64,000 nt of DNA, from IMG/VR virus record IMGVR_UViG_3300045988_132725; one strand, written 5' to 3'. Below are positions 1-64,000 of the stretch, in pieces. Within the stretch, counting starts at the first letter, position 1. The number at the start of each line of letters is the position of its first letter. The position numbers were made by a program, and so were the translations under genes. The DNA is from a virus. The notes under the pieces were generated by a model. That model ran no database searches, was not told the DNA's origin, and saw nothing but the letters and a program-made list of their open reading frames with translations.

Positions 1-287
1 GGATTTCCGATACCTGTCATTGGGCCTCCTTGTGGAACGATGTACTTGAAACGATCGAACAGCTCGAACAATTCCTCCTCGCTCATCGGGTTCGGGTAAT
101 TTTTTTCGATTCTAGCTATTTCTCTCGCCAACCTCCAGTGCATATCAGTAGGGGTTTTCTCATAGATGTTACCATTGGAATCCTTTAAGGCATATTTGTT
201 TACCCACACCTTTGCGGCCAATTCATCACCATCAAAATAAATTTTTGAAGCCTCTAACGCTTCGTTAAAAGTAAAAACTTGATTCAT
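1..287 (-). CDS. nrdJ: Class II (adenosylcobalamin-dependent) ribonucleotide reductase, N-terminal fragment running off the window
   Basis: Absent from the ORF track because it is open at the window edge. Minus-strand ATG at 285-287. My translation MNQVFTFNEALEASKIYFDGDELAAKVWVNKYALKDSNGNIYEKTPTDMHWRLAREIARIEKNYPNPMSEEELFELFDRFKYIVPQGGPMTGIGN matches the conserved N-terminal block of class II RNRs. Confidence 0.7.
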   Translation of the reverse strand, partial: MNQVFTFNEALEASKIYFDGDELAAKVWVNKYALKDSNGNIYEKTPTDMHWRLAREIARIEKNYPNPMSEEELFELFDRFKYIVPQGGPMTGIGN

Positions 288-288
288 C

Positions 289-576
289 TTAGTTATTATG
301 TAAGTATTGATTAAAATAGTCTGCGATCTCGTTGAAATAATGTTTTGAGGAAACATATATTATACACTCCAAGATAAGGATCGTTGGCAGATCATCTTGG
401 TTCGGGAGCTTTTGTATTACTTGTCTGGTTATGAATCTGGCGATCATCTCTCCGGGGCGATCAAACCCTTGCGTGATACGAACAGCCTTGCAAACGCTCC
501 TGTATAATTCTTCAATTGAAAATCCTACCTTGCTTCCATCTTGCTTAATTACGATCTGATTTTGGTTCAATTGCAT
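289..576 (-). CDS. Stand-alone ATP-cone domain protein
   Basis: 95 aa. IVIKQDGSKVGFSIEEL ... EIADYFNQY follows the ATP-cone pattern (VIKRDG..E.F..eKI ... A.aY..Y). Its stop TAA (289-291) lies 1 nt before the nrdJ ATG. Confidence 0.55.
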   Translation of the reverse strand: MQLNQNQIVIKQDGSKVGFSIEELYRSVCKAVRITQGFDRPGEMIARFITRQVIQKLPNQDDLPTILILECIIYVSSKHYFNEIADYFNQYLHNN

Positions 577-1255
577 TATTCCCTTGTTGTGTTTTGGTGA
601 AGTTTTTTAAATAGTCTCTTAGTTCCTCCCTAAAGGTTGGGGTGTTATTAAAACCACAACATTTAGGTTCTCCGCAGATTCCTCCTCGATAGACACATTT
701 TCGAACCATCATAGAGGCCAGCTCTGGATCTTCCCTGCTTATCACATCCTTGATAGCCAAAAAGATTTGGCGTGTCTCCGTGGAAGCTATCAAGCATAAC
801 CGTACTTTTGACATATCGATCAGTGATTGTGCGTTTACCAAAATCGACAGATTGGTTAGTGCGTTTCTTCCAGCCCTATATTTCAACTCATCCAAAAGGT
901 CGTACATCTCTTTGACCTCTTCTTCCGCTCTGTGTTCCTCTGGGATGGCTATGATCTCCACTAATCTGTCAGCTATATACGGACATTGGTCTTTTGCTCC
1001 ATGACGATCGTTTCTCATGGTCAGCTGGAATTTCTCAATCCCTATATGATGACGTACCATGTGGGAAACGGCGAATAGTGGTGCGTTTTTGATCGTTATC
1101 CAAAATAGTTGTGTTCTGGCTGGTGAGTGTTCTGATTTATAGATACTCAATAAGCTTTGGTTGCTTTTACCGATGAAAGTGGACTCACACGCCTCAAGCA
1201 TCAAGTCTCGATCAGTTAATTTTCTAACGGTAACACTAAAATTTTTGTCTAGCAT
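545..1255 (-). CDS. Divergent ThyX-like (Thy1-fold) protein
   Basis: 236 aa. EHSPARTQLFWITIKNAPLFAVSHMVRHH and VNAQSLIDMSKVRL align with the ThyX core. The RHRxxS..S.RY signature is altered (RHHIGIEKFQLTMRNDR), and a C-terminal Cys cluster CVYRGGICGEPKCCG is present. Confidence 0.55.
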   Translation of the reverse strand: MLDKNFSVTVRKLTDRDLMLEACESTFIGKSNQSLLSIYKSEHSPARTQLFWITIKNAPLFAVSHMVRHHIGIEKFQLTMRNDRHGAKDQCPYIADRLVEIIAIPEEHRAEEEVKEMYDLLDELKYRAGRNALTNLSILVNAQSLIDMSKVRLCLIASTETRQIFLAIKDVISREDPELASMMVRKCVYRGGICGEPKCCGFNNTPTFREELRDYLKNFTKTQQGNNAIEPKSDRN

Positions 1256-2133
1256 TCTTGTAAATTATAGATTTTCCATTCTCTTTTGATTAGTTTTTTG
1301 ACATCGGTTTCAAATATCTTACAAGCGATCTCGTATAATTCTGGGATCATGTTCAGAACTCGATCGATGTAATCAATTTTGTTTTTGATCTCAGGTTTGA
1401 TGGCCTGTACTTTTTCACTATTGATTCTTCGATTAAGGCTCATATGGTATTTAAGCTCGAACTCTTTATAGAGCAATCGATATCTCTTTTGGAAATCAGT
1501 AGAGTTGTATCGAACAATTTGCGTGATCCTTTGGCGCTTTTCTGCCAATTCGATATCTTCAGTCAAACCCTCAATCACGTCTGATTTATGAGAGATAACT
1601 TCTTTCTGTTTTATATTCTCCGCTTGAAGAGCTTGTTTTTGTTTCTCTGACACAATAAGTGCTTCAAGCGCCTCTATGTAATTTTGAGGTAAGACAACAG
1701 CTGCTTTTTGCTTTTCTAACTCTAGCTCTTCCCATCGATCTATTATTTTTGCTCTTAGTTGGATATTATATCCACTAGCAAGAAGAAGACACGCTTTCTT
1801 ATTTAATTCATATTTAGGTCTTGTTTCTCCTTTTTTATCTATATATTCAGATATTTTGAAAATATATTCTGAAATCTTGTTTTGGGAAGTTGCAAAATTA
1901 TAAATAGCATCAATAGTTATATCGGATAGGTATTTATATTGTGTTCTATCAGATCTATGATAATCTTTCTTGATTTCATCAACGGGTACAGATCTGTACC
2001 CGTATGATTTGTTCAGATTATCAATTAGATTGCGTATATCTCGCATTACAATCTTATGTTCTTTGCCAGTTGTTTCCGCAATTTCAAGAGAACTCATCGT
2101 CTCTTTGATTGATAAATAATTCACATCATTCAT
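1249..2133 (-). CDS. Rha-family phage regulatory protein
   Basis: 294 aa. N-terminal SSLEIAETTGKEHKIVMRDIRNLI is the Rha motif. The C-terminal half is coiled-coil and antirepressor-like. Confidence 0.7.
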   Translation of the reverse strand: MNDVNYLSIKETMSSLEIAETTGKEHKIVMRDIRNLIDNLNKSYGYRSVPVDEIKKDYHRSDRTQYKYLSDITIDAIYNFATSQNKISEYIFKISEYIDKKGETRPKYELNKKACLLLASGYNIQLRAKIIDRWEELELEKQKAAVVLPQNYIEALEALIVSEKQKQALQAENIKQKEVISHKSDVIEGLTEDIELAEKRQRITQIVRYNSTDFQKRYRLLYKEFELKYHMSLNRRINSEKVQAIKPEIKNKIDYIDRVLNMIPELYEIACKIFETDVKKLIKREWKIYNLQEC

Positions 2134-2579
2134 TTGTTTTTTGATTTTTGAAAATAGTTAGTTGACACCGTGCATCTAATCTCATGCCGGTACAAACTTT
2201 ATAAAATATCTATGGTGGGGTCGAAAGATGGTAGGGTGCATCTTATCGTCAGTGTATAGGAGGGAATGAAACCGGGAATGCGTGAGTCAAATAGGATAAA
2301 ACGACAACGGAAGTATCTCCGTCAAAATTATTCGTTCCCGGTATTTTTTAAGCTCTAAGTCATAATCGTTCTCTTTTTTAGTTAACTTAATTTTGTAAAA
2401 AAAACATCCTTCCTCGAAAGAAAGTCTTGCAAAAGTATACGGAAGTTTTTTAATATACAAGCTTTATTTGAAAAATATTTCAATCATCAAAAAATCATTA
2501 TCTTAGATTTTAAAATGTCACTCCTCCTTCCATCCCTCTTCGGAGAGGGATTATAGGGAGAGGTTTTTATATTCTTTTA

Positions 2580-2594
2580 TTTACTTTACTTTAC
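2580..2594. repeat. (TTTAC)x3 tandem pentamer
   Basis: Read directly: tttac tttac tttac followed by tttg. Confidence 0.9.
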
Positions 2595-2608
2595 TTTGTG
2601 TACTTCGG

Positions 2609-2661
2609 ACGGAATTAATCGAGTTTCCTGAGGTAATAATCGAGTTATTGACGGAATTAAT
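2609..2661. repeat. Interleaved direct repeats ACGGAATTAAT (x2) and AATCGAGTT (x2), possible regulator binding array
   Basis: ACGGAATTAAT at 2609-2619 and 2651-2661. AATCGAGTT at 2617-2625 and 2638-2646. Confidence 0.6.
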
Positions 2662-2678
2662 TATTTGACCCTAGAAGA

Positions 2679-2712
2679 CGAAAAAAGGAGCACCTATAAA
2701 AAGATGCTCCTT
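2679..2712 (-). terminator. Intrinsic terminator after the 140-aa gene
   Basis: Stem AAGGAGCA / TGCTCCTT (2685-2692 / 2705-2712), with a U-run on the minus strand (plus-strand A-run 2679-2686). Confidence 0.6.
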
Positions 2713-2716
2713 GTTG

Positions 2717-3139
2717 TCATGAAAAAAATGTATCTGTCTTTTTTCTTTGTTCGATATAGCGTTTCATTTGGTTGCTCTGAAGACGTTCGTAATATTCTTT
2801 CTTTACTGGTGTCATTCGTTTTGGTTTGGAAGTACATAGCTTGTTCGTTTTGTACTCGTCCATATACCGATAGAATTTATTTTTTTGGAAGACTGGGTTA
2901 GGGGAAGCGAGCGTGATAGCTTCTATGATTTTCATCGTAGGTTCCGGAAAAACCCCTTTTGGGGTGGATGCCATGATCAGCTCATATTCGATCGGAGCCT
3001 CGTATTTCAAGAAGAAACCCAATTTAGTCTCATCAAAGTGCCTTTTTTTTCTGGTTCCCTTTGGCCTTCCTTGTTTTCCCGTGGGTTTCCCTTTCGTTGT
3101 TATTCTGATTCCGTTCTTCAGTAATGGTTTTGTTGCCAT
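2717..3139 (-). CDS. Hypothetical basic protein with AT-hook-like GRPKG motif
   Basis: 140 aa. N-terminus KGKPTGKQGRPKGTRKKR. No other recognisable domain. Confidence 0.5.
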   Translation of the reverse strand: MATKPLLKNGIRITTKGKPTGKQGRPKGTRKKRHFDETKLGFFLKYEAPIEYELIMASTPKGVFPEPTMKIIEAITLASPNPVFQKNKFYRYMDEYKTNKLCTSKPKRMTPVKKEYYERLQSNQMKRYIEQRKKTDTFFS

Positions 3140-3187
3140 GATTGCTTAAATGGTTCAAGTCGTTATTTATGTTGTATTTTCTCATGA

Positions 3188-5152
3188 TTATAAATATTCG
3201 TTAGCATTCGCTGGTTTTTGTTTGGTTACGTATGTACAGTGAAACCTAACCGCTCTTCCTTGTTTATCTGGCCAGTAATGTATTGGACAGGTAACAGTCC
3301 TATCATTAGCTTGACATTCCCACACAAGCCCGTAATTTATATCTTCCTTTCCAATTCCCGTGTTTATTGTACCGCATATATAAGTGGCTGGAGCACCAAT
3401 ACTGTTAGGGATCACAAACCAATTCCCCGCATTTCCTTTTGGCTCTATCATACCTCCAACCGATACTACACCTCCAACTTGTACGAATGTCAAACCATTA
3501 CCGGGTTGAGCCGTACAGATTCCAGTGGTTGATTTTAAAGCGTATTTTGTATCAAGCCCCTTCATTTCTTCTTGGACTATCTTACGAACCCCTTGATCCG
3601 CAGGAGAATCTCCTATCTTGGCTGCATCAATCAAGTTCCTTATCGCTGCCTTCTCCGTATCGGTTAATGTAGGTAAATCTTTAAGTTTCTCATTCTTCCT
3701 AAGATAAGCGGAATCGCATTCATTTTTGGAATACACGTTAAGGTTATTTCGTCCAACGGCCTTGTCTTGTACATCGCTAAGGTTATTGGCTGCTTTTAAG
3801 GCTCCACTTACAGCTTGGTTTATATCATCACCATTTGCGTAATCATCTGGGTTGATCCTATCGAGCTTGGCTTTGTACGTTGATGTGAAATTTTCGTCAG
3901 ACAATACCTTTCCGGATACAGCATTCACTTTCTTGTCCAATCCCTCATCGACATAGTTTTTAGAGGCATATTTAGATGAAAGTGTTTCTCCATTGTTTTG
4001 TAATTCTCCGACAACATTTACTTTAGTGCCTTGTAATGTGATATTTCCGCTTAAATGATGTTTGATTCTTAGATCATTCTGAGAGGTCTCAGAGAAACCT
4101 ACGGTTCCCATAATGACACCGTCCTTATCTTTCCACGCTATTGATTTTATATATGATGACTCTCCGTATTTATGGGCCGTATCACGGAAGACCAAGCCGA
4201 ACTCGTTTGTAGATTCCTCATTGATCGTGCAATACGAGTAGTTCATGTTCAACGCTCCGTCTGACCGGAACAATAATTTTCCCTTACCATTGTAGATATT
4301 GAGATGTCTTGGCTTGGTCGCTCCAGCATTATAACCGCTTCTATTGATATTTAAGGAACCATTTTCACTATTGTCAAAATAATTATAAATATCTGTCCCC
4401 GATATAAGTAATTCGCTAGTCCTTATCTCATTGGTCATTAATTCATTGATGGCCACGTTGCTTGGAGTAATCACCAGTTTCTCTATACCATCAGACATAA
4501 AACGTGTCACACCATCGAAACCGAACAACAGCTTACTTAACTCCTTGCCATTTTTCAAGAATGTGAATTGAGCGTTTCCTTCAGATGTTATTTTTTCTTC
4601 GATCTCAACTTGCTTATTTGGATTCTTGATCGAGAAGCTGGAATCATTGACAATATTCCCCTTTACATACAAGTCTTTCTCCATCACGATGTTTTTAGAG
4701 ATGGTTTGTTGTTCAAAGGAACTGTCGAGCGTTACGGCATACTTTCCAAAGAATTCATCCTTTAATCGAGGGATATAAGTACTTGTGATCTTGATATATT
4801 GTCGCCCATCTAATGGCATTTCACCAACCCCTTCGCATCCATACTCTATATATCCTAACTGTGTTGGGTTTTGAGCGTATGAAACATCATATGGCTCATT
4901 TTTTTCCACTATATAGAATGGAGTTGAAAGATCTATTGTCTTTCCTTCAAAGTGACGGATTTTTCCATTAATATATACATATCCTGCCGATATGCTTAAA
5001 TTCGTATTAGTCCCCGAAGTCTTGCAACCAGATACTATGAAATTCTTACATCCATCAAAAATAGATGCTAAGGACAGTGATAATTCTTGGAGACCGATAA
5101 AATCTTCTATATAGGTATACCGACCTCCTGTTTTTGCTACGTATTCTCTCAT
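3188..5152 (-). CDS. Tail fibre / receptor-binding protein
   Basis: 654 aa. It is the last gene of the baseplate-fibre block. It carries the fibre-shaft motif NNLSDVQDKAVGRNNLNVYSK, is Gly/Asn/Ser/Thr-rich, and its start overlaps the stop of the upstream gene. Confidence 0.65.
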   Translation of the reverse strand: MREYVAKTGGRYTYIEDFIGLQELSLSLASIFDGCKNFIVSGCKTSGTNTNLSISAGYVYINGKIRHFEGKTIDLSTPFYIVEKNEPYDVSYAQNPTQLGYIEYGCEGVGEMPLDGRQYIKITSTYIPRLKDEFFGKYAVTLDSSFEQQTISKNIVMEKDLYVKGNIVNDSSFSIKNPNKQVEIEEKITSEGNAQFTFLKNGKELSKLLFGFDGVTRFMSDGIEKLVITPSNVAINELMTNEIRTSELLISGTDIYNYFDNSENGSLNINRSGYNAGATKPRHLNIYNGKGKLLFRSDGALNMNYSYCTINEESTNEFGLVFRDTAHKYGESSYIKSIAWKDKDGVIMGTVGFSETSQNDLRIKHHLSGNITLQGTKVNVVGELQNNGETLSSKYASKNYVDEGLDKKVNAVSGKVLSDENFTSTYKAKLDRINPDDYANGDDINQAVSGALKAANNLSDVQDKAVGRNNLNVYSKNECDSAYLRKNEKLKDLPTLTDTEKAAIRNLIDAAKIGDSPADQGVRKIVQEEMKGLDTKYALKSTTGICTAQPGNGLTFVQVGGVVSVGGMIEPKGNAGNWFVIPNSIGAPATYICGTINTGIGKEDINYGLVWECQANDRTVTCPIHYWPDKQGRAVRFHCTYVTKQKPANANEYL

Positions 5153-5694
5153 TTTGGTTCTGATATTTTAATTTGAAATGTTTTGCCAGCGATCCTGTAC
5201 TCTTTGATCGTATTGGCTATCATGGGCACGAACTCCTCTTGTGGGATATTTATCTCTGGAACAGATATACTAAAGCTTGCCTTGTTGATGGTAAGATTCT
5301 CTTGCCGGTAATAAAACAGTTTGGGTTCCTCATCCGTTCCTATGACTGAATCCCAATCATCATCAATACTCCATACCGTACAAGGTGTAAGGTTTGGGTC
5401 TTTTTCTCTGTATATAGGAACGCCAATATCGATAGCGTCCTCGATTTCTATAGAATTATCCTTATCCACGAAATATTTTCTATATTTCTGATTCAAGTAC
5501 CATCTAAATAGGATCACTTGACTCGTCATGGATGCCTCGATCTTTTTCTCCCTTGCGAAATCAAGAAACTTGGAGTTGGTTTTTTGCAAGGGAGATACCA
5601 ACGACTGAAGGAATAGCACGTATTTTCTGTTCCTGAGAAAGTATGGAACAAGCATATTGACCAGCCTGTCAAAATTTATGGAATACCTGCTCAT
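5149..5694 (-). CDS. Baseplate-associated protein (hypothetical)
   Basis: 181 aa, translationally coupled (4-nt overlaps) between the J-like and fibre genes. Called by position only. Confidence 0.4.
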   Translation of the reverse strand: MSRYSINFDRLVNMLVPYFLRNRKYVLFLQSLVSPLQKTNSKFLDFAREKKIEASMTSQVILFRWYLNQKYRKYFVDKDNSIEIEDAIDIGVPIYREKDPNLTPCTVWSIDDDWDSVIGTDEEPKLFYYRQENLTINKASFSISVPEINIPQEEFVPMIANTIKEYRIAGKTFQIKISEPK

Positions 5695-6578
5695 AACGAA
5701 TCAACCTTTAATACGATAGATTCACGGAAGTTAGGAATATCCTTCTCTTCTCCCTCCTTGGATGATTCCCTAAGAAAACCAGAGCTTGCATATGTCATTC
5801 TTCCGACTCTCTTCTCCTCAGATTGGGTTCCATCGCTCTCATATGATACGATATACACCCCTTGTTGAGGTACAGCGTTTACGTCCATATATACGTCAGT
5901 TACATGCTCGACAGCCATCAAACAACTTACGATACTGGATACATAGATCGCCGAGTTGAATTTTGTCTCCATGATGAATTTGTTCAAGGCATCGTCAAGC
6001 GCACTTCTCATTGTCTCTTCCATTACGCTACCATCATAAAAGACAGTAAGTCGTGGAATGATTATATCGCCTTTCCTGCTAACCACCTCTATATAAGTCC
6101 CGGCGAACTTAATCTGATTGATATAAGCGGTAACTTGCGTCAATTGATCTTCAGTGAGAGGGGATAGTTTTCCGTTGGTTCCAGTGGCTACTTTCAAGAT
6201 GAGCTTCGTGTCAAGGCTCTGAGGATTGCTACTCTCTTGGTAAGATGCTTGCGTGATGATTCTTTTTGTCTCGTCTGTCTTTTCATACCCAAATCCCAAT
6301 CCGTCATCCTTAATTTTTAGTTTGTCACCATGTTGATATTTCAACGCTGCATTGACATAGTAGGAAGGAGTTCCATTGATCCTGTCCTTGATGATATCAT
6401 TGATATCAACAATAAACGTGTCCATGATTGTCTCGAAAGAATAGATAGCGGCCGAGACGAACCACGCTATCCCGTTAATGACGGATACTTTGGAATCGCT
6501 CTTGTATTCGGATAATTCAAGGCGCTTGTCCTTTTCCGCTACGATCTCTTTGTATATCTCATTTATGCTTCTTGCCAT
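5691..6578 (-). CDS. Baseplate J-like wedge protein
   Basis: 295 aa. Size, position and N-terminal pattern (SINEIYKEIVAEKDKRLEL..) resemble baseplate J / Mu gp47-type proteins. Confidence 0.45.
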   Translation of the reverse strand: MARSINEIYKEIVAEKDKRLELSEYKSDSKVSVINGIAWFVSAAIYSFETIMDTFIVDINDIIKDRINGTPSYYVNAALKYQHGDKLKIKDDGLGFGYEKTDETKRIITQASYQESSNPQSLDTKLILKVATGTNGKLSPLTEDQLTQVTAYINQIKFAGTYIEVVSRKGDIIIPRLTVFYDGSVMEETMRSALDDALNKFIMETKFNSAIYVSSIVSCLMAVEHVTDVYMDVNAVPQQGVYIVSYESDGTQSEEKRVGRMTYASSGFLRESSKEGEEKDIPNFRESIVLKVDSL

Positions 6579-6580
6579 TG

Positions 6581-7507
6581 TTAAATCGTATATGTTTTAT
6601 TGTTTAGGATTATTTTCCAAGGACCACTTGATTCCTTATGCTCGTTAACCAATACCCAGATAGCCTCCATCCCGCTTTTTGGATGGAGTAGGACATCCGG
6701 CTTCTTGTACTCTCCGGATGGCAATGTTGAGCCGACAAGATTTATGGTGCAATTCCTCCTTATCCCATAATTTTCGACAAGCCCGATAAGATACTTATCC
6801 ATGACACCAGACCCGATATTGCAATAACCTAAATTTATGGTGTGAGCATTTTTAAAACCGATGAGAGGGGAAAGGTCGTTAAGCCTGCATTTTGTGAATC
6901 CTACCTCTATTAATCCATTTGTGTCTACCATCTGCATGAAATCAATTCCTGACAGTTTCGTGGCCCCGTTGATCTTTATGGTTTCCATATGCAGGGGAGC
7001 GAAAGATAATATCTTGTTAGGATACAAGTCTGATAAGTCCAAATCATATAGTTTGAAATCACCGAACAATCTTATTCTCCTGTCTACGGTTGTATCGCTC
7101 GTAAGTATGTGACTGTAATATTTATAAGAGCTGGAAAGCGTTATTCTCTCGATCTCAGCATTGTCTCCCCAATCAACATATATATCACCCTCTCCAGAAG
7201 CGCTGATTCCTATCATCTTCTTGTCTGAGGAACAATATATTTGCATCCTTATATTGGTATGCTCTTTGAAATATATGTCACCAATCCTATTAGAGGGAAC
7301 GATATTGTTGCTTTTGTAATATTGAAGTACCGTTTGATCCTCGTAATAATATGGCGTATATTGTAACCTGTCGCCGCTTTTAATCTCAGAATCGATCGAT
7401 AGGGTAGGGTTGTTCACCATTAAATCCAGCAAGCCCTCTATCGATCCGTATAGAGATAACGCTACATCAAAAAGGTTCTGTCCTGTTTGTACCGTGTACT
7501 CAGCCAT
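6581..7507 (-). CDS. LysM-like N-terminal domain baseplate/tail protein
   Basis: 308 aa. YTVQTGQNLFDVALSLYGSIEGLLDLMVNNP ... GDRLQY matches the LysM / tail-protein-X pattern. Confidence 0.5.
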   Translation of the reverse strand: MAEYTVQTGQNLFDVALSLYGSIEGLLDLMVNNPTLSIDSEIKSGDRLQYTPYYYEDQTVLQYYKSNNIVPSNRIGDIYFKEHTNIRMQIYCSSDKKMIGISASGEGDIYVDWGDNAEIERITLSSSYKYYSHILTSDTTVDRRIRLFGDFKLYDLDLSDLYPNKILSFAPLHMETIKINGATKLSGIDFMQMVDTNGLIEVGFTKCRLNDLSPLIGFKNAHTINLGYCNIGSGVMDKYLIGLVENYGIRRNCTINLVGSTLPSGEYKKPDVLLHPKSGMEAIWVLVNEHKESSGPWKIILNNKTYTI

Positions 7508-7508
7508 G

Positions 7509-8162
7509 TTATATCTCCTCTCTCGCTTTAATGGCTATCTGTCCAGTTTCGGAGTCTATGTTAACTTCCTCGACAAACATCTTATCTCGGTTAAACTCCT
7601 CCTTGATCTTGATTCCTAAGCTGGAATCGTTAATATTACCGTTAAGGTATTCTTGGAGCGCTATCCCTGTAGTAGGATATTGATAGAGGTTCCCGGCGTA
7701 GCTTTTCAGTAGATAGGACTCGTTTTGCTCAAGCGACTCGCATAAGGATAGATCGTAAGAATACATGTCCGACACATACACTTGATTATCTATTAGATTG
7801 AAACAATAGCAGAATCGATCCGATATGACAGGGAGCGTGGATGCGTATACCTCTTTGTCATTTAAGTCCTTAACCGTATAATACTCGCTGTTGTCGATAG
7901 GGTTAAGGATCGGGTAAGCGTTATTGGACCCATCTATAGCCCAAAATGACATCTTTATCTTTTTATATTTCAAGCAAGCCGGGATATATACGCCAACACC
8001 TTCCTCCAAGTCATTATTCTGGAAGTTACTCTTGAATTGACACTTTCCATACAAATAATAATCATCCTCTTTCTCCCAAGAAAAATCAACCATATACCGA
8101 GGAGTCCTTTCCGATAGGGATAGGTCTCCGGTATCAAAATCTACCGCAATATCTGTTCTCAT
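7509..8162 (-). CDS. Hypothetical structural protein
   Basis: 217-aa ORF in the structural operon, preceded by the structural-gene box. Confidence 0.5.
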   Translation of the reverse strand: MRTDIAVDFDTGDLSLSERTPRYMVDFSWEKEDDYYLYGKCQFKSNFQNNDLEEGVGVYIPACLKYKKIKMSFWAIDGSNNAYPILNPIDNSEYYTVKDLNDKEVYASTLPVISDRFCYCFNLIDNQVYVSDMYSYDLSLCESLEQNESYLLKSYAGNLYQYPTTGIALQEYLNGNINDSSLGIKIKEEFNRDKMFVEEVNIDSETGQIAIKAREEI

Positions 8163-8175
8163 ATTCTTTATCGTT

Positions 8176-8191
8176 GTTTATTAAGATTAGG
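8176..8191 (-). promoter_or_regulatory. Structural-gene box (minus sense CCTAATCTTAATAAAC)
   Basis: One of seven related boxes. It lies about 20 nt upstream of the ATG at 8162 and immediately after a terminator. Confidence 0.4.
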
Positions 8192-8213
8192 TTATATATT
8201 GTTGTTTTGTTGA

Positions 8214-8252
8214 TACAAAAAAGGGGAGAAAAGCTTGTTCGCTAATCTCCCC
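8214..8252 (-). terminator. Intrinsic terminator
   Basis: Stem GGGGAGA / TCTCCCC (8223-8229 / 8246-8252), followed on the minus strand by a U-run. Confidence 0.65.
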
Positions 8253-8474
8253 ATGCCATAGTGGTCTTGGTTTTTTGATTAATCTACCCTTGCCTCCCCT
8301 GTTAAAGATGAATAAGTTAGTGGTGTTCGTTCACGCATATTACAGAACTCGTTTCGGTAGAACTGAGTATGTGAGACAACACTATCGTTCATTGCCTCGT
8401 AGATAGAAGTTGTAATTTACCTTAATAGTGAATGGGAAAAGAAGGTTGGATTTACACCAGTCGGTCTTTTAAAG

Positions 8475-8858
8475 TTAAGGTTGTGGTTTTTGGAGTGGTG
8501 CTTTAGGGATCGCCTTGCTGTTATCCACCAATTGGGCGCATTCATTGAACACACGTTCGACAAATTCCCATACGTCATCCGTGAACTCTTTCTCTGAGGC
8601 TCCCTCACAAGCCTCGTTAAGGTATTTGGCTAGGTCCTTGGTGATCTCCAACTCGATCGGGTTCTCTTGGTCTATCTGAGGATTCCAAGAGATAGATCCC
8701 GTTTCCTCGTCTTGCTTGATCTGGTACTTATCATTATCTTCCTCCGATAACTGTACTTGTTTCACCAGTTCTTTTTTCAAGTTATACGTCTTATAGTCCA
8801 CCGGTTTTTGTGGTAAAAGGTTCAAGAGATAGAACCTGTCTTTAACGAATAGTTTCAT
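8475..8858 (-). CDS. Hypothetical acidic protein
   Basis: 127-aa ORF with protein-like composition. The overlapping 63-aa ORF at 8417-8608 is judged spurious. Confidence 0.5.
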   Translation of the reverse strand: MKLFVKDRFYLLNLLPQKPVDYKTYNLKKELVKQVQLSEEDNDKYQIKQDEETGSISWNPQIDQENPIELEITKDLAKYLNEACEGASEKEFTDDVWEFVERVFNECAQLVDNSKAIPKAPLQKPQP

Positions 8859-9831
8859 TTCGGTATTAATTTATTGATTATCAGTATTTTGTTTTCTTTT
8901 CTCCCTTACGTTAAAACGCAGCATCCCCTTTATACCCTAGAGAAGAATGTCTCATTCAACCTTTAAGCACCTTAAGTACCAAAAAGACGTACTATCCCCC
9001 GGCATGGCTCGCATACCCCCAATAGTACCTTGAATGAATCCTCAAACTTCTCTCGACCCCATACAACACTTCCGTACCCCAAGCCTTGAACGTAATTAAT
9101 GTTTTCTTCCTGATTACTAACGACTCCTTCTACCAACCGACTCTACTGCTTCTTCCTCGCCATATCAAAGCTGGTAATTATCATAATCGCTTTCTGTCAG
9201 TTATAATCTACATCCGCTCCTTTGTCGCTCATTTACCTCATGGTGCTTAGATTGCGCAGAACGCTTTATTCTTCTCTAGGTTCCTGTTGTCAGGGTAGAC
9301 ATTGCAGGATTTTTTACTTCCCATGTGCAAATGGTTATATGGATGCCACTTTCCTTTGTTCCCACCTTACGGCGTGGACTGAGGGATATAGATCGCCTAT
9401 CTATTATTCGTAGATTCAGCGATCGCACAGGACTCAGTGTTACGGGTAGCGTCTCATTACTCATTCTACCCGCCTCCTATCGGTTTGTTTACCGCCAGTT
9501 TTCCGACCATTTTTAGGTTTGCCACGATGTCAATTCCGAGGCTCTCACCTCTCAACCCCTCCGCTGAAGGATTATTGTTTATATAAGAATAGGTTTTTTT
9601 TTGGAAAAGGTTTGAAAAAGAGAATGATTTTTTCAGATAAATGTTTAATGTGTTGATTATTAGTGATTTTTTGCTGCATATTAAGCATGGAATACCAAAT
9701 TTGGTAGATAAGCTTTGGAATATAAAAATATTCAAATAGGACTAAGAAGACTTTTTACTTCCTCGTTCTAAGATGAAATCCTCTCAAAAAAGCAATATGT
9801 CTAATTTGCTAGAAAATGTCCTTATGATTAT
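8859..9831 (-). other. ORF-free tract A (candidate long ncRNA or decayed gene)
   Basis: 973 nt with only short ORFs of non-protein-like composition. The plus strand is C/T-rich. A structural-gene box sits at 9577-9593 with no ATG after it. Several local hairpins are present. Confidence 0.4.
9577..9593 (-). promoter_or_regulatory. Structural-gene box (minus sense CCTATTCTTATATAAAC)
   Basis: Shares the 16-mer TTTATATAAGAATAGG with 53066-53081. Confidence 0.4.
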
Positions 9832-12800
9832 TTATAAATCGGTATCAATAAATCCTGTATTTCCTAATGAGTAAGTTTGTCCGTTAAAATCACGGATGTA
9901 AATTCCTCCGGCGGTAATAATTGTTTTTCTTATTATTTTTTGACTTGGGTTTGAATTCTCATATGCGATACCTTTGAGAACTATATATGGGGAATATTTT
10001 TCAAATATGTAACTTAAATCATTGTTACTTATATTGTTAATATTCATATAGTCTCTTGGCATTTTTATTTCCCATGTTGATTCAAATGTGTATTTACTGC
10101 TGTCATATATTGCTTCATTTTTGTAATATCCAGAAACCATTCCTGAATCAAGCCTATTATAATGGTTAGGGTCAAATTGTGATTCGATCTTTTGTCCTTC
10201 GTACATCGTCAATCCATTGCTCTGCGATAACTCCCATTTATTCGTAGATTTTATGGTTCCAGCACTATTGATAGATAAAATCCCATTATTTATGTTATTG
10301 GAGGATATTGCCCATCCACCGATCTTACCGCTTGTCGCTGTTACCTCTCCAGAGAAAGATCCACTGGCAGCTTCCAGCTTGCCTTTAAAATGTGCGTTAC
10401 CATCCATATCTATATAGAATTGCGGTGATCTTATGGCTGCTTGACTCCCATTACTATATAGCGTTATTCCAGAAGTAGAGAAACCTTCAGATGTTCTCTC
10501 GGTACCTGTATAGATACTGTTTCCGGTTATATTCCATTTACCGATCGTTCCTGTTACGGCGTTTATCTTTGATGTATCGACTGTTGCGTTCACCGTTACA
10601 TCTTTTCCGAATGTCACCTTACCTTCCTTATCCCATTTTATGTTTCCTTTCGCTAAGCATCCTGAGCCATCGTTACCAAGTCTCCAAAAGGTGTTTGTGT
10701 CTCCTGTAGAAGGATAAGTCTCTCCATCGACTATGGTCATTTTAGCGTGTGCGATAGTTCCATTTGAATCGATATAAATAACGGAATCAACCACTGAGCC
10801 TGTTACGCATTCATGTTTAAGACCTTTGTTTGTAATTTTCCAGCCTCCAATTAAACCACTGGTCGCTTCAATATTACCTTTAAAATAAGCGTTCCCATTA
10901 GTATCTATCCGAAAGTTCTTTGCTCTTATTGCTGCTAAGTTGGCTCCATCGCTATAGAATGTTATTCCAGACGTAGAAAATCCGTCAGATGTTTGTTTAG
11001 TTCCGGTGTAAAGATAATTCTCTTCTATCTTCCAGTTCGCCAACGTTCCTTTCTTTGTCGTGAGTTCAAGAGTGTTTATTATATCGGCTGTTATAAACTT
11101 GGCTTGCAAATCTTCTGTCTGTATACTGTCCGCTTTTAACGCTGCCGTTATGACTTGTTTAGCTTCAAGCGTTCCTGTATAGATGCCGGTTGAGGTTATC
11201 TTGGTCAATCGAGACTGGAGGTCTGCTTGTGACAATCTCCATTCCATAACGGTTTCTGAGTTTGTCAATATCATCGAGTTGTTTGTTATATAAAAAGTAC
11301 CCGCTGTCCCGAAACCAATGTAGATATACGAGGAGTCCATGCCTGTGAAGTTCTCTATCTCTACATTCGTCCATGTGTTTTTGGTAAGTGGTTTGGTGAC
11401 AATATTGTTATTGCTTGCCCCAAACTTGATGTACATGTTTGTATTTACATTTGAAAATATCCTGAACGCTAAACTAGCGGGATCGCAAATCTTATTGGTT
11501 GAGAATCTGACGCAATTTTGTGATACTGTTGAGTCTGTAGCTGAAGTAGAAGTGATACTTAACCATGTATTGACATATAAAGACAGGGTTATCCCATAAG
11601 TTGTTATTCCGGGAAACGTGTAAATGTTGGTTGTTTCGTCTTTTGTATACTCTTTGAAATCCGTATGTTTTATCTGGTTATCCATGATATCCTTGTATCC
11701 ATTATAGTCCATGTTTCCCCAACTTAGCACCACGTCCTCCCCGAACTCAATCTTTCCGGTGGATGAGTTGTATTTGATATATTGTTTGTCTGCGCCTAAT
11801 TGAGCGTTTCCCACGGAGTCAAGAAACCAAGTGTTCTTGCCTTTATTGAATCCATAGATACCATTGATTGTTCGTGTCACGTATCCTCCGGAAGGATTGG
11901 CTACCTTTAATGGAAGATTTCCTAACGCCAACCCTGTCAATGTTCCATCTGAGTTCTTTGTTCCAGCGAATATCTTAGGGGTTATAACTTGATTTCCATT
12001 GATCTCCGTCTTGTTGGTATTCCAATCATTGACCCAATCTAATAAGTTTGCATCTTTTCCGGGTTGGCCTATCTCTCCATCTTTTCCGAAATGACCTATT
12101 ACATGCGGGACGGAGGTCTTGCTGGTATTGTCCGTATATTTGATTACCTCATAGCCCCATAGATATGGTTTATCTTTGCTTATAACTTGTGAGTTGACGT
12201 TCGTGCTCCATCCAGAGGTACTGGTAGTGACTCCGGATGACGCTGTTGTTGCCAAATAATAGTTGGTTATGGAAGATATACCGTTACCAGTTGCTCCGGT
12301 ATCCCCATATACGCCTATGATTTGTACGCTCTCTTTTTTTGTGCCGTCCGAAAAGTTAATCCTCTCCTTGTTCCATAGGTATTTGTTCGTTGGTGTCATC
12401 TCTGGTATATTCCCATCCCATCCGGAAGGTGGGGTAGTTTTACTGGATGATACGGCGTACAGTTCTTCTATGGATAGAATCCCGATCCCGTCTTCTCCCC
12501 GTATGCCGTCAACCCCATTGTATACCTTATATACGCTAATCAGGTCGTAGTATTCTTTATTGTTGACGATAGCCGTATATTTGATAGATAGGTTGTTCTT
12601 CTGGCTCCAGATACTAGATGTATCGCTCAACAATAGAGAGGTAGAGGCGCTTCCTGCGCTAATCCAAAATCCATTGGGAGATAGGTATTCCCATTTCCTG
12701 CTCGTAGGAACGATATTTATCTCCTCGGCCTCTAAGGCTGTTATGTTGCTATCTACCGTACCATCCTTATCATAATAGAATACGTTTCTACCAGTGATTC

Positions 12801-14499
12801 TCACGCCCTTGCTTGAAAGATTATTTTGGGCCTCTTGGGTAAGATCTTCCCACCTAATCGTTACATCTTGTAATGTTATGGTGTCTTTTGTCCATGCGAA
12901 ACGACCATCTGCAAACTGTCCTGTTCCATCGCTTTTTATTATGAATGAATCGTTTCTGGAGCGTATAGAACCATCATCACAAAATCTCAGTAAGGGGTTC
13001 TGGATCGTACCACCTATACCTCCCTTGCATGCCCAAAAGCCATAGGATTCGCTGTCTTCAGATAATGTGTCATCTGTTGGTTGGTACTGGGTGGCATATT
13101 CTCCAAACTCAAGCTGAGGTGAGCAAACTATCAATTGCTCCGTAGTCTCGAATCTCATGGTAAGTTCGTTTGCAGTGGAATATACAGGGAATGTGGTCGT
13201 ATATCTACGCCATCCAGCCTCTATTTCGAAAGAGTCTATCAAGTTCGTGTTTTGATAGATCTTTACGGTTAAATCTTTTGTTCCCTTGATCCATATAGAG
13301 AAAGTGACAATCTTGTCTTTGTTCGCTGATGCCCAGCCCGCTTCCCTGCAAACCAACGTGTGCATATTTACGGTGGTAAACTTGTATGCGTTACCAATGC
13401 GTGCCGGTAGATTCTCATTGGTTAGTAGTGTTGCTGTGCCTTGAAAATCGCATTCAAGACTGTTTCGCATCAAGTTCTTCTGTATTCTTCCTGCATAGAA
13501 AGTACTGGAGAATCCATTCTCATCGCCAGCGGTTAACGTACCGGCTATACCAACGTTCTGGGTTGCGTAGAGGTTTTGGGAGTAGACACCATAACCCTTG
13601 AGCGTACCAAACACGGGATCTACTATTTGCCCGATTTTTCCGATGGTAGCCTTGTTTGCGTTCGTGAAATTGGCTATGTCGGATAACTTGATGATATTTA
13701 GCTCGGCGATATATACGGTCGTATAGGCTGGAACACCATCAAGAATGATTGAGAAACTTCTTGTGTCTCTTTGCGCTTGATCAATGTTCACCAGATGAAA
13801 CCTGTATTCCCATTCAGTCGATGCGCTAATGGTTCCCTCAGCCTCGTATTTGCTATCGTCCGTATATCCGAACTTGAATGGGAGAGATGCTATTGTCCAA
13901 CTTGCCTTGATCTTGTATGATATAACAACAACATTCTGGGTGTTCAATGTATCCTCGAAGGTTGTCTTTATCCTTGCGTTTCCAGATGATGCCTTGCTGA
14001 TGGAGAATACACGATAAGCGCCATCAAGGTATTTCTCATAAGAGCATGAGCTTCCGGTATTAAGGATTGCGTTATATTTATCCTTGGATGCTGTATTAGG
14101 GGTGTTTCCCGGCAAGAAAGGGATACACAACGATTTCTCGGTTCCAAGTTTGTCAAGAACACTCATATAAGGCGCTTCAGAATCACTTGCCGTTAAGTAT
14201 AAGGCTCCGCTTCTGTCTGCGTTGAAAAGATTGGTCATCCTTGCGAAATCCAACACTTGATCGCTGGAGGGAATATCTCCGTCTAGCAATGCTCCCACGA
14301 AATAAGGCGAATCCTCCAGTACCCCGTTCTCGTTGGCGATCTTATCTATTCCTGTATCGAGAACAGCCATCAAGCTGTATATAGTATTCTTTCCGTCAAA
14401 ATATTGTCTTCTGACGATATCCCCGGCTTGTAATCCTTGTATTTTCTTTGATTTAGGATCGATAGAGATCTTGTACTTCGTATAATTGATTAATGACAT
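9832..14499 (-). CDS. Giant tail fibre / host-specificity protein
   Basis: 1555 aa with an internally repeated C-terminal module (TSxGFSTSGIT.YS..AAIR...F.ID..GNA.FKG..EA.SG..GGW.I). Follows the baseplate genes. Confidence 0.7.
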   Translation of the reverse strand: MSLINYTKYKISIDPKSKKIQGLQAGDIVRRQYFDGKNTIYSLMAVLDTGIDKIANENGVLEDSPYFVGALLDGDIPSSDQVLDFARMTNLFNADRSGALYLTASDSEAPYMSVLDKLGTEKSLCIPFLPGNTPNTASKDKYNAILNTGSSCSYEKYLDGAYRVFSISKASSGNARIKTTFEDTLNTQNVVVISYKIKASWTIASLPFKFGYTDDSKYEAEGTISASTEWEYRFHLVNIDQAQRDTRSFSIILDGVPAYTTVYIAELNIIKLSDIANFTNANKATIGKIGQIVDPVFGTLKGYGVYSQNLYATQNVGIAGTLTAGDENGFSSTFYAGRIQKNLMRNSLECDFQGTATLLTNENLPARIGNAYKFTTVNMHTLVCREAGWASANKDKIVTFSIWIKGTKDLTVKIYQNTNLIDSFEIEAGWRRYTTTFPVYSTANELTMRFETTEQLIVCSPQLEFGEYATQYQPTDDTLSEDSESYGFWACKGGIGGTIQNPLLRFCDDGSIRSRNDSFIIKSDGTGQFADGRFAWTKDTITLQDVTIRWEDLTQEAQNNLSSKGVRITGRNVFYYDKDGTVDSNITALEAEEINIVPTSRKWEYLSPNGFWISAGSASTSLLLSDTSSIWSQKNNLSIKYTAIVNNKEYYDLISVYKVYNGVDGIRGEDGIGILSIEELYAVSSSKTTPPSGWDGNIPEMTPTNKYLWNKERINFSDGTKKESVQIIGVYGDTGATGNGISSITNYYLATTASSGVTTSTSGWSTNVNSQVISKDKPYLWGYEVIKYTDNTSKTSVPHVIGHFGKDGEIGQPGKDANLLDWVNDWNTNKTEINGNQVITPKIFAGTKNSDGTLTGLALGNLPLKVANPSGGYVTRTINGIYGFNKGKNTWFLDSVGNAQLGADKQYIKYNSSTGKIEFGEDVVLSWGNMDYNGYKDIMDNQIKHTDFKEYTKDETTNIYTFPGITTYGITLSLYVNTWLSITSTSATDSTVSQNCVRFSTNKICDPASLAFRIFSNVNTNMYIKFGASNNNIVTKPLTKNTWTNVEIENFTGMDSSYIYIGFGTAGTFYITNNSMILTNSETVMEWRLSQADLQSRLTKITSTGIYTGTLEAKQVITAALKADSIQTEDLQAKFITADIINTLELTTKKGTLANWKIEENYLYTGTKQTSDGFSTSGITFYSDGANLAAIRAKNFRIDTNGNAYFKGNIEATSGLIGGWKITNKGLKHECVTGSVVDSVIYIDSNGTIAHAKMTIVDGETYPSTGDTNTFWRLGNDGSGCLAKGNIKWDKEGKVTFGKDVTVNATVDTSKINAVTGTIGKWNITGNSIYTGTERTSEGFSTSGITLYSNGSQAAIRSPQFYIDMDGNAHFKGKLEAASGSFSGEVTATSGKIGGWAISSNNINNGILSINSAGTIKSTNKWELSQSNGLTMYEGQKIESQFDPNHYNRLDSGMVSGYYKNEAIYDSSKYTFESTWEIKMPRDYMNINNISNNDLSYIFEKYSPYIVLKGIAYENSNPSQKIIRKTIITAGGIYIRDFNGQTYSLGNTGFIDTDL

Positions 14500-14503
14500 A
14501 AGT

Positions 14504-16189
14504 TTATGGTATTGTTGTTACTTTATCTGCGCTACATGAGTCACTTACCCAGAGAGAGCCGTTGACTACGCTTATTTTTTGGATCTCAAGCTCGTAAACT
14601 CTCATTTTCTTACGGATCACGGCCTCATCTACGGTTAACTCTACATTTCCTGTATCTAGCTTTTTCCTGATCGCCCATCCCTCTCCAGCGAAACCGGTAG
14701 AGAATCTTTCGGATGATAAATTGTCCATAAAATAGGAATCTCCGTAATGTCTAATCCCAATTCCGGTTGTTCCATCAACATCTACGACATTGACTAGGTG
14801 AGTGTTGTCGGTAAAGAATAGCGTATTATCGGAAAGTCTGGTTGTCGATTCAGTTATACCGATAAAGTCTTTTGCCTCTATAGGGTTGTTGAACGTGAAA
14901 AAATCAGCGGTTGAGCCTATAAATACGCTCTCGCTGTTTCGGGATTGATCTTGGTAAATAGATGTTGATTGCCCGATATTGATAGTAGTTCTATGCGTGG
15001 CATTGTATTCTCCTCTCATGTACTTGGCTTCCAATCCGATTCCGTATGTGTCAGCTGATATGAATGGGCCAGTATCATCCCCGAATCGTAATTTTTCGTG
15101 GATAACGACAGAACTTTCAGCGGTACTGAGAAGCTTATTACCGAATCCATACCCAGCCTCAAACGTGTTCATGAAAGAGGCGTTGCCAAACTTATCGATT
15201 AGATTGTGGTCTCCAGCATAGGTAGTAAGGGTATTCCATAGCCGTATATTGGTGGTACTATCATCTCCACTTCCTAGTATCAATGAGCCGCCTATAGATG
15301 ATAGCTGGATATTATTTTCTGAAGGACATCCAAGAACATCTTTTTTGTCGATCTTGATCTTATATGTCTTACCTAGCTCAATATCTCCGTTAACCTCCAT
15401 GTTTTCATCATCATTGATATATAGGATGACATTGTTATTGGATCCAAGCTCAACTTTTTGTAAGGAGGTTAGAAGTCCTTTTAGCGTACTGTTGCCTTCC
15501 ACAAGCAAACTGCCTTTCACGTTCGAGTTCTTCATCGTCCAATCGATATCTTCCTTATTGGAATTACCGGCGTGATAGACGGTATTGCTGGAATAGGTAA
15601 AGGAATCGTTGGATACACTGAGGCTATTGGCGTTCAGTGTTCCGGTTATTTGTATGCTCGATTCCTTGAAATCAACAATATTTCCTCCATCTATCTCTAG
15701 TATTTCTTTTTTGTCACTGTCTCTGGAAAAATGATTGAATAATATCTTATTGTCGATAAATAGGTTATGGCTATCTATTTTAAGTTTTTCTTCAATCGAT
15801 ATGTACTGATCTTTTATGATAGCTCCTTCCTTTTCTTGCTTGGTTTGGAAGAATATTTTACCATCTTCTCCAGTTTGAAACCCGAATAACGTACCTAGCC
15901 TTCCAGACATGTTATCTCCTGTCTTTTTGACGAAAGTACCTAGTTGAGGCTCGGAAGGCTCGCTGGTTCCTATGCAGTTCGCTATGGGAGAGGCGAGGTT
16001 ATAGGCGGCATTCTTTATCTTGTTATTGATCACTATTTGATCCTGTTCTGGTAAACCTTCGAGAGCATCGCCTTGACTACTTTTGATACTAGCATAAAAA
16101 CTTTCATACAAGTTTTTACAAACCTCTGATCCTGCCAAATCTGGCATATCAATAAGCCCTTTGTTAGGGTCTATTATCTCTTCTGCCAT
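14504..16189 (-). CDS. Tail fibre / baseplate-distal structural protein
   Basis: 561 aa, Asn/Gly/Ser/Thr-rich, sitting between the spike and the giant fibre. Confidence 0.5.
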   Translation of the reverse strand: MAEEIIDPNKGLIDMPDLAGSEVCKNLYESFYASIKSSQGDALEGLPEQDQIVINNKIKNAAYNLASPIANCIGTSEPSEPQLGTFVKKTGDNMSGRLGTLFGFQTGEDGKIFFQTKQEKEGAIIKDQYISIEEKLKIDSHNLFIDNKILFNHFSRDSDKKEILEIDGGNIVDFKESSIQITGTLNANSLSVSNDSFTYSSNTVYHAGNSNKEDIDWTMKNSNVKGSLLVEGNSTLKGLLTSLQKVELGSNNNVILYINDDENMEVNGDIELGKTYKIKIDKKDVLGCPSENNIQLSSIGGSLILGSGDDSTTNIRLWNTLTTYAGDHNLIDKFGNASFMNTFEAGYGFGNKLLSTAESSVVIHEKLRFGDDTGPFISADTYGIGLEAKYMRGEYNATHRTTINIGQSTSIYQDQSRNSESVFIGSTADFFTFNNPIEAKDFIGITESTTRLSDNTLFFTDNTHLVNVVDVDGTTGIGIRHYGDSYFMDNLSSERFSTGFAGEGWAIRKKLDTGNVELTVDEAVIRKKMRVYELEIQKISVVNGSLWVSDSCSADKVTTIP

Positions 16190-16992
16190 TATTTTACTTT
16201 TACGGTTTGTGATAGAAATGAATTACACTCGGAGAGGAACGATGTGAAATTAGCGAGATTGATGATTGGCATCGTCCCTAGCATGGTAGGGGTGGTTATC
16301 TTTGAGCATTCGGTTATGAATTTCATCATGAGGGTCACAAGCTGCGTACCCAATACCGCTGGCTCTGTCGCTCCCTCTCCGATATTTATTGTTTTCCCCT
16401 CCAGTGTTACCCCAGATGGATCGATCTTTTCATACGAGCCTTCTACGGTATCCTTTATTTGGGCCTTATCGATCTCTCTTTTGGACGATCCTATCTCTGA
16501 TGTTATCTTGTCGGGAGCGATGGTTTGAGTGGCTGAGTCGGTCTTGTTCGAGACCATAGAGGTTATTGATGAGTTGGTATATGTGGTTTTGCTCTTGTTC
16601 CCGTCATCTTCCAATTCGTTATAGTCAACCTCATCGTTAGGAGTTTCGCTGGTGACTCCTATATTTACTTCTTTGGTTGAGATGATATTGTAGGTATCGA
16701 TATGGGAGAAGGATAAGATAGAGGCGTTACCGGTTCCTACCGCCCATAATACTGTCACGTCAGACTTGATGGTAGGAATAGTCATCTGGCCCTTGCTTAA
16801 TCCGGGAATGGCATTCAATGGAATTTCTGGTATCCTTACCGTCCCATCCATGGAAATGAAATCTATGGTTCCTATGACTCCATTATCTCCCGGCGTATAT
16901 TTGGCTACAAAGCCGTGCAATATCATCAAGTTATTCTCCGGGGCCTGTACGATCCGTCTCAGCGCTTCTGATAGTTTGTTCTGGTCTGCCAT
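16189..16992 (-). CDS. Baseplate spike-like protein (Mu gp45 / P2 gpV position)
   Basis: 267 aa, start and stop coupled with both neighbours. Called mainly by position. Confidence 0.4.
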   Translation of the reverse strand: MADQNKLSEALRRIVQAPENNLMILHGFVAKYTPGDNGVIGTIDFISMDGTVRIPEIPLNAIPGLSKGQMTIPTIKSDVTVLWAVGTGNASILSFSHIDTYNIISTKEVNIGVTSETPNDEVDYNELEDDGNKSKTTYTNSSITSMVSNKTDSATQTIAPDKITSEIGSSKREIDKAQIKDTVEGSYEKIDPSGVTLEGKTINIGEGATEPAVLGTQLVTLMMKFITECSKITTPTMLGTMPIINLANFTSFLSECNSFLSQTVKVK

Positions 16993-18245
16993 TATTTATC
17001 GCTTAATTTATATGGTATCTTTAATTTTTGCCTATACCCCTTTACCCCGAAAGTCGTTATTACCTCGCTTACCACGTAAGTTCCGTTTCGCTCGGGATTG
17101 AGGTTATCCGTCAGCCGTATCTTGCATCCAGCTTGTAATCCAAAATCACCGAAGATCGTAAGGTCTCCATCGATTCCGGTCTGGGATATCTCTCCGAATT
17201 TCGCTTCAGCATTCTTGATAAGAGTGTCACGGTTGACGTTATATTCATGAAAAGTACGAATATTATAAGCAGAAAGATCGATTTTGGTGTTCTTGCCGCC
17301 GTATTGGTTCGTGAGATTGTTGTTTTTGTCATATTCTGATAATAAAGTGTTCTTTAACTGGTTCTTACTTATCTTTGTCTCATTTACTACTTGAAATTTA
17401 GAGAGATCTTTAGGATCTCTTCTTATTGTAGCCTTGAACATTGAGTTGTTGGGGTACAAGGCTATCGCTTCCAAGGCGATGAGTGCTGGATCTAATTTGT
17501 GGATGGATAAATTATCCTCTGCCACGTTCTCATCAAACTCTATATCATAAGGAGTATCCGGCATGTCTTTCAGTAACGATTCAGAGGTATTGACAGAAAA
17601 GAATGTTCTGCCTATAGCTAGATGAGGAATACCGTTATAATTTCTCATATAACACATGATACCCCATTTCTTGAACCTGTTCAATATATCCGCTGCCGTA
17701 CAGCTTTGTGGATAGATAATCTGGCCTATCTCCATGTTCATCTCTTTCGTGCTGGGGTGAAGCTCTATTCCAGTGCCTTTCAGTATCGTTGGTACAAATT
17801 CATTTATCTTGGTACCTTTTGCGCTGGTTTTTATCGGATCTAGCGCTGTCTGCTTTAATATATATCCCATATCCTCACATTCAAGGGTGAAAGGATTTCC
17901 TGAAACGATAGAGGTTATGTATCCATCGAACATCGTTTTGAGATTCTCGTCTATTCCGTAGCAAAGTTTTATATTGATACGCTTGCCTCTTTTGAACAAG
18001 CTATCCTTGTCGCCCATAAGCTTGACCTCTCTGGTTCCGAACTCGTCTTTCAAAGAGGACTTGACCGTGATCTGTCTCGTGAACTCTACGGTGGCCGAAT
18101 TTATGAGTGTCTGATAGGAGTCTTTGATCTGGAGATTGACAACCTCGTTGACAGTGACCTTATTTAAGATGTTCAGTTTATCGTTAGGATCTTCGTCCCC
18201 TATTGTGATGAGACAATTCAGTATGCTTAAGCCATGTATTTCCAT
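16992..18245 (-). CDS. Baseplate hub protein (P2 gpD / Mu gp44-like)
   Basis: ORF trimmed to the internal ATG at 18243-18245 (MEIHGLSIL...), which overlaps the upstream stop as TAATG. 417 aa. Called by position after the tape-measure-proximal gene. Confidence 0.45.
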   Translation of the reverse strand: MEIHGLSILNCLITIGDEDPNDKLNILNKVTVNEVVNLQIKDSYQTLINSATVEFTRQITVKSSLKDEFGTREVKLMGDKDSLFKRGKRINIKLCYGIDENLKTMFDGYITSIVSGNPFTLECEDMGYILKQTALDPIKTSAKGTKINEFVPTILKGTGIELHPSTKEMNMEIGQIIYPQSCTAADILNRFKKWGIMCYMRNYNGIPHLAIGRTFFSVNTSESLLKDMPDTPYDIEFDENVAEDNLSIHKLDPALIALEAIALYPNNSMFKATIRRDPKDLSKFQVVNETKISKNQLKNTLLSEYDKNNNLTNQYGGKNTKIDLSAYNIRTFHEYNVNRDTLIKNAEAKFGEISQTGIDGDLTIFGDFGLQAGCKIRLTDNLNPERNGTYVVSEVITTFGVKGYRQKLKIPYKLSDK

Positions 18246-19288
18246 TATATCCAGTTTTGTAATTGAATGAATTGTTTGGGGTTGAACTTGCGTAGATAAT
18301 CCTTTAAGCTGGCCTTGGAAACAACTTGCTCTGGGTTGGCGGCTAACCAAGCCTCACGTTTGGCGATCTCCTCTTGCATCATTTGTTTTGCGGATAAAAT
18401 CTTTTGTTTCTCTCCCTCCTCATATTTCAATGCCTCCGTATTTCTCTCGAACACTGCGTTAATCGTGTAATTCTGGACATTTGAGAATCCTATGGCTTGT
18501 GGTAAATCATAGGATAGTATTAGGATGGTATTGACCTCAAACATATCGAGGTATGGGGATTGACATGTTACCACGTCCTTATGCTTCAATATCTTTATCA
18601 AGTCCATGACCTCTTTTGTCGGATATACGTCTTGGTAGGGACTGACTATCTTCCCGGTGATGGTGATATTATAGTCCCCTCCAGAGATATATTCCTTACG
18701 TGTGAGATCCCGACCTTGTACCTTGGTCAACAGGATATTCTTTTGCTCGGAGAGCTTGATAACCGCATGTCCATCGAAGAATTGATAATTTTCGCTTCCG
18801 TCCTTTATTTGAAGCTGTATGTAATGCCTGATAGGAGTTCCATCCAATCCTTTCTCTTGCAGTAAATTGACTGGGGTATTAGCTTCGACCAGTTTCTTGA
18901 TATTGCTATCCCTGTCAAATAGATTGTATCTGGTTTGAAGTTTGTAGTCTGGGGAACCGTTAACGATCTCATCAGCCATTCTTAATGCCGCTTGTTTTGT
19001 CCTCCAAGTAACAATACGCTCTATGATCCTTGCTTTTTTCTGAAGGTAGGCTTTTGGGTTTCTAGCTAGATCAATGATATTGATTCGAGGGATATAGGTA
19101 AGAACCGATGATGGGTCTTTGCCTTTATATAATTCCCCCAATACCCTTTTTATGGCATGATTCTCGTAGTCCTTGGGTTTAAGTGGGGGGAGTGTTTTTT
19201 TCGATAACTCGTTGGCTACGCTTGCGAATATCCTTGGTGTTGGATTTTCAGGTTTAATCGTAGATTCTATGATACTTAGTTTTTCCAT
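18245..19288 (-). CDS. Tail protein following the tape measure (Mu gp43 position)
   Basis: 347 aa, coupled to the tape-measure stop. Called by position only. Confidence 0.4.
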   Translation of the reverse strand: MEKLSIIESTIKPENPTPRIFASVANELSKKTLPPLKPKDYENHAIKRVLGELYKGKDPSSVLTYIPRINIIDLARNPKAYLQKKARIIERIVTWRTKQAALRMADEIVNGSPDYKLQTRYNLFDRDSNIKKLVEANTPVNLLQEKGLDGTPIRHYIQLQIKDGSENYQFFDGHAVIKLSEQKNILLTKVQGRDLTRKEYISGGDYNITITGKIVSPYQDVYPTKEVMDLIKILKHKDVVTCQSPYLDMFEVNTILILSYDLPQAIGFSNVQNYTINAVFERNTEALKYEEGEKQKILSAKQMMQEEIAKREAWLAANPEQVVSKASLKDYLRKFNPKQFIQLQNWI

Positions 19289-22182
19289 TAGCTGTATGAT
19301 ATTTCAAAATCCTTTACTGCGTCTATCATTACTTGCGTTACTTTTTCTTTGAAGGTCTCCATATCCTCTTCGTTGGTTGAGTTTACATTGATACTTCCAA
19401 TGAGGGATTGGATATTGATAGTGATTATCTTGGGTTGTGTTCCGGAAGTCTTGCCTACTCCGCTATAGGCGCTATTTCCACCATTACCATTACCTCCATT
19501 TTCTGCTCCACTTGCATCTCCTTCTATTCTTATATCTTTCGTGGAGCGAAGCTCGGACATGTCAAATAAATCCTTGATATCACCTAGCGCTGAGATCAAT
19601 GGATTCAAGAACCATGATTTTACCCCAGAGTTTCTAAGTGCGGTCATTGCGGATTTGGACGTGTTCGTTGCTGCTTCCTTGTCGTTATATACGATATCGC
19701 CAGATGGCGCTATTATATGATACCCTAGCGATTTTTGGCTTAGATCGTAACCCGTGAAATTCTTGATGAAGTCAATGGCCTCGTTGCTGCTTACAGGTAA
19801 CCCACTTGCTATCTTTAGCTGAAGGTCCATGATCTCTTTTAATGAGCCAAGCCCTATATCGATGGATTTATTTACGGCCTCCGTGAATTGCTTTGTCTTG
19901 CTTTCCGTATCTGCGTTAAGTTGGTTGACGCTGTCTAATATAGTTACTCCCCTTGACCTTTCCTCATCGGTGAGATTGATATATGGACCGAAATTGTATT
20001 TGTAGGATTTCTTCTGGTTTTCCATGTCATCGATAAGATCAATATAAACCGACTTGATCTTGTCTTTCCCTAAATCCTCCATTCCAATGGATGCCATGAG
20101 ATATTGGTTGGCTATTTTCGATCCTTCCAAGTCTCCCCGTTCGGACATAGCTCTTATGTATTGCGGATAGACGCTACTTTCCCCATTGAACATCATGTTC
20201 TTTGTTCCAAGATCATATCCTAGAAAATCATAGTATTTTGTTCCAGAAAGGGCTTTCTTTGCGTTATTGTTTCCATTATCGGAGCTGTCATCGTCCTTAT
20301 CCTTGAATACGGGCAGCAGATTTTCATATTCTTTCTTTATTGACTCGCTTACCGCTTGCGTTGTCTTCCCTGCCCCATATACACCTATTCCCAAAGAGGC
20401 TAAAGCGGTAACGGCTGCGGTTACTATTGCTGGTATTCCTCCTATGGCCGCTAGCAATCCTCCTCCAATAGCAGATCCAACCCCACCGGCTCCTCCTATG
20501 GCGGTTGTCAATGCGCTAGCCCCTCTAGCGGTATTAAAAAGACCTTTTGCCATAGGAGTTATGGCCGCTACGATTTTTGATATCTTCTTGAATAGTACCC
20601 CTCCAATTACAAGATATTCTAACCAATTCCAATTTTCGGATACCCATGTAGATACTCCAACCAATGCTTTTGTTAATGCGACCAATCCTGTGGCTACATC
20701 TTTGAACATCTGAGCTGTTCCCGGTTGCTTCAATAATAAGACCAGATCGTCCAGTCCTTCCTTGATGACAGGGTTATAAGCCTCGAACACGGTCATACCT
20801 GTTTCCGTGAACTGAGACGTGACCTTGTCCCATTTCCCCTTGATGGTATCTTGTTTTTTGGAAGCTATGTTATCAGCCAGACCTCCGGAGTAGATTGAAT
20901 TTTGTATTAATTCCGGAAGTTTCATCAACTCGGCGAATACGTTGTTAGCAGCGTTTCCACCGATTTTATCAAATAGTTTGGTCAGGTCTTGTACGCTGGC
21001 ATCGTTAGACTTGAGCTGGGAGAATATGTCAAATAACGATCTTAATTTGGTCTTTCCTGTTGCCTTGTCTAGCTCATATAGCTGGATGTTGTATTTTTTC
21101 AAGACCTCAGTTCCCTTTTTTGTAGGATTCAATAATCTTGTCATCATCGCTCGTAAGGCTGTACCCGCAACCGTACCTTTCAATCCGGCGTTTCCTAGCG
21201 CCCCGATAGCGGCAGTCGCTTCATTGAAAGAGATCTTGGCCATACTCATCATGGGAGCTGCGAATTTCATGGCTTCACCCATTTCCAATACATTGGTATT
21301 TGTGCTGGTGGTAACGCTCGTAAGGATGTCCGCTATCTGTGGCATTTTGGAGCTATCCAACCCATAAGCGGTCTGGATGTTCGTTACTATATCTGCCATC
21401 CTATCAAGTGGAGCGTCACCAATGATAGCGAGATTGGCGATAGGTTTTATGGAATTATTGATATCCTCGATATTTAAGCCTGCCATACCTAGGTATTTGG
21501 CTGCTCCCGCAACCTCGGTCGTAGTGAACTTTGTATCGACACCAACCTTACGGATATTCTTTGACATATCAGAGAATCGCTGATCGAACGTGGTGATGTC
21601 CTTGTCCGTGGCTTTAAGGATACTCTGCACCGTTGTCATGATATTCTCATATTCAGCTGCATCCTTTACAATACTCATGGTTCCCATACCGATAGCGGCG
21701 GCACCAATCATGTTCGGGAAAGGGAATCCTGCTGCGTACATGACATCCGCAGCCCCAAATAACCCTTTCGCCCCGCTGCCAAAGCCACGTGCAGCTCTGT
21801 TGTTGCCATTTTTAGGGACATAGTTTCTATTTTTCCTACCCGGAATAGAGGTTGTTGATCCGGTCGTGGTATTGGTCGTTTGGTTAACCTTGGTATTGAT
21901 AGTGACCGTTTTTCCCTTGATCGTGTTGATGTGAGATTGAAGGTCTTTTAACTCTTTCTTTATGCCATTATCAATACTGAATTTAATCTTCTTAGGTCTT
22001 GTGCCAGTGATTCTATTGAGACTTACAAAAGCAGCGTTGACTTTTCCAATCTCTTTTCTCAATGTTTCTAGGGAGGTTATGATGGGAGGGATAGTCCTTT
22101 GAATCGTGCTTTGAAAATCACTGATATTTTTAGAAGCTTGCGCCCCGTTGATGTCTATATTGTACCTGACGTTGTAATCCAT
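19288..22182 (-). CDS. Tail tape measure protein
   Basis: 964 aa. Core block GEAMKFAAPMMSMAKISFNEATAAIGALGNAGLKGTVAGTALRAMMTRL is typical of tape-measure proteins. A Gly/Ala-rich hydrophobic segment is also present. Confidence 0.9.
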   Translation of the reverse strand: MDYNVRYNIDINGAQASKNISDFQSTIQRTIPPIITSLETLRKEIGKVNAAFVSLNRITGTRPKKIKFSIDNGIKKELKDLQSHINTIKGKTVTINTKVNQTTNTTTGSTTSIPGRKNRNYVPKNGNNRAARGFGSGAKGLFGAADVMYAAGFPFPNMIGAAAIGMGTMSIVKDAAEYENIMTTVQSILKATDKDITTFDQRFSDMSKNIRKVGVDTKFTTTEVAGAAKYLGMAGLNIEDINNSIKPIANLAIIGDAPLDRMADIVTNIQTAYGLDSSKMPQIADILTSVTTSTNTNVLEMGEAMKFAAPMMSMAKISFNEATAAIGALGNAGLKGTVAGTALRAMMTRLLNPTKKGTEVLKKYNIQLYELDKATGKTKLRSLFDIFSQLKSNDASVQDLTKLFDKIGGNAANNVFAELMKLPELIQNSIYSGGLADNIASKKQDTIKGKWDKVTSQFTETGMTVFEAYNPVIKEGLDDLVLLLKQPGTAQMFKDVATGLVALTKALVGVSTWVSENWNWLEYLVIGGVLFKKISKIVAAITPMAKGLFNTARGASALTTAIGGAGGVGSAIGGGLLAAIGGIPAIVTAAVTALASLGIGVYGAGKTTQAVSESIKKEYENLLPVFKDKDDDSSDNGNNNAKKALSGTKYYDFLGYDLGTKNMMFNGESSVYPQYIRAMSERGDLEGSKIANQYLMASIGMEDLGKDKIKSVYIDLIDDMENQKKSYKYNFGPYINLTDEERSRGVTILDSVNQLNADTESKTKQFTEAVNKSIDIGLGSLKEIMDLQLKIASGLPVSSNEAIDFIKNFTGYDLSQKSLGYHIIAPSGDIVYNDKEAATNTSKSAMTALRNSGVKSWFLNPLISALGDIKDLFDMSELRSTKDIRIEGDASGAENGGNGNGGNSAYSGVGKTSGTQPKIITINIQSLIGSINVNSTNEEDMETFKEKVTQVMIDAVKDFEISYS

Positions 22183-22205
22183 GTTATAGGCTTTGGTTAT
22201 TGTTT

Positions 22206-22222
22206 GCTTAATAAAGAATAGC
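22206..22222 (-). promoter_or_regulatory. Structural-gene box (minus sense GCTATTCTTTATTAAGC)
   Basis: About 30 nt upstream of the tape-measure ATG and directly after a terminator. Confidence 0.4.
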
Positions 22223-22242
22223 TTGAAGCGTAAAGACTTGAT

Positions 22243-22281
22243 TAAAAAAGAAAACCCCCACCGACATCACGTCGATAGGGG
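22243..22281 (-). terminator. Strong intrinsic terminator between chaperone and tape measure
   Basis: Minus sense CCCCTATCGAC gtgat GTCGGTGGGGG followed by TTTTCTTTTTT. Confidence 0.7.
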
Positions 22282-22305
22282 CCTAGAGAGGAATATATAA
22301 AGTAG

Positions 22306-22853
22306 TTAAGAAAAAAGCCTAACTGATGATGTGGCTATGACTTGGTTATGTAACCACAAAGCATCGTTGGCGATCAATGCGAAATCTTCGTCTGATATCG
22401 TGGATAGATCTACGCTGGGAAAGTAATGACGGACGAGGGCTATATATTGTCTTAGCCACTCATCACCCCTTACTTGCCAGCGATCGAGAAATTTGCGACC
22501 TTGGCTTGGCGAGAGCCAATGATATTAACCAGTTTTGCGGACAAGCCATATAAGAACAATGAATCATCGTCCACTAGTTCCTTATCTCCTTGGATAAACG
22601 TGTCACGTGCCAATGATCGGACGGCTGCGATCTCATCCTTCTTCTGTAATTGTGCGAACTTACTGAACGCAACGAAATCCGGTTCTCTGAAATAAGCGAT
22701 ATACACTTCCTTGTCATCGTACTCGTCACCAAATACTACGATAGGATAGACTCTTTTGTTTTTCTTGGGGTCTTGTTTTCTGATTTCCTCTAAGGTTTTC
22801 TTGATAGTTTCTTCTTGTGCTAATGTAAGCTCTTTGCTTTCTTCCATTTCCAT
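22306..22853 (-). CDS. Tail assembly chaperone, -1 frameshift (G-T type) product
   Basis: The -1 frame is open from 22515 down to the TAA at 22306-22308 and has no start codon. It encodes KFLDRWQVRGDEWLRQYIALVRHYFPSVDLSTISDEDFALIANDALWLHNQVIATSSVRLFS. Confidence 0.6.
22470..22853 (-). CDS. Tail assembly chaperone (zero-frame product)
   Basis: 127 aa, acidic, located between the tube and the tape measure. Confidence 0.65.
   Translation of the reverse strand: MEMEESKELTLAQEETIKKTLEEIRKQDPKKNKRVYPIVVFGDEYDDKEVYIAYFREPDFVAFSKFAQLQKKDEIAAVRSLARDTFIQGDKELVDDDSLFLYGLSAKLVNIIGSRQAKVANFSIAGK
22488..22494 (-). other. Slippery heptamer A_AAT_TTC for -1 programmed frameshift
   Basis: Minus-strand AAATTTC in X_XXY_YYZ phase (codons GCA AAT TTC = A N F), 8 codons before the zero-frame stop. 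Confidence 0.55.
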
Positions 22854-22873
22854 AATATATACTTTGTTTGGTT

Positions 22874-22892
22874 GTTTATGAAAGAATAGAGG
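22874..22892 (-). promoter_or_regulatory. Structural-gene box (minus sense CCTCTATTCTTTCATAAAC)
   Basis: About 30 nt upstream of the chaperone ATG. An upstream CAAAC element lies about 20 nt further 5'. Confidence 0.4.
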
Positions 22893-22918
22893 GGATTTTA
22901 GAAAAAAGTTTGATTAAA

Positions 22919-22965
22919 ATATATCTCTTGACTAGTCATGCTGTATTCCTAATCAAGAGATATAT
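22919..22965 (-). terminator. 13-bp perfect hairpin closing the glycosyltransferase cassette
   Basis: ATATATCTCTTGA (22919-22931) pairs with TCAAGAGATATAT (22953-22965). TTTAAT follows on the minus strand. Confidence 0.55.
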
Positions 22966-22970
22966 GTAGG

Positions 22971-23426
22971 TTATTTTATTTCCTTAGATATACTTAAACG
23001 ATATTGAAATTCATCTACCAATCTTTTAATGGCTTGCTCCATAGGATCTTCTATATCTAAAATATCTTTCTCGTAAATGATTTTATCAGAGATATCAGAT
23101 AACATCCAAGTTCCATATGGTGCTACACATGCTGAATGGGAGAAATAGCCCGTTAACATTGTGTTATCAATAAGAACAAATGGATGGAATAAAATGGTAT
23201 TACATTCAAATAGCTTGAATCTGTTTTGATCTTCAGCTTTTAAAGAATTTTTTATTGACTTAAACGCTTTGATATTAGTTCGTAATTCTATAAGTAAATC
23301 TTCTTCACTATATTCCCCTTTACGAAGAATACCCGCATAACCATTAAAATGATCATTATGAAACTTTACTAATTCTTCAGTAGGAAAAATTACATTAACT
23401 TCTGACTTGTCGTTCTTTTGAATCAT
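22971..23426 (-). CDS. Hypothetical protein, partner of the glycosyltransferase
   Basis: 151 aa, A+T-rich, overlaps the upstream gene by 32 nt. No confident domain. Confidence 0.5.
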   Translation of the reverse strand: MIQKNDKSEVNVIFPTEELVKFHNDHFNGYAGILRKGEYSEEDLLIELRTNIKAFKSIKNSLKAEDQNRFKLFECNTILFHPFVLIDNTMLTGYFSHSACVAPYGTWMLSDISDKIIYEKDILDIEDPMEQAIKRLVDEFQYRLSISKEIK

Positions 23427-24822
23427 TCTCTTGCAAGTAATCTCCTGTTTTAGAATAATAAGGATAGATTATTGCGTCTAACCATATCCGTTTACAAGCT
23501 TTTTTCAATAAATGTGTTGAACCATAGTTCTCATGCGGTGTAACTACTTTTATCATATATCTAGAATTTAAAGGTTTTACAATTTCTTTTTCTCCAATAT
23601 CACAGAGGAAACTTATGCAGATTTTTTTCCAGCTATATTTTTTTGTTAGCATTTTTTTTAGGGATGTAGCATATTCTTTCCATTTTGATTGTTGATTATT
23701 GATAGTTTTAATGGCTTCACTGACATTTTCCAAGTCTTGTTGCGAAAATATTGTTTTTCCATCTCCTTTTATTTCTATTGGGTATACATATTTAGCGGCT
23801 TGGTTGGCAAAACTATCATCTAAAAATTCATATAAACCAGAATTTTTGGAAACAACCAAAGGAATACCAGCAGCAATAGCTTCCCAGCCAGCTAAACCAA
23901 AACCTTCATGGATAGAAAGCATAAGTGCGACAGTACTTCGTTTTAGCAAAGTAAAAATTTCTTCTCGATCCTCCTTATATGGGACTATATTATACAACGA
24001 TTGACCTTCTCCAAGATTAAAAATGTTTAATTGACTTGAAATATGATTTTTAATATCTTGAATCTTTGATTTATCAAGATCTTTTTCTAATCCTACTAGT
24101 TCTACTTTAGAGTCGTGATAGAAAGCTCCTTCTCCACATTCTAGAATAGCTTTCTTTAAAGCGCAAACCGTTAGGCTAAATAATTTAATATAGTCTGTGT
24201 TATATTCTAGTCTGCCTGTACATACCCCTATAAATTTATTAGGTAATTTTTGATTGCTTTTAATTTCAGGCAATCCCGGTATGAACATCTTACATTTGCT
24301 TTTCTGTTCATCATCTACAAGATCCATTGCTGATTTATACAATTTAGGACCTACACCAAAAATAATATCGGCATTACTAAATATTATTTCTTGCCTTGAT
24401 TTTTTATAAGATGATTTGTAAGGGTCAAAATTAATTTTAAACGGTTCATAGCTTTCATATGACATATGATGGAAAGCTATGAATTTACTGTTATACTCTG
24501 ATTGAAACTTACATTCATAGGCAATTTTTCCTGAAATTACATCATGCCCAATAAAGTAGTTCTTAGCATCTTCTCCATTAATAGATTTTAGAATGAATGG
24601 AACAAAGGCATCACTAAACTCTTGTGACTTTAGGTTTATAATTTTAATACCTTTGCCTTCTGCGTCTTCTAATCCTGCTTTGTCTATATTTAATACTACA
24701 CAATAAAGAGATAGATCTTCCAAATCCAATTTTGCTAGCGAACACAGTAAATCATAATTGAAAGAATTTATGCCTCCTTTTTGAGTACCCCATGAGTCTG
24801 TCAAAGAAATAATGTTAACCAT
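23395..24822 (-). CDS. GT-B fold glycosyltransferase (GT4-like) with about 70-aa C-terminal extension
   Basis: SLTDSWGTQKGGINSFNYDL (N-terminal GT4 pattern) and STVALMLSIHEGFGLAGWEAIAAGIPLVVSKNSG (the E-x-FG...EA.A.G.P motif). Start trimmed to the ATG at 24820-24822 because a -7 box lies at 24845-24852. Confidence 0.7.
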   Translation of the reverse strand: MVNIISLTDSWGTQKGGINSFNYDLLCSLAKLDLEDLSLYCVVLNIDKAGLEDAEGKGIKIINLKSQEFSDAFVPFILKSINGEDAKNYFIGHDVISGKIAYECKFQSEYNSKFIAFHHMSYESYEPFKINFDPYKSSYKKSRQEIIFSNADIIFGVGPKLYKSAMDLVDDEQKSKCKMFIPGLPEIKSNQKLPNKFIGVCTGRLEYNTDYIKLFSLTVCALKKAILECGEGAFYHDSKVELVGLEKDLDKSKIQDIKNHISSQLNIFNLGEGQSLYNIVPYKEDREEIFTLLKRSTVALMLSIHEGFGLAGWEAIAAGIPLVVSKNSGLYEFLDDSFANQAAKYVYPIEIKGDGKTIFSQQDLENVSEAIKTINNQQSKWKEYATSLKKMLTKKYSWKKICISFLCDIGEKEIVKPLNSRYMIKVVTPHENYGSTHLLKKACKRIWLDAIIYPYYSKTGDYLQENDSKERQVRS

Positions 24823-24844
24823 GATACTTAGATTTAAGAATAAA

Positions 24845-24852
24845 CAAATATA
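24845..24852 (-). promoter_or_regulatory. Host-type -7 box TATATTTG (TAnnTTTG)
   Basis: Plus-strand caaatata. About 23 nt upstream of the glycosyltransferase ATG. Confidence 0.5.
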
Positions 24853-24961
24853 GTGAATAGATGATAGATTATCCATGAATTTTCATTTATTCGACATGGT
24901 TATGTTTTATAACATGGAAATTTGTTTTGTTTATAGATTTGTAGTCTATCAGAGGGTTATA

Positions 24962-24998
24962 AATAAAAAAAGGGGAAACAAAGTATATCTGTTTCCCC
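24962..24998 (-). terminator. Intrinsic terminator after the tail tube gene
   Basis: Stem GGGGAAACA / TGTTTCCCC (24972-24980 / 24990-24998), with an 8-nt U-run on the minus strand. Confidence 0.7.
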
Positions 24999-25015
24999 TT
25001 AATCTACTATTATAA

Positions 25016-25462
25016 TTATGTCCTAGGATCGATTCCTCCCGGATTAAGATCGAATTCCTTAGAAAGATCCGTGTCATCTTGTTTTGCTTCCATACCATCC
25101 TCAGAGAAGATACACTTCTGTAAGGTGGTTGTCACTGTTCGTCCGTCATCTGGATGTGCGAAATGAACGATCAAATCAAACTCTCCAAGTCCCATCAACG
25201 TACCATCCGGAGAAGCTTCTTGGAACATTACCTGCGTGGCGTAATCAAGCTCGATGGAGGCTGTGTATGTCCAATTGCCGTAACCTCGTGAGATTGGTTG
25301 GGAACCGATACCATAGTTGCTTTCTACTTTTCTTTTCCTTTCCCATTTTACGGCCTTGATTCCATAGATCGCCTCGGACGATGAGGCGAACCCGAAATTG
25401 ACCTCGATCATGGACCAATCATAAGCACGGCCATTAATAAGTGTCGTAGTACTATCTGCCAT
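25016..25462 (-). CDS. Tail tube protein
   Basis: 148 aa, immediately downstream of the sheath-sized gene. Size and position fit contractile tail tubes. Confidence 0.55.
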   Translation of the reverse strand: MADSTTTLINGRAYDWSMIEVNFGFASSSEAIYGIKAVKWERKRKVESNYGIGSQPISRGYGNWTYTASIELDYATQVMFQEASPDGTLMGLGEFDLIVHFAHPDDGRTVTTTLQKCIFSEDGMEAKQDDTDLSKEFDLNPGGIDPRT

Positions 25463-25473
25463 ATGTGTTGTTT

Positions 25474-26757
25474 TTAAGCGTTAGTTAAAGCGAATCCTTC
25501 CTCTACGATGATCTTTGATGTCACGCCTACTGGAACGATTGCGTATGTTATCTTTAATGTATCGGTCAATAGAATGTTTTGGTTTGAAGAGACCAATACG
25601 CTATATCCGGAGATCTCGCTATTACCTTCCATCGTGCTTAGGATGTTCTTGACAACATTTTGGTATTTCTTGATCTCGATCTCAGCCAGATATCCGGTTT
25701 TAGGATTAACCAGTACAGGTGAGTTCAAATAGGGAAGGAGGGCGTTTCTAATCGCACGCCTTGATTTATCGATGGCTCTGTTTCTGGCGATGGTCCTATA
25801 ATCACCATTGGAGCAAGTCCTGTCTTTTGAGAAATAAGTACCATTTGCTCTTCCTGCGTATTTGATAGGGAAGACATATCCTTTTTCCTCAATCTCGTCA
25901 ATTTGTGCTGGAGCCAATGCCTCGAATTGCAACATGCTGACAAAATCCTCTCCAGTGTCGTTAAGTTCTATATTACCGAACCCGAACTCGATCTCGCTCA
26001 TATGTTTGGAAGTCAGGTTGAATTGGTTTACCCAAGCGATAGACTCACACACCTTTGCTTCCGCTACACAACCCAAGGCCACGCCTACGCAACCGATAGA
26101 AGAGTGCTTTGGGTTCTCGATTTGCATTTGTCTTAATAGCTCGGATTTACCTTGCCCTAACAATGCTGTCACACGTGGAAAATCTCCTATGCAAGATGGG
26201 ATCTTTACCAAATCAATGGTCTTGATAGATCCCGTGGAATCTGCGGATGTGGAGTTAGCTGTTAATAATACTGATAACGGACGGTGCTCGTTAGCTAGCT
26301 CTTCGGCGATCGTATTGATATCGGCCACTAGATTTAGCGAATAATCATCTTCTGAGCTGGATGCTACAGACCAAATGTTTTGTGATGTCCAGATTCCTAG
26401 CTGCTTAATATCTCCTTTAGCTACAGACTGGATGGTCTTGATTGCGTTCCAGTTCTTTGAGCAATCGGCGAACATTACATATAATGACCCATCCGGTTTC
26501 ATGCGGAAAAACTCTGAGATATGAAAATAAGGGATACCATAGAGAAAGTTTGATTTATCTTTTTCAAATTCAGTAATACCTAATGTCACAGCCTCGTTAA
26601 CGGAGAACAACTGGATAACGTCCCCGATTTTTACGTTAGAGGGCATCTGCGTATCGGTTGGGATGTCAAAGATCAATCCGCTGATATGATCGTTACCAAC
26701 AGAGGTTGGTGTGAGATTGCCGTCTTTTCTGATGAAAGATACTGTTCCTATTGCCAT
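25474..26757 (-). CDS. Tail sheath protein
   Basis: 427 aa, located between the head genes and the tube gene. Called by size and position. Confidence 0.55.
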   Translation of the reverse strand: MAIGTVSFIRKDGNLTPTSVGNDHISGLIFDIPTDTQMPSNVKIGDVIQLFSVNEAVTLGITEFEKDKSNFLYGIPYFHISEFFRMKPDGSLYVMFADCSKNWNAIKTIQSVAKGDIKQLGIWTSQNIWSVASSSEDDYSLNLVADINTIAEELANEHRPLSVLLTANSTSADSTGSIKTIDLVKIPSCIGDFPRVTALLGQGKSELLRQMQIENPKHSSIGCVGVALGCVAEAKVCESIAWVNQFNLTSKHMSEIEFGFGNIELNDTGEDFVSMLQFEALAPAQIDEIEEKGYVFPIKYAGRANGTYFSKDRTCSNGDYRTIARNRAIDKSRRAIRNALLPYLNSPVLVNPKTGYLAEIEIKKYQNVVKNILSTMEGNSEISGYSVLVSSNQNILLTDTLKITYAIVPVGVTSKIIVEEGFALTNA

Positions 26758-26760
26758 GTT

Positions 26761-27054
26761 TTATTTTTTATGATAGGGATTTTGATATAAATGAGCGTTC
26801 GGGTACTGGATCGTATAAGCTCCACCCTTATTATCAATATAAAGTTCCTCGTATCCAGTGTACATTTTCAATATCTTGTTGATATTATCTGGAATGATCT
26901 GGGGAGTTGGTTCTTGAAGGGTCTTTAGGGGAGCGCTCTCTTCCATGCCTTCAATCTTATCGCCAGTCAGTTCAATGATTGGCGCTTCTTCTGTAATTGT
27001 GGTTTGCAGAGACTTTTCGGTAATCTCTTCCGCTTCTTTCTTGATTCTTGCCAT
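26761..27054 (-). CDS. Hypothetical head-associated protein
   Basis: 97-aa ORF between capsid and sheath. Confidence 0.45.
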   Translation of the reverse strand: MARIKKEAEEITEKSLQTTITEEAPIIELTGDKIEGMEESAPLKTLQEPTPQIIPDNINKILKMYTGYEELYIDNKGGAYTIQYPNAHLYQNPYHKK

Positions 27055-27127
27055 TTTAATATTATGTATATAAAAAAAGGAGCGAGACTTGGCCTCGCCC
27101 CTTATCGGTTTTGGTTATTGTTTGGTC

Positions 27128-28156
27128 TTATGCTTTGGCGGTCAGTTTATACGCTGTCCAAACTACGATCTCTGCCGGACGTACGATATTAACATCCATC
27201 TTCATTCTCATCTGGAAGAAGTATAGCTCAGAGTTGGCTTGTAAACGATCGATCTTCAATACCTCCGTATCATTGGCATAATCAACGCCCATCCATAAGT
27301 TAGAGTCCATTCCGGTACTGAAATTACCAAGAACGATAGTGCTCTCCGGAATGCCTACGATAGGAACGATTCTCTTACCCTTGAACATATATTTGTTGAC
27401 TTGGGTATTGTCGTTGTACTTGTATTGTTTGGATGTTACGTATTGATCATACAAGTCCCAAGAGGCCCAGTCCATGATGTAAACCAGATTGTTCTTTCTG
27501 ATCTGGTAAGGACATTTCTGCCACATCGTGTACATGGCAGATTCGATCTTCTCGCCAGTATCCAATTCTGTATTACCAGCCAATACCGCAGTTTCTCCAT
27601 TGATACTTTCCTTTAGGTTGGCCAAGATACGATAGATAGCTCCATCGAAATACTTATAGGAACCCGCTCCCAGATCAACGCCGTTTGTCGGTTTTGTCAA
27701 CGTATCCGTGATAGCCGCAGTTCCACCCTTTACGGATTGCCAAATAGCGTCCCCGATAAAGGCGTTCTTCTTGTCCATCAACAATCGTAACATCGTTGCC
27801 TGTACTTTCGGGTCAAGCTCACGGAATACTAAATTACCATCCGGTTGAGCGAACATCCAGTATTTCTCGAAGTCACGAGGATTGAACTCTAGATAAACCA
27901 TGAAATCCTTCGGTTCCAAATAACGTTCACGGAACGTGTATGTTCCTTTGGAATCTGTCGGGCTTGTTGGGGTTGGTTTGTTATCTTGGATGATCTCACC
28001 TAAACTTACGGAAGGAAGGGTGTATTTGTATTGGATACCACTCTTGATATGGATCAAACCCTCCTTATAGGTATCATTGCCTTGGGCGGTATAGGTCAGC
28101 AGGTCCTCTAGGACTTCACCTGCGTATGAGTTTTGTGCAAAAGTTACACTTGCCAT
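27128..28156 (-). CDS. Major capsid protein
   Basis: 342 aa, directly after the protease-scaffold gene. The N-terminus MASVTFAQNSYAGEVLEDLL... is typical of capsid genes of this phage type. Confidence 0.6.
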   Translation of the reverse strand: MASVTFAQNSYAGEVLEDLLTYTAQGNDTYKEGLIHIKSGIQYKYTLPSVSLGEIIQDNKPTPTSPTDSKGTYTFRERYLEPKDFMVYLEFNPRDFEKYWMFAQPDGNLVFRELDPKVQATMLRLLMDKKNAFIGDAIWQSVKGGTAAITDTLTKPTNGVDLGAGSYKYFDGAIYRILANLKESINGETAVLAGNTELDTGEKIESAMYTMWQKCPYQIRKNNLVYIMDWASWDLYDQYVTSKQYKYNDNTQVNKYMFKGKRIVPIVGIPESTIVLGNFSTGMDSNLWMGVDYANDTEVLKIDRLQANSELYFFQMRMKMDVNIVRPAEIVVWTAYKLTAKA

Positions 28157-28187
28157 AAATTAATTATTAAGGTTTTAGTTATTGTTT

Positions 28188-29540
28188 TTACTTAAGTGAC
28201 CCAAAAGTGAAGTCCTTGCCAACGACAGCCTCTACCTGTTCGGCCATTTTAGCCTCTACCGTATGGACACTATCTTTCACTTTTTCCACATTATCCTTGT
28301 CGTTTTCAATCTCTGTGGAGATCTTATCTCTGGCTGGGATAGAATCCAACGTTGCCTTAGCCAAATCAAAATTCTTCATCGCCATGTCCATCCAGTTCTG
28401 TTTAGCTGAATCCTCGATCTTACCGGCTTGAATAGCGTCTTGGACCATAGATGCGATTTTCTGGTTCATAACCTCTTTCTCAGCATCCTTGTAAGTTTTC
28501 AATTCTGCTTTAACATTTTCTAGCTCTTTAGTCAGGTTCTGGTTCTTGGTGATCTCTCCCTCTTTCTCGATTTTCAAGGAATCGATAGTCTTGTTAGCCT
28601 CCGTTAATTTATTCTCGACACCAACCAATTCCGTGATTCGTGCCATGACTTGTGAGACCTCTGTTTTTTCCTTGAAACCAAGAGAAGCGACAACAGCACC
28701 AAAATTGAAATCAATAGTCTTGTTTTCTTCCATGTTATTTGTCTTGGTTTTATTTTCTACTTCCGTAGGTTCTTGTTTGTTTTTATTAAGATTAGAGATA
28801 CTATCATCTAAAGGTTTATTTACCTTATTTAGAGTGTCATTAAGCGATAGCTCATTGCAAACAGAGGTGATTGTGTTCTGGAGGATATGGCTGTCTGTAA
28901 TGCCCTCTATTGCGTTCTTGACTTTCTCTATTTTCTGTTTTGAGGTCTTTATCACGTTCTCCGCTGGGATGATGCCCGCCTTAACCGCATCTTCAGCCGT
29001 GAAGAACGTACCATCGGAATCTTCCTTGCCAGACATGATCTCCTTTACCTTGGTCTTGTTGAACCCCCATCTCTTCATGTAGATCATCTCGATCTGTTGC
29101 CGGAAGGCTTTCACGTAATCAGGTTCCTCGGTTTTGGCCTTTGTCTTGCATCCGTCTTCGGTGTTGCACTTATCGTCTTGATCGGAAGCAGTATTGAAAG
29201 GGTTGTGGACCATTAGGATCGCATAATCCCTCATTAGAGATTTGTCTCCTGCGGCCCAGATAATAGAACCCATAGAGGCGGCTAGACCCTCGTTTATACA
29301 TTCCGTGGGAATCGATGAGTTTCTGATCACTGAGAACATACTCATACCATACAAAACAGAACCACCTTCACTATTAATGAGGATCCTGATCTTGCTTGGT
29401 TTTATGTAGCTCTCTATCCATAAGAACTCTGAGTTGAATGCGTTGGCACTATACTCGTTTACGGCATCAAAGAATCGAATGTCGCAAACTTCATTGGTTT
29501 TGGCTTCTCCAACGACATATTTGAATTTTGTCGTATCCAT
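28188..29540 (-). CDS. ClpP-family (S14) prohead protease fused to a coiled-coil scaffold domain
   Basis: Protease motifs EGGSVLYGMSMF, GLAASMGSIIWAAGD (Ser) and MVHNP (His). The C-terminal 250 aa is Glu/Lys-rich coiled coil. Confidence 0.8.
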   Translation of the reverse strand: MDTTKFKYVVGEAKTNEVCDIRFFDAVNEYSANAFNSEFLWIESYIKPSKIRILINSEGGSVLYGMSMFSVIRNSSIPTECINEGLAASMGSIIWAAGDKSLMRDYAILMVHNPFNTASDQDDKCNTEDGCKTKAKTEEPDYVKAFRQQIEMIYMKRWGFNKTKVKEIMSGKEDSDGTFFTAEDAVKAGIIPAENVIKTSKQKIEKVKNAIEGITDSHILQNTITSVCNELSLNDTLNKVNKPLDDSISNLNKNKQEPTEVENKTKTNNMEENKTIDFNFGAVVASLGFKEKTEVSQVMARITELVGVENKLTEANKTIDSLKIEKEGEITKNQNLTKELENVKAELKTYKDAEKEVMNQKIASMVQDAIQAGKIEDSAKQNWMDMAMKNFDLAKATLDSIPARDKISTEIENDKDNVEKVKDSVHTVEAKMAEQVEAVVGKDFTFGSLK

Positions 29541-29559
29541 CGTAAGTTGTTTTGGTTTA

Positions 29560-29575
29560 GTTTATTAAGATTAGC
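29560..29575 (-). promoter_or_regulatory. Structural-gene box (minus sense GCTAATCTTAATAAAC)
   Basis: About 25 nt upstream of the protease ATG. Confidence 0.4.
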
Positions 29576-29633
29576 TGAAACTACGCTTGTTAGTTTTATG
29601 TCTCTTTAAACGTGGACTTTTGGATTTCAAAGA

Positions 29634-32006
29634 TCATGAAAGTACACGATTATAATTCCTATAGGTTACTTTAGAACTTGTATTTACAGGAAGCTCTATC
29701 ACTAGTTCAATTGTGTATATATCAATTTGAGTATTATTATTACCTGCTAATGAAGTATGGGTGGTGGTAAATATAAATGTTTCTCCAAAATTTATACCAC
29801 TGGTAAACCTATAGAACCCCAGTCCTTCAAACACATATAAAATAATGTTTCGTTTGTTTTCAAAGGCCGTTTTGATTTCATTATATCTAGCTTCTGTTAT
29901 AGTAAATGTTTGTTCTCCGGTTCCTCCAGAGATATCCAAATAATCAATAATATAATCAGAGCTGACAGGCTTATAGCTTCCGTTATCCATCAATGCTTTA
30001 GATCCATCACCGTTGGTTTTTAAAGTTAAGCCGCATGAGGTTGGATTATTTCCATCCGACACTACAGAAGAGATCGATAACCCATTACTGCCTCCGGCTA
30101 TCGTGCTTGCGTATGCGATCATGCTACATGCTTTTGTAGTCGCATCCACGGACATACCTACTAAATATTGAGGATATTGAGGTAATATACCGTTGATGAG
30201 CATATCAACGCTACTTGTTGTTCTTGTTATGACACCTTTGTCATAGCACATTCCTATACCTTCATTTATAAATTCTTCGGTTACGGAAAAGAAATAAGTT
30301 TTATCTATCTCTGGGGTAGCCGCAACCAATATATCCCATTCCGCTTGCGTGACCGTTCCCCCTTCACCTGCGTCTCCAATTCTTTTAAATATATCGCTAA
30401 CCCCCGGTTTTAACATCGTATTCACCGTGCTCCAATTACCTTTTCCATCAAGGAATTTCGTAGCGTCATCTGGTAGGACATTAACAATACCATTTTGCGT
30501 TGTTGAGACTTTTGGTAAAAAGCGATAGGTTCCGTCATTCGCTAAAAACATATCACTAGATCCATCTGTGGAAATAACACCGTTATCAGCGCTGCAAGCG
30601 AGCGTATATTTTGTATCTTGTTTTTGAATTTCTATAATAATATCTTTGGCATCTGAGTGTAATGAACCAAATATACATTGGGCAAATTCTGGGCCGTAAC
30701 ACAGCCCGTATACGCAATCTGCGGTTATATATACTCCGATATCCGCTTGGCTGTATTTTACCTTTATGCTTTCATTGTTTTTTATGGCATTCCAAATATC
30801 ATTGAATTGAGTTTCTGTTATGGTTTCTGGAGTTGTGCCCCCTACCATGTCGATATATTCTATCAATAAGCATTCTTTCTCCGGTGTATATCCCAAGGCT
30901 GATGTGATATTGCTTTTAGTTATGGAGATGGTGCCAGAGCTATTCGTTATGTTAGCACCTGTCTTAACACCACCCAGTATTGACCCTGTGGCTGTTGGTA
31001 GCGTATAAGTCGTATCCTTATAATAAGGGACACCTCCAATAATAGGACAAGTAGTATAACCTGAAACGTTGGTGACAGAAGAACCATTTTTTACCAAACC
31101 AGTGCTTCCATTAGCGCCAACCACGCTATATGTGGTGTTGTTATCCGCTCCCCATACAGCCGTACCATCTGAACCCCATCGAAGGATCTGACCGGATGCT
31201 CCACCTGCTGGGATATGTTTGTTTCCTGATGTTGTGGGATGAATGTAATTGTTCGCCCCTGTCGCTATGCCATCTAATTTATTCTTATCTGAGGCTGTCA
31301 TTAGTCCAGACTTAGAACCATTTGCTCCATTAATATAAAATGAGCTGTTGCTGGTTGCCCCACTACTGGAATTTATTTGATGTATGAGAAATTTAATCTT
31401 ATCCTCTTCATATTCTATTGATGGAGTTTGATCTATAACCCAACCGATTCTTGATAGTTTGTCTTTTTCGATTGTAGTATAATCATTAGCGCTTAACCCT
31501 TTTCCGGATACCTTATCAACTTTGTTTCCTAACGCTGTGTTTATAACCTTACTTTGCACAGGATTCGTACTTGTCGAGCTTAATGAGCTATCAACGGTTA
31601 TTGGGGACGGGATTTCGGGCAGCTGGGATAACGGAATCTTGCCGCTAACAAGATCTGCCTTTGTAGCTAACGCACCATCAACATAAGCCTTGTTGACATC
31701 GACAGTAGGGATAGTAGGTTTATTGGATAAGTCATTATAACTACCTGTTTTTGCGACATTGGATAATCCTGTTATCTCTGACGCTGAATAAGATGGCTTT
31801 GTGGCATTTTTTGCCCATGCGCTAACATCCGATGCTGGACGTGAGTCGCTTAATCTAGGATCATCTTTTTTGACATATGTTCCATCATGAGTATGAGATA
31901 CTATTTCGCCAGTAAGAACATTCTCAATGGTTTCTTTTGTTATCTCATTGCTTGATAATATTTTAATTTGCGTATTACTGATTACTTTATTCCCTTGTTT
32001 TATCAT
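29634..32006 (-). CDS. Fibre-like structural protein (head-module fibre cluster)
   Basis: 790 aa. Carries fibre repeats SGKGLSANDYTTIEKDKLSRI and SYNDLSNKPTIP. Confidence 0.55.
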   Translation of the reverse strand: MIKQGNKVISNTQIKILSSNEITKETIENVLTGEIVSHTHDGTYVKKDDPRLSDSRPASDVSAWAKNATKPSYSASEITGLSNVAKTGSYNDLSNKPTIPTVDVNKAYVDGALATKADLVSGKIPLSQLPEIPSPITVDSSLSSTSTNPVQSKVINTALGNKVDKVSGKGLSANDYTTIEKDKLSRIGWVIDQTPSIEYEEDKIKFLIHQINSSSGATSNSSFYINGANGSKSGLMTASDKNKLDGIATGANNYIHPTTSGNKHIPAGGASGQILRWGSDGTAVWGADNNTTYSVVGANGSTGLVKNGSSVTNVSGYTTCPIIGGVPYYKDTTYTLPTATGSILGGVKTGANITNSSGTISITKSNITSALGYTPEKECLLIEYIDMVGGTTPETITETQFNDIWNAIKNNESIKVKYSQADIGVYITADCVYGLCYGPEFAQCIFGSLHSDAKDIIIEIQKQDTKYTLACSADNGVISTDGSSDMFLANDGTYRFLPKVSTTQNGIVNVLPDDATKFLDGKGNWSTVNTMLKPGVSDIFKRIGDAGEGGTVTQAEWDILVAATPEIDKTYFFSVTEEFINEGIGMCYDKGVITRTTSSVDMLINGILPQYPQYLVGMSVDATTKACSMIAYASTIAGGSNGLSISSVVSDGNNPTSCGLTLKTNGDGSKALMDNGSYKPVSSDYIIDYLDISGGTGEQTFTITEARYNEIKTAFENKRNIILYVFEGLGFYRFTSGINFGETFIFTTTHTSLAGNNNTQIDIYTIELVIELPVNTSSKVTYRNYNRVLS

Positions 32007-32692
32007 AAGGCTTGGTTTATTTTTGTATCTCCTATAAAAATTTGATTGATAACTTGCTCTCCAACGAATCCGATCGGTAACATTAATTCAAGAACTATAC
32101 ACCCCGGAGATGGAGAGGTTGGGGCGCTACCTCCAGAGCCTGCGCTTGCTTTTCCATAAGACGTGGTATATTCACATGAAAAGATAGCGTTAGGGGGCGT
32201 ACTATTAGGAACTCTTCCTCCAGATGGAGCTTTCGGGTCGTGCCAGTTATGTATAACCATTATAGCACCTTCAGCTTTATTGGCTCTACCGGTTCCTCCT
32301 GTGCCTCCATCTCCATTACCTCCAAAAGCGCTTGCATTCGTACCATTTTCCCCGTTTCCTCCATTGTAGGCTTTGAGCGTAAACTTATTCGATGAGACTT
32401 TTGCTCCATACGTACCGTCATCGTTCGTGTATTCAAGTTTAATGTTATCCGAATATTTTATCGAAGATGATACGCATAAAACTCCTCCGTTCGCTCCTGC
32501 ACCTCCAGCTCCTCCTTTATATAAACCCCACCCATTTCCGGCGTTTCCTCCCATTCCTCCTTTTCCTATACACCATATATTTACGGAATACGATGCGGAT
32601 GGTATGTTGGGTAACATCTGGAATAGATCTCCCAACGTACCTGAATATATGACAGAGGAACTATCATCGATAGGGTGTATACTTTTTCTCAT
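32003..32692 (-). CDS. Glycine-rich protein
   Basis: 229 aa. GKGGMGGNAGNGWGLYKGGAGGAGANGG and GGNGENGTNASAFGGNGDGGTGGTG tracts. Coupled to both neighbours. Confidence 0.55.
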   Translation of the reverse strand: MRKSIHPIDDSSSVIYSGTLGDLFQMLPNIPSASYSVNIWCIGKGGMGGNAGNGWGLYKGGAGGAGANGGVLCVSSSIKYSDNIKLEYTNDDGTYGAKVSSNKFTLKAYNGGNGENGTNASAFGGNGDGGTGGTGRANKAEGAIMVIHNWHDPKAPSGGRVPNSTPPNAIFSCEYTTSYGKASAGSGGSAPTSPSPGCIVLELMLPIGFVGEQVINQIFIGDTKINQAL

Positions 32693-32693
32693 A

Positions 32694-33890
32694 TCAATCC
32701 TTTATTAAATATATAGTGTTAGTGTCATGAGGAATTATTGAACCATATTCTTCTATTGTTCCGATCCAAATATTGAATCCGGAGAATGGGTTCACGTCCG
32801 TGATAAAACAAATCCAGCTAGGATCGATTTCTCCCGTGCTAAACTGGGTATCGTATTCCGATTGAGTGCCAACCCAGTCATATACCCGATTTGTGGACGA
32901 GATAGTATTTTTGTTCGTTGTTCCTGTCACGGCCCATTTAGATTGAGACTTATCGATACTGGTTTGATCTATATCTTGTTCCAAAATGACATTTGGTTTG
33001 TTTAATATTTGGGCACTACCTGCTATGGCGTTCCAATCAGCGTTGACATTAACCTCTGCGTTTGCGGCAATGCTACTTAACTTGTTTTTTTCCTCATTAG
33101 TGTAGTCATTCGTGGATAATCCCTTACCAACCTCTTTGGGAACATATTTGTTATCATTCTGTTCCGTTGTACTATATGCGGATAAATCGATAGCGGTATT
33201 TCCTATCAGCTCATATTTATCATCGATCCATATATATTCATTGTGAAAATCAGTGTTTCTTCCATCGCTTTTAGGAACCAAGTAAATGATGCCCTTTTGA
33301 CCAATTGAGGGTAGGGTAGAGACAACCGATATGTCAAATCCTACTATTTTACCAATTTGCTCATTGGTGTATTGTTTCGAGGCGTTTAGCGTGTCCGATA
33401 TTTGTTGCCGTAAGACACTGTCATCAAAAATGGTATCGGTAAATTTAGCGTTGGATGGAACATCGGAATTTACAGTATGTCCATTAACGGTGCTAGAATT
33501 TCCACCGTCCGCTGGCAAGGATGAAGGGAAATCAGATATTTGGCTCTTGGTGTGGGTGTGGGCATCTGGCGTGAACTTCGAGGGTTTATTCTTAATGTAA
33601 TCTTTGGCCGATGTGTTTGTTTGATTCCAGTCTGGTTGAACTTGGGTAATGGAGGCGATAAAATCTTCTTCTGTACCAGAGTTTCCTTGATCTAACCAAG
33701 ACTGATAAGTGGATTTGGACATCAATGCCCAAGACTCACCTTCGGATGGGACTTCGTTGGTATTGTTATTGATTAAGCTGGCCCAAGAACCGCCGTTATA
33801 AGAAACAACGTCTTTTTGTTCGTATGTGGTGAAGGAGTTCCATTCCCCCTTATTAATATAGGCGATCCTACCTAAATCTATAATTGGCAT
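32694..33890 (-). CDS. Fibre-like structural protein
   Basis: 398 aa. PDWNQTNTSAKDYIKNKP, NADWNAIAGSAQILNKPN and GKGLSTNDYTNEEKNKLSSI repeats. Confidence 0.55.
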   Translation of the reverse strand: MPIIDLGRIAYINKGEWNSFTTYEQKDVVSYNGGSWASLINNNTNEVPSEGESWALMSKSTYQSWLDQGNSGTEEDFIASITQVQPDWNQTNTSAKDYIKNKPSKFTPDAHTHTKSQISDFPSSLPADGGNSSTVNGHTVNSDVPSNAKFTDTIFDDSVLRQQISDTLNASKQYTNEQIGKIVGFDISVVSTLPSIGQKGIIYLVPKSDGRNTDFHNEYIWIDDKYELIGNTAIDLSAYSTTEQNDNKYVPKEVGKGLSTNDYTNEEKNKLSSIAANAEVNVNADWNAIAGSAQILNKPNVILEQDIDQTSIDKSQSKWAVTGTTNKNTISSTNRVYDWVGTQSEYDTQFSTGEIDPSWICFITDVNPFSGFNIWIGTIEEYGSIIPHDTNTIYLIKD

Positions 33891-33907
33891 GTTATCGTAT
33901 TTTTGAA

Positions 33908-35530
33908 TTAATTATCTGGAATATTGATTATTAGATGACCATCGCTGTTAATCATTAAATTCTCAAAGAAATAACGTCCAGTGTTAACCGCCATCGTCTC
34001 CTTTTGCTCCGGTGTCAAGTCCTCCCAAGTATAAGGATCTCCCTTTTGCCCTTCCAAACGACCATGATCCTGCCAGCCACTCTCTCCATCAGATCCTTTA
34101 CCCCAGAAATAATAGTTGTATGGTTTTTGGGTTCCAACAGCGCAACATCCGTTTATATCGGATCCGTCCGGTATGGCGGTGCTTAGGTCATCAAGCGTGT
34201 CATATGTGGCATGTATATTGAAAGAGGTTCCAGACTTACCTTTAGGGACAGATATATTGATCGCATAAATCGGGTTACCGCTACTGTCAACGCCGGATTC
34301 TGAAAGAGATACATTGGCTGGCACGTCCGGTTCCGAGGAGACAACATTACCTATGATAAATTGAGGTGTCTTTCCAGAGAAACCCCTCATACCGGACATG
34401 TCCACCAGATAATCGAAACCTTCTGACGTGCGCACATAAAGTTTTCCTGTATCCTCAACCTCTACGTCCCCATTGATAACCACGAACTTACCTTCTGGCA
34501 CGTTGTCCTTGTTATTGTTCATCTCAGGGATAGAGGGAAACGTCCTAAATATATTGAACGCTTCTGGTCGTAGACATATATCCAGCTTGTTATAGGATTG
34601 AGTGGAACGATCCCATTGATACACGTAAAAATCGGTCCCTACATAGTTTGGATGGTTCGCCACGTCAAGGGCCAAATCCTTGGCTGTGTTGGTCTCATTG
34701 ACAATCTGGGAGTACTCGGATTTTCTGTCAGATTCAGCTTGGGCACGTAATGTTTCCGCATTTATTCTGGAGGTTTCCTCGTTAACTCTCGCTTGCTCTC
34801 TCTGGACCCTTTGAGTCTCCGATTGTTCCCGTTGTTGCTCGGCTATCTTCCTTGATTCCTCGTTGCTTATACGTATAGTCTCTTGCCGCTTACGTTCAGT
34901 CTCGCTGCTCAACCTGTCTTGCTCGGACATATCTCGTTTCGCCTCCTCATCACTAATTAAGTTATTTAATGCTTCAATATTATTTAACGCATTATTTACC
35001 AGATTTATAACAGTCTCGCATTGGGCAGCGGCATCTATGGCTGGTTTTTGAAGGAGGGCTATCTCTTGCTCAGTAAAATCTGAGAAATGGAACTTGATCT
35101 CGTTTTTCTGCTCCTCGGTTAATTTATCGTAGCTGAGGGAAATATCCTTCGTGGGGACCAATAACTTGTATGCGGAATCCGGCTCCCTGTTATATTTAGC
35201 CTCTATACCTTCAGTGGTATACCTTAATATCGGATAGTCGCCGCTAACAACTCCACAATCGAAAGTAAGCCCATTCGAGAAAGAGATTATAAGGTGTTGG
35301 TTATTGATCTCGATGTGGGTAATGGAGCTATAGACTTTTGCCTCATCTATAAAACCATCTGTCGCATTGACGATATTTTCCGCACTCACTTGATAATCGG
35401 TTTCTGTATGGTTAATGTTAGAGACTGACATCAATCTTATCTTGGGTGACTGAACGATGGAATACCATTCGCCCTTATTGGGGATTTGATCAATTGAATG
35501 CCAGACCTTATTTGTTGAAGGTTTACTCAT
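33908..35530 (-). CDS. Coiled-coil fibre-like structural protein
   Basis: 540 aa. Central Glu/Arg heptad-like tract EEAKRDMSEQDRLSSETERKRQETIRISNEESRKIAEQQREQSETQRVQREQARVNEE... Confidence 0.5.
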   Translation of the reverse strand: MSKPSTNKVWHSIDQIPNKGEWYSIVQSPKIRLMSVSNINHTETDYQVSAENIVNATDGFIDEAKVYSSITHIEINNQHLIISFSNGLTFDCGVVSGDYPILRYTTEGIEAKYNREPDSAYKLLVPTKDISLSYDKLTEEQKNEIKFHFSDFTEQEIALLQKPAIDAAAQCETVINLVNNALNNIEALNNLISDEEAKRDMSEQDRLSSETERKRQETIRISNEESRKIAEQQREQSETQRVQREQARVNEETSRINAETLRAQAESDRKSEYSQIVNETNTAKDLALDVANHPNYVGTDFYVYQWDRSTQSYNKLDICLRPEAFNIFRTFPSIPEMNNNKDNVPEGKFVVINGDVEVEDTGKLYVRTSEGFDYLVDMSGMRGFSGKTPQFIIGNVVSSEPDVPANVSLSESGVDSSGNPIYAINISVPKGKSGTSFNIHATYDTLDDLSTAIPDGSDINGCCAVGTQKPYNYYFWGKGSDGESGWQDHGRLEGQKGDPYTWEDLTPEQKETMAVNTGRYFFENLMINSDGHLIINIPDN

Positions 35531-36482
35531 TGTTATTTCTTTTTGTGTAAACTATAATATCCTTGACCGCATTGACCCCGTTTGGTGTCGTGACGAGTAT
35601 TTGACAGTTTCCGGTCTTGATCCCGGTTATAATGCCGCTTTGGGTGACAGTCGCTATGGACGTATCAGAGGAAGCGAAACTTATGTTCTTGTTGGTTGTG
35701 TCATCTGGAGAGAACAAGACTGTCAAGACCATTTGCTCTCCAGCTTCTAATCGATTGTCTTGTGGTAATATCTGGATGGCATCGGGACTAATTATACCGT
35801 CATCGATCGTGGATGATTCATTATAGGCAGGCTCTGTCACGTCTTCCTTATCATCTGGAACATCACTATGGTTGGTGAATGGAGGAGTGATGACCTTTTT
35901 CTTGATCCAGTCGGCATACTTGTAGCTTGATGTTATCCTGAAATATATTTCATAATCAAGCCAGTACGCTTGCAGCATATTAGTGGATTGTGGCATGTCA
36001 AAGTACATCAAGTTGCATCGTTCCTGAAGTGCCTCCTCTTCCTCTTTTGCATCTTGGATAGCCTTGTTCAATCTCTCCGCTATATAAAATGGATAAGTCT
36101 CCCAATTCACGTGCTGGTTGTCTAGCTTGTTGAGGATAAACCTTATACGGATGGTACCACGACCTTCCCCGATACGTTGCTGGGCCACCAGAAAATGAAC
36201 ATTCGTAAATCGTATAAAACAAGCAGGAAAAACGGTCTCGTATTCAGTATTGGTTTTACTCATGATTCTCTCGAACTGACCGGTATCTATGGCTATTGTT
36301 TTAAAAAGGGGAGGACTTTCCATATTACCCTCTTCTTCCTTCACGGTAAGGATTGCTCTTTTGATAGCTTGAAATACATCGCCTAATGTGTTCTCATTGT
36401 CTGTAAGCTCACTATTGTCTTGCTCATCAGAACTTCCTTCGCTTTCTTTCGTTAAGAGTCTTGGTTTGTATTTTTTTATCAT
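35523..36482 (-). CDS. Protein with C-terminal bacterial Ig-like (Big_2) domain, probable capsid decoration
   Basis: 319 aa. IQILPQDNRLEAGEQMVLTVLFSPDDTTNKNISFASSDTSIATVTQSGIITGIKTGNCQILVTTPNG matches the Big_2 pattern. Confidence 0.6.
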   Translation of the reverse strand: MIKKYKPRLLTKESEGSSDEQDNSELTDNENTLGDVFQAIKRAILTVKEEEGNMESPPLFKTIAIDTGQFERIMSKTNTEYETVFPACFIRFTNVHFLVAQQRIGEGRGTIRIRFILNKLDNQHVNWETYPFYIAERLNKAIQDAKEEEEALQERCNLMYFDMPQSTNMLQAYWLDYEIYFRITSSYKYADWIKKKVITPPFTNHSDVPDDKEDVTEPAYNESSTIDDGIISPDAIQILPQDNRLEAGEQMVLTVLFSPDDTTNKNISFASSDTSIATVTQSGIITGIKTGNCQILVTTPNGVNAVKDIIVYTKRNNNE

Positions 36483-36949
36483 ATGATGCTTTTTAATAAG
36501 TTATATAGTATCAGTTGCGCTTTAAGCTCAACCAAAGGGGAGTCACCCATGAATTTACGTTGGATGTTTGGAGGCCATGTTCCTGTGGGATCGTTATGGA
36601 AGGCTGCGTAACTTTTAAATGCGTCATTTCTTCTTCCATTAGCACGGAACTTGTTTTCATCCGTATAGATCATCAACCCTCCTCCTTCGTATAGTTGGTA
36701 GGAGATAGAATCTTTCAAATCCCCCGTTTCGTTCATTAACTCATGATGATAACGATGTTCGTTTTTTCTAAGAGGCCAAAATCTACCATTGTCGCCGGGA
36801 GCTTTCTTTAGGTCAAACGACCTCTTAAATTCCTTGACATATTCTTCCCCTATTTTCAGCTTGGCCTTAAATAAGCCAGACGCAAATTTGCTAGGGACTA
36901 TTTTCCATTGATTTAGCATGTCTTGAAAAGTGATATCTATACCATTCAT
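36479..36949 (-). CDS. Hypothetical head morphogenesis protein
   Basis: 156-aa ORF coupled to the MuF-like gene. Confidence 0.45.
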   Translation of the reverse strand: MNGIDITFQDMLNQWKIVPSKFASGLFKAKLKIGEEYVKEFKRSFDLKKAPGDNGRFWPLRKNEHRYHHELMNETGDLKDSISYQLYEGGGLMIYTDENKFRANGRRNDAFKSYAAFHNDPTGTWPPNIQRKFMGDSPLVELKAQLILYNLLKSII

Positions 36950-37767
36950 GTCAAATTGTATTTGGATTTGATGCTTGATGATATGTTTTTCATGGATTGA
37001 ATAAGATTCTTATCCACGGTGAAGTATGGGTGATCCTCTCCGAATATAGCTCCACCCTTCGCTAGGTTTTGCTTGAACACAGGATTAACTGCTTTATCTA
37101 TAATAGAACTTATATCGGGAACATCCATATAGTTGGGTCTCGTAAATGATTCCACCAAGTAACAACGGCATCTCCAATCGATAGGGGGGATCAGCCATTC
37201 AGGAAATTGAGATTTAGGATAGCTAAGTCCTTCCAGCGCACGATGAGAGTCACGAACACGCTCGTCCCCTTGTGTCATAAACATAAGGGTTGTCTCCTCT
37301 GGTAAAGTTATCCACCATGCTGCTATAAATGAAGCGTAGTCTATGTCCTTATTTTCGGTCTTGGCGTATACATTATTATATAGATAGAAGATCTCTTCCG
37401 GACCGCTATCCTCGTCTTGCTCCTCTATATCCATATATACTTGAGTCTCCTCTGCCGTGGCAAAATCAATCAAGTTGTCCAAAGCCGCAACGAGAGCTTT
37501 CCTTCTCTCGATCTCTGAGGGCGTTAGATATGTCTCGTTGTGATTTCTTACTATATCCAGCGCCTCGTTAAAATCTATACCAAACCTTCTCACGCAATGT
37601 CCAAAAGCGAACATGGCCCGAGCCTCGACAATGTCTTGAAACTCCTCTAGGTCTATGGTCTGGTTGTCGAATTTATCTAATAGTTGCTCGAACAAGAACA
37701 ATAAATACTCGTACTCTTTCTCGGTCTCATCATTAATTTTAGTCTCATCGAATATCTCGTCTTCCAT
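36946..37767 (-). CDS. Mu F-like minor head protein
   Basis: 273 aa. QGDERVRDSHRALEGLSYP and IDWRCRCYLVE are the Phage_Mu_F signature. Confidence 0.8.
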   Translation of the reverse strand: MEDEIFDETKINDETEKEYEYLLFLFEQLLDKFDNQTIDLEEFQDIVEARAMFAFGHCVRRFGIDFNEALDIVRNHNETYLTPSEIERRKALVAALDNLIDFATAEETQVYMDIEEQDEDSGPEEIFYLYNNVYAKTENKDIDYASFIAAWWITLPEETTLMFMTQGDERVRDSHRALEGLSYPKSQFPEWLIPPIDWRCRCYLVESFTRPNYMDVPDISSIIDKAVNPVFKQNLAKGGAIFGEDHPYFTVDKNLIQSMKNISSSIKSKYNLT

Positions 37768-39106
37768 TCATGACCTCCTGTAAATAGTTCGCTACGCTAC
37801 TGCTGCTCCTTCTCCTATAACGTCTTCTGGATGCAGGGGCAACAGTACCCATTGATCCACCAGCCACCACGTTATCCTTATCATCGACTTTACCGTCATC
37901 ATTTATATCGTTCCATCCAGCGGGATTATTAAACTGCTTCTTTACAACAACACCAAATTCCTTTGCGATCTCGTCTGGTTCTATCTCATATTTATCTGAA
38001 AGAAAATCGTAAAGATCTATCTTGCTCTCAACGCTCATCTCCAATCCTCCGGAATATTTAAATTCCAGTCCATTCTCAATATATCCCATAGCTACTAGCC
38101 GTGGAATAATCTCCTCGTTCATGGCATTCTCAATATATTCCCGATAGACCTTGATGCGGTCTCGGAAAATATCTTGGTGGGCTTTAGTTGATCCTACATA
38201 GGATTGTGTCGCTCCAGCCATAGACTCAGAACCTAGAATCAAATTTGACACCTCGGCGTTAACTAGCTCGATAAGGCTCGTATAAATCTTCTCGCTATTG
38301 GACATAGTAAAAGCCTTGATGTCTATGTCATCATTTAATCCCGTCACGATAACACGATTGGTTGCGGCAGATGCGATATCGTTGGCTAGTCTATTTCGAT
38401 CTCCAAGATTCTCACTCTCCGATTTACCATGGATAATAGGTTGTCCATATGTATGGCTGAAATTTATGTAGTTAGCCAACGTGAATTTCTTGGCGAGAAT
38501 CAATGGAGTAGTGGCTGAGAACAAGCCTAGATCACCAGAGTTTATAAGGATATAGTTCTTCTTATATTTAGGAGTCTCAAGGTCCCAATTAGGAAGCCAT
38601 ATGCCTTGACGTTTCAATACGGTCTTTTGTTCAGGCAATACATTGCGGCGTTCGATGAGATTCACGTCATTCAGTTTTCCTGTAATAGGATCGATTGTTG
38701 GATTAATCTCAATCAACGTATAACCATACAATTTAGATTCAGCAATGCCTTTGATGATCTTGATGAATTGGCTCCCTTGTATTTTCTTCGTAGCCTCCAC
38801 ATCACGGACATATTGACCATTAGCATTTTGTCTTGCCAACATATATCTTTCTCCGATAATCTGGGACTCCAATGTCTCTAAGACACTTCTTATGTGAGCG
38901 TCCTGTTGTACACATGCCTCATATAAGTCGATCAATCTTGATCTATCATCCAAGATCACTCCCTTGACAACTTGAGAGCGAGTCGATTTATATCTGCAAT
39001 TCCTTTCGATCTCGGACACATATTCCTGTATGGTCTTTTTGCTTGTCCGGAAGATACTCTCTAAGGTTTGCGAGTCTATTTTCCCTTGATTTATATTCTT
39101 GTCCAT
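37745..39106 (-). CDS. Portal protein (Mu gp29-like)
   Basis: 453 aa, immediately upstream of the MuF-like gene, with an Arg/Ser-rich C-terminal tail. Called by size, position and composition. Confidence 0.65.
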   Translation of the reverse strand: MDKNINQGKIDSQTLESIFRTSKKTIQEYVSEIERNCRYKSTRSQVVKGVILDDRSRLIDLYEACVQQDAHIRSVLETLESQIIGERYMLARQNANGQYVRDVEATKKIQGSQFIKIIKGIAESKLYGYTLIEINPTIDPITGKLNDVNLIERRNVLPEQKTVLKRQGIWLPNWDLETPKYKKNYILINSGDLGLFSATTPLILAKKFTLANYINFSHTYGQPIIHGKSESENLGDRNRLANDIASAATNRVIVTGLNDDIDIKAFTMSNSEKIYTSLIELVNAEVSNLILGSESMAGATQSYVGSTKAHQDIFRDRIKVYREYIENAMNEEIIPRLVAMGYIENGLEFKYSGGLEMSVESKIDLYDFLSDKYEIEPDEIAKEFGVVVKKQFNNPAGWNDINDDGKVDDKDNVVAGGSMGTVAPASRRRYRRRSSSSVANYLQEVMNGRRDIR

Positions 39107-39117
39107 TAGGTTTTAGT

Positions 39118-39136
39118 TATTTATGAAGAATAGAGG
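39118..39136 (-). promoter_or_regulatory. Structural-gene box (minus sense CCTCTATTCTTCATAAATA)
   Basis: About 22 nt upstream of the portal ATG. A second CCTCTATT lies about 30 nt further 5'. Confidence 0.4.
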
Positions 39137-39379
39137 CATCTTAAGTGAGTTGTTTTGAAATAGAGGTTCTATGATATTATCCAATATATATTCAAATGCC
39201 TATTTTGTTTGTTTTGTTAAACACGATATTAATATACTTAAACGTTTCTGTGGCATTACATATAAGTGATGAATAATTTTATATATCGTGTATTTATATT
39301 TTATGTGCTAATAATTAGATGGATATAAATTTATAATAAAAAATATATGTAATAGTTTGTCAGTATAAAAATAGATGTA

Positions 39380-39387
39380 TATCTTTG
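39380..39387 (+). promoter_or_regulatory. Host-type -7 box TATCTTTG for the rightward early operon
   Basis: A TAnnTTTG match 50 nt upstream of the ATG at 39437, inside a 330-nt A+T-rich divergent region. Confidence 0.45.
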
Positions 39388-39436
39388 CATCGTATTAATA
39401 ATAACAATAAATAAAAAGTATGAAAACTGAAAATTA

Positions 39437-39982
39437 ATGTACGGTTTTAATTACTTTAGCGTTCAAGGAAACTTTCGGTCCATTAACGATAGGGGACAGG
39501 AGGAAAACGCTAAAGAGCTATTTTTAACTGAATCAGCAAATTTTTGTGATGCTGAAACCACGGTCTCGGAACTGCTAAAAGAGACTACTCAATTTCCGGA
39601 TACTATTGATATCCCAAAGATCAATAGACTGGATAAGGTGAAAAACTTGCTATATAGGGATATTCTTCAAGTTGAGAAATCAGAGAAGAAAGGCTATATG
39701 GAGTATTCAATTGATAAGGAAAACGGTGTGATATTGTTTTCCGCAAAGGTGCAATTCGAGGAAATATCGGGAAACAAGGTCAAAACCACAACCGAAATTT
39801 ATCTCGTTCCGGCTAAATCTACCTCAGAGGTCGAGAAGCACCTTAAGGCTCATTTAAAAGATAGTGTATTTGATTACAAGATTCCGGATGTGAACGGGAC
39901 TAAGTTCGATACCATATTGGTATTGGAAGAGACACATCGAGATCTGGTGAAGGATTATGATCTGATTAAAAATAGATTATAA
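39437..39982 (+). CDS. Hypothetical protein (two similar halves, possibly DUF4494-like)
   Basis: 181 aa. The family assignment rests on weak memory only. Confidence 0.4.
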   Translation: MYGFNYFSVQGNFRSINDRGQEENAKELFLTESANFCDAETTVSELLKETTQFPDTIDIPKINRLDKVKNLLYRDILQVEKSEKKGYMEYSIDKENGVILFSAKVQFEEISGNKVKTTTEIYLVPAKSTSEVEKHLKAHLKDSVFDYKIPDVNGTKFDTILVLEETHRDLVKDYDLIKNRL

Positions 39983-40428
39983 TGTACATTCCTCAGTATT
40001 TTGAGGTTCAGGAATTAGTATGCCCTCATGTTTGCAATAAGTGGGGGCATAATCCGAACTTCATCTGGAGCTTCTTTGATCCCCATTTACTTGAAACACT
40101 GGACTTTCTGAGAGAAAAACTAGGGAAACCTATTTTTGTAAATAGCTGGTCTATAGGGGGAAGCTTGTCACAACGAGGTCTTCGTTGTAATCTATGTGAT
40201 CTGGTTAGATCTAAAACCAGCATGTCTAAAATATACATGAGTTCGCACATCTTGGGAAAAGCTTGTGATTTTGATGTTAAGGAAATGAATGCGGCAGCGG
40301 TCCGTAATTGGATCATGCTTCATGCCTCGGAACTTCCATATCCAATATCACTGGAGGATGGCGTATCGTGGGTACATCTAGATATGCGTGAACAAGGTAA
40401 TAAAAAAATCTATCTATTTAAAGCGTAA
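39982..40428 (+). CDS. Peptidase M15-family cell-wall hydrolase (endolysin)
   Basis: 148 aa. SSHILGKACDFD and WVHLD are zinc-ligand motifs of M15 D-Ala-D-Ala / L-Ala-D-Glu peptidases. Confidence 0.75.
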   Translation: MYIPQYFEVQELVCPHVCNKWGHNPNFIWSFFDPHLLETLDFLREKLGKPIFVNSWSIGGSLSQRGLRCNLCDLVRSKTSMSKIYMSSHILGKACDFDVKEMNAAAVRNWIMLHASELPYPISLEDGVSWVHLDMREQGNKKIYLFKA

Positions 40429-40431
40429 AAA

Positions 40432-40851
40432 ATGAGCACTAAACATAATTTCGAGGCTTGGTATCCTGAGTTACCAGATTTATTATTCGGTCAAGTGATG
40501 GGAGTATCCGTATTCAACGCTACGGCTTTTATGAACAACAGAGAAGTAGATCAATTTCAATGCAGCATTGATAATTATAAGGAAACTTGCTCTGTTATTA
40601 TTGATCTATACGCAAGAAAATTGGGACTTGATAGTCCGGAGCAATTGTTTTTGACTGATGATAATGGAGACACTATGATCCACGAGGTTCTCGCCTTCTC
40701 CTTTGTTGAGTATATTGATCCTGCGTTCTCTGTCTATATGCACGATAGGATGCACGAGCTGTTCTACAACGGGATGGTAGTATCTGATAACTATTTGGCA
40801 GTAGCCGCTAAGAGAAGGTTGCCGAAATCGGTACTGGAAAAATTGGTATAA
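40432..40851 (+). CDS. Hypothetical protein
   Basis: 139-aa ORF in the operon. Confidence 0.45.
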   Translation: MSTKHNFEAWYPELPDLLFGQVMGVSVFNATAFMNNREVDQFQCSIDNYKETCSVIIDLYARKLGLDSPEQLFLTDDNGDTMIHEVLAFSFVEYIDPAFSVYMHDRMHELFYNGMVVSDNYLAVAAKRRLPKSVLEKLV

Positions 40852-40861
40852 GTATCGTAAG

Positions 40862-41227
40862 ATGGCAAGACCTATAGGATTAGGACCAGAAGTAAATACG
40901 GTCCTAATCTTTGAACCTAATTTTAACTTGATAGCCATTGTATCTAATTCGTATCAAGCGGCTAAACTAACAGGGTCATATCAACCAGCTGTACACATGG
41001 CGATAAAGGGTGGATTAAAAACTACGAATAGCTTGTATTTTAGATCGGTACCTCCCAATATGGAAGTCTATATTTCGGACTTGTATTCATTAAAATTACA
41101 AGAGTTTGACCAAATGTGTGGATTGGAGAGATCCTATGAAACCCCAGAGAGATTATTAAACAGAGCAAAGAAGTATAACAAGGAAACAACTATTAAGAAA
41201 AATGACAAACGTAAGAATCTTAAATAA
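40862..41227 (+). CDS. Small DNA-binding-like protein (NUMOD1/IENR-type helix motif)
   Basis: 121 aa. SNSYQAAKLTGSYQPAVHMAIKGGLKTTNSLYFR resembles homing-endonuclease-associated DNA-binding modules. Confidence 0.4.
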   Translation: MARPIGLGPEVNTVLIFEPNFNLIAIVSNSYQAAKLTGSYQPAVHMAIKGGLKTTNSLYFRSVPPNMEVYISDLYSLKLQEFDQMCGLERSYETPERLLNRAKKYNKETTIKKNDKRKNLK

Positions 41228-41648
41228 ATCAAATAATTCAAACCCTGCGTATGAGACACTAGGATCATCTGGAATGGATGTAAGAGCTTTTTGTGAAGAA
41301 AGTATAGTGATTGAGCCGAACCATAGGGCACTAATCAAGACAGGACTTCATGTTGGATTACCGACAGACTATGAGATCCAAGTAAGACCAAGGAGCGGTT
41401 TGGCGCTGAAGAAGGGTATAACAGTTGTCAATACTCCGGGGACAGTGGATGAATCTTATAAAGGCGAGATAGGTATAATTCTCATAAATCATGGAGATGA
41501 GCCTTTCGTGGTCAACAGTGGTGATCGCATAGCCCAGTTGGTATTGCAAAAAGTCCCTAAGATCAATTGGATTCCGGTTGATACTATAGAAGAATTGGGA
41601 GAGTCGGAAAGAGGAGAGAGTGGCTTTGGTCATACAGGTGTGCAGTAG
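41202..41648 (+). CDS. dut: dUTP diphosphatase
   Basis: 148 aa. GSSGMDVRA, RSGLALKKGITVVNTPGTVDESYKGEIGIILINHG, GDRIAQLVL and ERGESGFGHTG are the five dUTPase motifs. Confidence 0.95.
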   Translation: MTNVRILNKSNNSNPAYETLGSSGMDVRAFCEESIVIEPNHRALIKTGLHVGLPTDYEIQVRPRSGLALKKGITVVNTPGTVDESYKGEIGIILINHGDEPFVVNSGDRIAQLVLQKVPKINWIPVDTIEELGESERGESGFGHTGVQ

Positions 41649-41672
41649 TGTTAAATCTAATATGTAATAATT

Positions 41673-42449
41673 ATGGAGAATAAAGTAGTATTATCAAAAA
41701 ATAGTAACAGTGATGAAATCAAAGCGTATTTCTTAGAGGTGTCCAGATTATCCAAATCTAATGAAGAGTTTCCTGTGGATTTGGATGATGTATGGCCTCT
41801 TGTCTATGAAAGAAAAGACAACGCTGTTAAGTCTTTAATCAAATATTTTATACAAGGTATTGATTATCAATTAATCCGCCAAAAAGCGGATCAGCCAACA
41901 GGCAGTAAATATGTAAATAAATATTTCATAACATCATCATGTCTTGAATTTTTTATCGCTCGCAAGATTCGTACTGTCTTTGAAATCTATCGGCAGGTTT
42001 TTCATAAAGCAGTTATCAACTTGTCCTTGCCTAATTTTGAGGACCCTGTTGAAGCCGCCTTAGCTTGGGCTGAACAATATAAAGAGAAACAATTAGCACT
42101 TCAGAAAATAGAAGAGGATAAACCCAAGGTTGAGTACTATAACGAGATGGTAGAGAACCGTGATTACTTTACCATATCTTCTATTGCGATTGAGCTGAAA
42201 GTGACAGCAGCCAGTTTGAATAAGTTCCTCTTGGATACTGGATGGTTTACTAAAAAGTTCAGCATTATTATCGCCGATGATGAGCACAAGAGTTGGCAAT
42301 GTGATGTTCCTTATTATCAAACCAAAAAGGATGGAACAAAATACGTAATGGCATCTCTAGTAAGATGGAGTAAGAAAGGCAGAGAGAATATCATTAAACT
42401 TTGGAAGTCTAACAATCAAAAACAAGAAAACGATGTTGAATTATATTAA
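41673..42449 (+). CDS. KilAC-domain antirepressor-like protein
   Basis: 258 aa. EDKPKVEYYNEMVENRDYFTISSIAIELKVTAASLNKFL is the KilAC/ANT C-terminal pattern. Confidence 0.65.
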   Translation: MENKVVLSKNSNSDEIKAYFLEVSRLSKSNEEFPVDLDDVWPLVYERKDNAVKSLIKYFIQGIDYQLIRQKADQPTGSKYVNKYFITSSCLEFFIARKIRTVFEIYRQVFHKAVINLSLPNFEDPVEAALAWAEQYKEKQLALQKIEEDKPKVEYYNEMVENRDYFTISSIAIELKVTAASLNKFLLDTGWFTKKFSIIIADDEHKSWQCDVPYYQTKKDGTKYVMASLVRWSKKGRENIIKLWKSNNQKQENDVELY

Positions 42450-43680
42450 GAATATCATAAAGAGAGGGAGTTTTGAGTTCGCTGGAAACAGCGTAATGTA
42501 TATAATCAACAGCGTAGACAATATGATGTGGTTCAGATTGTCGGATATATGCTCCGCTATAAATGTAACGGATTGGTGTAATCCTAAACACAAGAACTAC
42601 TTGATGGGTAAGGGCAAGCTGGATAATAAGCGAAGGATTTTATTCACCCAATCCAAAGTGTACGCTTGGGGAATCAACGAAGAGGATGTTGTTTGGTTAT
42701 TGGAGGAATATGCGGAGACCAATTCCACTAGAGCTGAGTGTGCCTCTAGACTATTGAACATTATCAAAAAATTTATTGAGAGAGAAAAAGGAGCGGAGAT
42801 GAAAGTGGAAGGACCAAAAGAAACAAATAATGTATCAAGCTATAAAAAAGAACTAACTAATTTTCCGGGTATATTTAATTATAATGGGAACAATATAACC
42901 TTTAAGACTGTCAACAACACAGTGATGGTCAATGCTACAGAAATGGCAAAAGGTTTTGACAAAAGATTTCCTGATTGGATACGATTGAAGTCCACAAAAG
43001 AATTTCTATATGTATTGTCTACCATAAAAAATAAGAATAATAGTCGTCGTGCAGATCTGCACGACGGTATTCAATATGTTAGTTATAAAGAACTTAAATT
43101 CGTTATGTCAGGCGCAAAAGAAAATCATAGCCTTATTTTAATTTCTCAAGGAGGTCAAGCGCAGGGAACGTGGATGCACGAGGATGTAGCTTTGGAGTTC
43201 GCTCGTTGGTTAGCTCCTGAGTTTGCTATCTGGTGTAACGACAAGATTAAAGAGTTAATCACAACAGGAACTACATCATTATATAACAACGTTAATTTTG
43301 GCGGTTTCCCCATCCCTCAGAAATTCTCTGATGCTCTTATTTTATCCGCTCATCTACAGCAGAAGGTAGAGGAACAGGAAGCCAAGATCGAAGAGGATAA
43401 ACCGAAGGTGGAATACTACTCTGGTATGGTAGAGAATCGAGATTATTTTACCACTACGACTATCGCTACGGAATTGAGAACGACATCTCAAGTATTGAAT
43501 CAATTCTTATGTAACAAGGGGGTATTGACCGGAAAATCTGGTAACTGGAAAGTAACAGATGAGCATCAAACCTTATTGTCACCTTCTCCGTTCAAATCAA
43601 TCATTAGATGGAATCATGAGGGTCGAACATTGATACACCAGCTTTGGGAAGAAAAAGTAGAAGAGTTAGTAGAAGCTTAA
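42433..43680 (+). CDS. Bro-N / KilA-N / KilAC multidomain antirepressor-like protein
   Basis: 415 aa. KilA-N block NATEMAKGFDKRFPDWIRLKSTKEFL...GTWMHEDVALEFARWLAPEFAIWCNDKI. C-terminal EDKPKVEYYSGMVENRDYFTTTTIATEL. Confidence 0.75.
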   Translation: MLNYIKNIIKRGSFEFAGNSVMYIINSVDNMMWFRLSDICSAINVTDWCNPKHKNYLMGKGKLDNKRRILFTQSKVYAWGINEEDVVWLLEEYAETNSTRAECASRLLNIIKKFIEREKGAEMKVEGPKETNNVSSYKKELTNFPGIFNYNGNNITFKTVNNTVMVNATEMAKGFDKRFPDWIRLKSTKEFLYVLSTIKNKNNSRRADLHDGIQYVSYKELKFVMSGAKENHSLILISQGGQAQGTWMHEDVALEFARWLAPEFAIWCNDKIKELITTGTTSLYNNVNFGGFPIPQKFSDALILSAHLQQKVEEQEAKIEEDKPKVEYYSGMVENRDYFTTTTIATELRTTSQVLNQFLCNKGVLTGKSGNWKVTDEHQTLLSPSPFKSIIRWNHEGRTLIHQLWEEKVEELVEA

Positions 43681-43736
43681 TAATAACCACGTCCACCCTT
43701 CCTTTTCGGATTGGTGGACACTAAAACTATCACAAA

Positions 43737-44012
43737 ATGGAAAAATACGAATTAAAAGAAAACAACACTTATTATTACAAACATCATTTATATGTCGTAA
43801 TAAATATAGGAAGACAGAAAATGGAAAATGGAGCATGGGAAGATTGTGTTATCTATAAACGTGAAGACGCTCCTAAAGATCCATTAGAGCAAAAGATGTT
43901 CGTAATAGCAATATATGATTTCTTGAAGAATTTTGAAACACTGGAGTACGTAAGACCCAGTTTGTATACCGGAAACATTGTGGCGAACGGAATAATATTT
44001 AATGCAAAATGA
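43737..44012 (+). CDS. Hypothetical protein
   Basis: 91-aa ORF. Confidence 0.4.
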   Translation: MEKYELKENNTYYYKHHLYVVINIGRQKMENGAWEDCVIYKREDAPKDPLEQKMFVIAIYDFLKNFETLEYVRPSLYTGNIVANGIIFNAK

Positions 44013-44251
44013 AAATTGTAAAAATACGAGTTGGTAAGGTGCTCGATCTTGTTACGAATGAATTATTGTATAATGTAGAATTTAAATTCGAGAACCAACG
44101 CAGATTCACTGGATATTCAATTGAAAATTGGAAGGATATATGGGACGCAAAGTTAGCTATCCAGATGCACGATAGAGGAACGACCACATTTCATAAAGTA
44201 GGAGCAGATAAGAATGGCAAAATTTTTATGTCGAGTAAGATAGAACAGTGA
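44009..44251 (+). CDS. Hypothetical protein
   Basis: 80-aa ORF coupled to both neighbours. Confidence 0.4.
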   Translation: MKIVKIRVGKVLDLVTNELLYNVEFKFENQRRFTGYSIENWKDIWDAKLAIQMHDRGTTTFHKVGADKNGKIFMSSKIEQ

Positions 44252-45153
44252 ATGTTTTATCTCTCTTTGATGGGATCAGTTGCGGAAGACTGGCTTTGGA
44301 AAGAGCTGGCTTCACGTCCATCAAATATTATGCTAGTGAGATAAGCACAGCAGCCATTACCGTGAGTGAACATAACTATCCAGATCTCATAAGGCTGGGA
44401 GATGTTCAAAATTGGAAGGATTGGGATATAAATTGGAACAGCATTGATTTGCTAATAGGGGGAACGCCGTGCCAAGGTTTCAGCTTTGCTGGTAAGCAAT
44501 TAAACTTTAATGACCCAAGAAGTAAGCTCTTTTTCGTTTATCTGGATATTCTCAACCACATCAAATCATTAAATCCTAACGTAAGATTTCTTCTTGAGAA
44601 TGTGAAGATGAAGCGAGAGTATCAAGACATAATTTCCAAATCTCTAGGAGTAGAGCCTATTATGATTAATTCTTCTTTGGTCTCGGCTCAAAATAGAAAA
44701 AGAAATTATTGGGCAAACTGGGGTATAAAGCAACCTCAAGACAAGGGCATACTTTTAAGTGATATCGTCTTGGATGGTATCGTTGAAAAGGATAAAGCTT
44801 ATTGCCTTACATGTAGATCGGGGAACGCTAGGGATTATTTTAAGAAGCATCAAAGTAATATAGCGTTTATTCCTTCTTCTTCTGGAGAATACAAGATTGA
44901 AAATGGAAAGATCAATATCGTGTTTAAAAAGTCGCCAGATCAAAACGCTTATACCTTTGACGTAAATATACCGGATGGGAGATACAATATTAGACCTCTC
45001 TCTCCTGTTGAATGCGAACGTTTACAAACATTGCCAGACCATTATACTTCTAGTGTTGGGATAACAGAGAGATATAATCAATTAGGCAATGGCTGGAGCG
45101 TAGATACGATTACACATATTTTAAAAGAACTAAAATCACAAGAACAATCATGA
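44248..45153 (+). CDS. dcm: DNA (cytosine-5)-methyltransferase
   Basis: 301 aa, GTG start. Motifs LSLFDGISCG (I), GGTPCQGFSFAGK (IV), LLENV (VI), QTLPDHYT and LGNGWSV (X). Confidence 0.9.
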   Translation: MNVLSLFDGISCGRLALERAGFTSIKYYASEISTAAITVSEHNYPDLIRLGDVQNWKDWDINWNSIDLLIGGTPCQGFSFAGKQLNFNDPRSKLFFVYLDILNHIKSLNPNVRFLLENVKMKREYQDIISKSLGVEPIMINSSLVSAQNRKRNYWANWGIKQPQDKGILLSDIVLDGIVEKDKAYCLTCRSGNARDYFKKHQSNIAFIPSSSGEYKIENGKINIVFKKSPDQNAYTFDVNIPDGRYNIRPLSPVECERLQTLPDHYTSSVGITERYNQLGNGWSVDTITHILKELKSQEQS

Positions 45154-45731
45154 GCGAACAAATAAGCGTATATACATTTGAAGATGTAACTACTCACATG
45201 AAAAATGAAATCCATTATTTTATCACTATAGATAATGAGATTTTTTTGAATTTGAAAGACGTAGCTATTGGATTAGGGTTTGAAAGAATCCAAAGTATTA
45301 ATGGTAAAGAGTATCGATCAATTAGATGGGGGAACATTAAAGGCTATCTGTCACAAGTAAATGATATGACAAATGTAGATCTAATAGATAGCAATACATA
45401 TATTTCTGAATCTGATTTTTATGGGTTAGCTGTGATTGCCAGATCTAAAACAGCAATGGATTTTAAGCATAAGATGGCTAAAATATATATGCCTGATATC
45501 AGAAGAAAGAATGACGATATTAGATTTAACTCTCTCAATAAGAAAGAACATTGTAGCGATCAGTCTTTGAATAACAAAACAATATCGATCAATATTTCTT
45601 CATTAATCAGTAATCTTATAATCACCGACACTCAAGCTGATAATGCTGTTGAGATCATTGAACATAAAATACGCATGGCTTTAGAAAATATCGTAAAAAC
45701 ATACTCAATCAATCAAAATGAACAATATTGA
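45150..45731 (+). CDS. Bro-N domain protein
   Basis: 193 aa. The N-terminus YTFEDVTTHMKNEIHYFITIDNEIFLNLKDVAIGLGF resembles the Bro-N pattern. Confidence 0.5.
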   Translation: MSEQISVYTFEDVTTHMKNEIHYFITIDNEIFLNLKDVAIGLGFERIQSINGKEYRSIRWGNIKGYLSQVNDMTNVDLIDSNTYISESDFYGLAVIARSKTAMDFKHKMAKIYMPDIRRKNDDIRFNSLNKKEHCSDQSLNNKTISINISSLISNLIITDTQADNAVEIIEHKIRMALENIVKTYSINQNEQY

Positions 45732-47670
45732 ACAACAAATCTACGATAAAATAGTAGGAGCAAACAAGGAGTACCGGCAAGGTACTCCTATCATGTCAGA
45801 CCTTACCTATGACGTATTGGTTGACGAACTAAGATTCATCAATCCGGATCATGAGTGGTTTAAAAAGGTGGAACCGGGGATGGATATTGCGGGTCGGAAA
45901 GTAAAACTACCGTTCCCGATGAGATCGTTGGATAAAGTGAAGACTTTTGAGGAGCTATGTCTGTGGTTTGGTAAAGTCGGCATAGGACCAAATGACGATG
46001 TGGTTATCACTCCAAAATATGATGGTATTAGCTTGTTATGTAATGAGAATGACTGGATGACATATTCCAGAGGTGGTAGCGACAATGAAGGGATGGACTG
46101 TAAGCGACATATGGATCTAATGTCCTCTGTATGGCATCATGACAATGCTCCTGTTGAATATACCTTTGGCGAGGCTATTATCCCAAAATCAATATGGAAA
46201 GATAATTTCGAAGGTAAGATAAATCCATTGAACGGTCAACCATATAAATCTGCTAGGAACACTGTGGCTGGGTTATTTAGGCGGGACGATCCACCCTCAG
46301 AATTACTTAAACACGTATATTTTATGCGCTATGGAGCTTTTGGGGAAGGGGTTGATAATTTTGATAGCTATATGGATCTCCTTAACCACATGGAAGCATC
46401 ATTTGTTTATGTGGCAGGAAGATACCATACATTTGCCAGTTTTTTGGATACCTTGTTTCTTAAAGAGTTATTTGATGATTGGAGTCAAGATTTCGCTATT
46501 GACGGTCTTGTTATCTACGTGAACGATATGAGACGCTGGAAAGAGATTGGCCGTCACTCATCAACGGGTAATCCTCAGTGGGCAATTGCCTATAAGCCGG
46601 AGGAGTTTACGGGCGCTGAGATCACCACTGTTCAATCCGTCAATTGTAAGGTGTCTAAATCCGGATGTCTAAAACCTACCGTGGCTGTTGACGCTGTAGA
46701 GCTGGAAGGAGCCACTATCGATAACCCTACAGGATATAACGCTAAGTTCTGTTTCGACAAAGGTATTGGCGTTGGAGCTGAGATAAGAATAATCAGGTCT
46801 GGGATGGTTATACCAAAAATCCAAGACGTAATTTGCCCTGTATCCAATGATGTCGTGGAGAAGGCTTTTAAATTCTGTCCTTCATGTGGAAAGGAAACGG
46901 TCTGGAATAATTCCTTGGTTGAGCGTATGTGTCCAGACCCGCTTTGTCCCGGAAGATTATTAGCTAAGTTGATTTACTTCTGCGAGAAGTTGGAGTATGA
47001 TGAGATAGGAGAGGAAACCTTGAAGGCGATCTTTAACTCCGGGATCGAGTCTCCGGGAGATCTTCTTCATACGGATCTTTCAACGCTACAGAAGATAGAT
47101 GGCATTGGTTACGATACCGCTAGCAAGATCATAGAGAAGAACCGAGGCATTTTTGATGATGGTGTTTCTCTCCCTAAGTTAATGGAAGCATCCGATTGTT
47201 TTGATGGAATAGGAGAGAAGAAGGCAACAATCTTATTGTCTAATGTAGATAATGTGACCTTGAGGTTATGGATCTCTGGAGAATTAACATTGGCTGGATA
47301 CTTAGTGATGACAAAAATCATGTCTATGACAAAAGGGGTAGGCGATAAGATGCTAGATGAGTTCTCGAACAAGTGTCAAGGTTTTGTTGAGTGGGTGAGG
47401 GGGAACGAGATCCCTATTGCTTGGGAGAAAGATGAGCCTTTGGGAACATCATTATCCGGAGTGAAGATTTGTTTTACCGGTATCCGAGACAAACAGCTAG
47501 AAGCGAAGATCACGAAAGCTGGTGGTACTGTGTCTGGATCGGTTAGTAAAAATACCACTTATCTGGTTGCTGACGATGTAAATTCCAACTCAAGCAAGGC
47601 TGATAAAGCTCGATCGTTAGGGATACCAATAATATCGATTTGTGAACTAAATGAAAAAGTAAACTTATAG
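45718..47670 (+). CDS. ligA: NAD-dependent DNA ligase
   Basis: 650 aa. Adenylation motif TPKYDGISL, Zn finger CPSCGKE...CPDPLCPGR, and C-terminal BRCT (KICFTGIRDK...YLVADD..SSKADKARSLGIPII). Confidence 0.9.
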   Translation: MNNIEQQIYDKIVGANKEYRQGTPIMSDLTYDVLVDELRFINPDHEWFKKVEPGMDIAGRKVKLPFPMRSLDKVKTFEELCLWFGKVGIGPNDDVVITPKYDGISLLCNENDWMTYSRGGSDNEGMDCKRHMDLMSSVWHHDNAPVEYTFGEAIIPKSIWKDNFEGKINPLNGQPYKSARNTVAGLFRRDDPPSELLKHVYFMRYGAFGEGVDNFDSYMDLLNHMEASFVYVAGRYHTFASFLDTLFLKELFDDWSQDFAIDGLVIYVNDMRRWKEIGRHSSTGNPQWAIAYKPEEFTGAEITTVQSVNCKVSKSGCLKPTVAVDAVELEGATIDNPTGYNAKFCFDKGIGVGAEIRIIRSGMVIPKIQDVICPVSNDVVEKAFKFCPSCGKETVWNNSLVERMCPDPLCPGRLLAKLIYFCEKLEYDEIGEETLKAIFNSGIESPGDLLHTDLSTLQKIDGIGYDTASKIIEKNRGIFDDGVSLPKLMEASDCFDGIGEKKATILLSNVDNVTLRLWISGELTLAGYLVMTKIMSMTKGVGDKMLDEFSNKCQGFVEWVRGNEIPIAWEKDEPLGTSLSGVKICFTGIRDKQLEAKITKAGGTVSGSVSKNTTYLVADDVNSNSSKADKARSLGIPIISICELNEKVNL

Positions 47671-47702
47671 ATATTAATTGAGTGTTTTAGAATGTAAAAA
47701 TG

Positions 47703-47740
47703 CAGTGTATGAATCATAAGATTTTGATACACTGTGTTTT
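47703..47740 (+). terminator. Intrinsic terminator after ligA
   Basis: Stem CAGTGTAT / ATACACTG (47703-47710 / 47727-47734), followed by tgtttt. Confidence 0.55.
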
Positions 47741-47753
47741 ATGGTTGAAAAAT

Positions 47754-47785
47754 TTTGTTTGTTATATAAGTAATACATACCTTCG
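47754..47785 (+). promoter_or_regulatory. Host-type promoter (TTTG -33, TACCTTCG -7)
   Basis: TTTG at 47754-47757 and a -7-like TACCTTCG at 47778-47785, spaced 20 nt, upstream of the recombinase-like pair. Confidence 0.45.
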
Positions 47786-47816
47786 CATCAGAATGAAACA
47801 AAAATAGATTGAAATT

Positions 47817-48413
47817 ATGGCAAAGAAAGGTGTATTGACAACAGCGGATTATCTTCCATTTAAGGAGTATAAGGAAACAATGTCCAAACTTCATCGTGAT
47901 GGCTATTATCGTGATGAGCTTTATTTTATTCTAGCGTATACAACAGCTCTTCGTGTATCGGATTTACGCATGTTAAAATGGGAAGACGTGTTAAATAAGA
48001 CATGTTTGGTCGTTACCGAGAAGAAAACTAAGAAGACCAGACCTATACCATTCAATGATGAGTTTAGAAAAATCGTGTCTGAGCTGTATGAATTATTAGG
48101 ACATCCATACAAGGGTTGGTACATTTTTGAAGGGAACAAGCAACAACCTATGAGTATCCAACATATCAACCGTAGGCTGAAAGATATCAAGGAGAGATAT
48201 GACTTATCCATTGAGAATTTCTCTACCCATACGTTTAGGAAAACATTTGGGCGTAATTACTATGAGACGAGAGGAAAAACAGAGGAGGCCCTTATCCAGC
48301 TGCAAAAGGTATTTAATCATTCCAATGTAGGTATCACTTATGTATATATCGGCATTAGAAATGACGAGATCAACGACTTTTACAAAAACATTAAATATAG
48401 AGACGATGATTGA
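47817..48413 (+). CDS. Short tyrosine recombinase (catalytic domain only)
   Basis: 198 aa. TALRVSDLRMLKWEDV (Arg), HTFRKTFG (H-x-x-R) and NHSNVGITYVY (His, Tyr). No N-terminal core-binding domain. Confidence 0.7.
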   Translation: MAKKGVLTTADYLPFKEYKETMSKLHRDGYYRDELYFILAYTTALRVSDLRMLKWEDVLNKTCLVVTEKKTKKTRPIPFNDEFRKIVSELYELLGHPYKGWYIFEGNKQQPMSIQHINRRLKDIKERYDLSIENFSTHTFRKTFGRNYYETRGKTEEALIQLQKVFNHSNVGITYVYIGIRNDEINDFYKNIKYRDDD

Positions 48414-49008
48414 TTTAAAAAAGAACAAGGGAAACTACCTAACGTACGATGAATATAGAATTACGCTGGATAGGTTAAGGATGGATCGTATGTGCATTGA
48501 GGAGTTATTTTTCGTGCTGGCTTTCTACACGGGATTAAAACTGTCAGATCTACTTTCCCTCAAATGGAGTGATGTTTTGGACAAGGATGAATTCATATGG
48601 ATCAAAACCAATCCGTGCAAGAGGACATTTGCGTTATCGTGGAAAGGACAGGATGTGCGTTCCCGATTGTCATATTTACATGAAGAACTTGGCTCTCCGG
48701 AAAAGGATCGATATGTATTTGAGACGAAAACAGGAAGACATTGTCATAACTCGTTTATTGATGAGTTACTGAAAAGGGTAAGAGATAAATATGATTTACC
48801 GGTAAAGCCTCTATACGCAAGCAGCTTTAGATTAACCTTTTGCCATCATATATATGAGACCGAAGAAAGAAAAGTAAAGGCTATCGCCTTCTTGGATTCA
48901 TATGTTAGCGGTAAAACTGTTGACATAGCCACTAATGGAAGACATATCCCTAGCGAGGAGATAGAAGATGCTTTAAAATCAATGAATATAAAATATAGAA
49001 ATGACTAA
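48406..49008 (+). CDS. Degenerate tyrosine-recombinase-like paralog
   Basis: Start trimmed to ATG 48406 (an ATGA-type overlap with the upstream stop). TGLKLSDLLSLKWSDV has Lys in place of the catalytic Arg. SSFRLTFC has Ser in place of His. Confidence 0.55.
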   Translation: MIDLKKNKGNYLTYDEYRITLDRLRMDRMCIEELFFVLAFYTGLKLSDLLSLKWSDVLDKDEFIWIKTNPCKRTFALSWKGQDVRSRLSYLHEELGSPEKDRYVFETKTGRHCHNSFIDELLKRVRDKYDLPVKPLYASSFRLTFCHHIYETEERKVKAIAFLDSYVSGKTVDIATNGRHIPSEEIEDALKSMNIKYRND

Positions 49009-49288
49009 AGAAGAGTACTATCAAGTTTTAAAGGATCTGGAGGAATTCTATGATCAAAAGAGAACTGAGTTAATGAAAGATTATGCCAGATCCAATTGCC
49101 CTTACAGTGTAGGAGATATCTTGAAGGATCATATGGGAATAATTAGAGTTGAGCGTATTGAATGCTATTTGACAGATCCTCCACAATGTATGTTTTATGG
49201 AACTGAGCTAACTATTAAGTTGGTTCCAAATAAAAAGAACACAAAGAGAGAAATGTATCAGACAAATGTTATAGAGAAAGTAAGATGA
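49001..49288 (+). CDS. Hypothetical protein
   Basis: 95-aa ORF coupled to the upstream gene. Confidence 0.4.
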   Translation: MTKEEYYQVLKDLEEFYDQKRTELMKDYARSNCPYSVGDILKDHMGIIRVERIECYLTDPPQCMFYGTELTIKLVPNKKNTKREMYQTNVIEKVR

Positions 49289-49298
49289 GAACATTGTT

Positions 49299-50126
49299 AT
49301 GGGAACGATGATTGACAAAATGGAAGATCCCGATTTCTCTCGGATCATTAAAGTTAGAGAGGAAAATGATAAGCAGTTGGTGTCTGCGAGAGAGTTGTAT
49401 GAATTTATAGATGGCAAGGAACGATTCACTAGATGGATCGGACGCATGTTTGAGTATGGTTTTGTGGAACATGTTGATTATGAGGCGGTGAACATTTTCG
49501 TACAGTGCCAAAACGGTATTGGTGGTACCAATAAGATGGATTATGCTCTGACAATTGATTGCGCCAAGCAAATAGCGATGCTTCAAAGAAACGCACAAGG
49601 ACAACAAGTAAGAGCGTATTTTATTAAATGTGAAGAGTTACTAAAGGAGAAGTTGAAGAAACAAGAGCTTGTTCTTCCGAAAGATTATCCTTCGGCGTTA
49701 AGAGCCTTGGCCGATGCTGAGGAAGAGAAAATGAAGGCGCTGGAGATAGCAAAGGAAAATGAGCTGAAGGTGAAGGAGCGTGACAAGTATATCAAGTCTA
49801 ACCATCACAAGGTCGATTTCTATGATGATTGCGTATATGAGGATGATGAGACCACTTACGACATGAATGGAGCGGCAAAGATCGTAATGGCCAAATATAA
49901 CAAGGGAAGAAACACGATGATGGATATTCTCAGATTCTACGGGGTATTGATGCAGGACAATCTTCCTTACGAGAAATATATAAGATCCGGCTATTTTACC
50001 GTTAAGATCACGAAACCAAAAGATAAGTTCGGGAACCCTAAGACTTGTAAGTCTACTATCGTGACAAGTAAAGGTGTTACGTTCCTGAAGAAGACGATAG
50101 ACAAATACTATAGTGAGTTCTCGTAA
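49299..50126 (+). CDS. AntA/AntB-type antirepressor with KilAC-like C-terminus
   Basis: 275 aa. QLVSARELYEFIDGKERFTRWIGRMFEYGFVEHVDYEAV is the AntA pattern. Confidence 0.7.
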   Translation: MGTMIDKMEDPDFSRIIKVREENDKQLVSARELYEFIDGKERFTRWIGRMFEYGFVEHVDYEAVNIFVQCQNGIGGTNKMDYALTIDCAKQIAMLQRNAQGQQVRAYFIKCEELLKEKLKKQELVLPKDYPSALRALADAEEEKMKALEIAKENELKVKERDKYIKSNHHKVDFYDDCVYEDDETTYDMNGAAKIVMAKYNKGRNTMMDILRFYGVLMQDNLPYEKYIRSGYFTVKITKPKDKFGNPKTCKSTIVTSKGVTFLKKTIDKYYSEFS

Positions 50127-50134
50127 AAAAATAA

Positions 50135-50170
50135 GCCCCATCTACTTGCTAGCGGATGGGGCTTTCTTGT
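50135..50170 (+). terminator. Intrinsic terminator ending the rightward operon
   Basis: Stem GCCCCATC / GATGGGGC (50135-50142 / 50155-50162), followed by TTTCTTGT. Confidence 0.75.
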
Positions 50171-50256
50171 GGATTTATGTGAAGTAAAGTCTAACTATTG
50201 CAAATGAGGCTTTTATATTAGTTCTTGAATGTATAAAAAGAAATGTTCTAGCAGAA

Positions 50257-51375
50257 TCAATCTTTTTCAGGCTTGATATGCTCTGATGGGTCAAGAGATC
50301 TTAACTTAAGTAAAAAACTAAAATGTTCTTCTAATTCTTTACTTTTTTTTGTGTCTTCTATTTTAAATTTTTCGGTTGATTCTTTAAATTTCTTTATTGA
50401 TTTTGTGATTTCTCTTCTAAAACGAAGTAATGGAACAAATAAAGGGAAAAATAGTCCGCTAAAGATAGCAAAAGATATAGACGATATTAGAGCAAAAGTT
50501 TCATTGAAAATAAGTTCTTTGTCTAATAATACATTATATAAGATGGAAAGTATCGATATTGATAATAAAATCAGTGTAAAATGAATCAAATTGAAGTAAT
50601 GAGTAAATATACTAGCTCCTTTCTTTTTAAATTTAAAAATAGCTCCTATAGCCAAGACAATAATGGCTAATACATAAACAATTGTCATAGACCATGATCC
50701 TAAAAAAGGTAATAATCCAATAACAAAAGTAGATAATATTAAAGAAAAGAGTATTTTAATACAAGTCGTAAGTTTAAATTCATATAATATATCGCCATTG
50801 GAAGGATTTCTTTCCTTTATAGAAATCCAATAATAACTCCATATATATAACCAATATATAAAAGATGTAATAGAAACTAAACTTACTGTATCAATGCACC
50901 ATTTTATAGCCCCCCAAAAACAATCAAATATAAAAATAAATATACAAAATAAAAATGAATAAAAGAAAGAAGACAAAAATTCAGGTGCTTGGGTTATATT
51001 TTTGTATAAATTATCAACATTATCCCTTAAAGTAAAATAACTTGTTTGATATTCAACAGTTAAGAACTGTAGCTCGTTTACCAAGCTAAGCATTTCTTGT
51101 TTACGTGGATTATTTTCTTCTTTTGATTTAGCAATAGCACTATAGAGAACTTTATAATTACGCTTTTTTAAAACATCTACAAAATTATCCCCTTCTCTGC
51201 TTAAAAACGCTTTAGTCCGTTTGCAAATAATTAACAATAAATTTTGTATAAAATTATTGCTGTTTTTCTCGATGTTGTCAGATCCAAAAAAACATAAAAC
51301 AGCTAAAGTCATTATTGAACCTAAAAAAGTTGCACTATTTCCACTAAGAAAAGTGCATAATAGTACTAGAAGCAT
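50257..51375 (-). CDS. Multi-pass membrane protein (about 7-8 TM), candidate effector
   Basis: 372 aa, very A+T-rich. Has hydrophobic helices (FLSSFFYSFLFCIFIFIF, IVYVLAIIVLAIGAIF and others) and a charged C-terminal tail. Confidence 0.6.
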   Translation of the reverse strand: MLLVLLCTFLSGNSATFLGSIMTLAVLCFFGSDNIEKNSNNFIQNLLLIICKRTKAFLSREGDNFVDVLKKRNYKVLYSAIAKSKEENNPRKQEMLSLVNELQFLTVEYQTSYFTLRDNVDNLYKNITQAPEFLSSFFYSFLFCIFIFIFDCFWGAIKWCIDTVSLVSITSFIYWLYIWSYYWISIKERNPSNGDILYEFKLTTCIKILFSLILSTFVIGLLPFLGSWSMTIVYVLAIIVLAIGAIFKFKKKGASIFTHYFNLIHFTLILLSISILSILYNVLLDKELIFNETFALISSISFAIFSGLFFPLFVPLLRFRREITKSIKKFKESTEKFKIEDTKKSKELEEHFSFLLKLRSLDPSEHIKPEKD

Positions 51376-51378
51376 GTC

Positions 51379-51939
51379 TCAATTAATGATTTTGTGTGAT
51401 GAAAGTAAAAGGCTTTGAAACTGTTTCTTTAATGCTTCAGTGTTTTTAGTGTCATTAAAATTTGCGAAAGCAGAATGTTCTTCTGCTCCTAATTCTCTTC
51501 TATATTTATTGTCATCACCGATTGAAAAATGAAATTCAGGTTTTAGTTCGCTGTCTAGTTTATAAACTAGAACCTGCCCTTCAGCTATTTTATCCTTTAT
51601 TAAAGGACTAATATTTGTTGCTAAGTCTTCTATAAAGCTATGTTCTTTTTTTTCTAAAATAATGGAAAGTTTTCCTCCTCTATTTAAAAAATGAGTAATT
51701 TGGTCGTATAGTGGCTGCATAGGGTTATAATCCCCTTCTGTAACTTCTTTATCTACTTTTTCAGCAAAACTAGTTCTGAAGAGAGAACCTTCACCGCAAA
51801 GCATATCGATTTCATTGGAGTGCCTAAAAATCTCTTTCATTATTATAGCATTATGTGATCTGTCAGCATTCCACATTAATTCATTTCTTTTGCTGTTTGC
51901 AATAGTCTCTATCTCGACATTATACTCTACTAGACTCAT
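51379..51939 (-). CDS. Cytosolic protein with possible PLD/Nuc-like fold lacking the motif Lys
   Basis: 186 aa. The order of blocks AIIMKEIFRHSNEIDMLCG, LNRGGKLSIILEKKE and FHFSIGDDNKYRRE..AFANFND parallels Nuc-type PLD domains (HxK..D..GS.N), but reads HFS rather than HxK. Confidence 0.3.
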   Translation of the reverse strand: MSLVEYNVEIETIANSKRNELMWNADRSHNAIIMKEIFRHSNEIDMLCGEGSLFRTSFAEKVDKEVTEGDYNPMQPLYDQITHFLNRGGKLSIILEKKEHSFIEDLATNISPLIKDKIAEGQVLVYKLDSELKPEFHFSIGDDNKYRRELGAEEHSAFANFNDTKNTEALKKQFQSLLLSSHKIIN

Positions 51940-51959
51940 TTTCTCTAAGTTTGGACGTG

Positions 51960-51967
51960 CAAATTTA
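51960..51967 (-). promoter_or_regulatory. Host-type -7 box TAAATTTG
   Basis: Plus-strand caaattta, 21 nt upstream of the ATG at 51939. An ATTGCA-N8-ATTGCA repeat lies just upstream. Confidence 0.5.
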
Positions 51968-51989
51968 AATAAATAATTTGATATTGCAA

Positions 51990-53117
51990 TCTCTACATTG
52001 CATTAAAATCAAAATACATTGGGAGTTATCTTGGTTTTTTTATGTTCTTGGGCATAATTTGTTTTTGTTAAGAATATGGCTTCGCCTTTACCCCTCCGAT
52101 AACATCCCTCAGCAACGTAGTTGAAGCTTAACTATAACTACTACCTTATATGACATATACAGTATATACTACTGTTACTATATAAGGTAATACCTATTTA
52201 CAGGATATTACAAGATTGGTTCGATATGGGTTGATACAAGCTTCTTACCTAAAACTACGGCGATAAGAGGACTTGGTTGACTAATCTAGATATCAATCAC
52301 CATATCCGAGCATTCTACGACACTTCCGCCCCTCCACCTATGTAAGCAACTTCGTTCATAAAAGGATAACCGTTCTGTTGGCCAAGTAGTAGGGAACTCT
52401 TGTATGCTACTCGTTTTAAACAGATCGGCGGCGCTTGGTCTCCTTTCCTCCATGGATAAACCAGAATAGGAACAGCGAGATTGCAAACGTCAGAGCCTTG
52501 GTTGACCTGTTTCCAATTACTAGGATACGTCCAGTTACGGATGCGAATCATAGGATTTTTATTTGTCTTCGGTCACTCGTTTACCGGCTCTCGGTTGATG
52601 TTATCGGAGTTCGGGTTGTCAGGCGTAAGACATAGCCCTAGATTATACCACCGATAAACGAGCGTTCGTAAATACTCGATCTTTTTGTTAGATTTTTGTC
52701 AATCTGGGAGAAGAGAGGCACGACATTGCAGCCTTGTCTTAAAAACTCCCGTAAGGTTTGTTTTATATTCTCCAGCATCCCTCAACGCAGGAGAAGTAGA
52801 ACGGTTATTTATTCCCGGATACTAATTTTTCTGACTCGAATCTACATCAAGTTTCTGTCTGCCAATAGCTGTATCAAAGCTGGGATAAGGAACAAGATCC
52901 TCTAACTCATCCCGGAAAGCATTAATAAATGCCGATTGAGGATATTTCCGCTATTGTATCGTCACCAAGGTATAACTATCGACCAACCGGTTAGGATTGA
53001 CCCACATGATAGACATGGAGCAATGGGATAGGGTACAAAGCGTCCAGACCTTCGGATTTGAAGGTTTTATATAAGAATAGGCTGATTTGATCAAAAAGGG
53101 TTTGTGGTTGTTTGATA
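51990..53117 (-). other. ORF-free tract B (candidate long ncRNA or decayed gene)
   Basis: About 1.1 kb with only 66-78-aa ORFs on either strand. A structural-gene box sits at 53064-53081 with no ATG after it. A 10-bp inverted repeat lies at 52142-52189. Confidence 0.4.
53064..53081 (-). promoter_or_regulatory. Structural-gene box (minus sense CCTATTCTTATATAAAAC)
   Basis: Shares a 16-mer with 9578-9593. Flanks are also similar (GAAGG on one side, AAAAGG(G)TTTG on the other). Confidence 0.4.
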
Positions 53118-53687
53118 TTAATTCGTTACGGAAACAATAATACCTACTGCTTCCATATCACTTATAGTTTGCCTAGCTTCATCTAGCGTACTTCCATGAT
53201 ATAAGTGATCTGCAATGATATTTAATTTAAAAGATATGCCTCTATGTCCATTACTTATAAAGTCAATAAGAGCTTGACCACAAGCAGGACATGGGCTTTT
53301 AGATACTCTCATAATTAACGATAAAGTTCCGCTGGCATCAGTACCTTCATCGTCAATGGAATGATCTATAAATGATTGAATGCCAGCTATTGCCTCCGTT
53401 TCTGCATGGACTCCATCTTCACTTATGCCTGTGCCTATTACAACTTCATTGCCATCATCTTCATTTATAAAGGAAACCTGAGCATAAGTAGTATATCCTG
53501 TACTTGATGATTCTTCTGTTGTGATGAGTCTATTGTAAATAAAATCGCCTTGAATACAATCTCCATTGATCCCGGAAATTAAATTATACTGTCGTGTGGC
53601 AGACTCCCTATTATCCATTTGGTATTTGGGATGATTTGTATTGTTTGGAGAAAGTCTGCTTATTGCATTTTCTTGGTATGAATACAT
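53118..53687 (-). CDS. Zinc-dependent deaminase, AID/APOBEC-like
   Basis: 189 aa. Has VHAETEAI ... SKSPCPACGQALIDFISNGHRGISFKLNIIADHLYHG. The H-A-E and P-C-x-x-C motifs are 35 residues apart. The post-PCxxC helix-strand pattern resembles APOBEC (SPCxxCA..l..FIs....l.I...r.Y). Confidence 0.7.
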   Translation of the reverse strand: MYSYQENAISRLSPNNTNHPKYQMDNRESATRQYNLISGINGDCIQGDFIYNRLITTEESSSTGYTTYAQVSFINEDDGNEVVIGTGISEDGVHAETEAIAGIQSFIDHSIDDEGTDASGTLSLIMRVSKSPCPACGQALIDFISNGHRGISFKLNIIADHLYHGSTLDEARQTISDMEAVGIIVSVTN

Positions 53688-53703
53688 TTGGTTCGTTTTA
53701 AAT

Positions 53704-53982
53704 TTATGGATTATTCTTCTCTCCTCGCCCCTCTTCTCTTCTCACCAGTTTCCCGTCACTTCCAGCCAAGAACTTCTCGCTGATGCCTTGCTTCTCTGAT
53801 TTAATGGGAATGGTAACTATGTTGGTTTGTCTTCTGGCGAATATCGGAGCTACTTGGTAAAGAATCTCTATCGCCTCATCCATTGACAGGTAATAATTAC
53901 CAGCGTATAGACCGAAGAAGTGACCTTGATCTCCTCTTGATATCTTGTGGTAATAGTTCCTCTGTAAGGCAATATTTCCCAT
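53704..53982 (-). CDS. Small protein co-transcribed with the deaminase
   Basis: 92-aa ORF 17 nt upstream of the deaminase gene. No recognisable domain. Confidence 0.45.
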   Translation of the reverse strand: MGNIALQRNYYHKISRGDQGHFFGLYAGNYYLSMDEAIEILYQVAPIFARRQTNIVTIPIKSEKQGISEKFLAGSDGKLVRREEGRGEKNNP

Positions 53983-54000
53983 CGAGCGATTAGTTTACCG

Positions 54001-54008
54001 CAAAGTTA
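54001..54008 (-). promoter_or_regulatory. Host-type -7 box TAACTTTG
   Basis: Plus-strand caaagtta, 19 nt upstream of the ATG at 53982. Confidence 0.5.
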
Positions 54009-54098
54009 ATGAAAGTGTCTTAGAAAGCAAGGAAATGGGCTATATTTTGATTTTTTCTTCAAAAATATTGATGATTATCAAATATACTTTCGAAAAAA

Positions 54099-54129
54099 TT
54101 TGTCATGATGGTTTTAATTCATAATTTCG
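54099..54129 (+). promoter_or_regulatory. Host-type promoter (TTTG-N19-TAATTTCG)
   Basis: TTTG at 54099-54102 and TAATTTCG at 54122-54129, upstream of the lipoprotein ATG at 54148. Confidence 0.5.
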
Positions 54130-54147
54130 CACGAAAAAATTGTTAAC

Positions 54148-55110
54148 ATGAAGCGATTGTTGTTTTTGCCCTTGTTGGTATTATGTTTATCTGGATGTAT
54201 GATGGAAGAGTTGGACAAGGAGTCTCCAGTTCAAGAAGCGAAAGAATATCTCGTGCCTATAAAGATGGCGGGGGAGATATTGGAGATAGAGGAAGGGCCA
54301 TTGACGAAAGCTGGAGAGAACAATGATTTGTATGGGTTTCAGATAAATAGTAAGAAGGCTGGAGAGACATCTTATTCTCCTTATGCCTATGGTTTGTTTG
54401 ATGATATAAGTGACGTGAAGGTTAAGTTGATTAGTGGTGCTGAGTATGAGTTTGTTTGTACTATGGTGAGGGATGGGAAGAGTAAGATTTGGGGAATTAA
54501 TCATGCCGGCCAAGGCACACCTTTTAAAATGAACTTAAATAACTATAATGAATTTATATATGATACAAAAGACTCTTATGAGAATGATTTTAAAAGGGGA
54601 CTCACTGAGGTTGGTATGGAGTTATATTATGTTATTCCCAATACAGATCGTTACTATGGAACCATAGATAAAATTGATCCATTATCTGCTTCTTCTTTAT
54701 CAATAAATATGAAAAGAGTTGTCTTTGGGTTGAAATGTATTGCTGATGGGCTTACGGAAGGGGAGCTTAAAATACGTGTAATGAAATATACATCTGACGA
54801 TTCTCCTTATTTATCTATTAAGACTCGTGGCGATCAATCCGTTGAAGAAATATATACTTTTGATTCTTTTTACTTGGACGATAACGGAGACCTATCTCGT
54901 GCATACACTTTAGAAGTTACCCATATACACGTAGATAATACACAAGAGATAATAGTAAATGAGTATATGACTTTTAAACGCAATAAGAAAACCATTGTTA
55001 CAATTAAGATCAAGAAGAGTAATGGTGATACGGGTACTAAAGGAGTAGATGTTGTGTTAGACGATACCCCAATGACTGATGGAGATAAAGTGGTAATAGA
55101 CGGCAAGTAA
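54148..55110 (+). CDS. Lipoprotein
   Basis: 320 aa. Signal peptide MKRLLFLPLLVLCLSGC with lipobox LSGC. The mature part is predicted beta-rich. Confidence 0.75.
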   Translation: MKRLLFLPLLVLCLSGCMMEELDKESPVQEAKEYLVPIKMAGEILEIEEGPLTKAGENNDLYGFQINSKKAGETSYSPYAYGLFDDISDVKVKLISGAEYEFVCTMVRDGKSKIWGINHAGQGTPFKMNLNNYNEFIYDTKDSYENDFKRGLTEVGMELYYVIPNTDRYYGTIDKIDPLSASSLSINMKRVVFGLKCIADGLTEGELKIRVMKYTSDDSPYLSIKTRGDQSVEEIYTFDSFYLDDNGDLSRAYTLEVTHIHVDNTQEIIVNEYMTFKRNKKTIVTIKIKKSNGDTGTKGVDVVLDDTPMTDGDKVVIDGK

Positions 55111-55135
55111 TAAACCAAACATAGCTTTAAAATAG

Positions 55136-55170
55136 GGCGAACATCGTTAAATCTGGTGTTCGCCTTTTTT
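55136..55170 (+). terminator. Intrinsic terminator after the lipoprotein gene
   Basis: Stem GGCGAACA / TGTTCGCC (55136-55143 / 55157-55164), followed by TTTTTT. Confidence 0.75.
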
Positions 55171-55315
55171 GTATTAAATGGCTAGAATAAGGAGCAAATT
55201 GGCACTGGGATAGAGAATTTAGGGAAAACGGGGCTTGAGGATTTGGTTCCCGGAAAATTTTTGGAAACAGATATATGCATTTTTATATATAGGAAAGAAG
55301 ATTGTTGGGATGGAT

Positions 55316-55345
55316 GGCAGATGGTTAAGAGGCAGTTGGTTAAGG
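55316..55345. repeat. Tandem 15-mers GGCAGATGGTTAAGA / GGCAGTTGGTTAAGG (iteron-like)
   Basis: Read directly. 13 of 15 positions are identical and the copies are adjacent, embedded in a purine-rich ORF-free tract (55200-55560). Confidence 0.7.
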
Positions 55346-55834
55346 GTGGAAATACTGGATGGGAAAATGAGAGAATTTACATATAGGCAAAGGTGTGCTT
55401 CCAGTGTATAAAAACTGTTTTTGATTTCTGGAAGGACAACCTAGGTTAGGGGAGGTGTTTGGAAGGGTAAAAACGGGACTTGAAAATAGGGACCGGCAAC
55501 ATGTATGGTATCCGCAACGCAAAGGTAACCCTCCCTCTTCTTTTTTGCCTTTTTCGTCCTGTTTGATCATTAATTAATGATTTATTTATGAATATAATAT
55601 CTGATTATCAGTATGTTATGTAAATAAGTTCACTAATATAGAAAGTGAACTTTTTGATAAAGGTGTATTAGTTGACTAGTACACTAGTAAGGTGTATAAT
55701 GTCATGTTTGTATAAAATATGACATTATGTCATGTTATTTTGTCATGTGATGATTCGCTTTAGTAAGTTGCTTACTAAAAGTAACTATTGTCTTATTTGC
55801 ATTAGTTCTTTTGCCTATATAATGTACGTGTATA

Positions 55835-56182
55835 TTATTCTTTATTGTCCTGTATCGCTTTCCTAATAGCTTCAGCGAATTTAGGATGTAAATGTATTTC
55901 GTTTTCCTCTATGATAACTAAATTATCACTTAAACTAGTATGCTTTGTATTATCTGTCTGATTATCAATATTATCAGGGGTAAACACTTGTTCGCCTAAT
56001 AGTTCATTAAATGTGCTTTTTGTATATTCTCTTAAACTACATAACTGTTTGATTGATAGTGTATTTATGTCTCTATCTAGTATGGTGGATATTGTACTTT
56101 TATTAATCCCTAATACATTTGATAAATCTATATTAGTAATATCGTACTTAAATCGTATGTCTCGTATAGTGTTCATATCCAA
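55835..56182 (-). CDS. XRE-family helix-turn-helix regulator
   Basis: 115 aa. ITNIDLSNVLGINKSTISTILDRDINTLSIKQLCSL matches the HTH_XRE pattern. Confidence 0.65.
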   Translation of the reverse strand: MDMNTIRDIRFKYDITNIDLSNVLGINKSTISTILDRDINTLSIKQLCSLREYTKSTFNELLGEQVFTPDNIDNQTDNTKHTSLSDNLVIIEENEIHLHPKFAEAIRKAIQDNKE

Positions 56183-56269
56183 TATTTTACGTATTAATAT
56201 GTAGTGTATAAACGTTAAATACGTGTTAATGAATGTATTTTCCGTTTTTAATCTAAAAAGCCGTTACAT

Positions 56270-56310
56270 CTTTGCACTGTGATCAAGAAACAACGGTTAC
56301 TTAGATCACA
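56270..56310. promoter_or_regulatory. Conserved 21-nt box plus inverted repeat TGTGATC-N19-GATCACA (operator candidate)
   Basis: CTTTGCACTGTGATCAAGAAA at 56270-56290. Inverted-repeat arms at 56278-56284 and 56304-56310. Confidence 0.5.
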
Positions 56311-56343
56311 AAGTTCTTTGTCTTATTGATAACAGCGTAAAGT

Positions 56344-56535
56344 TTAGTCTTTTAATTCAGTACCTATTAATTCTTTGTACGGTATGTTAGTGAGTTCATG
56401 AATTAACATAACCTCTTTGATACTGCGATCTAGCAAATTATCATATTTGCGTAAATTAGACGTATCACATTTGAGTTTATAAGCAATGTCTAATTGCTTA
56501 ATATTATGTTTTTTAAGTAGCTCTCTAAAAGTCAT
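56344..56535 (-). CDS. Small XRE-like helix-turn-helix regulator
   Basis: Trimmed to ATG 56533-56535 (MTFRELLKKHNIKQLDIAYKLKCDTSNLRKY...). The longer ORF would run through the operator and promoter. Confidence 0.55.
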   Translation of the reverse strand: MTFRELLKKHNIKQLDIAYKLKCDTSNLRKYDNLLDRSIKEVMLIHELTNIPYKELIGTELKD

Positions 56536-56617
56536 ACAAAAACCAATTAATATTATTAAACAACTAATTAACATTCTTTTTACATGTAAAATTGCACATG
56601 TGAAAAATAACATGTTA

Positions 56618-56667
56618 CTTTGCGCTGTGATCAAGAAATAAAGATCACACCCTAACAGCTGTTAGGG
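56618..56667. promoter_or_regulatory. Second copy of the 21-nt box with TGTGATC-N10-GATCACA, plus 18-bp palindrome CCCTAACAGCTGTTAGGG
   Basis: CTTTGCGCTGTGATCAAGAAA at 56618-56638. Inverted-repeat arms at 56626-56632 and 56643-56649. Palindrome at 56650-56667. Confidence 0.5.
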
Positions 56668-56671
56668 TTGA

Positions 56672-56702
56672 CAAATATACTGAAATATTGATTATAAACA
56701 AA
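56672..56702 (-). promoter_or_regulatory. Host-type promoter (minus sense TTTG-N19-TATATTTG)
   Basis: Plus-strand caaatata at 56672-56679 and caaa at 56699-56702. The palindromes lie just downstream of the predicted transcription start. Confidence 0.5.
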
Positions 56703-57508
56703 AGGTATGTAATGAGTTTTAGCGTATTGTTTTACCTGTTATCCGAAAAACTAACATAACATTGCATATTTAACAGGTTTTTGTAAGATTAATAAGTAGG
56801 TATTTGAGAAGTTGAAAGCAAGAAATAAAGGTTTAACCTTTACGATATTGCAGTGAAGTTGTGATGTATTGAGAATTAAAACAACGGTTAGACCGTTCCT
56901 AGTGTGATAGGCTAGGATAATGATCTTTGACGTATTGAGTGCTAAAAGTACAAATAGATAGCACATAGTTCAGCTGTATTATTGAAATATATCTTTTATA
57001 TTGGTTTCCGATATTGTAAGATATGTGTATAATATATAGCCTTATGAAAAACCTTGTAAGATAGCATTTATTTATACGCTATGAATGTTTTGTAAAACGG
57101 TAACTAAATGTAATGAACTTGAAAAGGAATATTCCGGGATAGATTTGTCGGAATGTCTGGGTGAAACCAGTTTGTACGGGTAAGGTACGCTTTAATCAAT
57201 CGGTTTGGTTTTAGAACGGCTTTACTTACAATTCGGGAATGATAGGCTGTAGTCTCGTATATATATGAGGTGAATCATATCTATATCTCTATTCATTCCC
57301 AGTATTACACAACTATTGTAACTACGAAATAATTGTGTCTTTTCGGATGGACTACCGACACGAAATACTAGAATCGTAACTTTAGTATTTGGGTGTGTCT
57401 TCCAGTGACTTTAAACTTACAACGGCGCAAAGATACTGAAAGAATTTGTTCGATACAAATGTAGTTCGCAAATTTTTATAAACAATTTAATTATAGGAGG
57501 ATTATATT

Positions 57509-58153
57509 ATGACTACAAATGAGACTATCAATCAGAATGTGGATTTTACAGTAGAACAAGTAAGAAATATTCTTTACGGCTGTATGGATAATTGCCAACG
57601 TATTTTCAAGAAATACGATTTGGAAGATTACGCTAATTGGGGAATCGCACAAAAGAAGGAATATTTTGGCGGTAAGGTAGTGATATTTACGTCTACCAGA
57701 GCTTATGTGATCCAAGACATTTCAGTGGACACTAGCGAAGATCTTGCCAACGGTATCTGGAAGGCATGGAAATCTATGTTCATACTTTCCGCATCATTAG
57801 CGAAAGTGAAGCAAAATATTAAGGAAATGGGGGGATCTATGCCTTCTTTAATGCCAGTGAAGGGTGTTGTTTCTATGTATAACGCTGAAGGAATCAATAT
57901 CTTTTCCAGTGATCTTTATGGTGATTGCGCCGACAATATCAGATTTACCCCGAAATCAAAGGATATAAAAGAGGCTGGCAAACCTAAAGAGGTGCGTGAT
58001 TGTGGATTCCGTCAAGCCAAGGCTATGTTTACGTTACTTGGCGCTGATAAATTGATTCGTCAATATAGATACGAGAAAGAAGAACCGAAAACTGTAATTC
58101 CCGCACTTCCGGAGACCGTGATCGAAGAAGCGGAAGCTATCGTTCTAAATTGA
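57509..58153 (+). CDS. Hypothetical protein
   Basis: 214-aa ORF preceded by an unusually strong Shine-Dalgarno sequence (taggagga, 7 nt before the ATG). Confidence 0.5.
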   Translation: MTTNETINQNVDFTVEQVRNILYGCMDNCQRIFKKYDLEDYANWGIAQKKEYFGGKVVIFTSTRAYVIQDISVDTSEDLANGIWKAWKSMFILSASLAKVKQNIKEMGGSMPSLMPVKGVVSMYNAEGINIFSSDLYGDCADNIRFTPKSKDIKEAGKPKEVRDCGFRQAKAMFTLLGADKLIRQYRYEKEEPKTVIPALPETVIEEAEAIVLN

Positions 58154-58302
58154 TATAATTGTAGACGTACCTTGAGAAATATGTAAGGGTGTAATGTATC
58201 CGTGTGGATAATTACGCCCTTATTATATCTATCTTGTAAAAGCATCCGCAATTATGTGGGTGCTTTTGTGTATATTATGTATATTTGCGAAAAATAAAGA
58301 AT

Positions 58303-58620
58303 ATGGCAACGATAGTATTGGAGAAAAAACGAAAGAACATAGATTTACCAGTGGAAACATTGAAAAAGTTGTCTATCATGGCAGCATCACAGGGTAAAAG
58401 TTTAAAAGCGTTTATAGAAAATATTTTGATAGCAAAAGCCGATACTCTGGACGTGCAAGTTTCATTGAATCCCAGTCCAAGTAACGACCCGTGGTTTGAC
58501 AACCCGAAAAACGTGGCTGCTGTAACACGAGGTATTGAGGATTTAAAACAGAAAAAAGTTGTATCTATGAATCTCGGTGAATCTTTGGATGATTTTCTTA
58601 ATCGTGTAGAGCATGTATAA
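58303..58620 (+). CDS. Antitoxin (YefM-like C-terminus) of the YoeB module
   Basis: Start at ATG 58303, because the -7 box TATATTTG at 58280-58287 overlaps the longer TTG-start ORF. The C-terminal NPKNVAAVTRGIEDLKQKK resembles YefM. Overlaps the toxin gene by 8 nt. Confidence 0.6.
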   Translation: MATIVLEKKRKNIDLPVETLKKLSIMAASQGKSLKAFIENILIAKADTLDVQVSLNPSPSNDPWFDNPKNVAAVTRGIEDLKQKKVVSMNLGESLDDFLNRVEHV

Positions 58621-58885
58621 AATAGAATTTACTAAAGAAGCTATTAAAGATGCTTCAAGATTACGGAAGTCGGATATGCAATCTTATAAGAAGCTTGATA
58701 AGTTAATAAATGAACTGAAAGAACACCCTACCACAGGCACGGGGCAAGTGGAGCAATTGAAAGGGAGTCTTTCGGGATATTGGAGCAGACGAATAAACAA
58801 TCAACACCGAATAATCTATTCCATACATGAAGAAATTGTAACGGTGGAGGTTGTATCGGTTGGAGGTCATTACGGAGATAAATAA
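58613..58885 (+). CDS. yoeB: YoeB/Txe-family toxin (mRNA interferase)
   Basis: 90 aa. GQVEQLKGSLSGYWSRRINNQHRIIYSI...GGHY parallels E. coli YoeB ([26 protein letters not shown]...YHY). Confidence 0.85.
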   Translation: MYKIEFTKEAIKDASRLRKSDMQSYKKLDKLINELKEHPTTGTGQVEQLKGSLSGYWSRRINNQHRIIYSIHEEIVTVEVVSVGGHYGDK

Positions 58886-58992
58886 TATACAAACATAAAA
58901 ATAAAGCACTCACAAATTTCGTGGGTGCTTTTTTCATAGGCGCTTGCATGGTGCATGAATAACTTTAAGGGAGAAAATTAAATCATAGATTT

Positions 58993-59226
58993 ATGGAAGA
59001 AAGAATAATAAACAGACTATGCGTTATTATATTCGCGAACGCAGCATTTACATTGATCGGATGTTATGTAGTGTATCTCTTTTTGAAAGATATTGAAAAT
59101 ACCCTACATGAAAAGATACAAGATTTATCCGATACTTTAAAACAAATGCAATGGGAGAAAGATCTGAAAGAAGCAACAGAAATGCTTTTCGGAAAAAGCA
59201 AAAATGATACCATAATACATATTTAG
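58993..59226 (+). CDS. Small single-pass membrane protein
   Basis: 77 aa with an N-terminal hydrophobic helix LCVIIFANAAFTLIGCYVVYLFL. Confidence 0.4.
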   Translation: MEERIINRLCVIIFANAAFTLIGCYVVYLFLKDIENTLHEKIQDLSDTLKQMQWEKDLKEATEMLFGKSKNDTIIHI

Positions 59227-59258
59227 TATTAGACTGTGTATTATATCTACATGAATAA

Positions 59259-59834
59259 TTACAGGGTTGGAAGTTCAAGTATAAAATGAATAATAATAGA
59301 TGAATTTGGAATGTTTTCTAAATCTTGAATGTACTGAATTTTCTCATCTTTACTAATTTTAAAATCTTCAACATTTCTGTTTTTTTTGAGAAAATTCAAA
59401 ATTTGATTGGAATATATTTCACACAATTGATCTTTTTTTGCGATTTTTGCATGTTTTATGGCTTGTACAAAACAGTTAAGGGTATCGGAATATTGCATAA
59501 TTAAAGCTTTATATTGTCCCATTACATACATTGACATACTATATGTTGCGTGAAAAGATTTATCGTCAAGTTCCATTATTTTAATAGCTAATTGATCCTG
59601 TAAAGTTTTAATGCGCTCATTAATTCTTTTGTCTATTGTCATTGCGGAGTATATTTGACCACCAAGTGCTATTGCGGAAGCTATTCCAATAATCCCGATC
59701 GCACCGGTCCAGATCCACGTTAACAACTGATCTGTAAAGATAAAAGGTTCACATCTGATAAAGGACGAACACAATGAAATTGCGGATATTGCTATAGCTA
59801 TGATTGATAGCCAATTAGCTTTAAGATACTTCAT
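59259..59834 (-). CDS. Membrane protein (2 TM) with cytosolic helical domain
   Basis: Trimmed to the internal ATG 59832-59834 (MKYLKANWLSIIAIAISA...). A+T-rich. Confidence 0.45.
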   Translation of the reverse strand: MKYLKANWLSIIAIAISAISLCSSFIRCEPFIFTDQLLTWIWTGAIGIIGIASAIALGGQIYSAMTIDKRINERIKTLQDQLAIKIMELDDKSFHATYSMSMYVMGQYKALIMQYSDTLNCFVQAIKHAKIAKKDQLCEIYSNQILNFLKKNRNVEDFKISKDEKIQYIQDLENIPNSSIIIHFILELPTL

Positions 59835-59922
59835 ATACTTTATTTTTAACTGCAAAAATAATGAATTGGGGTGACTTCGGGAAATCGGTACGCTCATATT
59901 ATACCTCAAAATTCACAAAATC

Positions 59923-60099
59923 ATGAAAAGAAAGAACAAGAAGCAAAAATTCCAGACGGTAAGAATCCGTCTGGATAAGAGAATGTTGACAGAGAAAGAC
60001 GTTATAAGGATCATTCAACGTGAACTTATTGATCCAAAAGATGAAATCGATCGGATAGTGGCTGAGTCTGTGCGTCAATTTGAGCTTGAATATCCATAA
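59923..60099 (+). CDS. Small basic protein (below the ORF-track cutoff)
   Basis: My translation is MKRKNKKQKFQTVRIRLDKRMLTEKDVIRIIQRELIDPKDEIDRIVAESVRQFELEYP (58 aa). Preferred over the antisense 118-aa ORF at 59899-60255. Confidence 0.35.
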   Translation: MKRKNKKQKFQTVRIRLDKRMLTEKDVIRIIQRELIDPKDEIDRIVAESVRQFELEYP

Positions 60100-60230
60100 G
60101 TGCTTTTGATTTGGAACGTATGAAGCAAGAATCTGTACGCCTATATTTTGTATAGTCGTAAACATTTTATATATTTGAAAACAAAAAAGATATACCAATA
60201 ATAAGCGAGTTTTTCGGAATAATTGTAACT

Positions 60231-60449
60231 TTGCGTTTCTTGGATCACAATCCACCGCATTTTCATGCTAGATATGGATCGCAGAAAGTTTTGGTTGAAA
60301 TTGAAAACGGGATTATTCGTGGCGAAATGTCTGAGCGGGCTTTACGGTTGATCTTGGAATGGCTTGATTTACATCGTGAGGAACTGAAAATCGCATGGGA
60401 AAAAGCGGCAAGTGGCAATGATCCGGGAAAAATTGAACCATTAAAATAG
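60231..60449 (+). CDS. DUF4160 family protein (start uncertain)
   Basis: LDHNPPHFHARYG is the DUF4160 signature. The family-typical N-terminal strand (ISEFFGIIVTLRF) is encoded in frame upstream (frame open from 60162) but has no ATG/GTG. Confidence 0.7.
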   Translation: MRFLDHNPPHFHARYGSQKVLVEIENGIIRGEMSERALRLILEWLDLHREELKIAWEKAASGNDPGKIEPLK

Positions 60450-60456
60450 TAATGTT

Positions 60457-60699
60457 ATGTTTACGGAAGTTGTACAAGCTAATTACGTGGATGGATACCG
60501 TATAGCGGTGTTGTTCAATGACGGGGTCAAGAAAATCGTGGATTTCACGAACCTGTTAAAAAGGAATATGCCGGTATTTAAGCCTCTGGAGAACATAGAC
60601 CTGTTTAAGAAATTCACAGTAACAGATACTTTAGAGTGGGATAACGGAAACATTGATATAGCTCCAGAGTATTTGTATGAGAATGGGGTTAAGGTATAA
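60457..60699 (+). CDS. DUF2442 family protein
   Basis: 80 aa. YRIAVLFNDGVKKIVDF ... LEWDNGNIDIAPEYLYENG is the DUF2442 pattern. This family is the usual partner of DUF4160. Confidence 0.8.
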   Translation: MFTEVVQANYVDGYRIAVLFNDGVKKIVDFTNLLKRNMPVFKPLENIDLFKKFTVTDTLEWDNGNIDIAPEYLYENGVKV

Positions 60700-60705
60700 G
60701 TAAAT

Positions 60706-60816
60706 ATGGGATTAATAGTGACATTCGGTTTTGTTAGCGTAGTCTCTTTATGTGTGATTACGTGGGGAATATTTGAGATCCATAAAATGAACAAGAAAAA
60801 AGAGCGATATTCGTAA
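60706..60816 (+). CDS. 36-aa hydrophobic peptide (tentative)
   Basis: My translation is MGLIVTFGFVSVVSLCVITWGIFEIHKMNKKKERYS: one TM helix plus a basic tail. Confidence 0.25.
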   Translation: MGLIVTFGFVSVVSLCVITWGIFEIHKMNKKKERYS

Positions 60817-60829
60817 AATTACATTGTAT

Positions 60830-61003
60830 ATGAAAACTGGAGACAAAGCAAAGGTTAGTCCTGTGCTTACGGGATTGTCCGAATGGATAGAAGGCGTGAT
60901 TATTAAAATTCGCAACAACCCGTTTACAGGGCTGGAAATTGCCGTAAAAGATGCTTGTGGGCGTGTCTTTTTCGGTGAGTCTAAATATTTTCAACCCGTA
61001 TAA
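60830..61003 (+). CDS. 57-aa protein upstream of vapD (possible partner)
   Basis: My translation is MKTGDKAKVSPVLTGLSEWIEGVIIKIRNNPFTGLEIAVKDACGRVFFGESKYFQPV. Its stop lies 2 nt before the vapD ATG. Confidence 0.4.
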   Translation: MKTGDKAKVSPVLTGLSEWIEGVIIKIRNNPFTGLEIAVKDACGRVFFGESKYFQPV

Positions 61004-61005
61004 TC

Positions 61006-61284
61006 ATGTTTGCGATAGCTTTTGATATGGTCATTTCAGACCTTAAACAAAATTACGGGGATCCGTATAATAATGCTTATTTTGATATTAGTAACATAAT
61101 GGAGAAGTATGGATTTTATAGGGCACAAGGGAGCTTGTATCTAACAGAGAATAGAGACATGGCAAACCTGTTCCGTGCTATTGAGGCTTTGAAGAAAACG
61201 GAGTGGTTCAGAAAATCAGTACGTGACATAAGAACATTTAGGGTAGAGGATTGGTCAAACTTCACGGATTTTATGAAAGAATAA
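61006..61284 (+). CDS. vapD: VapD (Cas2-superfamily endoribonuclease)
   Basis: 92 aa. MFAIAFDM...YGDPYNNAYFDISNIMEKYGFYRAQGSLYL...WFRKSVRDIRTFRVEDWSNFTDF matches the VapD family pattern. Confidence 0.8.
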   Translation: MFAIAFDMVISDLKQNYGDPYNNAYFDISNIMEKYGFYRAQGSLYLTENRDMANLFRAIEALKKTEWFRKSVRDIRTFRVEDWSNFTDFMKE

Positions 61285-61377
61285 TATTTTGCAATATATT
61301 GTAGTCAAATCAAAGCATGAAGGCGTTTGCGAGAGATCGTAGGCGCTTTTTTTTATGCCTAAAAATCAAGGAATAAT

Positions 61378-61611
61378 ATGAAAACAAATCTTACATCTGG
61401 TTTAATTGTCGCTATGGTAGAGCTTGCGAAATCTAACAACTATTGTGGTTGTATGCAATATTCGCTAACTCATGATTTATGTTTCTCGTGCGGTTTTAGT
61501 GCTAGTAATGTAAAGTTACTTAGTGCCCTTGTATCCGTATGTCTCGCTTCAAAGGTAAGTTTTGAGGTGAGTTATTCGGGACTTGGAGCCGTGAATTTTA
61601 GATGCGAATAA
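61378..61611 (+). CDS. Hypothetical Cys-rich small protein
   Basis: 77-aa ORF. Confidence 0.35.
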   Translation: MKTNLTSGLIVAMVELAKSNNYCGCMQYSLTHDLCFSCGFSASNVKLLSALVSVCLASKVSFEVSYSGLGAVNFRCE

Positions 61612-61614
61612 TAA

Positions 61615-61810
61615 AATAACTCCCCTTACCGGTCTATGATTCCGGTTGAAAATCGTTGAAGATTATAAGGGGACACTTCAGAGAAAGCCGAGAGGATTGC
61701 GCACATCCTACCAATATTAAGTATAGCGATCCCAGAGTACGTCAGGGGCGTTTGAACGTGACTTAACTGTTACGGCTCGGGATTGCTATATCCTTTCTTC
61801 TAGGATTGCG
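61615..61810 (+). other. Highly structured intergenic leader (candidate cis-regulatory RNA or sRNA)
   Basis: Nested helices can be read directly: CCCCTTA...TAAGGGG enclosing ACCGG-N9-CCGGT; AGGAT-N7-ATCCT; a long stem ATAGCGATCCCAGAG...CTCGGGATTGCTAT; and ATCCT-N7-AGGAT. Confidence 0.4.
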
Positions 61811-61856
61811 GAGTTGATATTGAGAGTAATAAATTAAAATAAAAGGAGAAAATAAT

Positions 61857-62081
61857 ATGAAGACGATACTATTAATGATTATGGGGCTTATTTGCTTTTG
61901 TGCGGTAAGTAGTTGGGAGTATTCTACCACTTTGGAGGAGAGAATGAATACTATTCCGGATTCGGTTTATGAGTATATAATATTGAAATTGGGAGACGAT
62001 GCTACAAATTCTCAAATTCTCTCATACTATGATAACCATAGAATTGAATGCGATCAAATAGAACTAGAGAATATGAATTAG
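61857..62081 (+). CDS. Small secreted/membrane-anchored protein
   Basis: 74 aa with N-terminal signal-like MKTILLMIMGLICFCAVSS. Preceded by an AAGGAG Shine-Dalgarno sequence. Confidence 0.45.
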   Translation: MKTILLMIMGLICFCAVSSWEYSTTLEERMNTIPDSVYEYIILKLGDDATNSQILSYYDNHRIECDQIELENMN

Positions 62082-62096
62082 ATAAAAAAGAAAACA

Positions 62097-62771
62097 ATGA
62101 AAAGAGAAGAAAATGCACTGATTTATGCTGATTGTAAATATAAGATTGGCGAGTTTGTATACGTTTTTGAGATGTTTGAGATCAAGAGAAGAAAGATATT
62201 GTCTATAACCTTTGGAGATAGCGCCCAGACATTAAAGAGAACCAGATTCGAGGAAGATCGGCATATTAAAAACGAGAAAGAGGTTTCTTATGTGTTAACT
62301 ACATATGAGACATATCATGAGAGTGAGTTATTTAAGACAAGGTTGGAGCTAGAGAATGGGCTGTTAAAATCTTTATTGCCTCAGCTTTGCGCAAGCTCTA
62401 TCTTGGAAATGATTAATGGCAATCAGGTTGTAAGAGAGACCATTATTAATCTTGCCATGTCCGAGAATATGAATATAATTAAGGCGAAAATCAAGAAAGA
62501 GGAAAAACCTAAGATCCTAAAAGAGATATACGCTGAGGAATTACCGAAAATTAGGGAAGAAATAGAACAAAAAGAACGCCCTAAGATTGTCGAGCGAATT
62601 ATACAGGAGGAAACGGCTATCATGGCTGATAAAATTACAAAGGAAATTAAAACTGAATCTTACAATAATGGTTGGGAGAATGGTTATGCGGAGGCTATCA
62701 AGAAAGTCAAGAATGATATTCCCAGTCAAATAAATGACTTAGTGGCGAACGTATTTGGATTAGTATCATAA
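62097..62771 (+). CDS. Hypothetical protein with Lys/Glu repeat tract
   Basis: 224 aa with a central KEEKPKILKEIYAEELPKIREEIEQKERPKIVERI periodic tract. Confidence 0.45.
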   Translation: MKREENALIYADCKYKIGEFVYVFEMFEIKRRKILSITFGDSAQTLKRTRFEEDRHIKNEKEVSYVLTTYETYHESELFKTRLELENGLLKSLLPQLCASSILEMINGNQVVRETIINLAMSENMNIIKAKIKKEEKPKILKEIYAEELPKIREEIEQKERPKIVERIIQEETAIMADKITKEIKTESYNNGWENGYAEAIKKVKNDIPSQINDLVANVFGLVS

Positions 62772-62782
62772 AAATTATAGTC

Positions 62783-63037
62783 ATGTCAGATAACAAGTTA
62801 GACGTAACGGTCATCCAGAAACCCGATCAATCATATATGGTCGCAATCACTTATATACATCTGGATCGCAACAAGGATAAAGAGAAGAGACAAATGGTAA
62901 GCGAGACAACCTATCGTTGGAACTCTCGATCAAAAGAGGTTATAGATTTCCTCAAGTTTAAGCGCACGAAAGTATTTTATTCCCAAGTTCGTGCCATGTG
63001 CAAGCATTACGGGCAAAGGGAATTTAGGAGGTATTAA
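62783..63037 (+). CDS. Hypothetical protein
   Basis: 84-aa ORF. Confidence 0.4.
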   Translation: MSDNKLDVTVIQKPDQSYMVAITYIHLDRNKDKEKRQMVSETTYRWNSRSKEVIDFLKFKRTKVFYSQVRAMCKHYGQREFRRY

Positions 63038-63149
63038 AGTAACGTGTCATAGATAATAATTAAATTGTTTATTGTGGCGGCTGGTTCGTGAGAATAGGCC
63101 GTTTAAAAAGATATTGTGTGTTTTTTATGGTATTATTTAGTAGTGTTTG

Positions 63150-63184
63150 CCACGATTGTCTGAGAAGATAGTCGTGGTTTTTTA
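63150..63184 (+). terminator. Intrinsic terminator
   Basis: Stem CCACGA / TCGTGG (63150-63155 / 63172-63177), followed by a T-run. Confidence 0.6.
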
Positions 63185-63266
63185 TTCTCTAATCGTGAAC
63201 ATGGGAGGGAGGTACGTATGTCATTCGATTGACATTAGAGAGCTTAATAATAAAATAGGATGTGAT

Positions 63267-63968
63267 ATGAAAACAATTTATTTAAGTCTGTATAAGTTCG
63301 ATGAATTATCGAAGGAAGCTCAACAAAATGTAATAGAAAAAGAGCGATGGAATATAATGTGGCAGTGTATGGATTGTTATGGTTCAGACTATAAAGCATC
63401 TTTAGAAAAGTTTGATACGTTGATGGGTACTGAGGCTTGTGATTATAGTGTTGATTATAGTGGTTACGATTTTAATTACAAAATCAATGATATGGTTATA
63501 TGTGTAAATCCTATTGATTGCGACAAGGATATTTACCCTAATAATTTATGTGGAAAATTATTGTTTAGGTATATCAATAACAATATTATGCCATATATCA
63601 CGAAGGGGAAATATTATTCTACAGGTAAATATATAGATGGAAAATATAATTACAAATGTAGGCGCAGTCGAGTAATGTTGGAATACAAAGACAATTGCCC
63701 ATTAACAGGGATGTGCTATGATTTTTATCTTCTTAAACCAATAATTGATTATTACGACACTTGGTGTACTTACCCGGAGAATTTTTCTTTAGAGGATCTA
63801 ATAGAAAAATGTTATAATAGTTTTTTCAAGACTTGGCATGAGGAATATGAGTATTGGGCTGATGATGAAGATGCGATACGTGAAGAGCTTCATTATAATC
63901 AGTATGAAGATCGACTCTATTATGAGAATGGGGATGTATATGTTGGACCATTAAATGAAATAGCATGA
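63267..63968 (+). CDS. Hypothetical protein
   Basis: Trimmed to ATG 63267 (MKTIYLSLYKFDELSKEAQQNVIEKE...), because the longer ORF would begin inside the terminator at 63150-63184. Confidence 0.5.
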   Translation: MKTIYLSLYKFDELSKEAQQNVIEKERWNIMWQCMDCYGSDYKASLEKFDTLMGTEACDYSVDYSGYDFNYKINDMVICVNPIDCDKDIYPNNLCGKLLFRYINNNIMPYITKGKYYSTGKYIDGKYNYKCRRSRVMLEYKDNCPLTGMCYDFYLLKPIIDYYDTWCTYPENFSLEDLIEKCYNSFFKTWHEEYEYWADDEDAIREELHYNQYEDRLYYENGDVYVGPLNEIA

Positions 63969-64000
63969 AAACACAAGAAGAATATGCTCGTGAGATTGAT
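63965..64000 (+). CDS. Start of a further ORF (runs off window)
   Basis: ATG at 63965 overlaps the previous stop (ATGA). It reads MKTQEEYAREID... Confidence 0.3.
   Translation, partial: MKTQEEYAREID

Follow-up and report, generated by a model that had tools for sequence, protein, structure and literature searches.

In a temperate phage that infects Parabacteroides distasonis, a bacterium of the human gut, there is a gene for a putative zinc-dependent cytosine deaminase, and the locus raises the question of which class of deaminase this is and what it does there. The window, that is, the whole 64,000-nt stretch of DNA analyzed, encodes sheath, tape-measure, portal, Ant and integrase proteins, which bears out the phage-borne origin proposed in an earlier, sequence-only reading. 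The deaminase open reading frame (ORF), intact, AID/APOBEC-like and 189 aa long, occupies positions 53118..53687 of the minus strand, and a 92-aa leader ORF lies upstream on the same strand (53704..53982). The two had been rightly described in size and co-orientation, although the gap from the leader stop codon to the deaminase ATG is 16 nt (53688-53703) and not 17 nt as given. The accessory arm around the gene contains a repressor-like HTH protein, ParE/YoeB-type and DUF2442/DUF4160 modules and the integrase. No match came from Rfam, searched at gathering as well as E-value thresholds, or from scanning the window and 51800-55900 for tRNA/tmRNA, and a scan for sigma-70-type promoters and terminators gave no excess over the shuffled expectation.

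The locus is a prophage accessory (moron/defence) hotspot, with recognised genes of defence type in the other of its two slots. Homology with sister prophages ends at 53729-53767 (at 53903 in L025) and restarts at 53079/53080, delimiting a swappable slot 1 (53080..53767) that comprises the tail of the 92-aa ORF, the 16-nt spacer, the deaminase gene and 38 nt downstream. The leader is a backbone gene on the left flank of the hotspot, its 3' tail being the left recombination boundary of the slot. Slot 1 is occupied elsewhere by an oppositely oriented ORF of 540 aa (L006, L008-L010, L019, L020, L022-L024), by a 381-aa ORF (L007) or by ORFs of 133 and 331 aa (L025). Slot 2 of the window (50257..51939, minus strand) encodes a 186-aa protein (51379-51939, minus strand), whose homolog in locus L004 is DUF7931/PLD-like, and a 372-aa multi-pass membrane protein (50257-51375, minus strand). 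Its alternatives are PD-T4-9 A/C in L007 (PADLOC 1.4e-13 and 2.5e-26), three ORFs without an assigned family in L008 and a 113-aa ORF with a SAMHD1-like HD dNTPase in L023. At least four interchangeable cargos were counted for slot 1 and 4 alleles for slot 2, between flanks that are 82-99% identical. Of the alternative cargos, the 381-aa and 540-aa proteins and the 410+105+165 aa set had no Pfam, PADLOC or NCBIfam match, the first two had no PDB match, and no PADLOC-DB 2.0 family matched the deaminase or the 92-, 186- or 372-aa ORF. Since its other cargos are uncharacterised, slot 1 itself has no proven defence gene.

Between the slots lies tract B (52072..53079), about 1 kb of conserved, ORF-poor spacer. 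It had been noted as an ORF-free tract following the deaminase gene; the ORF-poor stretch downstream of the gene is real (51940-53117), but positions 52072-53079 are conserved backbone outside the cassette, with 95-99.5% identity between all loci, independent of the cargo. Its G+C content is higher (0.42-0.46), and it had no match in Rfam, tRNA, Pfam (small ORFs included) or phage-database (blastn) searches. Its interpretation as a structured RNA or a decayed gene was rejected, the MFE z-scores being unremarkable and the small ORFs having no Pfam match. A search for integron- or att-like repeats at the edges of the slots gave only a terminator hairpin, duplicated in L007, and an imperfect palindrome at 52134-52197, which is conserved. 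The host-type promoter postulated ahead of the leader stands in part. The TAACTTTG box exists (54001..54008, minus strand), is of the Bacteroidetes -7 type (TAnnTTTG), lies 19 nt upstream of the leader's ATG and is kept in the sister loci L013 and L015, but it is weak evidence alone because the window contains 86 copies of TAnnTTTG where 66 +/- 8 are expected. A promoter at this place is plausible, as the position fits, while the box is not significant evidence by itself. A further -7-type box, TAAATTTG (51960..51967, minus strand), 20 nt upstream of the 186-aa ORF, suggests that slot 2 may have its own promoter.

The zinc and catalytic motif of the deaminase is formed by H94-A95-E96 and, after a spacer of exactly 35 residues from E96 to P132, by S129-K-S-P-C133-P-A-C136, as had been read from the letters (HAE...PCPAC); H94/E96, C133/C136 and Y163 are the key residues. 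Nine AID/APOBEC families are its top Pfam matches. Four of them were above their curated cutoffs, by margins of only 1-3 bits (bits/cutoff: APOBEC3 29.6/27, SNAD4 29.5/27, NAD1 28.1/27, APOBEC_N 27.3/25; E 8e-7 to 4e-6), and APOBEC2 was just under (26.7 against 26.8); the clade of AID/APOBEC-like deaminases was taken here as PF18771, PF08210, PF18750 and PF18778 (Iyer 2011). None of the bacterial toxin-deaminase Pfam families reached E<1. In a phmmer search of the PDB the best match was APOBEC3H, APOBEC3G being matched as well, and in these alignments SPCxxC, the helix bearing 'DFI' and the ...LY of beta-4/loop 7 fall into register. When the AlphaFold model was compared with the PDB by Foldseek, the 50 best matches listed were all AID/APOBEC proteins (E 2.4e-7 to 8e-6, TM about 0.4-0.5), which is the placement among deaminase clades that had been anticipated. 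The likeness to APOBECs exceeds chance by both the Pfam and the Foldseek E-values. By profile and predicted fold, its closest relatives are the AID/APOBEC polynucleotide deaminases.

The AlphaFold model, built on four sequences and matching known folds at a TM of about 0.5, has a mean pLDDT of 66.7, with 70-89 in the core. It predicts a core reduced to five strands plus helix 4, in which beta-4 spans 151-161, the helix 168-180 and beta-5 184-187 (pLDDT 73-89 in this part), so that the protein is assigned by the model to the helix-4 division, with a helix between strands 4 and 5. Helices alpha-5 and alpha-6 are missing because the chain stops at residue 189, two residues past the modelled beta-5, and the homolog P0006 ends in the same way. 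Strand 5 terminates in Val/Ile and not in Met. The beta-4/helix-4 loop, DHLYHGST, is only about 6 residues long, and its Y163 aligns with the Tyr of ...RLYY in APOBEC3H. In the AID/APOBEC-like clade this loop is extended and bears an aromatic residue, and a large hydrophobic residue closes strand 5. The unique N-terminal region of about 60 aa that had been pointed out is present, but in the model it is partly an alpha-1 helix (residues 29-42) ahead of beta-1. In every allele and in P0006 the motif reads S-K-S-P-C, with Lys where SWSPC has Trp. Two C-terminal helices and a Trp before PCxxC help to define classical AID/APOBEC proteins (Iyer 2011, PMC3239186); their absence counts against the reading that we favour below.

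The family is very restricted. Among about 15 billion proteins it consists of P. distasonis prophage alleles and one homolog (40-42% identity), P0006, which was the single true distant homolog in an exhaustive phmmer search of 1.8 billion representatives. P0008 and P0009 were rejected as members, being repeat artefacts, and a profile search added no further ones. The family was absent from the 185,579 GTDB species representatives scanned and from 50,697 phage records searched by tblastn, in agreement with the rarity in phages stated earlier, and IMG/VR holds one partial copy. The exact 189-aa protein is nevertheless found on >1000 contigs of public genomes and metagenomes, P. distasonis chromosomes included; with none in the GTDB representatives and yet so many contigs, the family is strain-variable. 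Neither the alleles nor P0006 show any change in the catalytic motifs; the loops flanking the active site are invariant too, and allelic variation sits in the other loops. With a dN/dS of 0.42-0.48 the deaminase is under purifying selection. No paper found mentions the accessions WP_157355042, A0A173V8P3 or CUN22515, and no paper on an APOBEC-type anti-phage deaminase was found. Databases already carry an automatic label for the protein, and there is a precedent in the AID/APOBEC-like gene of Wolbachia phage WO.

The reading that we favour, tentatively and at somewhat short of an even chance, is that this is a moron/defence gene carried as hotspot cargo, whose product would deaminate polynucleotide cytosines in competing phages. 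Motifs and predicted fold indicate that the 189-aa ORF would give a catalytically competent zinc-dependent cytosine deaminase. It would be transcribed from the host-type promoter behind the conserved leader ORF, to which it is fused in many strains, and it is one of several exchangeable cargos in the first slot of temperate Parabacteroides myophages. In a lysogen the enzyme may convert C to U in exposed ssDNA, and possibly RNA, of a superinfecting phage, after which excision of uracil by the host would leave the invader fragmented or mutated; the proposed restriction logic is that of APOBEC3. Mutagenic exclusion of competing phages, one of the roles listed in the sequence-only reading, is still the best guess at function, backed by the hotspot context; a polynucleotide substrate, expression in lysogens, an antiphage effect and some limit on self-damage are inferred. 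The bolder formulation, a single-gene prophage polynucleotide deaminase that restricts superinfecting phages by uracilating their DNA as a prokaryotic counterpart of APOBEC3 restriction, is possible though doubtful. If an ssDNA deaminase is expressed constitutively and has no inhibitor, host mutations should become more frequent, which also counts against the defence reading.

An enzyme acting at the nucleotide level, on dCMP, dCTP or cytidine, is an unlikely alternative. It would feed phage thymidylate synthesis together with the dUTPase encoded in the window (41202-41648), or would starve an invader of dCTP as DCD/AvcD do. Deaminases of dCMP are common in phages, and the best tblastn match in phage genomes was a dCMP deaminase motif. 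Established deaminase-based defences target nucleotides; in a January 2026 review, the deaminases named as defence enzymes act at the nucleotide level or on ATP, and APOBEC is never mentioned. The SAMHD1-like dNTPase of L023 occupies the adjacent slot. The structural matches in BFVD were likewise dCMP-deaminase or TadA-like viral models, although weak ones, about 1000-fold weaker than the APOBECs. The profiles point the other way, since the protein did not reach the cutoffs of dCMP_cyt_deam_1 (PF00383; 15.5 bits against 25) or TIGR01354 (12.3 against 113.65), in line with the original assignment to AID/APOBEC rather than to dCMP deaminases, and neither a dCMP deaminase nor a CDA was among the 50 best PDB fold matches listed. 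There was no PADLOC match to dCTP deaminase/AvcD and no kinase-like N-domain, and the gene, as cargo of the accessory hotspot, is 11.5 kb away from the dUTPase module.

Somewhat less probable still is an enzyme that serves the phage itself, hypermutating phage or host DNA (for diversification, or for control of SOS and induction) or editing tRNA or mRNA, and not excluding competitors. One argument for it comes from L004, where P0006 stands tail-to-tail with an operon of SRAP (an abasic-site shield), a UmuC-like polymerase and a UmuD-like peptidase, activities of a kind that processes uracil-derived lesions; HMCES/SRAP is reported to buffer the damage done by APOBEC3A in human cells (PMC8041192). 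The AID/APOBEC family does include programmed mutators as well as RNA editors. However, only one locus shows the association with SRAP/Umu, cassettes of this kind are frequent cargo, no SRAP/Umu genes were present among the window ORFs searched or the precomputed Pfam calls of the sister loci, and no diversity-generating target is evident. Next to P0006 in L004 lies a protein homologous to the 186-aa one at 24% identity, followed by a 280-aa hydrophobic protein. Because a homologous pair flanks P0006, a functional tie between the deaminase and the 186-aa + 372-aa pair was considered; it was rejected, the pair occurring without the deaminase in L006, L009, L010, L020 and L022.

A toxin with its neutraliser, the 92-aa protein or an RNA from tract B serving as immunity factor or antitoxin as in DddA/DddI, SsdA/SsdI and AvcD/AvcI, is a further reading, favoured by ORFs that are adjacent, co-oriented and 16 nt apart. 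Adjacent immunity genes are usual for bacterial toxin deaminases (Iyer 2011, PMC3239186), and the AvcID antitoxin is an RNA. The comparative data speak against such a pairing. Homologs of the 92-aa ORF (P0013 and P0014, 68% identity; loci L008-L010, 65-66%) precede other, unrelated cargos in sister phages, none stands beside P0006, where an HNH remnant takes its place, and in L013 the ORF carries an internal deletion. It is weakly constrained (dN/dS 0.44-0.91), it had no Pfam, PHROG or PADLOC match, and in common alleles (P0003, P0030, P0031) an in-frame fusion joins it to the deaminase. An AlphaFold model of the fusion P0003, in which docking of the 92-aa part was sought, was unusable (mean pLDDT 44, N-part 24-43). 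Tract B is 95-99% identical where the deaminase is lacking and gave no RNA-family match or structure signal, and Pfam found no secretion or trafficking domain in the deaminase. The partnership proposed by the sequence-only reading is thereby largely refuted, a neutralised toxin is very improbable, and the deaminase appears not to be half of a toxin/antidote pair.

The fused alleles, present on 530 and 54 contigs with complete genomes among them, differ from the split form by an indel of 5 nt within a tract rich in purines, so that the window allele might be read as a frameshifted, functionless remnant of a 295-aa fused gene, more so as truncated or deleted variants exist (P0004, for example, is without C133), yet this too is highly improbable, given the exact 189-aa sequence on so many contigs, a dN/dS <0.5 between split and fused alleles, and a Met-Tyr start kept in the stand-alone P0006 (40-42% identity), by which the stand-alone form is the older.

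Should polynucleotide deamination by the favoured defence gene prove true, a bacterial virus would provide a case of APOBEC-style restriction, a mechanism absent from the January 2026 review. The same hotspot that carries the APOBEC-like deaminase holds a SAMHD1-like dNTPase in sister phages. With two slots and at least eight cargo sets, mostly without assigned function, it is a compact source of candidate defence genes. To our knowledge, few defence systems have been tested in Bacteroidales. A mutagenic prophage gene could also sway the evolution of gut strains, because the exact protein is so widespread among contigs and P. distasonis chromosomes. For base editing, the protein would be an unusually compact candidate at 189 aa, a naturally minimal five-strand APOBEC-like scaffold without alpha-5/alpha-6. 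A bacterial or phage origin of AID/APOBEC was reportedly proposed by Krishnan in 2018. The present family would add a data point to the proposed bacterial/phage origin (Iyer 2011).

The protein can be compared with several known kinds of deaminase. Polymorphic toxins (DddA/SCP1.201, SsdA, MafB19, YwqJ) are likewise deaminase-fold effectors of conflict, fast-evolving and sporadic, but the phage protein has no Pfam toxin-deaminase match, no N-terminal trafficking domain and no dedicated immunity gene, and its predicted helix-4 topology differs from the C-terminal hairpin of DddA-type enzymes. DCD, AvcID, RADAR RdrB and Cad1 also employ a deaminase as antiviral effector on mobile elements or in defence islands; they act on free nucleotides or ATP and come with further domains or partners (kinase-like domain, sRNA antitoxin, ATPase or CARF domain), whereas the phage deaminase has no PADLOC match. 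Deaminases of the T4 Cd type share with it a phage-encoded HAE/PCxxC zinc site and the helix-4 topology, and are set apart by Pfam/NCBIfam scores under the cutoffs, by fold matches about 1000-fold weaker and by the position of the Parabacteroides gene in an accessory hotspot and not in a nucleotide-metabolism module. Prokaryotic, mobile-element-borne members of the AID/APOBEC-like group have been described, B3gp45 of Wolbachia phage WO and PSEBR_m1207 of Pseudomonas brassicacearum (Iyer 2011, PMC3239186). B3gp45 is prophage-encoded like the Parabacteroides deaminase (PMC3239186), although its host is an endosymbiont and not a gut Bacteroidales bacterium; in it the Trp ahead of CxxC is retained, and in the extended clade as a whole the helix-5 'Da' motif; the Parabacteroides protein lacks both. 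The exhaustive phmmer search recovered no direct sequence link to B3gp45 or PSEBR_m1207. From the vertebrate AID/APOBEC proteins (APOBEC3H, APOBEC3G, AID, APOBEC1) the bacteriophage-encoded protein differs in an identity of only 13-20% in fold alignments, in Lys for the Trp of SWSPC, in 35 residues between HAE and PC where they have ~23-28, in the missing alpha-5 and alpha-6 and in about 65 residues ahead of beta-1. With them it shares the HAE...SPCxxC zinc site, the 'DFI' helix after PCxxC, a beta-4 that terminates in ...LY and leads through a loop into helix 4 and a parallel beta-5, a single domain of similar size and, as proposed here, the antiviral logic.

The deaminase gene lies on the minus strand at 53118-53687, and the ORF list and motif positions confirm the 189-aa protein with HAE and PCPAC motifs and a 35-residue spacer that had been read from the sequence: its zinc site comprises H94-A-E96 plus S-K-S-P132-C133-P-A-C136, and the spacer between E96 and P132 measures exactly 35 residues. 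The co-oriented 92-aa ORF (53704-53982, minus strand) is located upstream across an intergenic gap of 16 nt, not 17 nt as first claimed. The promoter-type box TAACTTTG said to drive the cassette is present at 54001-54008 (minus strand), 19 nt upstream of where the 92-aa ORF starts; it is credible by position only, since the window contains 86 copies of TAnnTTTG where 66 +/- 8 would be expected. A second box of this type (51960-51967) precedes the 186-aa ORF, the next gene downstream, and probably serves as its own promoter.

The exact protein is WP_157355042.1 of P. distasonis, present on >1000 contigs, the longest up to 1.25 Mb. Exhaustive HMMER search of 1.84 billion cluster representatives returned close alleles and just one genuine distant homolog, P0006, at 40-42% identity; hits to two repeat proteins were spurious. 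A profile search added no family members to those, and the deaminase was not found among GTDB species representatives. The claimed rarity in phages stands, with no match in 50,697 phage records and one partial copy in IMG/VR.

The window represents a temperate Parabacteroides myovirus, found integrated in chromosomes. Sheath, tape measure, portal, Ant proteins and tyrosine recombinases are encoded, which upholds the claim that the deaminase is phage-borne, together with a NAD-dependent ligase, a C5 methylase and a dUTPase. The latter (41202-41648, plus strand; Pfam E 5e-25), in a separate module 11.5 kb from the deaminase, is relevant background to any uracil-based mechanism. Two overlapping ORFs of 198 and 222 aa at 47817-49008 (plus strand), both matching the tyrosine-recombinase (Phage_integrase) family, may represent either one split integrase or a pair of small recombinases; sister loci have the second annotated at 200 aa, and the attachment site may lie in this region because host-type genes start directly after the 200-aa half in L003 (L003:14680-15369). 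A related phage backbone with the same deaminase cassette has an intein inside its large terminase (L002:14798-17899; Terminase_3 with Intein_splicing/Hint).

Comparison of the window with 20 related loci delimits the cargo. Homology stops at 53729-53767 (53903 in L025) and restarts at 53079/53080, thus defining slot 1 as a segment of about 0.65-0.7 kb. It is occupied elsewhere by an opposite-strand ORF of 540 aa (L006, L008-L010, plus five metagenome loci), by a 381-aa ORF (L007) or, with most of the 92-aa ORF replaced, by two lipoprotein-like ORFs of 133 and 331 aa (L025:2328-3727). Five of seven loci anchored on tract B hold the 540-aa cargo, one the deaminase and one the lipoprotein pair. 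Slot 2, beyond tract B at about 50160-52071, shows four alternative cargo sets among related loci. The window has there a 186-aa protein and a 372-aa multi-pass membrane protein (50257-51939, minus strand), a pair also present without the deaminase and a candidate uncharacterised defence module. L007 carries PD-T4-9 A/C (8824-9972; PADLOC 1.4e-13 and 2.5e-26); these components of a toxin-antitoxin-chaperone type defence system include a SecB-like chaperone and are flanked by two copies of one terminator hairpin. L008 has three ORFs of no assigned identity, and L023 a 113-aa ORF followed by a 495-aa HD-domain protein (L023:1263-2750, minus strand of the stored locus) whose relatives are SAMHD1 and the dNTP triphosphohydrolases of bacteria (phmmer against the PDB, E 4e-20 and 2e-12). 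The layout is that of an accessory or defence hotspot in a prophage, and the comparison shows the deaminase to be a mobile cargo gene, placed after a putative host-type promoter, at a site where other loci have recognised antiviral genes.

Tract B (52072-53079), about 1 kb of ORF-poor, conserved non-coding DNA between the slots, has a G+C of 0.42-0.46 vs 0.25-0.37 in the surroundings and is 95-99.5% identical across every related prophage, regardless of flanking cargo. It gave no match in Rfam, tRNA, Pfam and phage-database searches, and folding gave a single local signal (z ~ -2.7), at an imperfect palindrome (52134-52197; ATAACTACTACCTTATAT ... ATATAAGGTAATACCTAT) near the slot-2 end that L007 and L008 retain and that may serve as operator or recombination site. 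The tract itself may act as a recombination anchor lying between the cargo slots, form a long 3' UTR or represent a decayed gene. On the other side, a 320-aa lipoprotein gene (54148-55110, plus strand) is divergently oriented to the 92-aa ORF; it varies among loci, at 81-97% identity and with partial replacement, and the hotspot may also house functions in surface modification or superinfection exclusion. Past the hotspot, the arm carries a repressor-like HTH as well as ParE/YoeB-type and DUF2442/DUF4160 modules. Small modules of the sort usual in accessory regions lie there at 58285-58885, 60457-60699 and 61006-61284 (plus strand; precomputed Pfam calls in L001): a ParE/YoeB-type toxin with a small upstream ORF, a protein of the DUF2442 family and an ORF of 92 aa whose Cas2-like match is weak.

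We tentatively favour that the deaminase, expressed in the lysogen, would act on cytosines of the single-stranded DNA (or RNA) that incoming phages bring, deaminating them, and these phages would be blocked by the subsequent uracil excision and mutation; that such restriction will be proven true is doubtful. A stand-alone deaminase lacking an inhibitor is conceivable, because expression of AID or APOBECs in E. coli causes mutation rather than death. No paper was found naming the deaminase accessions or an APOBEC-type anti-phage deaminase.

A nucleotide-level enzyme, serving metabolism or dCTP depletion, is unlikely. Against predicted viral structures, the top matches of the deaminase model were dCMP-deaminase or TadA-like (E 2e-4 or weaker), and dCMP_cyt_deam_1 scored 15.5 bits (cutoff 25). 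All nine best Pfam matches were AID/APOBEC families, four of them above the curated cutoff (APOBEC3 29.6/27, SNAD4 29.5/27, NAD1 28.1/27 and APOBEC_N 27.3/25); bacterial toxin-deaminase families gave nothing at E<1, and NCBIfam, PHROGs and PADLOC no significant match. The PDB sequence search returned solely APOBEC3H and APOBEC3G, aligned over SPCxxC, the next helix and the beta-4 '...LY' motif. In Foldseek, the best 50 PDB matches listed were AID/APOBEC in every case, including A3G, A3C, A3H, AID, APOBEC1, A3B, A3F and APOBEC2 (E 2.4e-7 to 8e-6, TM ~0.4-0.5). The APOBEC-like character proposed by the sequence-only reading is thereby borne out.

A mutator or editor serving the phage itself is more improbable still. 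It finds a hint in L004, where P0006 lies tail-to-tail with an operon of an SRAP/YedK-type abasic-site protein, a Y-family (UmuC-like) polymerase and an S24 (UmuD/LexA-like) peptidase (L004:6948-9367; L005:946-3365), functions that process uracil-derived lesions; the adjacency, a single observation, could be coincidental cargo. In this unrelated phage P0006 is also adjoined (L004:4113-5508) by a 24%-identity homolog of the window's 186-aa protein (BLASTP E 9e-11; DUF7931 2e-5 and PLDc_2 3e-4, both under cutoff) and then by a hydrophobic protein of 280 aa in which no similarity to the 372-aa one is detectable.

A toxin with its neutraliser is highly improbable, and the partner role proposed for the 92-aa ORF, as dedicated immunity protein or antitoxin, found no support. 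Its homologs, confined to sister prophages (65-68% identity), sit ahead of other cargo; it is missing upstream of P0006, replaced by an HNH remnant; in L013 part of its interior is deleted; and its dN/dS is 0.44-0.91. Moreover, an indel of 5 nt within a purine-rich stretch at its 3' end (53720-53760, minus strand; compared in L011, L012 and L015-L018) toggles the locus between two ORFs (92 + 189 aa) and one in-frame fusion of 295 aa. Both states are frequent in P. distasonis: fused allele P0030 occurs on 530 contigs, and P0031 (KDS39233.1, MCC2780218.1) on 54, among them the 5.24-Mb chromosome CP143949.1. The stand-alone form looks ancestral and the fusion secondary, as the Met-Tyr start is also kept in stand-alone P0006.

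Decay of the gene deserves almost no credence: dN/dS is 0.42-0.48 in every pairwise comparison, and P0006 keeps the catalytic motifs, STGYTTYAQV and DHxYHG. Allelic variation in P. distasonis concentrates in loops beta-1/beta-2, alpha-2/beta-3 (a 6-residue indel) and alpha-3/beta-4, which by analogy with APOBEC structures fall on the face opposite the substrate groove; the loops adjacent to the active site are invariant. At the sequence level this shows an intact gene under selection, encoding a predicted APOBEC-like zinc deaminase. The sequence-only reading survives as to an APOBEC-like, phage-borne and rare protein and fails as to the partner.

Prokaryotic AID/APOBEC-like deaminases have been described before: B3gp45 of a Wolbachia prophage is among those cited from Iyer et al. 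(PMC3239186). Krishnan et al. 2018 (PMC5889660) trace eukaryotic AADs back to bacterial toxin systems. Database auto-annotation assigns the deaminase PF18771 and AID-type names, and the fused allele is named 'Activation-induced cytidine deaminase AID domain-containing protein' in UniRef. Given this annotation, the motif, profile score, predicted topology and nearest fold shared with AID/APOBEC clade members, and the two features it lacks, namely the C-terminal helices and their D-aromatic motif, and a Trp preceding PCxxC, the deaminase is here classed as a divergent member of a known clade rather than a new kind. Through the HD protein of L023, homologs of two families of human restriction factors, APOBEC and SAMHD1, meet in one hotspot in different strains. 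The AlphaFold model, built from four available sequences (mean pLDDT 66.7, core 70-89), runs alpha-1, beta-1, beta-2, alpha-2 (HAE), beta-3, alpha-3 (PCxxC), beta-4, alpha-4, beta-5 and ends two residues past beta-5. The modelled deaminase thus falls into the fold's helix-4 division and is predicted to dispense with helices alpha-5 and alpha-6, both of which classical APOBECs possess.
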